A stretch of 62,814 nt of DNA, counting the filler, from Collodictyon triciliatum (lineage: Eukaryota): NCBI GenBank assembly GCA_043381765.1. It is 6 parts of 6 records of this genome, joined end to end, with 100 filler letters (N's around TTAATTAATTAA, not from the genome) between each part and the next. Parts side by side here need not be neighbours in the genome. Positions count along the whole stretch, not along the records: positions 25,907 to 38,715 come from JBHJMP010002096.1; 5 more parts are not named here. One strand, 5' to 3'. Below are positions 1 through 62,814 of the stretch, one piece after another. The notes under the pieces were generated by a model that did no database searches, had not been told where the DNA came from, and worked only from the letters and a program-made list of their open reading frames with translations. How positions within the stretch are numbered: position 1 is the stretch's first letter; each line of letters begins with the position of its first letter. Made by a program: the position numbers and the translations under genes.

Positions 1-9
1 AAAAAAAAG

Positions 10-47
<38 letters not shown>

Positions 48-215
48 AAGTAAAAAGTAAAAAGTAAAAAGTAAAAAGTAAAAAGTAAAAAGTAAAAAGT
101 AAAAAGTAAAAAGTAAAAAGTAAAAAAGGAGGAATCTGAAGAAATCTTCTTTACGGCTAGCTTTTTATACCATCATTACACGCGCATAATCTTGCAATAC
201 GCTTCTTAATAACAG

Positions 216-891
<676 letters not shown>

Positions 892-1209
892 AACAAGACC
901 ACCCCGGCGAAAAAGAATGAACATGAATACCCAAAGCAACAGAGACAACCACTCGCATCCACAGGCAGAAAAAAGAAAGGAAGAAAGAGCCACGGACTCA
1001 AAGAATGCATTGAAAAGCGGAACAGTTGTTTGAGTTTCGAAAGGTGTTGCGGTAAACTCACGGCACATTAAGAGTCAAGAGTCGCGACGAGTCATGAGCT
1101 GATTTCTCTTCTTACTCGTTTGTGCACGCGATTGTTTGTGTTCTTCTGTTCCTTTTCTAAACGCTCGCACCAGTAAAGAAGGGAAGAGTTTTCTACTGCG
1201 CTGAGAAAG

Positions 1210-6869
<5,660 letters not shown>

Positions 6870-7102
6870 GGACTTTCATGTTAGCTAACTTGACTCCCTT
6901 CGTCTGTCCTTTTTTTTTTTTTTTGACTGATTGATTGATTACCCTCCAAACTTTGTTTCCTTCATTATTGTTGTCGTGCAGAAGCATAATACGTAACAAC
7001 AAAATATCAACGATTATTTCTTCATAAACATGTGATGATGTCCTTTAAGATAACGGTGCTTCTGATAGACATGTCTTGATTTGATCGGATTCTTGATGAA
7101 CT

Positions 7103-10100
7103 TTATACTAATTTCCGATTCAAGAAACGAGACAGCTCGTGTCTAAACTTTCTCCAATACTGTATCGACTTTCTTGACGAGATTTCCAAGTTGCGAATAT
7201 CGCTCACCTGTTTGGAAAAAAAGAAAGAAGGAAAATGGATTTGGTTCAATAACAAGGCACTTATATTTTTTACACGAGGAAACTTACATGGCGCATGAAA
7301 ACAAGGATTATTGTGTGTGAAATAGGTTCATGTCGCACGAACATCAACAGAATTACTTTGTGGATGTAATGCAGGTTCCACACTTCCAAAACTTTGAGGA
7401 ATTCAACAATAATAGAGTGCATCGCCAGCTCATCAAGAGCCGCAAGTCTTGATATTTCCTATAGTGTGGGCTTCAGTGAAAGAGAAACGAGAATAATGTG
7501 CAAAATAGTAAATAATAATAATAATTTATTGGGAAACGATGTTTCTCTGCAATTACTCAATTTTGATTAGCACATCTATTTATTATTTTACAGACTTGAA
7601 ATGCTATTTTTTTTCTTGCTTAGAAGTGACCATATATTAGATATTACAGTAAAGCAGTGTTCCATGCGGTTCTGGTTGTTTTCATACATCCAGAGTATTA
7701 TGGACGTGTTGACGCAACTGATGTCTAAGGAATAAAATGAGTATAAAATTCATGTATGGCATGGCAACTTGGTGTGATATTATTTATTGAATCGCCTACT
7801 TTCGTGATTAATAGCATTCTGGGTAACGATTTTCATCATCTCGTACAAAACGGTGTATCGGTTTTGAAAGAATATGTAGAATATCTGTTAGAATGTGAAT
7901 ATATTCAGTACCGAACGTCTGATAATAGTCAGATTCCATTAAAAAAAATAATAAATCAACAAAACCGCATTAATTACGACCCACAATGGGTATACCTTGT
8001 CAAAAAGAACAACATCGTGTTCATGTAGTGAAAGACGCTGCATTTTTTCTTCTGAAATCAAAAGAATGTAACGGAGGAACACGTTTGAACAAAGGATCTT
8101 TTCTAGCAGGAAATCTATGCACATTCAGAATGAGTGTATAATCATTATTTTATTTAATTTTGCAAATATATGAATAATGGATGTTCGTATGGAGTGATTA
8201 AGTGAGCACCGAAAAATTTTGAGAGTTGCCGGGTGCTTGCTGAACCTGCCAATACGTCCAACATCTGGAATTGCAAAGCCACATGCAACAAACATTTAGT
8301 AAATTCAAATTGGCTTAGAAATCAATAATCCGATGAATCTGATACTTTCAATATTATCGAAATCAAATCTAACGAGAAACCTTTGGATGATATGTTATGA
8401 GAGAACCGAGTAAATCAAATAACGTCTGCAACCCTTCGTCACTATCATTTCCTGATACAAGCAGCATTACGGAGTTCTGTTTCATGGTTTAGTAGAGAAT
8501 TCACAGTGTCACATAGATAAATGTATTTTATTTTAAAAAAATTGTCACATCTATATTTCCAAAAAAAACCTCAATTATTTCTGATTTGACAAGAATGGGA
8601 TGCAGGCAGGCTGGAGCAGCTCTACAAAATGATTCGACAGTAGCAGCAAACCAGAATCTAAGATTGGATATACAAAAATCATCAGCCTGTTTGATATTAA
8701 AGATGATTTTACCTTGTATAACACGCCAAAGTGTTCATTAAATTTGAAATATGCCTGTAATGCTTCAGCTTAGTCTCGTACACGAACTTCGCAGCCTGAG
8801 TTATCTTTTTTTTTTTGTAAACAAAATTGAAATAAATATCTGTTAGAAGAGATTTGATTGATAAAATACTATTATAGTAAATAAAAAATAGGTTGAATAG
8901 ATTTTATGTTAAACATGACAACGCATTAAATCACACGACAATTGTTTCAGCCAAAATTAATCTTTACAATCCCTTTTTCACCGATGCACCCTAAATTATG
9001 ATGATCCTTGGAAACTGGCACTGAGAAATTTAATACAAATATTTAATACAATTATTGTAAAAAAAAAAAGGTAGCCTGTTATGCAATATTTTCTATATCA
9101 TATTTACATCCGATGGATAGAAGTTCTGCTTTGGAAAGGCATAGGTGATGGTACTCCCTCCCATCGGTCTCAAAATCAATGAGATTTTCAATCGCTCGGA
9201 TGAGCTGAATTCGATTGTTTAGTTCTGGAACGCAATGGCATCTATCCGTCAAAATAAAAACGTAATTCAATTTAATGGCTATCAATCACACAGATTATTT
9301 TAATGCATATTCTCATATGCATTTTTATATACATGTAAGGTGAACCATACCCTGGCCCATGGTTTTCTAAGCACTATGTTGTCAATATATTCAGCATTGT
9401 GTGATGGTTGATATGATTAAGTTCATTAGGATATTTTAATTCTTTAACTTACCATCTCTGTCTTAAACTAAAATAAACAACTCAAGAATGTGGAAATAAA
9501 CACACCTCAGCATACCCAGCTGGTTCTCCAAGCCAATCTATTTTTTCGAATTCTTGTGATAGAATCTTGATATACCCCTCCTTAACCAAGGTTTTCTGAG
9601 AAAAAGTTTGTCGCATTACCAGATATTAGGGGCCATCAGTTGATAATACATCAGTGAGAATTCGTAGACGACTCAAAAAATGTAATAGTTGAAGTATGAC
9701 TACTTGCACATCGCGGCGTCGAGGACCAGAGAGCAATCCTTGAAGAACATACTTCACAACAGCCTTTTTCGTTTAACTCATTAGAAAGAAGTGCGATATT
9801 TACATATTTGTGAGCTTCAATCAGTATAAAGACTGCATTTAATAATATTTTAAATGATTAATCGTCCCTACTGTTTTAGATGGCGCGACGTATTGATCGA
9901 TAATAATTCTTTGTGTTTCATTTTGGGTATTTGGTGATATTATTTCATCTGGGATTGCATTTCGAAAAATCGATGAAATGAAAGGGTCTATTAGGTGATA
10001 GAGCCAGTGTTTGGCAAGGTGTCAATGCATGTCGCTCTTTTACTGGCTGGAAAAGATATTTGAAAACTACCAGGAGCTATCCCCAGCATCTGTGATTGCT

Positions 10101-12785
10101 CGATTATAGACATTATTGTAGGAGGCAGGATGTCTACAATGAAACATTTGAGCGATTGACAAAGAAGAAACTAAATACGCTGTAAAAATGTACAGAAAAA
10201 TGCGAATGGAAAGGGTCTCCCTATTGGAAAAAAAAAGGATGTGGTTTTTGCAGTGGTGATATAGAATTGTTCAAATACTCTGAGGACTTCTCAAATTCAG
10301 TTGGTGTATTTCCACCATGCGGGAGAGAAATCCATCAATACCGGATAAATACGCTGGAAAGCCAGACATTTGATTAATTGAATGATGCAATGTGAATATA
10401 CAGGCGAAACTGGAGTCTTAAATTTCAAAGTATTAGAAACCTTGATTGCGATGAAGAATTCGCTGTTTTTCACCAAAATGGGTTTTCAAAATATGAATCG
10501 GTTTTATGGGTGCTTCTGTGAGAAAGGAAGTAAGATTGAGAAAACCCGACTCCATGTGAATATTAGGAGGAGATACTTTAGGCAGGTCTTAATTGATTTT
10601 ATCTTGTATTTTGTAATTTGCTTTTTTTTTAAAAGTAAATGGTGTAAAAAATATGTGTTTCAAACCTTTCTCGCTGAATTCAGGCGAGTCATCTGCGTCG
10701 GTGATAAGCAAAGCTAAGACAGGACATAGATGGAGCAAACTGCTCGTATCGACCAGGCGAATAAGCTTCGAAAGGTGAGCTATTGAGGCATAGAAAATGG
10801 TTTGGCAGGGTTAAATGATTATTTTTGGATTCATGAATTACGATACAATAAATACTTACAGAAGGTGGACAAGTCAATCAAAATAAACGAGTGATCAAGC
10901 AAAATCTCCAAAATATTGCATAGGATGGGAAGTGAAATATCGAAGCTCTAATTCGCACAGCATAAGTTCTTGGGTTATTAAATCACATATGCACATGGTA
11001 GCTCTTTTTATTCGAATGCACGTATGTCAAATTTTCAGCATAGCATTGCTTATTTGAAACATACCATGAATGAAAATAGGGTGTTGATGGCCGTTTTAAT
11101 GTCTTTGATTATCATATCGATTTCAAGAGGCATCTGACCCATTATTGCATTTAGTGAAAATGTATCTTGTTGAGAAAATTGGATAGAAATGAAGATTTTG
11201 GCTTTGAATCTTACATACCAAGAGTAAGATATCGCGAATTATTGTCAGTGAGTGAACTTTACACATCTTTTTCAAATATACAGAAAACGATTCTGTGGCA
11301 TCAAGATGATATTTCAATTAATTGTACCAAATCATTTTTATTTCAAACAAAATTATAATGGTTAATGAATATATTCGATGACTTTGGATACAAGTAAAAT
11401 TTGAAACCTGGTCGCTCAGCCTTTGTTCTTGGGTCTTCCAAGAAAATTGTTAATCGAAGCAAAATATCTGCGCCGCTATAAGATATAAAACTATAACAAT
11501 TGTCCAGAGCCGATGGATTTTCGTCGTTCATTGCTTCAGATAGCGTTTCTAGGTTTCTTGGTATCTGTTTAGTGATTTTCAAGAAAAAAAATATTAGCAA
11601 ATCGAATCAGTACGGTGATGGACATAAAAAATAGTCATTAAGTTGGACCAAATAATATTGATATTGGGAATTTTAAATAATCAATGAGAATTTGAATAGC
11701 GCTAAAATTATTTACAAAATAGACCTTAGTGAGGCTGGACGAAGGATCGACAATGATCTCCTCCAGTTCCATCAAAAGCGATAATATCTGATTTGATTCG
11801 GCATCCATAGCATCAACCAATAGAGTAGGAATCTATCTCATGTGTGGTGGAAATAGTATTACAGTCTGAAGTCAAAAAATGAATCAATCAATCGCCTTTG
11901 CAGTCTATTCATAAACATAAACATTCGCAAAGAAGTAATAGCGTGTAAGATTCCTCTGAAATTTCATACAGAAAAGCCTTAAAGCTATAAATCAATCCTA
12001 TGAAACTGACCTCGCCAATTGCTCGAAAAGAGCGGCTCTTGAGTTCTCTATGGAATAATTTGGTGGCGACACTCTTTGGTTGAAAGAATCCTTTGCAAAG
12101 AGATATTGAGCGTGCGTGGTTAGTAAGAATCCCTATGAACAACATATAAATGCAAATGTAAATCTGAATCTAATGATACGATGATATGACCGGGAGAGTT
12201 GCACAAACGGTAAGCGCCAAGAAGGTTATGGCGAGGACACTTTGGGGGCTTTTCGTTCCCGGGACCTTCCGGCTCGCCATAAACATACCTTCGAAAACTC
12301 TTGGCTGAGCTTGACACCTGCAACGATAAAAAAAAAAAAATATGCCGTTAAGAATCATATGTTGGCATTCACGTTTGTAAAGTCATTTCACGGGATCAAT
12401 CTATGTTGCTCAACGCTTAATCTCGCAAAGTAAAAAGAATATAAAAAAAGATAGTTTTTCTTATTCTTCCTTTCAATTTGTGCTAGATGATACAAGGAGC
12501 ATAATCATATATTTGAAGAGTCTTGGGTTTCTTTGGTTTTGATGGATATAATCATTGATTGTGCCTGTGGATGGATTCGGCTCAGAGATGAAGTTGGAGA
12601 TACTTTAGAGGAAAGCAAACCCAATTACACAACTCCAGAATGCGTGTGTTTTGCAACTCATACAACGGTGAGCGTTGACCGCAAATGCTGGTTCCGTCGG
12701 TAAGCGAGGGCTGGGGGAGAGTGGGTCCCAAAGCAGGGTATGTCCTCGTCTCCCGTGTTGTTACTCTTGCACAAGTTTCGCTCAT
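7103..12785 (-). CDS. TRPC4AP: TRPC4AP/TRUSS-like protein (CRL4 substrate-receptor family), multi-exon; start uncertain
   Basis: Spliced peptides HLSKLIRLVDTSSLLHLCPVLALLITD, NQAYLSGIDGFLSRMV, VKYVLQGLLSGPRRRDVQ, CHCVPELNNRIQLIRAIENLID and LEISSRKSIQYWRK are colinear with TRPC4AP motifs as I recall them (NQAALLSIPGFVERL, CDCSPDITLKIQFLRLL, LENSSCISFSYWK). Confidence 0.75.
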
Positions 12786-12793
12786 TCGAAGGA

Positions 12794-12873
<80 letters not shown>

Positions 12874-12973
12874 NNNNNNNNNNNNNNNNNNNNNNNNNNN
12901 NNNNNNNNNNNNNNNNNTTAATTAATTAANNNNNNNNNNNNNNNNNNNNNNNNNNNNNNNNNNNNNNNNNNNN
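12874..12973. other. Artificial contig-joining linker (N-TTAATTAATTAA-N)
   Basis: A six-frame-stop 12-mer flanked by N runs; the same structure occurs 5 times. Confidence 0.97.
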
Positions 12974-13072
<99 letters not shown>

Positions 13073-13170
13073 CGTAATTAAAAATCATAAATTTTAGATA
13101 TATCGACGGAGAGAAAAACAGCACAATCGTTATATACAAAAAGAAGGAAGTTTAGTGTCAAGGTTGTGAT

Positions 13171-16100
13171 TACCCCCGCTGATATGCCCCCAGACAACAT
13201 CAACCAATCTTTGCACGACTTGACATCCTTGAACAAGAAACTCTGGGCCTCTCTCAAGGAATTCTTTATAAAAAAAATATTTGTCATTAAAAAAGAATAT
13301 ATTTTTCTATGGGCTGTCATCGTGGATGCTCTTCCGTGGCATACATTTAGGCATAGAACGTATGAAAAGGCAGCAATGTATACTTAGTCCGTATGCTACT
13401 GTGTCGATGCATCGCTGTTGATGGATTGGTAGGTAGATTATTGAAGTAAACTGAATGGCATCCACAACAACAGAACTCATCGCGAATAACTGGCACAAGT
13501 GCTTAACAAACTGGCAGATACTCTACAAAGAACAATACATAATATAAAAATGGCCTCCTTCGATTATTTTTGTTTTTTTTGCGCCCTTTTTTATGATGAC
13601 GATGATGATGATGATGATGATGATGATTGTGCTTAAAAAGTGAAAAGGCTAGCAGAAAGCATTAAAAGATAAATCATCCATGCAACAACTATATTAGAGA
13701 GCATATCTTGTATTGAAGACGCACTTCGGTTAGTCCTTCGTTCACACTTATAACTTCTGGGCACTGCTTCAGGGCATTCCATATTATTCCGATGTTTTGC
13801 TGTGTTGCTGCTATTACATCAGTCGACCTGTTCATACACCTGTACATCATAGTATGTATGAGGACGGTTTTGGTTTCCAAAAAAAAAAAAAAAAATATCA
13901 AAAAGTGGTATAATTGCATCTCCTGAATTTAGATGGCACTTGCGTGCTATTTATTGCAACTTATTTTATTTTTGAAAAATCATGGTAATCTGTTTGTCAA
14001 GCATACCTTAATACAACTGCTAAAAGACACATCCATTTGATTTCCTCTTCTTTTGCACCGGGCTGACCTCGCTAATTTTCGATGGTAAAACTCAATCAAT
14101 TACTATTTTAAAAAAAACCATTTAAAGTGAAAACAAATGAATTGGAGGCGTATGGTGTGGGATGAAATATATTTTCATGGTTGAAAAGAAAGACCTGTGA
14201 TGATGCATTCTGCATTTTTTGCACGAATAAAGTCATAAATTCCTGGTAAATCGATATCCTCTAGCAATATCATGAGTGAAGGATATTAAACGATTTGAGT
14301 AATAAAGTTAATATAACCATATAAACCAAAATGCTTGTTAGATTATCACTAGATGGATTCATACAGTTTCCGTAGGAGCATATCCTGCTAGTATTAGCAT
14401 TCCTTCGGTGCACTTTGATGATACCCCGCCCTTATGTGACATGGTTTAAGTAATATAGTTTTTTTTTNNNNNNNNNNNNNNNNNNNNNNNNNNNNNNNNN
14501 NNNNNNNNNNNNNNNNNNNNNNNNNNNNNNNNNNNNNNNNNNNNNNNNNNNNNNNNNNNNNNNNNNNNNNNNNNNNNNNNNNNNNNNNNNNNNNNNNNNN
14601 NNNNNNNNNNNNNNNNNNNNNNNNNNNNNNNNNNNNNNNNNNNNNNNNNNNNNNNNNNNNNNNNNNNNNNNNNNNNNNNNNNNNNNNNNNNNNNNNNNNN
14701 NNNNNNNNNNNNNNNNNNNNNNNNNNNNNNNNNNNNNNNNNNNNNNNNNNNNNNNNNNNNNNNNNNNNNNNNNNNNNNNNNNNNNNNNNNNNNNNNNNNN
14801 NNNNNNNNNNNNNNNNNNNNNNNNNNNNNNNNNNNNNNNNNNNNNNNNNNNNNNNNNNNNNNNNNNNNNNNNNNNNNNNNNNNNNNNNNNNNNNNNNNNN
14901 NNNNNNNNNNNNNNNNNNNNNNNNNNNNNNNNNNNNNNNNNNNNNNNNNNNNNNNNNNNNNNNNNNNNNNNNNNNNNNNNNNNNNNNNNNNNNNNNNNNN
15001 NNNNNNNNNNNNNNNNNNNNNNNNNNNNNNNNNNNNNNNNNNNNNNNNNNNNNNNNNNNNNNNNNNNNNNNNNNNNNNNNNNNNNNNNNNNNNNNNNNNN
15101 NNNNNNNNNNNNNNNNNNNNNNNNNNNNNNNNNNNNNNNNNNNNNNNNNNNNNNNNNNNNNNNNNNNNNNNNNNNNNNNNNNNNNNNNNNNNNNNNNNNN
15201 NNNNNNNNNNNNNNNNNNNNNNNNNNNNNNNNNNNNNNNNNNNNNNNNNNNNNNNNNNNNNNNAAAAAAAATCGCATGAGGACCTGCATCCTCCCAAATG
15301 ATGGGATCTTGAAAGCAGTTAATGATATACTCCATTGATGGCCTGGCAAACTCAGTGTTTTGGAGAATCTCGTAGGTTGATTCTAATTCGTGGATAAATC
15401 GACCCAGTTCGTGAGCGAGGTTTTAGTGCTTGAAAGATAGATGAATAGGGATGCTAAAGCCCATGGAAATGAACAACTTACCAATAATCAATAAAATATT
15501 TCTCTGAATAAGGATTTGTCGAGGAAGGCTGCTAATAAGTTGAAAAATGGACGTGATTTCGGTGCTGGAGTGCGTTGTAACCTCTGCCAAGGCGTGAATA
15601 TGGTATAGGGCCTGTTTGTTTGTTTATTTATTTATTAATGAATTATTTTTGGTACTTATCTTTTCTGTAAGTATTTACAGGAAGGTTATTCATAGAGATG
15701 AAAAGAATTTTAAAAAAACGTTAACCGTATTAAAATTGACTTCACTAATGATGATTAATTTCTTGTGATTAACATGAAAAACTAGAAAAATCATACTGAT
15801 TCTATTTGATTCCACAGATTTGTTGCCTATAGGGAAAAAATAGCAATAAGAAATGAACTCAAAGAGGTGGTAATACGGCCGCCCAAATATCAATAAATCA
15901 TTTAGGAAAATATAAAACAGAAGCGACACAATCAATTATTTACAAAGGACTGCATACTTGTGCCAAAATCAAGAGTAGTTGAATTAGCTGGTTTCCTATA
16001 ATTCGAGAACATGATATCATAGCATCACAAGACACAGCCCGATAAGTCAGGAACTCAGAGTCTTGTGATAAATCTATTGAGGAAAAGATATTCATATTCA

Positions 16101-16918
16101 AAAAAATATAAATGTATGTTCCGTTAACAAACAGTGCGTAGATTTTTTTTCCCGCGTTTAAGTTGAGGAAAATATATTGTTGGTTGGGTCAAAAATCATA
16201 ACTTTGTTGATAATTTTTTTTTTAAAAAAAAAACTTTTGAATATAGTAAACCTTCGTCTAGTGGCATCTGAGTTCTCAGAGAAGTCAGCTGAGCGATCTG
16301 GCTGAAAAAAGACCCCATGGCGACCTATAGTATAACTCATAGTTTTGAAGACTGAAATTATAGTTTCATTTTTGCGTCCGCAATTCGGGTTTCGATTTTG
16401 ATTCTTTTAAAAAGAGTATCAATTTAATGTTTATTTTGTACTATTTTTATCCATATCTTTGATTATTCTCCATTCCCACCTTGATTTGATTTTGGTCTTG
16501 CTGCGCTAGAGACGTTATATGGCTCTCAATTTTTATGATTATGTCAAATGCGTTGATTGAGATCTGAAAAATGAAATGAAAAAAATGCTATCTCAAAAAA
16601 ACTACGCTTTCGATAGTTACATTTTCAACCAGATACACTTCGGCGGATATTATATAGCCAGCCAATTTCATAAAAGGATTACATGATGATTACAGAAAAT
16701 GCAAACTTACATTTCCATCTGGATGAGATAAAATTTCGCTGACAAAAGGCAACATAATAGTAATCGGTGGAAGTGGATTTCCCTCTTTTTGTGATCACCA
16801 AATTGAAGAGACATTTTTAGTAAGCAACATTAACTGAGCGTATAATATTTTATAATAATAAGTAAATAAAACTTTGAATCGAATAAAGGAAAAAAAATAA
16901 TAAGTAAATAAATAAATA

Positions 16919-17014
<96 letters not shown>

Positions 17015-20000
17015 GCAAATAAAAACGTATAGAATGTATACAAAATCAGATTTATTTACTGGTAAAATTAAGCATAAGTTACAAAATTAATCTGCGTGAA
17101 AAGAGAGAAAAATGGTATTTTTATAACACAATAACATCCGGAATCAGTGTTTACCTCCAAGCAAACCAGGTATAAATAGGACAGATGTGTGTGATTCAAA
17201 TATTTCTCTGATCAATAAAGCAACGGAACTACATATTTCATTACTTTCGTCTAAGAAAAATTGTAAATTAATATCTAAGTGCAAATATCAATCGAAATTA
17301 TTGCGAAGAATATGTATTGATGGCATCAAGAAATTACACAACAAAATGATTTAAGAATATCGGTTTTAAAGTTGCATATAATATATTTACCTTCTTTTGC
17401 CTTGGCAAAAATTTGGGATAAAGTGTTTACTTTTCCAAAGAACTCTACGAATACAACATATAATTCAGGAGGGACCTGTTTTGAAAGAATATTCAGAGTA
17501 TGTAACTTCAAAGTGAAGTATTTATTTTGGAATTTTAAATGAATTTTTCTTTTCTTCTTTTCTTGCTTTGTAAGATTTTTAAAATAAAAATTTTATGGAA
17601 CAGAAACCTCATTTTCGAAGGAACATTGAAGAAAGTCAGTGGCTACTTGAACAAGATTAGGCACTTGAATCATTTGAAAGAATAAGTTCATCGCTCTACT
17701 TTTAACTAGGTCACTAATCGCAGAGAACCAAATATGTATTAAATTATTCATCGCCCATTATTAAGATATATCAATCAGCGATGGCCAACAATATTTATCA
17801 TCTTGATTATCCAATACGATATTAAAAAAATTATTTCTTTTTCTTTATTGATAATGTTTGTTTTCAATGTTTTTTTTTTCCATGTTTTTTCAATGTTTTT
17901 TAGATGGTTTTTTTTTAATGTTTAACATTGAGCAAAAAGTTGAATCTACCTCATAGAAATTCCAAACTCAAGCCAGCTTTTTAGGCATTTGATTGTTTGG
18001 TGCTGAATGGCCTCGTCTCTTGATTCGAAAATAGTCACGCATAGAGAAAGGAGGTTTGCACTCTGGTTCTTTAGAATTGTTTTTATCTTCCTCCTAAAAT
18101 TCCCAAAAATAACCCCCACAGAAAAAGTAATTGTTGGACATCTTTGTTTATCTTTCATAAGGAAAAGAACAGTAAAAAGAACAAATATCTTGTATATAAG
18201 TAATTGGTTTTTTTTATGTTGCATACGAGTCACCACAAGAAGAACCGGGATAATTTTGTTCCTCCGGAATAAAGCATAGAATTTCGAGACCTATGAATCT
18301 ATTTGGTTAAATTTATTTTATTTTAAGAAAGAAAAAGTATTCTGGTACATCGTATTCGAGGATCTGATCTCATTTGGATCATTTTAATGATGTTCATAAA
18401 AAAAAATGTCAGGAGAATTATTCCAAATGAAAAAAAATTGGATTCGTTAAAATAATATGAATTTCTTGAAATGAGTGAACCAAAAAGGGGAAGTGGAAGC
18501 ATTGGAAGACCTATTTGAGTGATCTTGTGAAGAACAAAGACCAAATAATACATCCAATCCATTAGGAAGGTCTTCTACAAGTCCATAGAGAACTATATTC
18601 CGTTTTAGATTATTCAAAAGACACCGATATATATATACCATGTAAATATAAAACCATAGATCTAATATTCTTTTTAAAAATAAAAAGGAAAAACATATCA
18701 TGAATTGATTATATTTTGATTAGATATCCATATTCAAAATACGTCTAAAGAAAATAAATATGAAAATCCGAAATAGACAGAATAAAGCATGTCGTTATCC
18801 GAGTACAGAAAAATAAAAGAAAAGAACCCCTACTAATCGCAGCGAGTAATTGAGCCGATTTTGAAAAAACAGCCTTTTGCTGTAGTTTGCTTGGTATTAA
18901 CTCAAAAATAGATTGTCTGAGAGCTGATTTGGCTTCTTGGGACAAAGCTGACCTAATGATTGAGTTGTGAGCAACTAAATTATGAAGATATATTAATTCT
19001 TGGTAATTTCTTTGTGTATAATAATGATTCTATTCAAGAGGGCCCCAAATCCAATTTAAGAATTAAAAAAAATTGTAGAAAAATAAAAATGGAAGATGAT
19101 ATAGCAACTATGTAGAAACTCATGAATGTAATTGCAATAAGGTTTGATAAAAGAAGACTAAAGTTTTAGCGGTTGGAAACACCAGTGTGATGGATTGTAG
19201 CGATAACGAAACAACTCTTTAATTCCGTCTCTCTTAATACTATAGATATATATCTTTCGAAATTAAAGGAGTCATCAAAGTGACTAATGAAAATAGACCA
19301 GGAAGAGCGAATCTTTTCAAGCAGGGTCAAAGCTCCAAAGAATTGGAATGCCGGGTCCTAAGGTGAAAACAGCTCGATGAGCACTATGTTATATATTTTT
19401 TTTCTTTATTCAATGAACAGTATGCTATATAAAATCAAGAAAAGAAAAGAAAATAACTAAAAGGGTGTAATCTTTTCATAGTATACGAATATGCGACAAA
19501 GGTATTTAAGTCGAAAAGAGCGATTTGCGATTGGATATTATATACATCATAAAGTGAAACGAGTTTAAAAATTGTGAATACGGGATGATTAGTTAGGAGT
19601 TGTTGAGAAAATGTCCAAGCAACATCGTGCTTGTAGAAATCTCGAAGAAAGCGATCTGCCCCAGCTTTCTGGGAGGGGTCGGTTCCGTGGTAAAGAACTG
19701 ACAGTGCCTTCGAAAAGGAAATTCGTTGTTTATATCTTAAAAAATACAACAAATGAATGAGTATGTCCATCATAGAAATATTGTGTTTTGTTTGTGTGCT
19801 TCTTGGGGATGGAGATTAAATGGTAATCTTAGTAATAATCTTTATTATGATGATAGCGATAATTAGAATGGGAACGAGATTGACAATTACAATTACAATT
19901 ACAATTACAATTACAATTACAATTACAATTACAATTACAATTACAATTACAATTACAATTACAATTACAATTACAATTACTATTACTATTACTATTACTA

Positions 20001-20865
20001 TTACAATTACTATTACAATTACTATTACAATTACTATTACAATTACTATTACAATTACTATTACTATTACTATTACTATTACTATTACTATTACTATTAC
20101 TATTACTATTACTATTACTATTACTATTACTATTACTATTACTATTACTATTACTATTACTATTACTATTACTANNNNNNNNNNNNNNNNNNNNNNNNNN
20201 NNNNNNNNNNNNNNNNNNNNNNNNNNNNNNNNNNNNNNNNNNNNNNNNNNNNNNNNNNNNNNNNNNNNNNNNNNNNNNNNNNNNNNNNNNNNNNNNNNNN
20301 NNNNNNNNNNNNNNNNNNNNNNNNNNNNNNNNNNNNNNNNNNNNNNNNNNNNNNNNNNNNNNNNNNNNNNNNNNNNNNNNNNNNNNNNNNNNNNNNNNNN
20401 NNNNNNNNNNNNNNNNNNNNNNNNNNNNNNNNNNNNNNNNNNNNNNNNNNNNNNNNNNNNNNNNNNNNNNNNNNNNNNNNNNNNNNNNNNNNNNNNNNNN
20501 NNNNNNNNNNNNNNNNNNATCACTATCACTATCACTATCACTATCACTATCACTATCACTATCACTATCACTATCACTATCACTATCACTATCACTATCA
20601 CTATCACTATCACTATCACTATCACAATCACAATCACTATCACAATCACTATCACAATCACAATGATAAGCGTTAGAATTATAATTAAGAATTAAATTAG
20701 AAATAAGGTTGAATAAATAAAAAAATATATATATTTGCCATCGATCTTCATTAAATCGATGTTGTATGCAGATATTAGGAATGTGGACAATAAGGCTAAA
20801 CAAACCAGGCTAAATGAAAATGGATGGAAAGTTACTTGAATGACTTGCTGGGTGAGCTCTACCAT
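13171..20865 (-). CDS. Importin-beta family karyopherin (importin-13/transportin-3-like), multi-exon, 3'-truncated at contig edge
   Basis: MVELTQQVIQ / ALSVLYHGTDPSQKAGADRFLRDFYKHDVAWTFSQQLL / FQFFGALTLLEKIRSSW / LSQEAKSALRQSIFELI is an IBN_N-type N-terminus. It is followed by helical repeats such as IKCLKSWLEFG. Confidence 0.82.
16871..16895 (+). mobile_element. 25-bp poly(A)-tailed retro-insertion with 17-bp TSD, in an importin intron
   Basis: ACTTTGAATCGAATAAAGGAAAAAA lies between direct repeats AATAATAAGTAAATAAA (16854-16870, 16896-16912). Confidence 0.7.
19884..20663 (+). repeat. Compound hexamer microsatellite (ATTACA/ATTACT/ATCACT)n in the first importin intron, interrupted by a gap
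   Basis: Directly visible tandem hexamers. Confidence 0.95.
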
Positions 20866-21016
20866 CAGTTTCAATCTCTATCCCTCCTAGTCGCTCCCAA
20901 CAAACTATTTTTGCGGCTTGTAAGGTAATAAAACATTATTTGGGTAAAGTCTGGAAAAACTATTGAAGATAAAGAAAAGAAAGAAAAGATGTATTTGGGC
21001 TGAAACTGGTTTGTTT

Positions 21017-21057
<41 letters not shown>

Positions 21058-35200: not shown

Positions 35201-35310
35201 CTTCCGTCCTGAGTGGCAAAATCATAGAAAAACTTTGGTGCGTCAAACTCAAACTTTGGATCGACCTCGATGGACTTTCGCTTTTTTTCACCGCACGGAG
35301 GACGCAACAT
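32240..35310 (-). CDS. Disordered S/P/T-rich protein with a TPX2-like N-terminal motif; exon structure partly hidden by a gap
   Basis: The first exon has VDPKFEFDAPKFFYDF, resembling the TPX2 N-terminal (Y/F)EFDAP.F.DF motif, followed by a long basic low-complexity exon. No C-terminal TPX2 domain was recognised. Confidence 0.5.
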
Positions 35311-35852
35311 ATTCACTCTGACGCGTGGACAGTTTTGTGTCGCTGTGTGCTTTCAGGCGACCGAATAGTGTCGTTTAGTACAGCGCCGCTTTGACTAAAA
35401 GGCACAGGAGAGGATGCGCGGAGTGAGAAGAAGGATAGTTTGCCTTGAGAGAGAAGCGTGTGAATGGATTCGACTTTGATGAAGGGAGAGGAAGAGCGAA
35501 TGGTGTTGATGGAGCTCCACAGAGGATCCACGGCTGTTGGCAGAGCGGTTTATTTTATTTGTTTATTTATATTTTTTTTTTAAAAAAAAAAAAAAGTTGA
35601 ATGAAGCGTAAGATGTCTTGCAGTGGATTGGTGGCTGACAGAGCGGTTGCCAAACGATTAAATGCTTTCGTGGTTCGTGTTTGCGGTTCTTGATTCGATG
35701 ATTTGACTGGACATTGCCAAACCCCACACCAAAAAAAAATAATATTATCTCAACGGTCAGATTCCCGTTGCGCTTTCGAATCACTTATGGATCGATATAT
35801 TTGGAATATATGCCAATTGCTTATTCCTTACTTAATGGACTGATATTGTCTA

Positions 35853-35975
35853 CTAGAAGGGGTATACAATCTTTCGATTGGCAAACCTTGTCCGTTAGCA
35901 TCCAAAGTCTCGCCACTTTTTTCACAAAGATTGAGTAGTGGTGAACACTGCCAGGAAAGACCTAACAGCCTGATT
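35853..35975 (-). ncRNA. Candidate Fanzor omegaRNA scaffold, copy A
   Basis: Non-coding 3' end conserved with copy B. Four predicted stems, including GCTGTTAGG/CCTGGCAGT and CAATC-GAAA-GATTG. No expression evidence. Confidence 0.6.
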
Positions 35976-37849
35976 TTTTAAAGAGAGGTGTGTACATTTT
36001 TTGAAGGATTAAAAGAACTTTCTTGAGTATATTTTTAGCGCTGTTAAGTCCCTTGTCAAGAATACACTTTGCTTTCTGAGCGATTACATTCTTTACATAT
36101 GATACATCTAAACACTTTTTTCGTTTTTCCTTTCAGTTTCATATAATCCAGTTCTTTTTCGCAGTTGCAACACATCTTGGAGGTTCTAAATTACAATAAC
36201 TGCTTCAAAACGTTTGGATAGTATTTTTCGTAATCCCCTTCCGATTGTTGCCATAAAATGGTTGATCGGAGATTTTCTGCTCCAGTCTCCATACGCCAGT
36301 ACAACATCCTTGCCAAATGTCTTCTCGATTCCGTCCATAAACAATTCTTCACTTCTTTTTGTATTAAGATAATGCCTCTATATCATCTTTCGAAAAGTGA
36401 CGTGTTCATAAAATCTGGATAATTCTATCTGGTATCTTGATATCATAGATACACATTTTCGATATTTTTCATAATCAACTGTGCACGAATTATGTTTACT
36501 CAGTCCTGTCTCTAAATCGATTAAAGATATTCTTGATGTCTCAAACCACTGATTCTCTTCAAAAGTCATTTGACCAAAAGAAATAGCACTTTGTAAACCT
36601 GTTGCCATGCATATCCCTGAAGCGTTGTGCTTTTCTTTTTTTTCTCGCGCAAGAGTATTTTGTGTTTTTAAGAGATTTGCTATAGTGTCTTCTTTGGTGT
36701 AGTGTAACGTAATTTCTTACCTGCCTCATCCACCATGTAAACCAAATTAAACTTGCCTGCGTCCACTCCAACTATTATTTTTTTTTTGTCGCTAATAAAG
36801 ATAGTCGCTCTTCGGAAAGTTCATCTATATAAACATAGTCTTGGGTTTTTGATTATTATACTTGATTTTTGAATTTGAAATACCTTTCTTTTCAAACAAT
36901 AATGACACCGCCAAGCCGTCTGTTTGTATCATGTATTAAATATTGTAGTCTGTTTGAATACCCTCCTCTTCATTTCAAAAAACCTATCCCATAGGGTCTC
37001 TTTGCATCCTGATATATTAGTCTTTAATAATGATTTTTTTTCCAGTTGATACCAACATATCTGTCAAACATGCAGTATCTAGACTAATATGACATGGTAT
37101 ATTGGTAGTTCTTATGGGTATTTAGTTGAAACAGTTTGGTTCCAATGTCCTCAAAAATGCGATTCATGTAAATCAGACATGGAATGTACTTATTTGGATT
37201 GACTTTGACATCATGTTCGATACCATTTACAATATCGCTGGGAATGATATGATGCAAATGTATTGCAGCCCATTCTTTATATTGTTCCTTTATTTCGAGA
37301 TTCTTGAAGAAGTCTTTTTTAACTTTCGTAACTCCGCCTTTTTAATAGCTTCCGTAATGTTCTTGTCTTTAGGAACTGTTTGATTTATAAAGCGCAGAAA
37401 CCTCTTTACAAAATGACCCTTAATGTTATTATGATAAGCTGTTAACATTTGCTTCGCCAACTGCGGTAATACACGAGATAGTCCAACGAACGGAAAGCGT
37501 TCTTTCCGGGGCAAAATGAATCGAAAATCATTGATGTAAAAAGTCATCATGTCGTCTCTCATATCTGGATGTTTTAATATTGTGTGTCTATCTTGTGAAA
37601 CTATTCCGACTGTCTTTAAAGTGTACAAAAAAACATTTCATCGATTGTTGGGAGTTGTGATTTCAATATGTAGCATCTTGCAAACAGATAAGTGTCGGTA
37701 ACCAAATTATGACACAATAAAGCCGTATCGTTGATTTCGTCATAGTCATCGGGATTCTTTACAATCGACCTTGGAGATGCTTTCACATTTCGATAGTCTG
37801 GTTTTACAGACTTTACATTCTCAGACTCAAGACGTTTTCTTTTCTTCAT
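35962..37849 (-). pseudogene. Fanzor (TnpB-like RuvC nuclease, Fanzor1-type), frameshifted
   Basis: Fragments: MLTAYHNNIKGHFVKRFLRFIN, IQTDGLAVSLLF, RuvC-I VGVDAGKFNLVY, VVLAYGDWS...TIGRGLRK, FRTSKMCCNC...CKEC zinc finger, RuvC-III TRD..SAKNI. Multiple frameshifts and stops. Confidence 0.88.
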
Positions 37850-38715
37850 GTGAAAGTCTTTGTTTTACTTTTTTTTTCCTTTAGATAACCACCGATTTTT
37901 CAATTTGATAAAACTTTAGTCAAATAGTCAATTTAATATATAAAACAACTGCACAAAATCAATTCAGGTAAAATTAAGCATCTACCGAGACTTTCAAAAT
38001 GTGCGCATTGTGGCAAACAGACACGCAAAGATTTTTTACAAGTGATTTGAGATAAAATGATGAGAGTCGATTTGGCGAGCTCGAAAGGACGGCCATACGG
38101 CCATTTCGACTGAAAGTCAACATATCGGCCCCAAACAACACGATTACCGCCGCAAGTGTGGATAGTATGTTTTTTTGAAATGCATGTTTGGTGGCTGGTT
38201 TATAGGGTGGGTTCTTTCTGGGCCAAAGCAAGGGCTTGTTTGTAGTTTTGAATTTCTATGATATTATTACAAAATGGAAAATAAAATATAAATTGATTAC
38301 AGGAATATAATGAAAGATTATTAAGTATTTTTAACCTTATTATATATACTAATAATACTATTGTATTATTCAGGTTGTTTCTTGGATTCATCAATGCTCC
38401 TGCTTTTTTCAATCCAGATTTAATTCGATGGTTGTCTGTGCAATAAACTGCTATATCCGTGGGTACACTTTCGTTGTATAAAAAGTGGTGTGCTTTGAAA
38501 GGGGTAAACCCTAGTTCGTCACAACCTTTGTAATGAAGTTTATCCATTAACAGGCTGAATGAAATCGAGGAGAAAGGAGAAGGAAAAGGAGAAGGAGAAG
38601 GAGAAGGAGAAGGAGAAGGAAAAGGAAAAGGAAAAGGAAAAGGAAAAGGAAAAGGAAAAGGAAAAGGAAAAGGAAAAGGAAAAGGAAAAGGAAAAGGAAA
38701 AGGAAAAGGAAAAGG

Positions 38716-38815
38716 NNNNNNNNNNNNNNNNNNNNNNNNNNNNNNNNNNNNNNNNNNNNTTAATTAATTAANNNNNNNNNNNNNNNNNNNNNNNNNNNNN
38801 NNNNNNNNNNNNNNN
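38716..38815. other. Artificial contig-joining linker
   Basis: N-TTAATTAATTAA-N. Confidence 0.97.
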
Positions 38816-38987
38816 TTCCTTTCCTTTCCTTTCCTTTCCTTTCCTTTCCTTTCCTTTCCTTTCCTTTCCTTTCCTTTCCTTTCCTTTCCTTTCCTTTCCT
38901 TTTCTCTCCTTTCCTTTTCTCTCCCTCCGCCCTCCTCTACAGGACACACCAGTCACTAGCATACCCACTCACTCACTCACCCCACAG

Positions 38988-39071
38988 AGAATCGCCGAGC
39001 TGGAGGCTGAGAACGCCGCCCTCAAAGCCCGCGTCGCCGAACTGGAGCGCCTTGTCCCCGGCCACCACTAA
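38988..39071 (+). CDS. Terminal exon encoding a coiled coil (gene truncated by contig edge)
   Basis: CAG acceptor, then RIAELEAENAALKARVAELERLVPGHH*, with AATAAA downstream. Confidence 0.6.
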   Translation, partial: RIAELEAENAALKARVAELERLVPGHH

Positions 39072-39435
39072 ACACCTGGTGACGACCCACCCCTCTCCCT
39101 CAGTAATAAACCGGGTGCCTGTCCCTTCGCCGCGTACCTCCCTGCCCGCTCCCACTCACCCAAGGATTTTTTTTAATTAATTTATTTGTTTATCGTATGT
39201 ATATATCGCCCCCTCAAGCAAAGCGCTCTGTCTTTTGTTTCTTGCTTCTTCGCTTTGTTCCTGTGCCGGGGTGTATGTATTGTTGATACAGAAAGTGTTT
39301 GCTGGTTTGCGCAGTGCCCGGGGATTCAGTCTACACGGCCATCCTCTTTTCCTCCCACTCTCGACAGCCCAGTCCTCCCTCCCCAGGTTCCACCGTGCCT
39401 CCCTTTCAAATATATCGTAGCCGAGTCGCCACAGA

Positions 39436-42400
39436 TCAGACCCCCTCGCGCGCGGAGAGTGGGTGCGCAGCCAGGTCGTCGGTGCTGTCCTGCTGCCTGA
39501 CCGGGCTGAGTTCTTTCGCGCTGTGCAGCGGCATCCCATAGGCTGGTCCCAGTGGTCCGACTCTTGCCGGGATGCCTGCTGATGGATACGCCGGCTTCGG
39601 CATGGGAATTACACACCAAACAGGCGCGCAAGCAGAGACAAAAAAAAAAAGAAAAAGAAAAAAAAAAGGTAGGGGTGTGTGGAAGTGGCTGTCAGTTGCT
39701 GTTGGGTGGGTGCCAAACCAGCACAACATGGCAAATAAAGTGGTAGCGGCAATAGTTCGTGTGTGTACAAGGATGAAAACAGTAAAAATTGATGATGGAT
39801 ATGCGGGTGAACTTTAGGGCTACCTTCTTGTTCTTATTCTGCATCTCCGAGCCACGTAGTTCCTTGTTGGCTCCAAGACTCTCCATCGTATCACAGATGG
39901 AGCAGACGTGATGGTTTCTCCGCCAGTGCTGATTGCAAGCTGGGATAAATAGGGGTTGGAAATAGAGGGAAACAACAACAACGAATTAAATCATATTCTG
40001 AATGGCCATCAGTAAAAAAAAACTGTCATAGGTGGGTTCTCATAATAATTGGTTGTCAAGAACCACACCATTTTCTATATGCTAAACCAAAAAAGAATAA
40101 ACTTTCTTTTCTATCATCGTACCGTTGCAGAGATACTCGTCAACACCAAGGTACTTGCACAGGCGCTTCTTCTCTTGTCCACAAACAAAGCAAATTCGAG
40201 GTTGGTCAGGTCTCCGCTGTCCGTGAATGGCACCATTCCTGAATGAGTCACATCCTTCCATGACACTCTCGTCATGCACCCTCTCATTCATCTCAACACC
40301 CGTGTGCCTTCGGTTCATCACCACACGCACAGATGGTGTCATCAAATCAGGTCTCGGTTCTGCATCACCACCATCATTCTCATCATCGACTTCCTTCGGT
40401 GACTGCCCTAGCAGTGTTCCTTCTTCACCCACTTGCACTCTGTCTGATGTCCGTGTGTGCTTCGTCATTACGCTCCCTTTGGGGGACCCTCCCGATTTAT
40501 AATCTGCCTCAGAAAGTGTCCTCAAAACTGAACAAGACTCTTCATTCACAGTAGAGTGCACAACAGATTCACATGCATCCATACTCTCAACTATTGGTTG
40601 CGGTGTTGGGTTCATAGATGATACTACGGTGTTGCTTGCATGGCTCCGTCCACTCTGTTTTTCCAGCCTAGCCAAATCCGGCCTTCCGTAGGTGGATTGA
40701 AGGTTTGGTGCAGACATATTTCGATTGCAATCGTAACCTGCTAAGTTTTCATGTTTGTTATTTCCTCCTCCAGATAAAAAAAACAAACAAAAAACAAAAA
40801 ACAAAAAACAAAAAACAAAAAAACAAAAAAACAAACAAAAAATTAAATGTACCAACAGCTAGTATTTACATCGCTACAAAATATACATTATTTCCCTCCA
40901 TTCCCTTCTCAGTTGTGTGAAATCCATTACCATGATGTCGCTCAACTGTATCCCGGTGTCCATTCAGTCTAGGAGAGAAGCGAGCATATGGTGTTCTCGC
41001 ATGGAAAGCTGGAATCCCTTGCTCATACAATGGCGCATATTCGTTGGGTATGTAATGATTACGCCTTATAGGCTACATTTGATGATGGGTGAACAACAGG
41101 AAACACAATCGAGGATTCTTCTCAATGTACCATAAAATATAAGCTAAACAGTACAGCAGAGCACAATTAAACTGGTAAGATGATTCTATTCCAATATCTT
41201 CCTACCCTAGTGGGGCCTGATATCACCGATGCAGATGTCGCAGAGCTAGGGTGTGAGTGATATTGTATATTGGAGTCCTATGAAGCAGGCCGATATTACT
41301 TTCATTAAATACATGAGCTCAATGGTGGTATATCGAGACATATGATTGGACCTCATACATCAACAAAAATGATTCTTTTCTTTTTCTAGAAAAACTGGTA
41401 ATGATACCGAATCAACGGCAAAATAAAAAAAAATCAAATAGTTGAAAAAAACAAAAACAAAACAACACAAGTTTTCTTTTACCTCAAGATACATATCGTT
41501 GGGGTTGCGAGTGTGCGAATCTTGAAAGTTGCGCCGAGAATACATGGAACGCAAATACTGTTGGTAAAGCTCAGGCTCCAAGGATTGCCCCCGAGAGGTC
41601 GGATGATTACAAACTTTGGAGCATTGATGAATTGTATACATATCATTCGGACATGAAGAGGACGGCTTCATAAATTCTCTGTAGGAATTTTTAGCTCGCA
41701 TAGGGTATTCTTGAAGGGACTCATGAAGCAAATGGTCTGCATGGGCTTTTGGAAGCATGCTTTTGGTTTTCAAGCACCAAGCTAGCAGCATATCCCTGTC
41801 CCAAGTGGTTGGGTCTGACAGAGATATTTGCGGTAGGGTATTGCCGCTTTCGCTGCCAACAGACGACTGATGCACACCTGATGGCCTCATAAAAGACTGA
41901 GAATGTAAATGGGCCAAATGGCCATAGTCCATTCTCTCTGGCAATTGATGACTCAAAGTATATGCTATATCAGTTTGAGACAAAGATTTTGGCATTCGCA
42001 GAGGGCCATAATTGAGTGGATAGCCTTGCACCATATTTGGAGAATATTTTCTTGGTGTTTGCCAATCGTGTTGTTGATGTTGCTGCTCTTCAGGCATATG
42101 TGAAGAAGTTAAATGAGTGTCAGGATGAGCCCTTGGATGGCGATGTGACGGAGGTATGCTAAATGTGTGGGGATGGTGCGTGGAATGAGATTTTGATTTG
42201 AGGGGGGACTCTGCATCTTTCACTGGTTGTTGTATATGTTCTTCTCGGTCGGAACGTAAACACACAGGACAGTGTTGCTGTTGCTCCGCATCCCAATTCT
42301 GACAGACGGCACACTCACTGCTCTTAAAATGCTCTTGCCTTTTCTGCCCTTTAGAGTCCTACCGGGTATGAAAAATCATCATGGATATTGTCCGCCACCA

Positions 42401-43266
42401 TAGACTGGTCGTTGTTGGACTCGATGTCGAGATTTTCCAAAAAGAAATAAATTGGGGTCAACCCATTACAGATAAATATCATTATCATCTGATAATCAAA
42501 ATTCAAAAAGAGAGGAAAAAAAAAGGAGTATACATAGAGTAATAAACAACAAACATTTTTTTGGGTTTCTGAGTAGTTTTCGGACAAAATTCGCCGTATA
42601 TGGGGCGCTATTGTACCATAGTAATCTTAAAACTTCATACACTCTTTTTTTTTTTTTTTAATTATTATTGTTCGATTGCCCATATCGACATCATTCATTT
42701 TTATATTCAACTAGTATAAACAATGCATTTGAAAAAAAGGGGGAAAAAAACATACGAGGGCCGGCCCAGCTGGACTCCGAGGACGAACACGAATCCTCCA
42801 CACCTAATTCACTAGCATTTGTTCGAGCAACCTGTTTGGGCCTGTCAAGTCGAGTCATGACAGTAACACACGTGTCAGGCGTAGTTGAGCGCTGTATTCC
42901 GCCAATATCCGAGGTTTCCTTTGTGCCGGGGTGGGGATCCGATTGACTTGCAAGCACAGGGCGTTTCTCTGCGTCCAGCCTGTGCGCCGATTCAGGCTCG
43001 AGGCAACTCGTAGTGGGGTTGTTCTTTTCAGGAGAGATCAGAGTTGGTTCGCAAGAAGGGCGAATCTGAGAAACAACACCGGACTCCGTCTTTGTCTGGG
43101 GGGACGGCTGCATTTGGCCCAAAGGAGACACAACAGGCTGCGCATAAGAAAGCGGCTTCAGCGGGACAGAGACGGGCTTTGAGCCCTGAATTGTTGCGGC
43201 AAGGACAGACATGAGTGCAGCTGCCGCGTTCGAAGTTGGTCGTGGGTTTGCCGGGTTCGCGTCCAT
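39436..43266 (-). CDS. Large low-complexity protein with a C-terminal GATA-like zinc finger; termini uncertain
   Basis: Long open exons. A phase-1 splice gives CFVC-x17-CNACNQHWRRNHHVCSIC. Confidence 0.55.
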
Positions 43267-44029
43267 CAGGGTCAAACAGCTGTTTTCTGGGGAGTCCGCA
43301 AAGCATAAGGTGTTTGTTAGAGCCACCACAGCAGGGCGGGGTGAGGGAGGGGCGAGAAGTGAGGAGAGGATTCTGAGAGAGGCGCGTTCTGCGGGTCTGT
43401 GATTCATTACCGCCCTCGTTGAAAGGAATATGTGCTGTGGCATTGGTTGGCATTGTGTCCCGTGCTTTCTTTTTCTTTCCTGTTTGTTTCTTTTGTGTCG
43501 GTGGGGTTGGCTCATGTCTGCTTACGTCGTTGAGCGCCGATGACGCAAACCGGCTGTGACGTCATTTCCAATTGTGGAAAATACAGCATGTTCCGACAGC
43601 AGATGGAAAAGCCAGTGTTTTTTTTTTTCTTACATTCCCCCGGCCTTCTGCCAGCTCGCCGCCGTGATGTTACCACGAGCGCGCTGGGCGGTGGCGGAGG
43701 GGGTTGTATGGGTGGAAAATAGCAGGGCACGAAAGGCTTAAAAGCGTGAGCTGTTCAGTTGGCGAGGTTCTCAGTAGAAGCCAAGTGAACCTTGCTTGTG
43801 CGAAAATAAAATAAAATAAAATAAAATAAAATAAAATAAAATAAAATAAAATAAAATAAAATAAAATAAAATAAAATAAAATAAAATAAAATAAAATAAA
43901 ATAAAATAAAATAAAATAAAATAAAATACATGGTTGCATTTTTAAATCAACAAAGCACGTCTCGCTCCAGGTTTAAGGGTAGTACAAACAGAAGCCAAAG
44001 GAAACAAAAACAAATCCATACGGTAGGGC

Positions 44030-45755
44030 ATGCTCGGACAAACAAAACAGTTTATTCCTCTCTGGAAACAAAAAGCTGCGCGGTCTAGAGGGCTTTCTGG
44101 ACTTTCTCAAGCTCTATGGATGAGTGGGTTGTCCAGCAGATTAGGGGGACTGGGCGCTTCTACCACGAAACGCTTGGAAGAATCCCCATTGAGCCTTAGC
44201 CAGGTTTTGAAGAACCCACCCGACTTTCTCAGAGAACACAAAGATACACTAACAAAAGCCATCTCAACAGAGGTTTGTACAAAGAGACTCCTTTATGTTA
44301 TCTATGTTGTTTATCATTGTGATTATTATTGCTGGTTAATTAATCCTGTTTGTGAATGGCCCACATATGCTCCGTCAGAAAAAATGGAGACACAAGTAGA
44401 AGCTAACTGATACACTGCACTGACTCGACACATAGGAATGGATAATTATTGCAGCAGAGGCCTATGGATCAGGTAATTTTTCTGATTCGAGAAACGCTTT
44501 TGAAGAAACAATCACAAAGGAATCAAGTGGAAGCGCTGGGAAAGTTGGGCTTCTATTACTCGAGCTCGAGCACCCGTCGAGTTGCAATCTTATCACTCAC
44601 AAAATGATCCATGAGTCTATTCAAAGGGCAACATCTCAACCTCAATCGATAGAATATAGTACCATAGACCGTGCTATGGATACTTCTTTTAAGAAAAAGA
44701 CACCTACAGGATGCAAAACCGAATTGCAAGGAGCTAAAACAGCACCAGAGAAAACTATCTTGGAGGGGATTCAAGACTCAATTATCAATCTTCCTGAGAA
44801 GCAGCACACACAGGGAGAAAGTATAGTAAAAAAAGCTTTGGATCAGATTGGCACTTACAACCACAAAGACACTCAGGTCGAAGGATTTTTAACAGCCATG
44901 TTGGCCAGAATCATACAAGCTGGGCCCATGCGGGACACAGAAAGTGCACAAGGGTTGAATGCAAGAGCAGCAAACCTCGGAGCACCAGCCGGACTCTTTG
45001 GGGTTGCTGAAGGACTATTCAGAGGGCGGGGAGGCTCTGAAAGAAGCTTACCTGGCGCTTTCAAGATGTTTATGAAAGCAGCAGCGAGTGGACATGCGCA
45101 TGCTTTGGCGCAAACAGGTCACTGTTTTTCCACAGGTACGGGCTGCCCAAAGCCTGATTTGTCCGCTGCTTTGCGTTCGTATCGTGCAGCTGCGTTTCTT
45201 GGGGAGCATGTCGCACAGCTGAACTACGCTTTCTTTCTCGAGCATGGATGGGGTGGCGCTTCTGCAGACACTGAGGCAGCCGCATTTTGGTTTCATGAGG
45301 CTGCATCTTATGGCCTAACTGACGCCCAGCGAAACTATGGCAGGTTGATATTACCTCCATCATTGGTTACATTCGATAGCGACCCGGACCTTTCCCGGGT
45401 ATCGAATGCAGGAGGCCACGATAATGATGCAATCACTGAAGTGGCCTTAGAATGGCTTCATAAGGCTGCTAAGAGAGGCGATGATGATGCACTGGTACAC
45501 ATCGGCTCGATACTCTACACACGCGACCCTGCTTATTCCTTCGAATGCTTCAAAAAAGCTGCTAATCGCAACCATCTTGATGCGGAGTATCTTTACGGAA
45601 AAATTCTGTATTACGGCGCACCTCCTCATGTGAAAGTTGACATAGAACAAGCACTGCGCTGGCTACGTCGTGCAGCTATGCGCTCCCATCCAGGTGCTGC
45701 GTCCCTACTGAGCCAACATCGGGCTTTGACAGGAAATACAAACAATATGCAATAA
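44030..45755 (+). CDS. Sel1-like repeat protein (exons 44030-44272, 44436-45755)
   Basis: Repeats such as AFKMFMKAAASGHAHALAQTGHCFSTG, AAFWFHEAASYGLTDAQRNYG and AEYLYGKILYYG..VKVDIEQALRWLRRAA. Confidence 0.9.
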
Positions 45756-46918
45756 ACTGATTGATATTATTTTCAGTGTTTGTAACAAATAGCTCTACCA
45801 TCCTCATTCTTGTGACACAACAGGCAGGTGCTTAAGTGGTTCTCTTATCCATTTGCCTTGCTTATTGGGATTTTTAAGTTATAGCGAAAGGAATTTTGAC
45901 ANNNNNNNNNNNNNNNNNNNNNNNNNNNNNNNNNNNNNNNNNNNNNNNNNNNNNNNNNNNNNNNNNNNNNNNNNNNNNNNNNNNNNNNNNNNNNNNNNNN
46001 NNNNNNNNNNNNNNNNNNNNNNNNNNNNNNNNNNNNNNNNNNNNNNNNNNNNNNNNNNNNNNNNNNNNNNNNNNNNNNNNNNNNNNNNNNNNNNNNNNNN
46101 NNNNNNNNNNNNNNNNNNNNNNNNNNNNNNNNNNNNNNNNNNNNNNNNNNNNNNNNNNNNNNNNNNNNNNNNNNNNNNNNNNNNNNNNNNNNNNNNNNNN
46201 NNNNNNNNNNNNNNNNNNNNNNNNNNNNNNNNNNNNNNNNNNNNNNNNNNNNNNNNNNNNNNNNNNNNNNNNNNNNNNNNNNNNNNNNNNNNNNNNNNNN
46301 NNNNNNNNNNNNNNNNNNNNNNNNNNNNNNNNNNNNNNNNNNNNNNNNNNNNNNNNNNNNNNNNNNNNNNNNNNNNNNNNNNNNNNNNNNNNNNNNNNNN
46401 NNNNNNNNNNNNNNNNNNNNNNNNNNNNNNNNNNNNNNNNNNNNNAACTCAATATTCTTACAAGGATATTCATCTTCCACAACCCATCTAGCATGATGGT
46501 TTTTTTCTCCCGATTGGATGGTGCTCTTCTGGTAATCATAGTTTGTTCTTTCATCATAAGAAATTAATAGAAAAAAAAGAAAATGTATTGACGAAATATA
46601 CTGTGAATAGTCTTTTATCGTAGTAACCTCACTAATTTGGATCATAGCAATGATTTATTTGTTTATTCATCCATTCTAGAAGGTTGGAATACTATTAAAT
46701 GATAGTATTGAGAGTTACAACGATGCAAAGCTAGCAGCAAACAAAAAAACAAAAACAAAAACAAAAACAAAAACAAAAACAAAAACAAAAACAAAAACAA
46801 AAAGAAAAAGAAGAAAAAGAAAAAGAAAAAGAAAAAGAAAAAGAAAAAGAAAAAGAAAAAGAAAAAGAAAAAGAAAAAGAAAAAGAAAAAGAAAAAGAAA
46901 AAGAAAAAAGTAGTGCCG

Positions 46919-49900
46919 TCAAAGGGTTGGTTGAGGCTGTATTGGCTCAGAATTATCCGCTAATATAATCGTCGCATCGCCGGCTGGGGTTTCGACGACC
47001 ATATCCTTTGGAGCAGATGTATTCTGTAGATTAGGTTTGGTAAATTCATTTGTATTATAAAACACAAAGATGGCGTTGATTAAATTGAGAGATGATGTGG
47101 GTTTCACATGGATATATCAAAAGTGAGTAAAATGTTAATTTCTAATAAAAGTAACGTTACATACTGGGGCGATTATCCTCAAACTTTCCTCTGCATCACA
47201 GACAACTAAAAGCAAATAAAGAGAATTATGACCAACGATTCCTTTAATTAGTTAAGGGGAAAGTGAAATATTGCTCTGCATTTTTTTTTTTATTAAAAAA
47301 ACAATTCATAATCCCTTTTCTATAAATTCAAAATGCACCATCAAAGGCAAAAAACTATTGAATTTAATTTGACTCTAAAAATATTTTGAATCGAACAAAG
47401 GAAAAAAATTGACTCTCGAATTAAAGAATACTGATTTACACATACAAATTATGTAGAAAGACGATAAGGACTCTATTAATTTATTTTTTTTGGAAAACTA
47501 AACAGATGAATGAGTATGAAACCTTTTTGTAGTTGGCCACTGATATGCGAAAACGCGGAAGAGCATTTTGGGCACCTTAGAAGAGTCTGGTTGTTGGCAT
47601 GACAGGAAATAATTGTACCACATTCCAAACATTCTACATGTGTTTGAGACTTTTTGCATAATTCACATGTGATTGGTATTCCAGACACGTATTTGACCAT
47701 TGTACACGATTCACATCCGGTACAAACATAAACGATGTTAATTTGATCGCAATTTGGGCACGTATGTAAGGGTGCATCATTCAAAGTGATTTGAACAGGT
47801 TGAAGACACCCTGAGCATATCGAGAGAAGATGTTGTGTTTTGCAAGTGCAGCATTCTATTTTGCCTTGGCAGGCTGGAGAGATTACGGTGTAATCGGAAC
47901 ATTTTGTGCAAGCGACATATGCACATGACTGGAGACACAAGAAGCAGAGAAATGTCTTCTTTGGTGTAGAAACAGGGACGATATTGGTTTGAAAGCACTC
48001 TTTGCATTTTCCAAAGTAATTCACTTTGTGACACCTGCGACAAACGCAACTCCAGCTCCCTTCCTCCAGTATCAATATTTCGGTGCGACAATGTAAACAG
48101 GTATGGTTCAATTGAACTTGCCTGCAGGTTTCGCAGACATTATCAGCCATTTCCTTGCCTGCGCGATATTTTCAGGTCAAATGGTGTGGTTAGGTCACGC
48201 TGTCATGATATTTTGGCTCTGTTCCGACAGGATATTCACCCACTCAGATTAATTTCAGAATTTAAAATAAGAATAGGGAATGAAAATATGAATTTAAAAT
48301 ACGAATTAAATAAAGAAACACGAAGACTTGATTGCAGACCGTACCTTCAAACATATCGTTGCAAATCGCACATGTTTTCAGCTGCTCCTAAAAGAAAATC
48401 TTAAGTATAGCGATTTAACCTTTTTGAATTAAATAAAGAAAAAAAAAGGGCACTCTTTCATTTTGAAGACTAGGAAAAAGGGGCACCTTTTTAAAGGAAC
48501 ATCTGACACAAATGAAATAATAAGAAAATATGCAACCTCTGATGGAGTGACATCGAAAACGTTTCGAGGGTAAAATGGTGGTGGACGAGCAGAAGGTTTT
48601 CCAATCATGGCAGTTTGCGCAAGGGATAGTACACCAGGCGATTCATCTCGATAATTACCTTGGAATGGTTCTACATTTGAATCCACAGCGCTCGTATATG
48701 AGAGCCTGGAAGGTAATTGCTTCTGCCTTTTTGATGTGGAGGAGTCGGAATACACATGAAAAGTGATGCTTGAGCTCTGCTCAATTACTTGTGAGTTTCG
48801 AACAGTTGCCATCTGATGTGACTTCCGAGATAGTTTTTTGGTTGCAAACTCGGTTTCCTCTGACTTGTTTCGTTTCCTTTGTGTGCCACATAGCAATGAG
48901 GTATTGCTTCTGTAGAAAACTCCTTTAGACAAGCCTTTCGATTGGAAAGCGTGAATATCATTTCTATACATAACAAGTAGTTCTTTGGTTTCTGGGTGGG
49001 GATTCATATCCATAATTGACTGCATGAGATTGAGAAAGCGTTCATAATCTGCAGGTGAGCAATAAATAGAAAAGGGATTCATGAGTCCAAATATAATTTT
49101 GTCTATGTTCTCTTTGATGCGGGTATGAGCTGGAACATCCCATTCTGCACAGCTATCGAATACATCAAGAGCAAACATAGACTGCAGTTGTCTGAAATGC
49201 GATTTAAAAATATTTGGATTGAAAATATCTGTTTTTGAACCTATAGTCAAATAATTACTTAGGAAGGATATTACAAATATGTGCAAATATGTTCATATAA
49301 AAAGAAAGAAATTTTTTTATTTCTAATGTATTGCATAATTATATTGCATTAAAAATTAACCTGTGAGAACTCTATCTTTTATATCTTCGAAAAGTTGGGC
49401 TGAAGATTTCGATTTCAAAGATATGGCTGTATTTACAAAACTTGTGCAGGACAAATTCTGTTGGAATATATTCGAATCTATTGGGAATAAATTCAAAAGT
49501 GTAGAGCGAACCAAAAATTGAAGCTCTCCTTTTGTCATTCGAGAAAATAAGTCATTCTCTGATGCTCGAGGGCACTTATCCTGATCAACTTCCGGTGAGT
49601 CGTCTCGAGAATAGATAGTGATAATCGGAAGTCCACACAAGAAAGGGTATAAAAGCACAGATTCGTGCGTGTTTTCCATAGCAAATCGATAGAGGTTGGT
49701 TGAAGGGTTCAAAATTAAGCAGAGCTTTTCTTCAAAAGCCGGTGTCCAATTTGTATCGTACACAATAGCATTTATCGTAGGAAGAGTCACATAGATTGGA
49801 GCATCGATAGAGCTTACCAAGACGATTTCACCTTTCCTTGGACTTTCCATTAGCTCGATACGATTCTGTATCTGAAGATAATCACTAGCGGCATCCAAAA

Positions 49901-51486
49901 CCACAACTTGGCGATTAGAGACTGCGATTTGTGATGCAATAATGGGGAGTAGTTTATCATCAGATGTAAAAATTACTGTTGCCAGCTGGTTTGAATCCAA
50001 ACTTTCAAGCAAAGATATTAAGACGGTAATTTTGGAGCACATATTTCCAGAGGATAGTGGCTTCATCCATTCAATAGATAACAGTTCACGATGTAAAAGT
50101 TCTACGTTTTGTAACAAAAACGGATGATTCACAACTTTTTGAGTTAGTCGGATGAATCGAATCAGAAGTTCTCGTGAAGGTTCATTCTGACAAAAATTTG
50201 AAGCGCATGAGAAATATATGGAGCGCATTAATGCTTTCTGAAAATTTGTTAAAGGGACTAGTATCAAATATTCGTTTTCTAAACTCATGACTACCGTTCG
50301 GTTGGATAAAAAGCGTGATACAGTATCAGGCCTAATAAGTGACTCTAAAATGTCTTGATGATGTGAGGTGTGAACAGAGGAAAGCCGATTTCTTAAAGAA
50401 ACATGATTTTGAGGTGTATCGCAGTTAAGGAAGGAATACTGTTTCCATAAATCCACATAAGAAAATTTCTCTTGTAAGGGAAATGTGAGAAGGCGAACTC
50501 TCGAGTCGAGCCTGGACATATTTCTCAAAAAATCAGACCCTTCTTCATCTTCACTAATTCCATTCATGCCAACAAGAACTAGAACCAACCATGTTAGTTG
50601 GCTAAGATGATTGTAGTCCCGCACAAATATTTCATAGGTGGTGAGCAGAATATTGAATTTAGGTCGCATAGTTTGTTGTGGTAGCTCCATAATCAAATCG
50701 TTAGCCCGAATAAACGAGCGTTCGGTCTCTGGCCCAACATACTCAACAGCGTACCATTCTGGAATCCTGTGAACTAGTGCAGACCATTGAGCTATAGTTG
50801 AGGGAGAATCTGACGGGCATATAATTATTGAAGGGAGGTCTGAATAGGATGCCTTTGATGCTTGGTGAATAAAGGTGACCAACTAATATATTGTATTCGC
50901 ATTTTACAGTTTAGATTTGATACATGTTTTTTAAATATAAATACGGATACGGTATGCATAGTTATGTCGCTAATTTCGGTATTACAGAAAAAGCCAGCCT
51001 TAACTTATAAACTTTTATACTCACTGTTTCTTCGGGATGCAAATTTTTGTCATCGAAATATATCGTGGGCCTGAATTGATTTAAAGACTCGTATAATTTG
51101 ACATGAGCTGCCAGCTGATATATGTTCAGGCTTGAACTAGATGGGTGTATCGATTCACAGAAAAGGTTTTGATTTGGATGCAAGCGTTGTCTCTGACTTG
51201 GGTCTAAGTTGGGGTACTTTCTCCTTATGAATGCTTCCAACTAGAGGAATGGTCGAAGGGTAAAAAATCAATATATAAATTCTTTAAATATAATTCTTTA
51301 TACTGGAAAAAAATGAAAGTCTTATAAAAAAAGCCAAAAAAATGAAGACGACCTTAGTCTTCTCTTGTGATATCCAAATATCATGTTCCCACGATGATTC
51401 GATATAAGGGAGACTATTCCACTTCACAAGGTAAATATTTCGAAATGTCTGTGGACATCGCTTACATTGAAGTATTCTATCGACCT
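46919..51486 (-). CDS. CHD-like chromodomain + degenerate SNF2 ATPase + tandem CxxC zinc fingers, 5'-partial
   Basis: Chromodomain VDRIL..YLVKWNSLPYIESSWE. SNF2 motifs KFNILLTTYEI, LVPLTNFQK, LTQKVVNHPFL and SKITVLISLL. In-frame phase-1 splice MFEG/KEMADNVCETC leads into the Cys-rich exon. Confidence 0.75.
47377..47408 (+). mobile_element. 32-bp poly(A)-tailed retro-insertion in an intron of the CHD-like gene
   Basis: ...TTTTGAATCGAACAAAGGAAAAAAA lies between TTGACTCT repeats (47369-47376, 47409-47416). Confidence 0.55.
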
Positions 51487-51615
51487 AGTAATGAATAAAA
51501 CTGATAAATACAATAAAATACCAAAAATACCAAAAATACCAAAAATACCAAAAATACCAAAAATACCAAAAATACCAAAAATACCAAAAATACCAAAAAT
51601 ACCAAAAATACCAAA

Positions 51616-51715
51616 NNNNNNNNNNNNNNNNNNNNNNNNNNNNNNNNNNNNNNNNNNNNTTAATTAATTAANNNNNNNNNNNNNNNNNNNNNNNNNNNNN
51701 NNNNNNNNNNNNNNN
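51616..51715. other. Artificial contig-joining linker
   Basis: N-TTAATTAATTAA-N. Confidence 0.97.
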
Positions 51716-51882
51716 CATAAATAACAACATAAACAACAACATAAACAACAACATAAACAACATAANNNNNNNNNNNNNNNNNNNNNNNNNNATAAACAAC
51801 ATAAACAACATAAACAACATAAACAACATAAACAACATAAACAACAACAACAACAAAAAAAAAAAAAAAAAAAAAAAAAAAA

Positions 51883-51947
<65 letters not shown>

Positions 51948-52369
51948 GGATTGCGAGATCTCGCTGGCGATCACAATTGCAATGCGGTTAGGTGCTTTTG
52001 AAAAGAGTTGACAAAACGTTTGCCGTTCCGTCAATTTACTTTGTCTCCATCAAGACCCAACAGTCTCGTGCTTCGACCACGGTATCGAAAAGGATACTGA
52101 GGAGGAAAGTAGAACTGGAAAATCATCACATTTTCAATAAAAGTCCCGAATGTTTTGAGCCGGTATAATAAAGGACGCGAAGATCCCAAGCCGTGGCGTT
52201 CAAGACATCGGTTTCCAAACGCGATCGAAAAAACATAACGATCTACAAAAATGAAAAAAAAAACACACACATTCGAAAGAGTCGCGCATAGGAAAGGCCT
52301 CTGGAACATACTTTTATCTATGAGATACCGTACTATTTCATATGGAAATGATTATCAAATATCGATTTA

Positions 52370-52490
52370 CTGGAAGGGTTTACAATCTTTTGATTGGTAA
52401 ACTTGGTCCACTAGTATCCAAGGTCTCACCACTTTTTTCAAAAAGAACGTGTAGTGGTGAAGGCTGCCAGGAAGGACCTGACAGCCTATT
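52370..52490 (-). ncRNA. Candidate Fanzor omegaRNA scaffold, copy B
   Basis: Stems at 52461-52487 (11 bp), 52426-52433/52453-52460 (8 bp), 52402-52422 (5 bp) and 52378-52402 (10 bp plus a bulge). Confidence 0.62.
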
Positions 52491-54527
52491 TTTAAAAGAG
52501 AGGTGTATGCTTTTTTTTGAAGGATTAAAATAACTTTCATGAATTTTTAGCGCTGTTGAAGCCCCTTGTCAAGAATACACACTTTGTTTGCTTTCTGAGC
52601 GATTGCATTCTTTAAATACGAGGCATCTATACAACTTTTTTTTTGATTTTCCTTTCGGTTTCATACATTCCAGTTCTTTTTCGCAGTTGCAGCACATCTT
52701 GATGTTCAAAATTCATCTACACTAACTGTTTCAAAACGTTTGGATAGTATTTTCGTAATCCTCTTCCAATTGTTGGCATAAAATGTCTCATCGGAGATTT
52801 TCTACTCCAGTCTCCATACGCCAGTACAACATTCTTGCCGAATGTCTTTTCGATTCGTTCCATAAACAATCCTTCACTTCTTTTTGTATTAACATACTGC
52901 CTCCATACCATCTTTCGAAAAGTCATCATGTCCATAAAATCTGGATAATTCTATCTGGTATCCTGATTCCATAGATACATACTCTCAAAATTGTTCATAA
53001 TCAACCGTGCATGAATTACGTTTACTCAATTCTGTCTCTAAATCGATTAAAGATACTTTTAATATCTTGAACTGCTGATTCTCTTCAAAAGTCTTGTGAC
53101 CAAAAGAAACAGCACTTTGTAAACCTGTTGCTATGCATATTCCTGAATCATTGTACTTTTTCTTCCTGCGCAAGTGTATTTTGTGTTTTTTAAGAGATTT
53201 GCTATCATGTCTTCTTTGGTGTGCCGTGTAACGTAATTTCTTACCTGTCTCATCCGCTATGTATACCAAATTAAACTTGCCTGCATCCACTCAAACTAAT
53301 TTTTTGTCGGTAATAAAGATAACTGTTCTTCGGAAGGTTCATCTATATGAACATATTTTGATTTTTTTTGTTTATATTTGGATTTTGAATTTGAAATACC
53401 TTTCTTTTCAAACAATAATGACACCGCCTAGCCGTCTGTTTGTATCATGTATTTAAAATTGTAGTCTCTTTGATGAAAGACCCTCTTCTTCATTTCAAAG
53501 AACTCATCCCATAGGGTCTCTTTGCATCCTGATGTATTCTTCAGTAATTTTTTTTCAGTTAATACTTATATATATCAAACATGCAGTATCTATGGTAATA
53601 TGATATGGTATATTGTTAGTTCTTACAGAGATTGGTTGAAGCAGTTTGGCTCCAATGTCCTCAAAATGCGATTCATGTAAATCAGACATGGAATGGACTT
53701 ATTTGGATTGACTTTGACGTCATATTCGATACCATTTACAATATCGCTGGTAATGATATGATGCAAATGTATTTTAGCCCATTCTTTTTATTGTTCTGGT
53801 ATGTCGATTTTCCTGAAGATTTTTTTTTTAACTTTTGTAACTCTGCCTTTTTAACAGCTTCCGTAATATTCTCATCTTTAGGAACTCGCTATCACTGATT
53901 TCTTTCCAGTGCTAGCCTCTCCAGGGTAGTGTCTTCTCCTACTCGCGTTTGCTCTCTCCCATGCGCTCTCATCCCGCCCCTTTGTATGGCATTACCTCGC
54001 TACACTTTGAACCGAATAAAGGAAAAAAATTCTCATCTTTAGGAACTGTTTGATTTATAAAGCGCAGTAACCTCTATACAAAATGTTCCATATGGTTATT
54101 ATGATAAGCTGCTAACATTTGCTTCGCCGAGTACGGTAATACATGAGACAGTCCAGCCAACAGAAACCGTTCTTCTCAGGACAAAATGAATCGAAAATGA
54201 TTGAGATAAAAAGTCATCATTTCTTCTCTCATATTTGGATGTTTTAAAAATGTGGGTCTATCTTGCGTAACTACTCCGACTGTCTTGAAAGCGTACAAAA
54301 AAAAAAAAACGTGTCATCGATTGTTGGGAGTTGTTGTGATTTCAATATGTAACATCTTGCAAACAGATAAGTGTCGGTGACCAAATTATGACACAATAAA
54401 ACCGTATCGTTGATTTTATCATAGTCATCCAGATTCTTTACAATCGACTTTTGAGATGATTTCACATTTCGATGGTCTGGTTTTACAGACTTTAGATTCT
54501 CAGACTCGACGTTTTCTTTTCTTCATC
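52490..54527 (-). pseudogene. Fanzor (TnpB-like RuvC nuclease), frameshifted and interrupted by a retro-insertion; 3' end approximate
   Basis: VDAGKFNLVYIADETGKKLRYT, VVLAYGDWSRKSPMRHFMPTIGRGLRK, VSVDEF, MCCNC, TRGFNSAKN. Confidence 0.88.
53887..54029 (+). mobile_element. 143-bp poly(A)-tailed retro-insertion (truncated non-LTR/SINE-like 3' end) with 18-bp TSD
   Basis: Absent from copy A. Flanked by TTCTCATCTTTAGGAACT (53869-53886, 54030-54047) and ends TTTGAACCGAATAAAGGAAAAAAA. Confidence 0.88.
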
Positions 54528-55232
54528 TGAAAGTCTTTGATTTTCTTTTTCCTTTAGAAAACTACCGAGTCTTCAATTTTTATAAAACTTTAGTCAATCA
54601 GTCATAGTCCATTTAATAAAAAAAAAAAAAAACTGCACAAAATCAATTTAGGTCAAATTAAACATCTACCGAGATTTCCAAAATGTGCGTATTGTGGCAA
54701 ACAAACACAAAGTTTTTTTTATAAGTGATTTGAGACGAAACGTTGAGAGCCGACTCGACGAGTTCGAAAGGACGGCCGTATAGCCATTGTGGCTGAAAGT
54801 CAACATACCGGTACCAAACAACATGATTGCTGCCGCAAGTGTGGATAGTATGCTTTTTTTGAAATGCGTGTTTGGTGACAGGTTTACAGGGTGGGTTCTG
54901 TCTCGACCAACGCAAGGGCTTATTTGTAATTTTTGAGTTTTATCGATTTTTTTTTATTCTTCCTGTCAATTTTGCGCAGAATGGCGGAGGTTTCATATAT
55001 TCGGTTTCATTTCAGTTTATTTGACATGTGGGGTGGCGGAGATTTTTGGTGTGCCACTGGTAACTTCACAAAATATTGGTTTCGTGGTAAAATGTGCTGA
55101 TTAAATACGGGTATTCTTTTTTGGAGAAGGGGAACAAGAAAACATGCCTCCTGATGAATACGCCGAATGTACACCACGTGATGCAATTAAAATGAAATAT
55201 ATACTATAAACCCAAATAATTAAACACATCCA

Positions 55233-55488
55233 TAGAATCATACATTCAAGCACAGGGAATAGAATCATACATTCAAGCACAGGGAATAGAATCATACATT
55301 CAAGCACAGGGAATAGAATCATACATTCAAGCACAGGGAATAGAATCATACATTCAAGCACAGGGAATAGAATCAAAATTCAAGCACAGGGAATAGAATC
55401 AAAATTCAAGCACAGGGAATAGAATCATACATTCAAGCACAGGGAATAGAATCATACATTCAAGCACAAGGAATAGAATCATACATTC
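55233..55488 (+). repeat. 27-bp minisatellite (AGAATCATACATTCAAGCACAGGGAAT), about 9-10 copies, running into the contig end
   Basis: Head-to-tail units, two with the variant AATCAAAATT; no spacers. Confidence 0.95.
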
Positions 55489-55588
55489 NNNNNNNNNNNN
55501 NNNNNNNNNNNNNNNNNNNNNNNNNNNNNNNNTTAATTAATTAANNNNNNNNNNNNNNNNNNNNNNNNNNNNNNNNNNNNNNNNNNNN
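55489..55588. other. Artificial contig-joining linker
   Basis: N-TTAATTAATTAA-N. Confidence 0.97.
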
Positions 55589-55676
<88 letters not shown>

Positions 55677-55735
55677 CAATAATAATAATAATCGAGAGGC
55701 TGAGTAGCTTAGAAACATTTGCGAAAACCAAACCA

Positions 55736-59661
<3,926 letters not shown>

Positions 59662-60348
59662 TGCGCAGGGGCTGTGTTGTTTGGGCAAAACACTATTTTT
59701 TTTTATATATATTTATTTTTGTCTATATGATTAAAAGGGGAAGAAGCAACAAGCAAGTGGGTTTGTCTAGTGTGGCTGAAGCGTTTGTGAGTATTTGGTT
59801 CTACTCTCTCGAGTTATTATCGATAAGAATACTCAAGTCTCTTGCTCAGGGTTGAGAAAAGTTTATTGCGATCGTTCTTTTGTACTTCTGTTCTCTTTTC
59901 CATTATTTTGTGACTATTTTTTTTGGATTCATTTGTGTGGATTGATTCTCCGGAATGGCGTGGGAATATCCTCGTGGAAAAGGAGAGAGTAAGGGAAAGG
60001 AGCGGATTATATCCGCTTTGCCGATTATTTTCGAGATACTTCCAGAATAATCAGTAGTTCAAAAATTTATAGTGACGAAACATACCCACATGCGTATTAT
60101 TTATTGTCAACAAATATAGATTTGGAAAATATTCTTGTGCCTTTTTTTTTGTTCGGATCAATCTGCCAACGATCCAATCCGCTACAGCGAACCTAGAACC
60201 CAACCCAGAAATCGCAGCCGAATCGCTGCACAACAGTGGCTTTCGGCCAGGCCTCTTCATGTAAAGATGCAAAGTTGCAGTTAAGACTCAAGATTCTATG
60301 AGCTGTTTATATTCCAGCAGCAAAGAACAAGAACCGCAGCCGAATTAA

Positions 60349-61943
60349 ATGAGCCGTCCGTTCCTTCCGTCGGAATCGCCAAGTCGTGAATCGTATGTCC
60401 GTCCGGCCGCTTCGCAAAGTCAAGCTTCGGCTTCCCGGGCAGAGAATCTGACTGCGTTTGGGGCTGATGCTGGCCAAGAGAATGATCCGAGCCTTGGTGA
60501 ACAAATCTGCATTTCTCGTTTTTTTACTCACGTGTATTTGAAACAAAAGAGATCCGCTTTTTTTTTTTTTTTACCATCTTGTCTGTGTAAAAAGATTAAT
60601 TTTTCTTTTATTAATCAAGCTTGTCTTAATGTCGCACGTAACCTTTTTGTGAGTTGATTCAAAGTCATAATTGTTACTTTAACTGCCTGTAGTGGATGGT
60701 TTTCAGATCCAGTATGAAAGAGAGGTAACCTTTTTGATGAAAACTGTTGAGACTGAGGGAGAGCCAGAGGCCATTCGAGTCAAAATACTGACGCTTGTAC
60801 GCTTGATATCTATTCATTTGTATTCAATTGGGTCACATTTACTTTGTCCTTTGACATTTGCTTGCCTTTTACTTGTTTATATAGTATCATGTCAAGTGGC
60901 ATCCTACTGTATTTTCCTCTTTCTATGTGTATCACAGAATAGCATCCTTACTAAATATCGACAAAATTGCATCAACTAGGTTGACCGGGGTCGCCTTCTG
61001 GCGGTTCGCATAGAAATCATGTGCGAAACTGATCTCTTTTTTTACTACATGAGCACAATCAATGAAGCAACTTTTAATGAAATGAAGACAAAGCAGAAGC
61101 TGGTCATTGCGTTCCCAGACTTTCCAAACATCCTCTTCAAAATGCTAAACAGTGTCATCAAAAGCCCACAAAGGTTTTTTTTATTTTATTTTGTCTATTT
61201 CGTTAAATATATTTAATATTCATTCAACTTTTTGAAATCTATCCAGAAATTTCCAAGATGCAAAGAAAAAAATAGAAAAGGCCGCCCTTACAGTGTTGAA
61301 CGTGTCTCTATCCCCACACTAACAATTGAAAACTCCACCAGCTTTCTTGCGCAGTTCATCTTTCTCGAAGACGGCTCTGCACTGCTTGAATTTCTACAGA
61401 ACATGGAATACAAGGCGAGCTACCGAAAATCAAATCACTTGCATTTATTATTATCATATTTTTCCAGAGCGAACCTTTACGCCAACAATAAATATTTACC
61501 CTTGATATACTAACTTCATCGATGACATATATAGTCAGTGGAGTTGTTGAATGTCTCATTTGTGTCTGCCTCTTCGGAGCTCATTCGCAATCAAATACAT
61601 TACAGATACAATATTCTCAAGGTAAAACATGACCTATTGATTCATCTTTTTGATTTCTTTTGATAAAACCAACAACATGTCAGGATTCCTCCCATCGCCC
61701 ATTTCCAATATTTCTATCCTCAGGGGGTTTGAGTTGCAAGTGGAAAGCATGCAATTATTATTTTTTTTTTTTTTTACCAGAGCTGAAACATTAAATTTGC
61801 TTGCTCATTAGTCACGATTAAACCTGATGCAAGGAAGACTCCAAGATGTTGGAAATATAGTGAAAGTTAAGAATCCCTCGCTTCTCCTTCAACTTTCAAA
61901 ATCTTCCACACCTGCAAATCCTCGAACCTCATCTAGAAAATAG
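60349..61943 (+). CDS. SAS6L: SAS6-like protein (SAS-6 head domain without the long coiled coil)
   Basis: Spliced: DPSL/VDG..YEREV..EAIRVKIL/..CETDLFFYY..QKLVIAFPDF../LEFLQNMEYK/SVELL..YRYNILK/SRL..VKVKNPSLLLQL. Confidence 0.88.
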
Positions 61944-62570
61944 CAAACTTAAGCTCCAAACGCATTACCACCACGCAGTGAAATATCTACACTTCTCTGA
62001 ACATTTGTTTTATTCTCCTGGCTCCGTCTTTTGTCCCTTTTTCATTTGCACTTAAAAAAATCAGCTGTCATAAAATAAATTACAAAGTGTATCAACAGGC
62101 GCTCTTTGATGCAGTTTTTCCGTAGAGTTGCTCTGTTTTTGCTTAAGCGCTTTTTTTTTTTACCTTCATCTTTTATGCTTGTCACAAGGATGCAGTCAGC
62201 GCGAATAAGTGCGTTCACAAAACATCATCCAACAACACTTTTGCAAGGGCAATATGGGCAGACAAGAACTTTGTTGTGTTGGTGCAAGTTGTGTCAATAA
62301 AAGGTCATGCCGGGTATGTAGCGAGTAGGACTCGTCACCAGGTTTGCCAGACATAATACCCAGGTGTGCTGTTGATAGAGTTTGTGTGTTCGCTCTTCAA
62401 ATAGTGCTCTTGTGAATAGCGCGATACCTGCGAGCCTGTTCACTCATTTCGATGATTCACAATGCATGCAACTAAGGATGCAGTTCAGTTAATCTTAACA
62501 TTCCATCCTATGACCTATTCTGAATGAGTTCGTCGGGATTGAAATAAAATGATTCAAGACTACCATTTAC

Positions 62571-62639
62571 CTGGTTTTCGGACAAATCCAAGTATTTAAG
62601 GCTCTTCATGTTCAGCACTGAGGGAGAGATAAGCTTCAT
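62571..62639 (-). CDS. Possible exon of a leucine-rich repeat protein
   Basis: TAG|MKLISPSVLNMKSLKYLDLSENQ|GTAAAT fits LxxLxLxxN. Other exons were not resolved. Confidence 0.4.
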
Positions 62640-62814
62640 CTAAACACGGATTCAAATGGCAGCTTTGTTAGTTTATGGATAGGAATATCATGAGCTTCAT
62701 GAATTGGCTTAGATTTTTATGTGATGGAAGAAAAAACACGCAGGAAGACAGCCCACCAGTTCAGAAAAAACAAAAACAAAAAAACAAAAACAAAAAAACA
62801 AAAAAAAAAAAAAC

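What the first reader, a model, noticed from the sequence alone, without database searches (positions are those of the whole stretch)
35853..38261. Fanzor (eukaryotic RNA-guided nuclease) carried by a ~2.4-kb transposase-less element, present twice
Seen: two colinear, diverged copies on different contigs (35853-38261, 52370-54946), each with one decayed minus-strand ORF. The ORF has RuvC-I (VGVDAG), a YGDWS..PT.G.GLR segment, RuvC-II (VDEFRTSK), a CxxC..CxxC finger and RuvC-III (RD.NSAKNI). Known: this motif order defines TnpB/Fanzor OMEGA nucleases, and Fanzor1 is carried by diverse eukaryotic transposons. Inference: this is a multi-copy Fanzor1 family in this protist. Two copies in ~63 kb suggest many more genome-wide, possibly including intact ones.
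Basis: partly seen in the sequence, partly recalled or inferred. Interest (0 to 1): 0.92.

Follow-up and report, generated by a model that had tools for sequence, protein, structure and literature searches.

The report
Dead Fanzor1 nuclease transposon copies
Two badly decayed copies of a jumping gene that once encoded a Fanzor1 RNA-guided DNA cutter sit in this protist scaffold; the kind of element is well known, so the find is a new example, not a new system.

Summary
Two colinear copies lie at 35851-38268 and 52368-54953. They differ at 12.6% of aligned bases and by 30 indels, and each carries one minus-strand ORF remnant. Read against the closest intact relative (P0001, 648 aa, about 60% identical), copy 1 has 12 frameshifts and 1 stop. 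Copy 2 has 10 frameshifts and 13 stops. Substitutions are spread evenly over codon positions, so both copies are neutrally decaying pseudogenes.

A profile of the intact relatives matches only Fanzor1 chains in the PDB (SpuFz1, PpFz1, GtFz1; E 1e-42 to 1e-46). The predicted fold of P0001 also hits those chains first. The family shows the Fanzor1 signatures: DPG, TDG, GDW, the alternative glutamate, a C4 finger and RD.

The nearest relatives (Pfam DUF8286) are mostly giant-virus proteins. The window copies and P0001 form a separate long branch. Public runs hold hundreds of diverged contig pieces of the element, so the family is multi-copy. Several lesions of copy 1 are private to it.

The "2.4-kb transposase-less element" is not established, because contigs bridge the supposed 5' end. 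I saw no intact copy, and the guide RNA is only a candidate. This is a new member of a known kind.

The parts
35851..38268 (-). Copy 1: the stretch shared with copy 2 (GC 0.352)
35936..37849 (-). Copy 1 Fanzor1 pseudogene: colinear with P0001 residues 1-642, 378 of 629 aligned residues identical. It has 12 frameshifts and 1 stop (TAG at 36378-36380). The alternative-Glu codon is lost in a 4-bp deletion near 36186-36191, and the RD/NSA motif is split by a 1-nt frameshift near 36046-36061.
37850..38268 (-). Copy 1 non-coding 5' leader shared with copy 2 (65 of 414 aligned bases differ). Its open frames are not conserved between the copies and have no Pfam match.
35856..35969 (-). Three hairpins (35969-35947, 35945-35909, 35893-35856) over the last codons and the 3' end, shared with copy 2 (52485-52372). 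This is the candidate omega/reRNA scaffold. The last hairpin ends about 9 nt before CTAG|T.
38269..38500 (.). Stretch upstream of copy 1 that copy 2 lacks but that is also repeated in public runs. Diverged contigs bridge 38124-38492, 38174-38425 and 38259-38487. It is either more of the element or a repeated target.
52369..54940 (-). Copy 2 (GC 0.356), between the two 9-bp direct repeats
52452..54526 (-). Copy 2 Fanzor1 pseudogene: 381 of 631 aligned residues identical to P0001. It has 10 frameshifts and 13 stops (3 of them inside the insert). G362 codon is now a stop, RuvC-III D is now G, and zinc-finger C587 is now F.
53887..54028 (+). 142-bp insert in copy 2, flanked by perfect 19-bp direct repeats (53868-53886 and 54029-54047). 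On the + strand it ends with AATAAA and an A run, so it looks like a retroposed SINE-like piece.
52360..52368 (.). 9-bp direct repeat TATCGATTT, 3'-side copy; candidate target-site duplication of copy 2
54941..54949 (.). 9-bp direct repeat TATCGATTT, 5'-side copy
35841..35847 (.). 7-bp direct repeat TGATATT, also at 38259-38265. It is a weak candidate TSD of copy 1 (a match this long occurs in 203 of 5000 random window pairs).

Best explanation
These are two old, dead insertions of one multi-copy family of a Fanzor1-bearing DNA transposon in the nuclear genome of a poorly sampled freshwater eukaryote.

When intact, the element encoded one intronless protein of about 648 aa. It had an N-terminal basic stretch (MKKRKR), REC and WED domains with the TDG motif, and a split RuvC with DPG, a GDW strand, the alternative glutamate (NEF/DEF-RTSK) and RD-NSA-NI, with a C4 zinc finger in between. 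Its last about 120 nt would have given the omega/reRNA scaffold, whose guide is read from the DNA just beyond the 3' end.

By analogy with the Fanzor1s and TnpBs that have been assayed, the protein-RNA complex would cut a TAM-flanked target that matches the guide, which helps the element persist or home. This last step is inferred. Transposition itself would need a transposase that was not seen here.

Both window copies have lost the reading frame and catalytic residues and do nothing as nucleases now. Since they split from a common master they have drifted neutrally.
For: Identity. A profile of three intact relatives hits only Fanzor1 chains in the PDB. There are 3 distinct sequences at E<=1: PpFz1 at 2.6e-46, SpuFz1 at 1.4e-45 aligned end to end, and GtFz1 at 1e-42. 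The AF2 model of P0001 (pLDDT 78.3, pTM 0.76) finds the same three Fanzor1s as its top 7 Foldseek hits (E 4e-20 to 4e-23, TM 0.50-0.62). Cas12f, TnpB and Fanzor2 follow only at E 1e-5 to 1e-3. In a 40-sequence family alignment, D364-P365-G366, T312-D313-G314, G521, W523, E555, S559, C562, C565, C587, C590, R603 and D604 are invariant, and T558 is nearly so. These fit the published signatures (passages of PMC3627910, PMC10711439, PMC10530073).

The window copies belong to this family. tblastn and my frameshift-aware alignment are colinear over P0001 residues 1-642, with 378 of 629 and 381 of 631 residues identical. In the tree they form a 100% SH-aLRT clade with P0001.

Both copies are dead. 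Copy 1 has 12 frameshifts and 1 stop; copy 2 has 10 and 13. The indels include lengths of 2, 4, 5, 6, 7 and 10 bp. Mismatches by codon position are 72/622, 65/624 and 81/622, chi-square p 0.36.

The family is multi-copy. Runs X2 and X5 laid 496 and 489 contig pieces, spread over all identity classes. Depth is zero below about 35794. Most contigs read TGG at copy 1's TAG stop, and many carry the bases missing at several of its frameshifts.

Candidate RNA. Three hairpins are shared by the two copies. Copy 2's 3' region folds with z -4.26; 0 of 200 shuffles fold as well.
Against: The window fragments alone reach no Pfam threshold; the best is PF07282 at E 0.064. NCBIfam TnpB models match none of 4 relatives. 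No TIRs were found.

The 5' end is unresolved. Copy 1's 3' region folds no better than shuffles (z -0.12). With two sequences there is no compensatory change (0 of 53 pairs), and Rfam has no match, so the guide RNA is only a candidate.

Both window copies read DAG where 40 of 40 relatives read DPG, so even their master may have been impaired. No intact copy, no transcript and no activity was seen.
Confidence: 0.9

Rival explanations
1. The true mobile unit is longer than 2.4 kb. Copy 2 is a 5'-truncated insertion with its own 9-bp target duplication, and copy 1 is cut off by the assembly gap. The unseen 5' part may carry the transposase, for example of a Helitron2-like element that makes 5'-truncated copies with TSDs of variable length.
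For: Diverged contigs from 4 of 4 laid runs continue across 38268 to about 38490, and depth stays high to 38500. Copy 2 is flanked by a 9-bp direct repeat; a match this long occurs in 29 of 5000 random window pairs. The 3' end has a hairpin, then about 9 nt, then CTAG|T in copy 1 and CCAG|T in copy 2. Chlamydomonas Fanzor1 families CRe-1 to CRe-3 are 5'-truncated with 7-19-bp TSDs (passage of PMC3627910).
Against: Copy 1 has a 7-bp direct repeat at the matching position (203 of 5000 by chance). That would fit a real 5' end at about 38258 in both copies. The 38269-38547 stretch has no Pfam match. No Helitron protein or 5' end was seen. The hairpin is AT-rich and could equally be the last stem of the guide RNA.
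Confidence: 0.45
2. The copies are fragments of endogenised giant-virus DNA, not a transposon family of the host.
For: The nearest protein clusters are 92-100% viral (Nucleocytoviricota) and carry DUF8286. Four IMG/VR loci, one of them a giant-virus MAG, encode relatives at 34-39% identity, next to a helicase, a topoisomerase II domain, RING and DUF4116 genes. The element's GC is 0.35 against 0.39 for the window.
Against: Only the Fanzor unit is repeated. It has a sharp 3' boundary with unrepeated flanks. Copy 2 has a candidate TSD. The window copies and P0001 sit on their own long branch (0.93), not inside the viral groups. No exact match of a conserved 24-nt pattern was found in the viral contigs.
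Confidence: 0.05
3. The genes are intact. On this reading the apparent damage comes from introns, a variant genetic code or homopolymer assembly errors.
For: Some frameshifts lie in A/T runs of 7-10 bases, and copy 1 has only one stop.
Against: Many indels are 2-10 bp long and lie outside homopolymers. TAA, TAG and TGA all occur in frame in copy 2, so no single reassignment rescues it. The alignment to P0001 has no intron-like gaps apart from the TSD-flanked insert. Substitutions ignore codon position. Copy 2 also has D->G and C->F changes at catalytic and zinc-binding residues.
Confidence: 0.03

Closest known systems
Fanzor1 nucleases with solved structures: SpuFz1 (Spizellomyces punctatus), PpFz1 (Parasitella parasitica), GtFz1 (Guillardia theta)
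   Same: Full-length profile match (E 1e-42 to 1e-46) and the same fold (TM 0.50-0.62). The order REC/WED, RuvC-I, GDW, alternative Glu, C4 finger, RuvC-III is the same. The size, about 650 aa, is close to the 590-607 modelled residues of SpuFz.
   Different: Only 18-20% identical in the structural alignment. The window copies are pseudogenes. The TAM, the guide RNA and any activity are unknown.
Giant-virus 'transposase' proteins of Pfam DUF8286 (PF26935), including UniRef A0A6C0CSH1 from a viral metagenome
   Same: All 120 listed homologues of P0001 carry PF26935 and are 37-46% identical. The nearest Atlas clusters are 92-100% viral. The invariant motifs are the same.
   Different: The window family and P0001 form a separate clade on a long stem. 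The window family sits in a eukaryotic scaffold as a dispersed, decayed repeat, not as a single intact gene in a viral gene array.
Fanzor1-only 'non-autonomous' transposon families of Bao & Jurka 2013 (e.g. CRe-1 to CRe-3 of Chlamydomonas, CMe-1A of Cyanidioschyzon, PUl-4)
   Same: A multi-copy element whose only visible gene is Fanzor1. The 3' end is sharp and the 5' end is fuzzy or truncated. There is a candidate TSD of unusual length (passages).
   Different: No ends shared with a known transposon superfamily could be shown. No intact copy was seen, whereas CMe-1A keeps intact ORFs (passage).
Fanzor2 / IS607 TnpB
   Same: Same superfamily, RuvC with the alternative glutamate.
   Different: No Fanzor2 or TnpB chain is matched by sequence at E<=1. 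ApmFz2 and ISDra2 TnpB appear only at Foldseek E 6e-4 to 9e-4. The 648-aa P0001 compares with resolved chains of 466 (ApmFz2) and 362 (TnpB) residues. No TnpA lies next to it.

Membership tests
Fanzor1 | Core motif D-X(125,275)-[TS][TS]-X-X-C4 zinc finger-X(5,50)-RD (Bao & Jurka 2013) | tested here: met
   P0001 has D364, then T558 S559 (193 residues between), C562/C565/C587/C590, then R603 D604 (12 residues between). All are invariant or nearly so in 40 relatives. The window copies carry the motif in damaged form. The motif is quoted from passages of PMC3627910.
Fanzor1 | RuvC signatures DPG and the alternative RuvC-II glutamate (the extra conserved G and E of Fanzor1) | tested here: met
   D364-P365-G366, G521 and E555 are invariant in A5. 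The features are named in passages of PMC10711439, PMC10530073 and PMC3627910. In the window, both copies read DAG, copy 2 keeps VDEF, and copy 1 has lost the Glu codon.
Fanzor1 | TDG motif of the WED domain | tested here: met
   T312 D313 G314 are invariant in A5. Both window copies read QTDG. The feature comes from a passage of PMC10711439.
Fanzor1 | Sequence and fold similarity to Fanzor1s shown to be RNA-guided nucleases, closer than to Fanzor2, TnpB or Cas12 | tested here: met
   the only sequence hits and the top 7 fold hits are Fanzor1.
Fanzor1 | omega/reRNA encoded at the 3' end of the gene and transposon (three-stem scaffold) | tested here: inconclusive
   Three shared hairpins lie at 35969-35856. 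Copy 2 folds with z -4.26 and copy 1 with z -0.12. There is no compensatory change in 53 pairs, and Rfam has no match.
Fanzor1 | Carried by a eukaryotic or viral transposon with recognisable ends (TIR/TSD or Helitron ends) | tested here: inconclusive
   No TIRs were found. There is a 9-bp direct repeat around copy 2 and a 7-bp one around copy 1. The 5' end is contradicted by bridging contigs.
Fanzor1 | RNA-guided, TAM-dependent DNA cleavage | not testable with these tools
   Needs expression of an intact family member together with its 3' region.
Fanzor1 | N-terminal nuclear localisation signal | not tested
   MKKRKR begins P0001 and both window copies. No NLS predictor was run.
Fanzor2 / IS607 TnpB | Close similarity to TnpB, with an IS607 TnpA serine recombinase beside it | tested here: not met
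   No TnpB or Fanzor2 chain at E<=1. NCBIfam models match 0 of 4 relatives. No second gene lies in the shared unit.
Helitron / Helitron2 non-autonomous element | 3' subterminal hairpin about 10 nt before a CTRR end, a 5' end shared with an autonomous Helitron, insertion without a TSD (or a variable TSD in 5'-truncated copies) | tested here: inconclusive
   A hairpin, about 9 nt, then CTAG|T (copy 1) or CCAG|T (copy 2). There is a 9-bp repeat around copy 2. The 5' end and Rep/Hel were not seen. The CTRR rule is partly from a passage and partly recalled.

The most novel reading that the evidence does not exclude
The family is, or recently was, alive in this protist. On this reading an intact Fanzor1 of about 648 aa, from the otherwise giant-virus-dominated DUF8286 clade, crossed between virus and host. 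It then multiplied to dozens or more copies by a one-ended, Helitron2-like route that leaves 5'-truncated copies with TSDs of variable length. Its three-hairpin 3' end would serve both as the transposon end and as the guide-RNA scaffold.
Probability: 0.2. Interest if true: 0.5.

Novelty: new member of a known kind. Interest (0 to 1): 0.3.

Why it matters
Fanzor1 nucleases, their carriage by many kinds of transposon and their presence in giant viruses are all in print (PMC3627910, PMC10530073, PMC10711439, PMC11423790; I read passages only).

This locus adds a host-genome, multi-copy branch next to a clade that is otherwise seen almost only in giant-virus contigs. That is one more data point for the old idea that viruses ferry Fanzors between eukaryotes.

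If an intact copy exists in the full genome, it would be a new compact Fanzor1 orthologue about 60% identical to P0001, and its native guide-RNA region is already delimited. The two copies in the window have no function left.

Tried and rejected
- **Whole genome.** None is held for this window, so I could not make a genome-wide copy census or search for an intact ORF.
- **Pfam on ten single-frame fragments.** Only sub-threshold hits; the best relevant one is PF07282 at E 0.064.
- **DNA of P0001's own contig.** The metagenome scan returned one distant locus (21% identity; 1 of 184 candidate stretches), so no three-way comparison of the ends or the RNA was possible.
- **Sequencing runs.** 9 runs were listed, all with small shares (<=0.10), and no RNA holder was listed. 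X2 and X5 are only guessed to be RNA, so nothing can be said about expression. Depths from contigs are not copy numbers.
- **TIR search at both ends of both copies.** Only chance-level 6-9-mers turned up.
- **Covariation in the 3' RNA.** Two sequences give no power. Paired columns differ less than unpaired ones (7/106 vs 32/154), but the structure was derived from the same two sequences.
- **Rfam.** No match at the gathering threshold over the window, and none at E<=1 over either 3' region. No tRNA was found.
- **Exact 24-nt pattern of the best-conserved hairpin in viral contigs.** 0 matches.
- **Placing the host by a conserved host ORF (49359-50882).** The best hits are only 23-24% identical (2 proteins at E<=1e-10).
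- **Earlier notes of this scan.** Nothing by place or by sequence.
- **Literature search for DUF8286 / PF26935.** 0 papers.
- **Intact genes hidden by introns or a variant code.** Rejected.
Full report
**What is there.** The window is a gapped eukaryotic scaffold with 19 N runs. It has long host-like ORFs, for example a helicase-like ORF at 49359-50882 whose best database hits carry SNF2 and helicase domains. BLASTN shows two colinear copies: 35851-37377 and 37360-38268 against 52368-53886 and 54030-54953, each about 85% identical. A global alignment gives 299 mismatches in 2380 aligned columns (12.6%) and 30 indels. The flanks are unrelated. The copies lie on different contigs of the scaffold.

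**The gene.** Single-frame fragments are too short for Pfam; the best relevant hit is PF07282 at E 0.064. A 176-aa stretch of copy 1, read through one TAG as X, found three full-length proteins (3 at E<=0.01 among 410 candidates). The best is P0001, 648 aa. tblastn and my own frameshift-aware alignment show both copies colinear with P0001 from Met1 to about residue 642. Copy 1 runs 37849 to 35936, with 378 of 629 residues identical, 12 frameshifts and 1 stop. Copy 2 runs 54526 to 52452, with 381 of 631 identical, 10 frameshifts and 13 stops.

- There are no intron-like gaps.
- In copy 1 the alternative-glutamate codon is deleted and the RD/NSA motif is split between frames.
- In copy 2 a stop replaces G362, the RuvC-III Asp is Gly, and zinc-finger C587 is Phe.
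- Both copies read DAG where 40 of 40 relatives read DPG.
- Mismatches between the copies are even over codon positions: 72/622, 65/624 and 81/622, p 0.36.

The divergence is therefore neutral decay after the two copies left a common master. Indels of 2-10 bp outside homopolymers, and in-frame TAA, TAG and TGA in copy 2, rule out assembly error or a variant code as the whole story.

**Family.** A profile of P0001-P0003 matches only three distinct PDB sequences at E<=1, all Fanzor1. These are PpFz1 at 2.6e-46, SpuFz1 at 1.4e-45 in a single end-to-end stretch, and GtFz1 at 1e-42. An AlphaFold2 model of P0001 from a 40-sequence alignment (pLDDT 78.3, pTM 0.76) has those three proteins as its top 7 Foldseek hits. 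Cas12f, TnpB and Fanzor2 follow at E 1e-5 to 1e-3 (31 matches at E<=0.001). The invariant columns of the alignment reproduce the published signatures:

- the D...[TS][TS]..C4...RD core and the extra conserved G and E of Fanzor1 (passages of PMC3627910);
- DPG, the alternative glutamate and the TDG motif of the WED domain (passages of PMC10711439 and PMC10530073).

NCBIfam's prokaryotic models match 0 of 4 relatives. [quoted passage not shown]

**Relatives.** P0001 has 244 homologues at E<=1e-3 among 7037 candidates. All 120 listed carry PF26935 and are 37-46% identical. Many lie on contigs of 15-254 kb, and one bears the UniRef name "Transposase, viral metagenome". The Atlas names PF26935 as DUF8286, and its nearest clusters are 92-100% viral, mostly Nucleocytoviricota. 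Four IMG/VR loci (4 of 387 candidate stretches) encode intact relatives at 34-39% identity. Two of them sit beside a helicase, a topoisomerase II domain, RING and DUF4116 genes.

I built a tree of 47 rows: 40 of the 120 listed proteins, picked by me along the list; P0027, P0133 and P0138; the ORFs of L002 and L004 (L001 and L003 left out); and the two window read-throughs with X at each break. The window copies and P0001 form a 100% clade on a 0.93 stem, apart from all 44 others. The tree is rooted at the midpoint only, so it shows no direction of transfer.

**Copy number.** No genome is held. Nine public runs share a few words with the stretch, and four were laid on 35600-38500. Two small single-organism runs laid 496 and 489 contig pieces, and two freshwater metagenomes laid 92 and 183. 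The pieces fall in all identity classes; for X2 the counts are 43, 114, 171 and 168 at >=99, 95-99, 90-95 and <90%. Up to 22 contigs cover one position.

- Depth is zero below about 35794, which gives a sharp 3' boundary.
- One metagenome contig spans 35735-35928 with a single difference, so this very locus occurs in a freshwater sample.
- Most contigs read TGG where copy 1 has its TAG stop.
- Many contigs carry the bases missing at copy 1's frameshifts near 36045, 36067, 36664, 36701 and 37124.

Those lesions are therefore private to copy 1, and the family consensus is probably open. The contigs are under 500 bp, so they cannot show an intact gene.

**Ends.** The 5' end is not settled. Contigs of all four runs, about 10% diverged, bridge 38268 and continue to about 38490. 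Some skip 84 bp (38243 to 38328). Copy 2 has nothing similar upstream, and the stretch has no Pfam match. On the other hand, copy 2 is flanked by a 9-bp direct repeat; a match this long occurs in 29 of 5000 random window pairs. Copy 1 has a 7-bp repeat at the matching place (203 of 5000). No TIRs were found.

There are two possible readings. Either the unit really ends near 38258/54940 and often lands in a repeated target, or the element is longer and copy 2 is a 5'-truncated insertion with a TSD. The second reading resembles the 5'-truncated, TSD-flanked Fanzor1 families of Chlamydomonas (passage of PMC3627910). The 3' end has a hairpin, about 9 nt, then CTAG|T (CCAG|T in copy 2), which is Helitron-like. 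This is a lead only.

**Guide RNA.** The last about 120 nt hold three hairpins shared by both copies (copy 1: 35969-35947, 35945-35909, 35893-35856). This recalls the three-stem reRNA described for Fanzor1 (passage of PMC10711439). Copy 2's region folds far better than shuffles (z -4.26; 0 of 200), but copy 1's does not (z -0.12). All 53 predicted pairs are kept in both copies, with 7 one-sided changes and none compensatory. This is not a test, because the structure came from the same two sequences. Rfam has nothing.

**Verdict.** The "2.4-kb transposase-less element" and the hope of intact copies remain open. The two copies are dead. The kind of element is already known, so this is a new member of a known kind, of modest interest.

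Noticed in passing
window 53868-54047: Copy 2 carries a 142-bp insert (53887-54028) flanked by perfect 19-bp direct repeats. On the + strand it ends in AATAAA and an A run, which looks like a LINE-mediated retroposition of a SINE-like or processed RNA. A contig in metagenome run X3 has similar letters at the equivalent place of copy 1 (table 5c), so other copies may share the insert.
   Followed up: partly
window 16871-16896, 47385-47410, 57821-57843: A 23-26-bp motif from the tail of that insert recurs at three other places in the window (87-96% identical). It may be the shared 3' tail of a retroposon family.
   Followed up: no
window 38269-38560: The stretch upstream of copy 1 is as highly repeated in runs X2 and X5 as the element itself. 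It has no second copy in the window and no Pfam match.
   Followed up: partly
window 36760s and 53280s (RuvC-I motif): Both window copies read VDAG where all 40 aligned relatives have an invariant DPG proline. The master of this family already carried the change.
   Followed up: partly
window 38568-38715, 19900-20660, 23500-23700, 28100-28450, 51720-51900: Long microsatellites (GAAAGG-like, TA/TAA-like and TGTTT-like units) abut many of the N runs. Contig breaks in this scaffold seem to fall at simple repeats.
   Followed up: no
window 49359-50882 (-): A 508-aa open frame of a helicase-like host gene has database hits of only 23-24% identity. The host appears to be a very poorly sampled eukaryote.
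   Followed up: partly
L002 and L004 (IMG/VR contigs): Intact 619- and 652-aa relatives sit as single genes between giant-virus-type genes: a helicase, a topoisomerase II domain, RING and DUF4116. I did not look for their transposon ends.
   Followed up: no

Follow-up and report, generated by a model that had tools for sequence, protein, structure and literature searches.

Two Fanzor1-derived pseudogenes in the window

The window, which is the whole stretch of 62,814 nucleotides of Collodictyon triciliatum DNA analyzed here, contains two related elements on the minus strand, copies A and B. Copy A, a Helitron-Fanzor element in the reading developed below, occupies positions 35853 to 38715; it is 83 to 86% identical to other copies from 38713 down to about 35851, and the contig ends within its 5' arm, at 38715. 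Its Fanzor1 pseudogene (35920–37849) begins with an ATG at 37849 and corresponds to residues 1 to 642 of the metagenomic protein P0003 with 61% identity. At the far end of the element, positions 35853 to 35971 hold a candidate omegaRNA scaffold, so named by its position, with three predicted stems and a terminal hairpin. The putative Helitron 3' terminus within it (35853–35880) consists of a hairpin (35880–35867) and the motif CTAG (35856–35853), and the next base is T. Upstream of the gene, a pyrimidine-rich tract (38565–38715) is common to the subterminal region of the RepHel Helitrons of this genome, and the point at which the Fanzor cassette parts from Fanzor-less sister Helitrons falls after CATTC, between 38556 and 38557.

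Copy B (52370–54946) is without the 5' arm and ends in CCAG (52373–52370), followed by T. Its Fanzor1 pseudogene (52437–54526, with an approximate end coordinate) starts with an ATG at 54526 and is 59% identical to P0003. The gene is interrupted by a 142-bp short repeat on the minus strand (53887–54028), antisense in orientation and bordered by a 19-bp duplication (54047–54029 and 53886–53868). Among the matches listed, this repeat was found with 83 to 96% identity at 10 other loci, and from its anatomy it is presumably SINE-like. A second short repeat on the minus strand adjoins copy B with its A-tailed end (54947–54992), and the same tail occupies the same element position at two other loci, L096 and L035.

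Pairwise alignment of copies A and B gave 88.1% identity over 2433 aligned bases. Their closeness within the window is an effect of concatenation, because the window parts between them are joined through N44-TTAATTAATTAA-N44 linkers, one of them at 38716 to 38815, and come from different contigs, with copy A on contig C2096 and positions 38816 to 51615 on contig C2097.

The gene was identified from P0001, 311 aa of another copy that run without a stop, which in a search led to P0003, an intact 648-aa protein with 59% identity. P0003 matches three Fanzor1 structures (E values of 2e-28, 3e-24, and 4e-23), and the copies are 56 to 66% identical to P0003 across long spans. The modal residues of the family read E555, F-R-T-S-K-M, and then C562, so that the RuvC-II Glu precedes the zinc finger by six residues; a Glu rearranged to this place is described as a Fanzor1 trait (PMC10711439). 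The motif DPG is reported to be near exclusive to Fanzors and part of their fingerprint (Yoon et al., PMC10711439). In the Collodictyon family, 80 of 88 copies have Ala directly after the RuvC-I Asp and none of the 88 has Pro there. Of 265 homologs with at least 540 aa, 262 have Pro at this position, so that three of these long homologs likewise lack it; P0267 is a natural homolog with D-A-G. In addition, Glu391, which is 95% conserved in the homologs, is Asp in 80 of the 88 copies. An intact reading frame was absent from all 46 full-span copies, each of which carries 8 to 23 stops or frameshifts; the frameshift counts are slightly high, as a few of the calls may reflect low-complexity tracts in which P0003 and the family differ in length. 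Because both the D-P-G fingerprint and an open frame are lacking, the gene family is a Fanzor1-derived pseudogene family and not a typical Fanzor1 member.

Pfam searches with window fragments produced no more than weak matches (Cas12f1-like_TNB, E 0.04–0.06), and longer proteins gave E values of 1e-4 to 0.04. A putative frame at 38203–38547, ahead of the gene, has neither Pfam nor Atlas support, and tblastx of the first 1.7 kb of the element against 160 relative loci gave no match upstream of the gene.

Catalytic codons and the decay of the copies

The preliminary description of this DNA located five catalytic codon states in the two copies, and all five proved correct on the minus strand. The RuvC-I Asp stands in a D-A-G context in both copies, as GAC at 36761 to 36763 in copy A and as GAT at 53285 to 53287 in copy B, where a TGA lies two codons upstream. 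Copy A keeps the RuvC-III Asp (GAC, 36048–36050) with a 1-nt deletion in the next codon, and in copy B the same position (52561–52563) reads GGC, with Gly replacing Asp. Copy B keeps the RuvC-II Asp-Glu (GATGAA, 52712–52717) with a TGA two codons downstream. The loss of this pair from copy A, ascribed to a deletion of about 5 nt, agrees with the A-B alignment, in which a 5-nt gap at 36193/36192 takes away the Asp along with part of the Glu codon. Of the RuvC-II "DE", only the Glu is catalytic, the preceding residue being N in 146 and D in 101 of the 265 homologs. The triad codons are not chance motifs, since they map to D364, E555, and D604 of P0003, which itself matches the three Fanzor1 structures. 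The residues retained in the two copies stand in broken frames: compared with P0003, copy A has 2 stops and 14 frameshift calls and copy B has 11 stops and 11 frameshift calls, and in copy B the second zinc-finger Cys is changed to Phe.

Searches of the genome itself gave 352 first-look candidates with the RuvC region, 229 with the 5' arm, and 325 with the 3' end, numbers that are not copy numbers. The 134 loci that matched the gene reduced to 100 distinct copies, and the family therefore has at least 100 members; because these are the best-scoring matches, the sample leans to well-kept copies. In contigs of four small-share sequencing runs, the element is covered by many pieces that are 80 to 95% alike and that speak neither for nor against the copy A lesions.

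When the copies were aligned to P0003 with frameshifts permitted, the RuvC-I Asp was retained in 79 of 88 covering copies, the RuvC-II Glu in 66 of 93, and the RuvC-III Asp in 80 of 93. The complete D-E-D triad was found in 48 of 88 copies and is the modal state of the family, with neither copy A nor copy B complete. The complementary lesions of A and B had been taken as informative, in that an intact triad could be reconstructed from the pair. In that form this is not supported: since 48 of 88 family copies keep D-E-D and are nevertheless broken, the complementarity is a matter of ordinary decay and carries no special information. No intact copy was found among 68 scored protein matches or the 46 full-span copies.

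The claim that the copies decayed independently was, on the other hand, supported. Copies A and B share no stop, the tree of 88 copies is star-like (external length 7.30, internal length 0.73), and omega, with rates from fourfold sites, is 1.06. The two frameshift calls shared by A and B both lie in homopolymer tracts (aa 75–78 and aa 178). The mean pairwise distance among the 88 copies is 0.140, with 0.150 between A and B, and by closeness to copy A, copy B comes 81st of 87. Recurrent stops (aa 362, 462, 507, 491, and 396) were not supported as clade markers (p 0.17–0.70). The ratio of observed to expected changes was 0.72 for stops and 1.03 for synonymous changes, and unweighted pN/pS was 0.99 for singletons and 0.82, 0.61 (5–15%), and 0.94 (above 15%) in the classes of rising frequency (0.75 overall); the stop deficit and the unweighted pN/pS may leave room for some selection or for a bias toward the best-scoring copies. 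The decay of the copies is star-like, neutral, and private.

The frameshift calls that recur most often fall in poly-A or poly-T tracts, as they would if the lesions were homopolymer assembly errors and an intact gene were present at the A and B loci. However, the copies are 7 to 13% substituted relative to the modal codons and contain nonsense codons (11 in copy B), non-homopolymer deletions, and, in copy B, a short-repeat insertion bordered by a duplication of its own. We consider assembly error a highly improbable source of the lesions.

Element ends, RepHel relatives, and Fanzor-less sisters

When copies are compared, their homology breaks off abruptly at 35853 in copy A and at 52370 in copy B, past the hairpin. 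Among 93 distinct 3' ends, 53 read CTAG, 3 CTAA, and 3 CTGG, with 40 of the 93 other than CTAG; a hairpin is found in the aligned ends, the next base is T after 73 of the 93, and A-rich bases follow at +9 to +12. Full-length copies are about 3.4 to 3.7 kb long (14 examined, two with internal deletions and one with an insertion) and start in a (TTTG)n tract. A candidate 5' start, TT(T)GCA..(TTTG)n, is visible in 10 of 35 arms, and A precedes it in 8 of the 10; no 5'-TC start was found among the 35 arms.

The 5' arm connects the element to RepHel Helitrons. On contig C6377, encoded STPR, Helitron_like_N, and PIF1 domains exceed the Pfam cut-offs, and the contig matches Helraiser (7LCC) with an E value of 3.5e-42, its RepHel frame containing 848 N and being cut by the contig end. 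The N-terminus of this frame matches the arms of three Fanzor-bearing loci (L046, L084, and L103) on the same strand with E values of 3e-9 to 3e-6. At the DNA level, 14 of 16 tested loci match RepHel loci with 70 to 80% identity over 90 nt, in the subterminal motif and the pyrimidine tract. Among 10 Rep or PIF1 loci, no RepHel copy was found that ends in the last 30 nt of the Fanzor type.

Fanzor-less sisters have the arm in common with the Fanzor element and end in a different hairpin and a CTAG-type motif; the last 30 nt of the Fanzor element differ in sequence from this terminator. We found 24 sister ends, against 0 for a reversed control pattern, with T next in 23 of the 24 and the same A-rich flank at +9 to +12; four of the 24 share one flank and are not independent. 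Both forms part at one point, after CATTC, where the loci compared gave 37 junction reads of the Fanzor type and 11 of the sister type. Five sister ends (L175, L176, L179, L190, and L039) adjoin Fanzor-element sequence at two recurrent sites at which, in other copies, A and T stand side by side. Such empty sites, with insertion between A and T, were observed directly for the sister element only. By analogy with the read-through capture demonstrated for Helraiser (PMC4778049), the five abutting ends would fit insertion between A and T followed by co-mobilization through read-through.

Some features could point away from a Helitron and toward an unclassified TSD-flanked Fanzor transposon or a Mariner-type element, a label that we take from anatomy: relatives of the gene are flanked by TIRs, the 5'-TC is lacking, and a 9-nt match, AAATCGATA, stands at both ends of copy B, a length that cross pairs of flanks reach or exceed in 2 of 600 cases. 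However, the upstream half of this match consists of the A-tail of the short repeat and element-internal sequence, in the same position in L096 and L035, and in copy A element sequence extends upstream from 38268 as far as the contig end. No TSD excess was seen in the 14 full-length copies (own flank pairs of 3–7 nt versus cross pairs of 2–9 nt), and 25 apparently truncated copies were like cross pairs, copy B excepted; the true host junctions number fewer than 25, as several of the "truncated" copies carry variant arms or other repeats upstream. TIR scores were 14 to 22 in the 14 full-length copies, compared with 56 to 62 in the 7 TIR-bearing relatives of 12 examined, and the last 32 nt of the element gave no inverted match. 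With the RepHel-derived arm and the sister ends added, the non-Helitron reading is already largely refuted, and we hold it to be quite improbable.

We favor the Helitron reading. Taken as a whole, with all its steps, the best explanation is very likely that both copies are dead remains of a ~3.6-kb, non-autonomous Helitron with a Fanzor1 gene as cargo. In the course of events that we propose, the 5' ~0.9 kb of the element is, as the arm comparisons show, a deletion derivative of the RepHel Helitrons of this genome. Comparison with the sisters shows that at one junction a Fanzor1 cassette of about 2.7 kb takes the place of their terminator, with its own hairpin and CTAG end. RepHel acting in trans would have copied the composite by rolling circle into sites between A and T, in one burst of a few hundred copies, and the neutral, private decay shown above then followed in every one of them. 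The gene itself may derive from a Fanzor1 element between TIRs, a kind frequent in giant viruses, gained by terminator read-through or by recombination, and the region after it may have served as an omegaRNA scaffold, the right flank supplying the guide.

Judged from its sequence, the element is filed at the level of the Helitron superfamily, with HLE1-like ends, and not as a strict HLE1, because the 5'-TC is missing and because 5'-TT/3'-CTAG ends, which the candidate Collodictyon start resembles, are described for proto-Helentron (PMC11417382). The STPR domain is reported almost solely in HLE1 (PMC11417382). Two other assignments were rejected: Replitron (PMC10288648) on the RepHel homology, and Helitron2/HLE2 of the CRe-1 type on the lack of asymmetric inverted repeats, the CTAG end, and the lack of a TSD excess.

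Activity of the source copy, origin of the gene, and known systems

The preliminary description had further concluded that the ancestor was catalytically competent. The source did carry all three acidic residues, but competence is not implied by the triad, given the family-wide Ala for Pro and Asp for Glu391. Inactivating lesions shared by both copies, or a consensus without a catalytic residue, had been named as what would speak against competence; the triad is modal, yet A, B, and the family as a whole share changes at near-invariant sites, which tells in part against it. At no position is the modal state a stop or a frameshift, and the zinc-finger cysteines and YGDWS are, like the triad, modal in the family. 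Modal residues equal P0003 at 432 of 630 positions. Two poly-A tracts are without a clear majority frame (in frame in 27 of 88 and 31 of 72 copies), and for this reason the copies alone do not show an open source frame there. In control comparisons, the family deviates at 2 of 22 columns that are 95% conserved, which is equalled by 8% of homologs, and at 6 of 84 columns that are 80% conserved, which is equalled by 47% of homologs. On this sequence comparison, the source copy carried D-E-D and, probably, an open frame, and the chances that the amplified source could still cut DNA would be about even, the doubt arising because the conserved Pro after the RuvC-I Asp had already been lost.

Two readings of the source have to be weighed here. 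The source may have encoded a fully active nuclease that aided the burst by cutting vacated sites and restoring the element, with activity lost copy by copy later, and we give this slightly less than an even chance. It accords with the modal triad, cysteines, and YGDWS, with the absence of a modal stop or frameshift, with the unremarkable 6 deviations at the 84 columns, with the three long homologs that also lack the Pro, and with the mild stop deficit. Against it stand the Ala and Asp replacements, the 2 deviations at 22 columns that few homologs match, the neutral omega, with 0.94 for variants above 15% frequency, and the failure to find an intact copy. Furthermore, only a single A is conserved upstream of the candidate 5' starts; with no motif beyond it, there is no sign of a TAM-shaped target. 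Alternatively, the gene may have been crippled already at the time of amplification and have traveled as a passenger, the family-wide changes being pre-burst decay, a possibility that likewise falls a little short of even. The family-wide absence of both the D-P-G fingerprint and Glu391, the neutrality in every frequency class after spectrum weighting, and the ambiguous frame at the two poly-A tracts argue for it, and a cargo gene in cis is not needed by non-autonomous Helitrons (PMC4778049). However, any pre-burst decay would have been short, because so many modal residues equal P0003 and there is no modal stop, and the recurrent stops mark no clades.

Intact relatives of the gene are plentiful, with 243 Fanzor1 proteins at E 1e-10. 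Among giant-virus contigs of IMG/VR, 357 of 549 candidates were confirmed as relatives in the P0003 clade, the best of them 44 to 47% identical to P0003. Of the closest homologs, those of known context are for the most part located on giant-virus contigs, and many have TIRs on either side. Inverted repeats of about 30 bp enclose 7 of the 12 relatives inspected, and two of the other five have less than 800 nt upstream. The DNA context of P0003 was sought in metagenome and viral contigs without success, and a phage collection gave no match. The TIR-flanked Fanzor1 genes of giant viruses (L247, L198, and L200) belong to the same protein clade and show a weak likeness after the gene. These giant-virus loci have TIRs of about 30 bp, intact genes, and an ORF cover of 0.81 to 0.96, whereas the surroundings of the Collodictyon element have an ORF cover of 0.12 to 0.45 (8 loci). 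No DNA match was found between the element arms and the TIR-flanked giant-virus loci, and the likeness of the post-gene scaffold to TIR-flanked relatives exceeded every one of 200 shuffles in 1 of 4 comparisons. Because the post-gene region resembles that of the relatives only weakly, we infer, rather than observe, that Fanzor1 moved from a TIR element into the Helitron. An endogenous giant virus or provirus was rejected on the flanks, which differ between copies and are gene-poor, as the low ORF cover indicates.

The last 120 nt of the element are predicted to form three stems and a terminal hairpin (z of −1.99 for one copy), with a two-sided change in 1 of 24 pairs of the predicted scaffold stems, and an Rfam search at 35700 to 36200 gave no match. 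Fanzor1 omegaRNAs come from the 3' end and run on into a variable flank, and the place in which they lie (PMC10432273, PMC13565253) would make the last ~120 nt a candidate omegaRNA scaffold. In a more elaborate scenario, which we regard as unlikely, Fanzor1 would have passed from a giant-virus TIR transposon into a host CTAG-type Helitron, the guide scaffold would have adopted the terminator hairpin as its 3' end, and an active D-A-G variant would have cut vacated donor sites and driven a burst in which the element reached hundreds of copies and amplified more than the Fanzor-less sisters.

Little is gained from the A/B pair, because intact Fanzor1 relatives are plentiful and P0003 is already intact. 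More telling than the lesions is the route by which a Helitron acquired a Fanzor gene. The same genome holds the RepHel parent, the Fanzor-less sisters, and one capture junction, so that Helitrons with and without Fanzor cargo can be compared directly, and this comparison bears on what Fanzors do for single-strand transposons, a question raised in PMC10432273 and PMC13565253.

Compared with GtFz1, PpFz1, and SpuFz1 (PDB 9cer, 9cf0, and 8gkh; PMC11423790), the Collodictyon family shows whole-length homology via P0003, the D, the Glu six residues before the zinc finger, and the RD; it differs in its D-A-G and in that all examined copies are broken. Spu-1 lies between inverted repeats (PMC11423790), whereas the Collodictyon Fanzor1 family lies in what is very probably a Helitron. 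The vehicle resembles Helraiser and HLE1 (PMC4778049, PDB 7lcc; PMC11417382) in its 3' hairpin and CTAG, the T that follows, the lack of a TSD, and a RepHel bearing STPR, and in insertion between A and T, which was shown for the sister element. It differs from HLE1 in that no 5'-TC was found, in the candidate TT(T)GCA and (TTTG)n start, and in the Fanzor1 gene as cargo.

Fanzor1 in Helitrons has been published before, in the Helitron2 elements CRe-1, -2, and -3 of Chlamydomonas reinhardtii (Bao and Jurka 2013, PMC3627910), and later papers name Helitron among the Fanzor carriers without details of the ends (PMC10530073, PMC13565253). The Collodictyon family is like the CRe elements in being a non-autonomous Helitron with Fanzor1, in its many copies, in the over-representation of intact 3' ends, and in an arm common to a RepHel family. 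The CRe elements have asymmetric inverted repeats, insertion after TTTT, TSDs of 7 to 19 bp on truncated copies, and intron-bearing expressed genes (PMC3627910), whereas the Collodictyon family ends in a hairpin and CTAG followed by T, shows no TSD excess, and consists of pseudogenes in every examined copy. No CTAG-type case was found in the portions consulted of the literature on Fanzor and Helitron, a scope outside which supplements and the Repbase entries to which PMC13565253 and PMC10530073 refer may contain one. Set beside these known systems, the finding of a dead pair is ordinary, and the capture anatomy, with its CTAG-type vehicle, is a modest addition.

Target choice and the terminal hairpin of the Helitrons

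The bases that follow the element on its 3′ side were read at 93 ends of the Fanzor element and at 24 ends of the sister, the Helitron that lacks Fanzor. Beyond the A|T target itself, the two had a bias in common, with T at +1 and an A-rich tract from +9 to +12. Since the same flank bias is found in both, the sequence data point to a single transposase that would serve the Fanzor element as well as the sister Helitrons. The loop of the Fanzor element's 3′ terminal hairpin was seen in both orientations (compare loci L115, L117 and L126 with window positions 35880-35867), being GAAA-type at 60 of the 93 ends, TTTC-type at 11 and of another kind at 22, as expected for loop inversion in a DNA hairpin.

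Chimeric copies and a candidate autonomous partner

Five loci are chimeric: a sister Helitron of short length runs directly into the 3′ portion of a Fanzor element, and the joints fall on two A|T sites that recur (L175 on contig C2700, L176 on C4619, L179 on C535, L190 on C7635 and L039 on C566); these are likely read-through products. If the family has an autonomous partner, the strongest candidate is the Helitron Rep-helicase of L111 (C6377:627-4208), whose frame is stop-free for 1194 codons and is broken off at the end of its contig, which contains 848 N.

Other sequences in and around the element

Two short A-tailed repeat families, SINE-like by their anatomy, are inserted in the Fanzor element (53887-54028 and 54947-54992); one of them has an AATAAA-like signal and is accompanied by a duplication of 19 bp. 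The ~700 bp from the capture junction to the Fanzor ATG is conserved across the family, and its two frame-like stretches on the minus strand (38203-38547 and 37936-38255) had no match in Pfam, in Atlas or among relatives. A metacaspase-like frame (21884-23968), a Sel1-repeat-like frame (44436-45755) and an intron-containing gene that resembles a ubiquitin-specific protease (57342-59712), all recognised by eye, are presumably host genes of a microbial eukaryote. Because the N44-TTAATTAATTAA-N44 linkers (12874-12973, 25807-25906, 38716-38815, 51616-51715 and 55489-55588) are artificial and lie between separate contigs, neighbourhood across them is not biological.

The Fanzor1 protein of the family

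A segment of ~30-40 residues (family region aa 405-445) is common to the family and the intact natural homolog P0003, where it belongs to the open reading frame, and is absent from the further homologs P0004-P0007. At aa 604, the RuvC-III Asp position, 4 of 93 family copies carry Asn. Loss of this Asp does not inactivate the enzyme in every case, since Asn at RuvC-III is compatible with activity in the characterised Fanzor1 nuclease GtFz1 (PMC11423790).

Follow-up and report, generated by a model that had tools for sequence, protein, structure and literature searches.

The last 120 bases of a transposon that occurs twice in the DNA analysed here are probably a relic of the scaffold region of a Fanzor1 omegaRNA. 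The DNA, hereafter the window, is a stretch of 62,814 nucleotides from Collodictyon triciliatum (GenBank assembly GCA_043381765.1), in which six parts are joined by filler. We propose that the element is a Fanzor1-bearing, non-autonomous DNA transposon and that its last 120 bases would be a non-coding right-end module. In an active copy, transcription of the sense strand would run through the gene and past its stop codon into the four hairpins, which would fold into the scaffold of the nuclease's guide RNA (omegaRNA or fRNA), and would then continue into the 15-20 host bases just beyond the element, which would supply the guide. The first two hairpins, H1 and H2, would be the part held in common with the closest intact relatives, and the last one, H4, which lies 8 nt from the end, is probably also the 3' hairpin of the transposon itself. 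That the hairpin block is transcribed, bound by the protein and used with a guide is what we infer, and with a broken nuclease gene in both copy A and copy B, the module of these two copies can only be a relic.

A high-copy element with two copies in the window

Both copies are on the minus strand and each is about 2.5 kb long. Copy A occupies 35851..38261 and copy B 52368..54946, as delimited by self-BLAST together with alignment and junction reading. The self-BLAST blocks join 35851-37377 to 52368-53886 and 37360-38268 to 54030-54953, each with 85% identity, and the full alignment of the two copies has 84.0% identity over 2469 aligned columns, with 185 transitions versus 129 transversions.

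The element belongs to a high-copy family. Contigs of four sequencing runs were compared with the window, and those that match the element, 80-99% alike, number 514 in run X5 and 498 in run X12. The contig depth in these two runs is 1.75-2.64 in the bin 52297-52393 and 121-182 in the next bin, a difference that was not used as evidence. Fifteen runs share sequence with the window, in small shares and mostly as freshwater or lake metagenomes. In the lake-water metagenome runs X1 and X2 there are 151-nt contigs that span the 3' junction of copy B and match the window without a difference (0 over 52312-52462), so that freshwater samples must contain the organism itself or a very near relative of it. 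When metagenomes were scanned with a 19-base pattern located directly upstream of H1, 50 loci were returned, and 0 of the 50 resemble the element (BLASTN E <= 1e-5).

Copy B carries an insertion of 142 nt at 53887-54028, with a 19-nt direct repeat on both sides and an A-tail on the plus strand. The summed contig depth over 53868-54047 is 1100-2700 versus 100-400 elsewhere in runs X5 and X12, and the contigs of other family copies skip from 53867 to 54029, i.e. past the insertion, which looks like a very high-copy SINE-like retroposon. Between copies A and B there are two long single ORFs, 49356-50882 (-) and 44604-45755 (+), one with an SNF2-related domain (E 4.2e-8) and one with Sel1 repeats (E 5.2e-22), and several other ORFs of the window, 220-480 aa in length, are without a Pfam match.

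The nuclease gene

The sequence-only reading held that the element carries a gene of the TnpB/Fanzor type, and this is borne out by protein matches, by colinear tblastn hits and by the RuvC motifs. A read-through of copy A (177 residues, with X at its one TAG) matches 741 proteins at E <= 1e-3, 96 of them at E <= 1e-10 and the best at E 4.7e-35. The full-length relatives are 600-760 aa long. One of them, P0005 (634 aa), is 46% identical, and in tblastn its residues ~80-625 are colinear on both copies and match nowhere else in the window, with no sign of introns. The D, E and D of the RuvC sites are invariant in 40 relatives. The Pfam domain Cas12f1-like_TNB scores above its cut-off in one of eight relatives and more weakly in three others; it was also the only Pfam match on ten ORF pieces of the window, where it stayed below the cut-off (E 0.064).

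The account of the Fanzor motif in Bao & Jurka 2013 (PMC3627910) gives a D, then [TS][TS]-x-x-C4 zinc finger, then RD, and all of its parts, together with the RuvC-II Glu, are readable in the window copies as VDAGK, as DEF with TSK and the C4 finger, and as TRD/TRG. In copy A the broken region from RuvC-I to the zinc finger is located at 36056..36820 (-) and holds VDAGK, GDW and the C4 finger. The broken C-terminal half in copy B, at 52540..52950 (-), runs over three frames and comprises the GDW region, DEF, the C4 zinc finger and the RuvC-III site, in which G replaces D. Neither copy has an ORF of at least 120 aa, and the gene is scattered over three frames.

The frameshifts and stops that split the Fanzor motifs are specific to each copy, as judged by the contigs and by P0158, a family member with 79% identity. 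Compared with copy B, the contigs of other copies lack two bases at 52577 and have additional ones at 52700 and 52749, and in P0158 the DEF, the zinc finger and the TRD are found in a single frame. The idea of ancestral frameshifts near the zinc finger, common to A and B, was therefore dropped, and the family must have had an ancestor with a complete catalytic set, of which A and B are dead copies. As both genes are broken, neither copy would be able to make its own RNP. Word searches among longer proteins found P0158 alone with the zinc-finger piece and nothing with the N-terminal piece. The same-family fragments P0004, P0006, P0007, P0072 and P0158 all have a broken or incomplete gene, and no intact family copy was found among these fragments and the two copies of the window.

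Four hairpins at the 3' end

All four hairpins that had been read from the sequence are present in copy B, where each of the 33 pairs across H1-H4 is a standard one. H1 (52461..52487, minus strand as for all that follow) pairs 52487-52477 with 52471-52461 in a stem of 11 bp with the loop TCCTT; loop position 52474 is a T in nearly all other family copies, according to the contigs. H2 (52426..52460) has an 8-bp outer helix, 52460-52453 with 52433-52426, which surrounds an inner stem of 3 bp and a 3' side rich in A. H3 (52402..52422) is a stem of 5 bp, 52422-52418 with 52406-52402, with an 11-nt loop, and does not occur in the minimum free energy (MFE) structure of copy B. H4 (52378..52402) pairs 52401-52392 with 52387-52379, giving 9-10 bp with one bulged C and the loop AAAA, and stops 8 nt upstream of the terminal CCAG. 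It is a candidate for the guide-proximal stem, for the 3' hairpin of the transposon, or for both. As first written, H3 and H4 had one G in common, G52402, which both of them need and cannot both use, so that this part of the description had to be corrected. The tail of 10 nt that follows (52368..52377) is as in copy A except for one extra C and one C/T change, and we propose that it holds the last bases of the scaffold before the guide.

In copy A the block is located at 35853..35972 (-), with H1 at 35971-35961 paired with 35955-35945, H2 at 35944-35937 with 35917-35910, H3 at 35906-35902 with 35890-35886, and H4 at 35885-35876 with 35871-35863. Here 29 of the 33 pairs are kept (24 unchanged and five with a one-sided change to G-U), four are broken, and the H4 loop is GAAA. 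The stems that had been described for copy A, with their G-U-compatible changes, mismatches and GAAA loop, are thus there, but the G-U changes carry little meaning: transitions outnumber transversions and half of the transitions in a stem make a G-U pair, so changes of this kind are expected under neutral decay. Conservation had likewise been overstated, since the identity of A and B in the 3' block is 83% versus 84% for the whole element, i.e. at background; the two copies differ at 9 of 66 paired sites and at 10 of 50 unpaired ones. A covariation check between A and B gave no compensatory pair, with 0 of the 33 pairs changed on both sides.

The stability of the block is another matter. The end of copy B (52368-52490, -) has an MFE of -45.0 kcal/mol versus -26.0 +/- 3.8 for dinucleotide shuffles (z -4.96), and 0 of 200 shuffles are equally stable. 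When the copy is scanned in pieces of 123 nt, the 3' end has the lowest energy of 31, the runner-up being at -29.3, and copy A likewise has its minimum there, at -32.9 among 28 pieces (runner-up -27.3). Folded on its own, the end of copy A (35851-35975) is not significant, with z -1.36 and 22 of 200 shuffles as good. In each copy it is the sense strand that has the lower z of the two strands (-5.03 versus -3.16 in B, and -1.57 versus -0.58 in A), and hence the better fold. Two more stretches of 123 nt, in the coding region of copy B at 53680-53802 and 52532-52654 (-), are also more stable than their shuffles, with z -3.68 and -3.21 against 30 shuffles each. A search of Rfam at E <= 10 gave five matches in 52000-55200, all with E 4.3-9.4 and far below gathering, and none of them in 52368-52490.

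A terminal pseudoknot between the loop of H3 and the shared CYAGTA had also been suggested, and we dropped it. The complementarity is present in both copies but at chance level: 2270 of 5000 shuffled loops match the 4-bp run of copy B, and 1028 of 5000 the 5-bp run of copy A. Nor is a pseudoknot, as had been assumed, a general feature of Fanzor omegaRNAs, since the omegaRNA of SpuFz1 is without one in the description given by Saito et al. (PMC10432273).

Counterparts in giant viruses

The closest full-length relatives of the element are located on giant-virus contigs of IMG/VR (L056-L163) and have intact ORFs. They were collected in searches that gave 5 loci, then 528 relatives of which 80 were kept, and then 28 ranked against the window's own piece; the identity to that protein piece is 44-46%. 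In the main viral group, 55 distinct loci fold their last ~140 nt into five helices, which share sequence with the final codons and extend to the element terminus. Over these loci and 24 pairs, 96.2% of the cells are paired, and 146 cells are changed on both sides versus 44.7 +/- 5.2 in shuffles (0 of 500 reach 146). If the partners are slid by 1-3 columns in the alignment, only 3-39 cells are changed on both sides. The many G-U pairs in the helices indicate that it is the transcribed strand that folds. The Fanzor1 clade to which the viral loci belong has a selected RNA structure at its 3' end, and as the helices overlap the last codons, the C-terminal residues have apparently been shaped by RNA stems. 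The stop codon lies within a stem and the element ends directly after GGTGTAA; L069:4295-4436 is one example of such a structure.

The link between these structures and the window comes from a covariance model, R3, for which copies A and B were the only input and the four hairpins the structure. With filters off and 12 viral loci (72 kb) searched, its top three matches are L058, L057 and L056, with E 0.0085, 0.019 and 0.026, and the next match is at E 0.59. All three matches are on the sense strand and start ~60 nt past the RD codon, in loci whose proteins are the closest to that of the element. With default filters and 69 viral loci (418 kb) there was a single match, L058 4292-4422, at E 0.049. 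The matches have modest scores of 15-17 bits, the E-values are rough ones, and L056-L058 are related to each other. In the alignment, H1 corresponds to an 11-bp hairpin and H2 to the TGACC/GGTCA helix that directly follows it. At synonymous codon sites, one base pair of this H1-like hairpin differs among the three loci, being C-G, U-A and A-U. The scaffold interpretation was partly supported, by the 3' sense position, by the Fanzor1 gene and by the R3 matches in three relatives, but found no backing in the pseudoknot or in covariation between A and B.

In the opposite direction the viral models did not find the copies. Model R1 gave 19 matches in the window (E 0.27-9.7) and model R2 gave 15, none of them at the copy ends. 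The R2 alignment begins inside the H1 counterpart, with its 3' arm only, and its consensus pairs nothing in the counterparts of H1 and H2; 40 aligned relatives proved too divergent to serve in a locus search. By eye, the window and the viral ends have TTCACC, GAAAAAAGT..AGACC and TTTAC...GTAAA in the same order. No model supports a homology of H3 and H4 to the terminal helices of the viruses, and we dropped it. The two viral models also share a weak match at 10541-10648 (+) in the window (R1 E 1.9, R2 E 0.53), which carries ATTGATTTTA and TGGTGTAAA as viral right ends do. No Fanzor ORF was found near it by tblastn, and it is either a solo relic or due to chance in AT-rich DNA.

The ends of the element

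Both copies open with TC after an A (38261-38260 in A, 54946-54945 in B) and close before a T, with CTAG in A (35856-35853) and CCAG in B (52373-52370), after which TA is common to the two (35852-35851 and 52369-52368). In the window this terminal motif occurs only at the ends of the two copies. As quoted in PMC3627910, Helitron1 elements are defined by 5'-TC and 3'-CTRR ends, a subterminal hairpin and insertion between A and T, and H4, 8 nt before the terminal CYAG, stands where the single subterminal 3' hairpin of the Helitron type, about 10 nt from the end, should be. The CCAG of copy B does not fit CTRR, and the boundaries rest on two copies.

The main rival to an omegaRNA scaffold is therefore that the hairpins are purely signals at the DNA level, which arise in the single-stranded intermediate during transposition of a Helitron-like element, mark its 3' end for a Rep/helicase and have nothing to do with a guide RNA. 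We regard this as unlikely. In its favour, the TC after A, the CTAG or CCAG before T and the hairpin 8 nt from the end agree with the Helitron1 definition as it is quoted in PMC3627910, the stems of copy B are nearly all Watson-Crick and fold well in antisense too, and the family has reached about 500 contigs in each of X5 and X12 despite broken or incomplete genes wherever it was seen. Against it, a Helitron needs one subterminal hairpin and not four, and H1 and H2 are located 90-120 nt from the end. These two have counterparts in giant-virus relatives, whose helices tolerate many G-U pairs, and the ends of the viral loci L062 and L063 are ACACC...GGTGT, which is not Helitron-like. No RepHel gene is found in the window. 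Copy B is also flanked by a 9-nt direct repeat, AAATCGATA, at the junctions 54941-54949 and 52359-52367, a length that 9 of 2000 shuffles reach, and canonical Helitrons make none such. This repeat is not a clean target site duplication, since the 5' AAATCGATA overlaps bases that are aligned to the 5' end of copy A, and the 7-nt junction repeat of copy A is not significant (456 of 2000 shuffles reach it).

An omegaRNA scaffold and a DNA signal could also meet in one and the same hairpin, and it is plausible that H4 doubles as a Helitron terminator and as an RNA stem. For the TnpB omegaRNA of IS200/IS605 elements, the idea is likewise that an end hairpin recognised by the transposase lies inside the scaffold. 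With such dual use, H4 would be the signal for rolling-circle termination in the DNA and the guide-proximal stem of the omegaRNA, and would, if true, link the end point of the transposon to the start of the guide. A wider scenario, in which a Fanzor1 and guide module derived from giant viruses was fused to Helitron-type termini in a freshwater eukaryote, with a dual-use H4, and spread to hundreds of copies, is a tentative one that we regard as unlikely.

Closure of the reading frame

In copy A the frame on the RuvC-III side, with the motif NSAKNI (ORF 35962..36132, -), is closed by a TAG at 35962..35964 (-), which sits within the 5' arm of H1. The homologous frame of copy B would be closed by a TAA at 52492..52494 (-), 5 nt before H1, provided that the A-run at 52511-52518 is one base shorter. 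The run has one A more than copy A and the contigs; contigs without the extra A make up 82.7 of a depth of 127.5 in X5 and 67 of 67 in X12, with two contigs in each run. With the frame closed at the 5' margin of H1, the hairpins occupy all that is left of the element beyond the stop codon, and the block lies on the sense strand between frame closure and the element 3' end. Published Fanzor omegaRNAs or fRNAs come from the 3' end and abut the right end, in the systems described in PMC10432273 and PMC10530073.

This position would be the same for a structured 3' UTR with some other function in the RNA, for instance in mRNA stability, in the formation of the 3' end or in processing. The strand does not separate it from a guide scaffold either, for which guide use is only what we infer, yet we find a plain 3' UTR improbable. 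The structure stops at the last bases of the element, and the members of the RNA-guided nuclease family for which tests are described in PMC10432273 and PMC10530073 take their guide RNA from exactly this place.

Less probable still is a coding role, in which the stretch would be the C-terminal tail of the nuclease. The ORF of copy B at 52367..52546 (-) has no stop within the element and finishes with a TAA that lies across the element border, and relatives have tails of 2 to ~50 residues after their RP..F motif. But the frame of copy A closes at its TAG, and the openness of copy B hangs on the one extra A that neither copy A nor the contigs have. A second frame is also open, which makes open frames uninformative in the 3' block, and a word search with the tail frame among proteins of 32-104 residues found no protein with common words. 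Coding of a tail by the hairpin block was therefore dropped. A fortuitous origin of the hairpins, as inverted repeats that arose by chance in a decaying element, is hardly credible, for although copy A alone is not significant and A and B differ as much here as elsewhere, none of the 200 shuffles matches the stability of copy B (z -4.96), the 3' end is the lowest-energy piece in both copies, and R3 finds its matches at the homologous place in relatives.

Relation to known systems

The nearest parallel to the proposed scaffold is the omegaRNA or fRNA of characterised Fanzor1 systems (SpuFz1, GtFz1, PpFz1 and KnFNuc). As far as these are described in Saito 2023, Jiang 2023 and Xu 2024, they have in common with the window a structure at the 3' end, on the sense strand, that abuts the right end and overlaps or adjoins the stop codon; in the window the structure is a candidate. 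The flanking DNA is the guide in the published systems, and would be so for the element of the window. The omegaRNA of GtFz1 has four stem loops, as does the block of the window. The published SL1 has 7 bp, while H1 has 11 bp and H2 8 bp, there is no sequence or Rfam match to the block, and the genes of the two window copies are dead.

Helitron-type carriers of Fanzor1 have been described before from Chlamydomonas reinhardtii (the Helitron2 elements CRe-1/2/3 with Fanzor1c, and CrFNuc; PMC3627910, PMC10530073), and these are non-autonomous as well. According to the accounts in Bao & Jurka 2013 and Jiang 2023, they have a conserved structured RNA at the 3' end and short direct repeats of variable length at the junctions. 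Their asymmetric terminal inverted repeats set them apart from the window element, the ends of which instead look Helitron1-like (5'-TC, 3'-CTAG and one subterminal hairpin). The gene of the window element is also without introns, as judged by the colinear tblastn, and its nearest relatives are genes of giant viruses. Compared with the 3' terminal hairpin of Helitrons, H4 is alike in its 9-10 bp placed 8 nt upstream of a CTAG or CCAG end followed by T, but the element has three further hairpins upstream, the 9-nt repeat of copy B and no RepHel in the window.

The giant-virus Fanzor1 elements are similar in layout, with a distance of ~185 nt from the RuvC-III motif to the end versus ~175 nt in the window copies, and in L056-L058 helices like H1 and H2 stand in the corresponding position. 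They differ by their intact ORFs, by helices that extend over the last 17-45 codons, and by a terminal motif ending in GGTGTAA with short ACACC/GGTGT termini, which the window copies do not have; nor do the viral RNA models R1 and R2 recover copy A or B. For the TnpB of IS200/IS605 elements, the description in PMC10432273 has the guide RNA arise from the 3' end of the transposon and partly overlap the ORF of the nuclease, which resembles the block of the window. Those elements are prokaryotic and their omegaRNA has a pseudoknot, whereas the one proposed for the window is at chance level.

Implications

That the 3' end of a Fanzor element yields an omegaRNA is a general principle that is already established, so that our finding adds to a kind already known and is not the first of a new one. 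Its practical value depends on an intact natural copy, as both copies of the window are dead. On the reading favoured here, the family would be a second, Helitron1-like case of a Fanzor that rides a rolling-circle element. If the block is what we think it is, a high-copy family of a freshwater eukaryote would have given a compact Fanzor1 guide scaffold of four hairpins, and the fact that its nearest relatives are found in giant viruses bears on the movement of Fanzors between viruses and their hosts.
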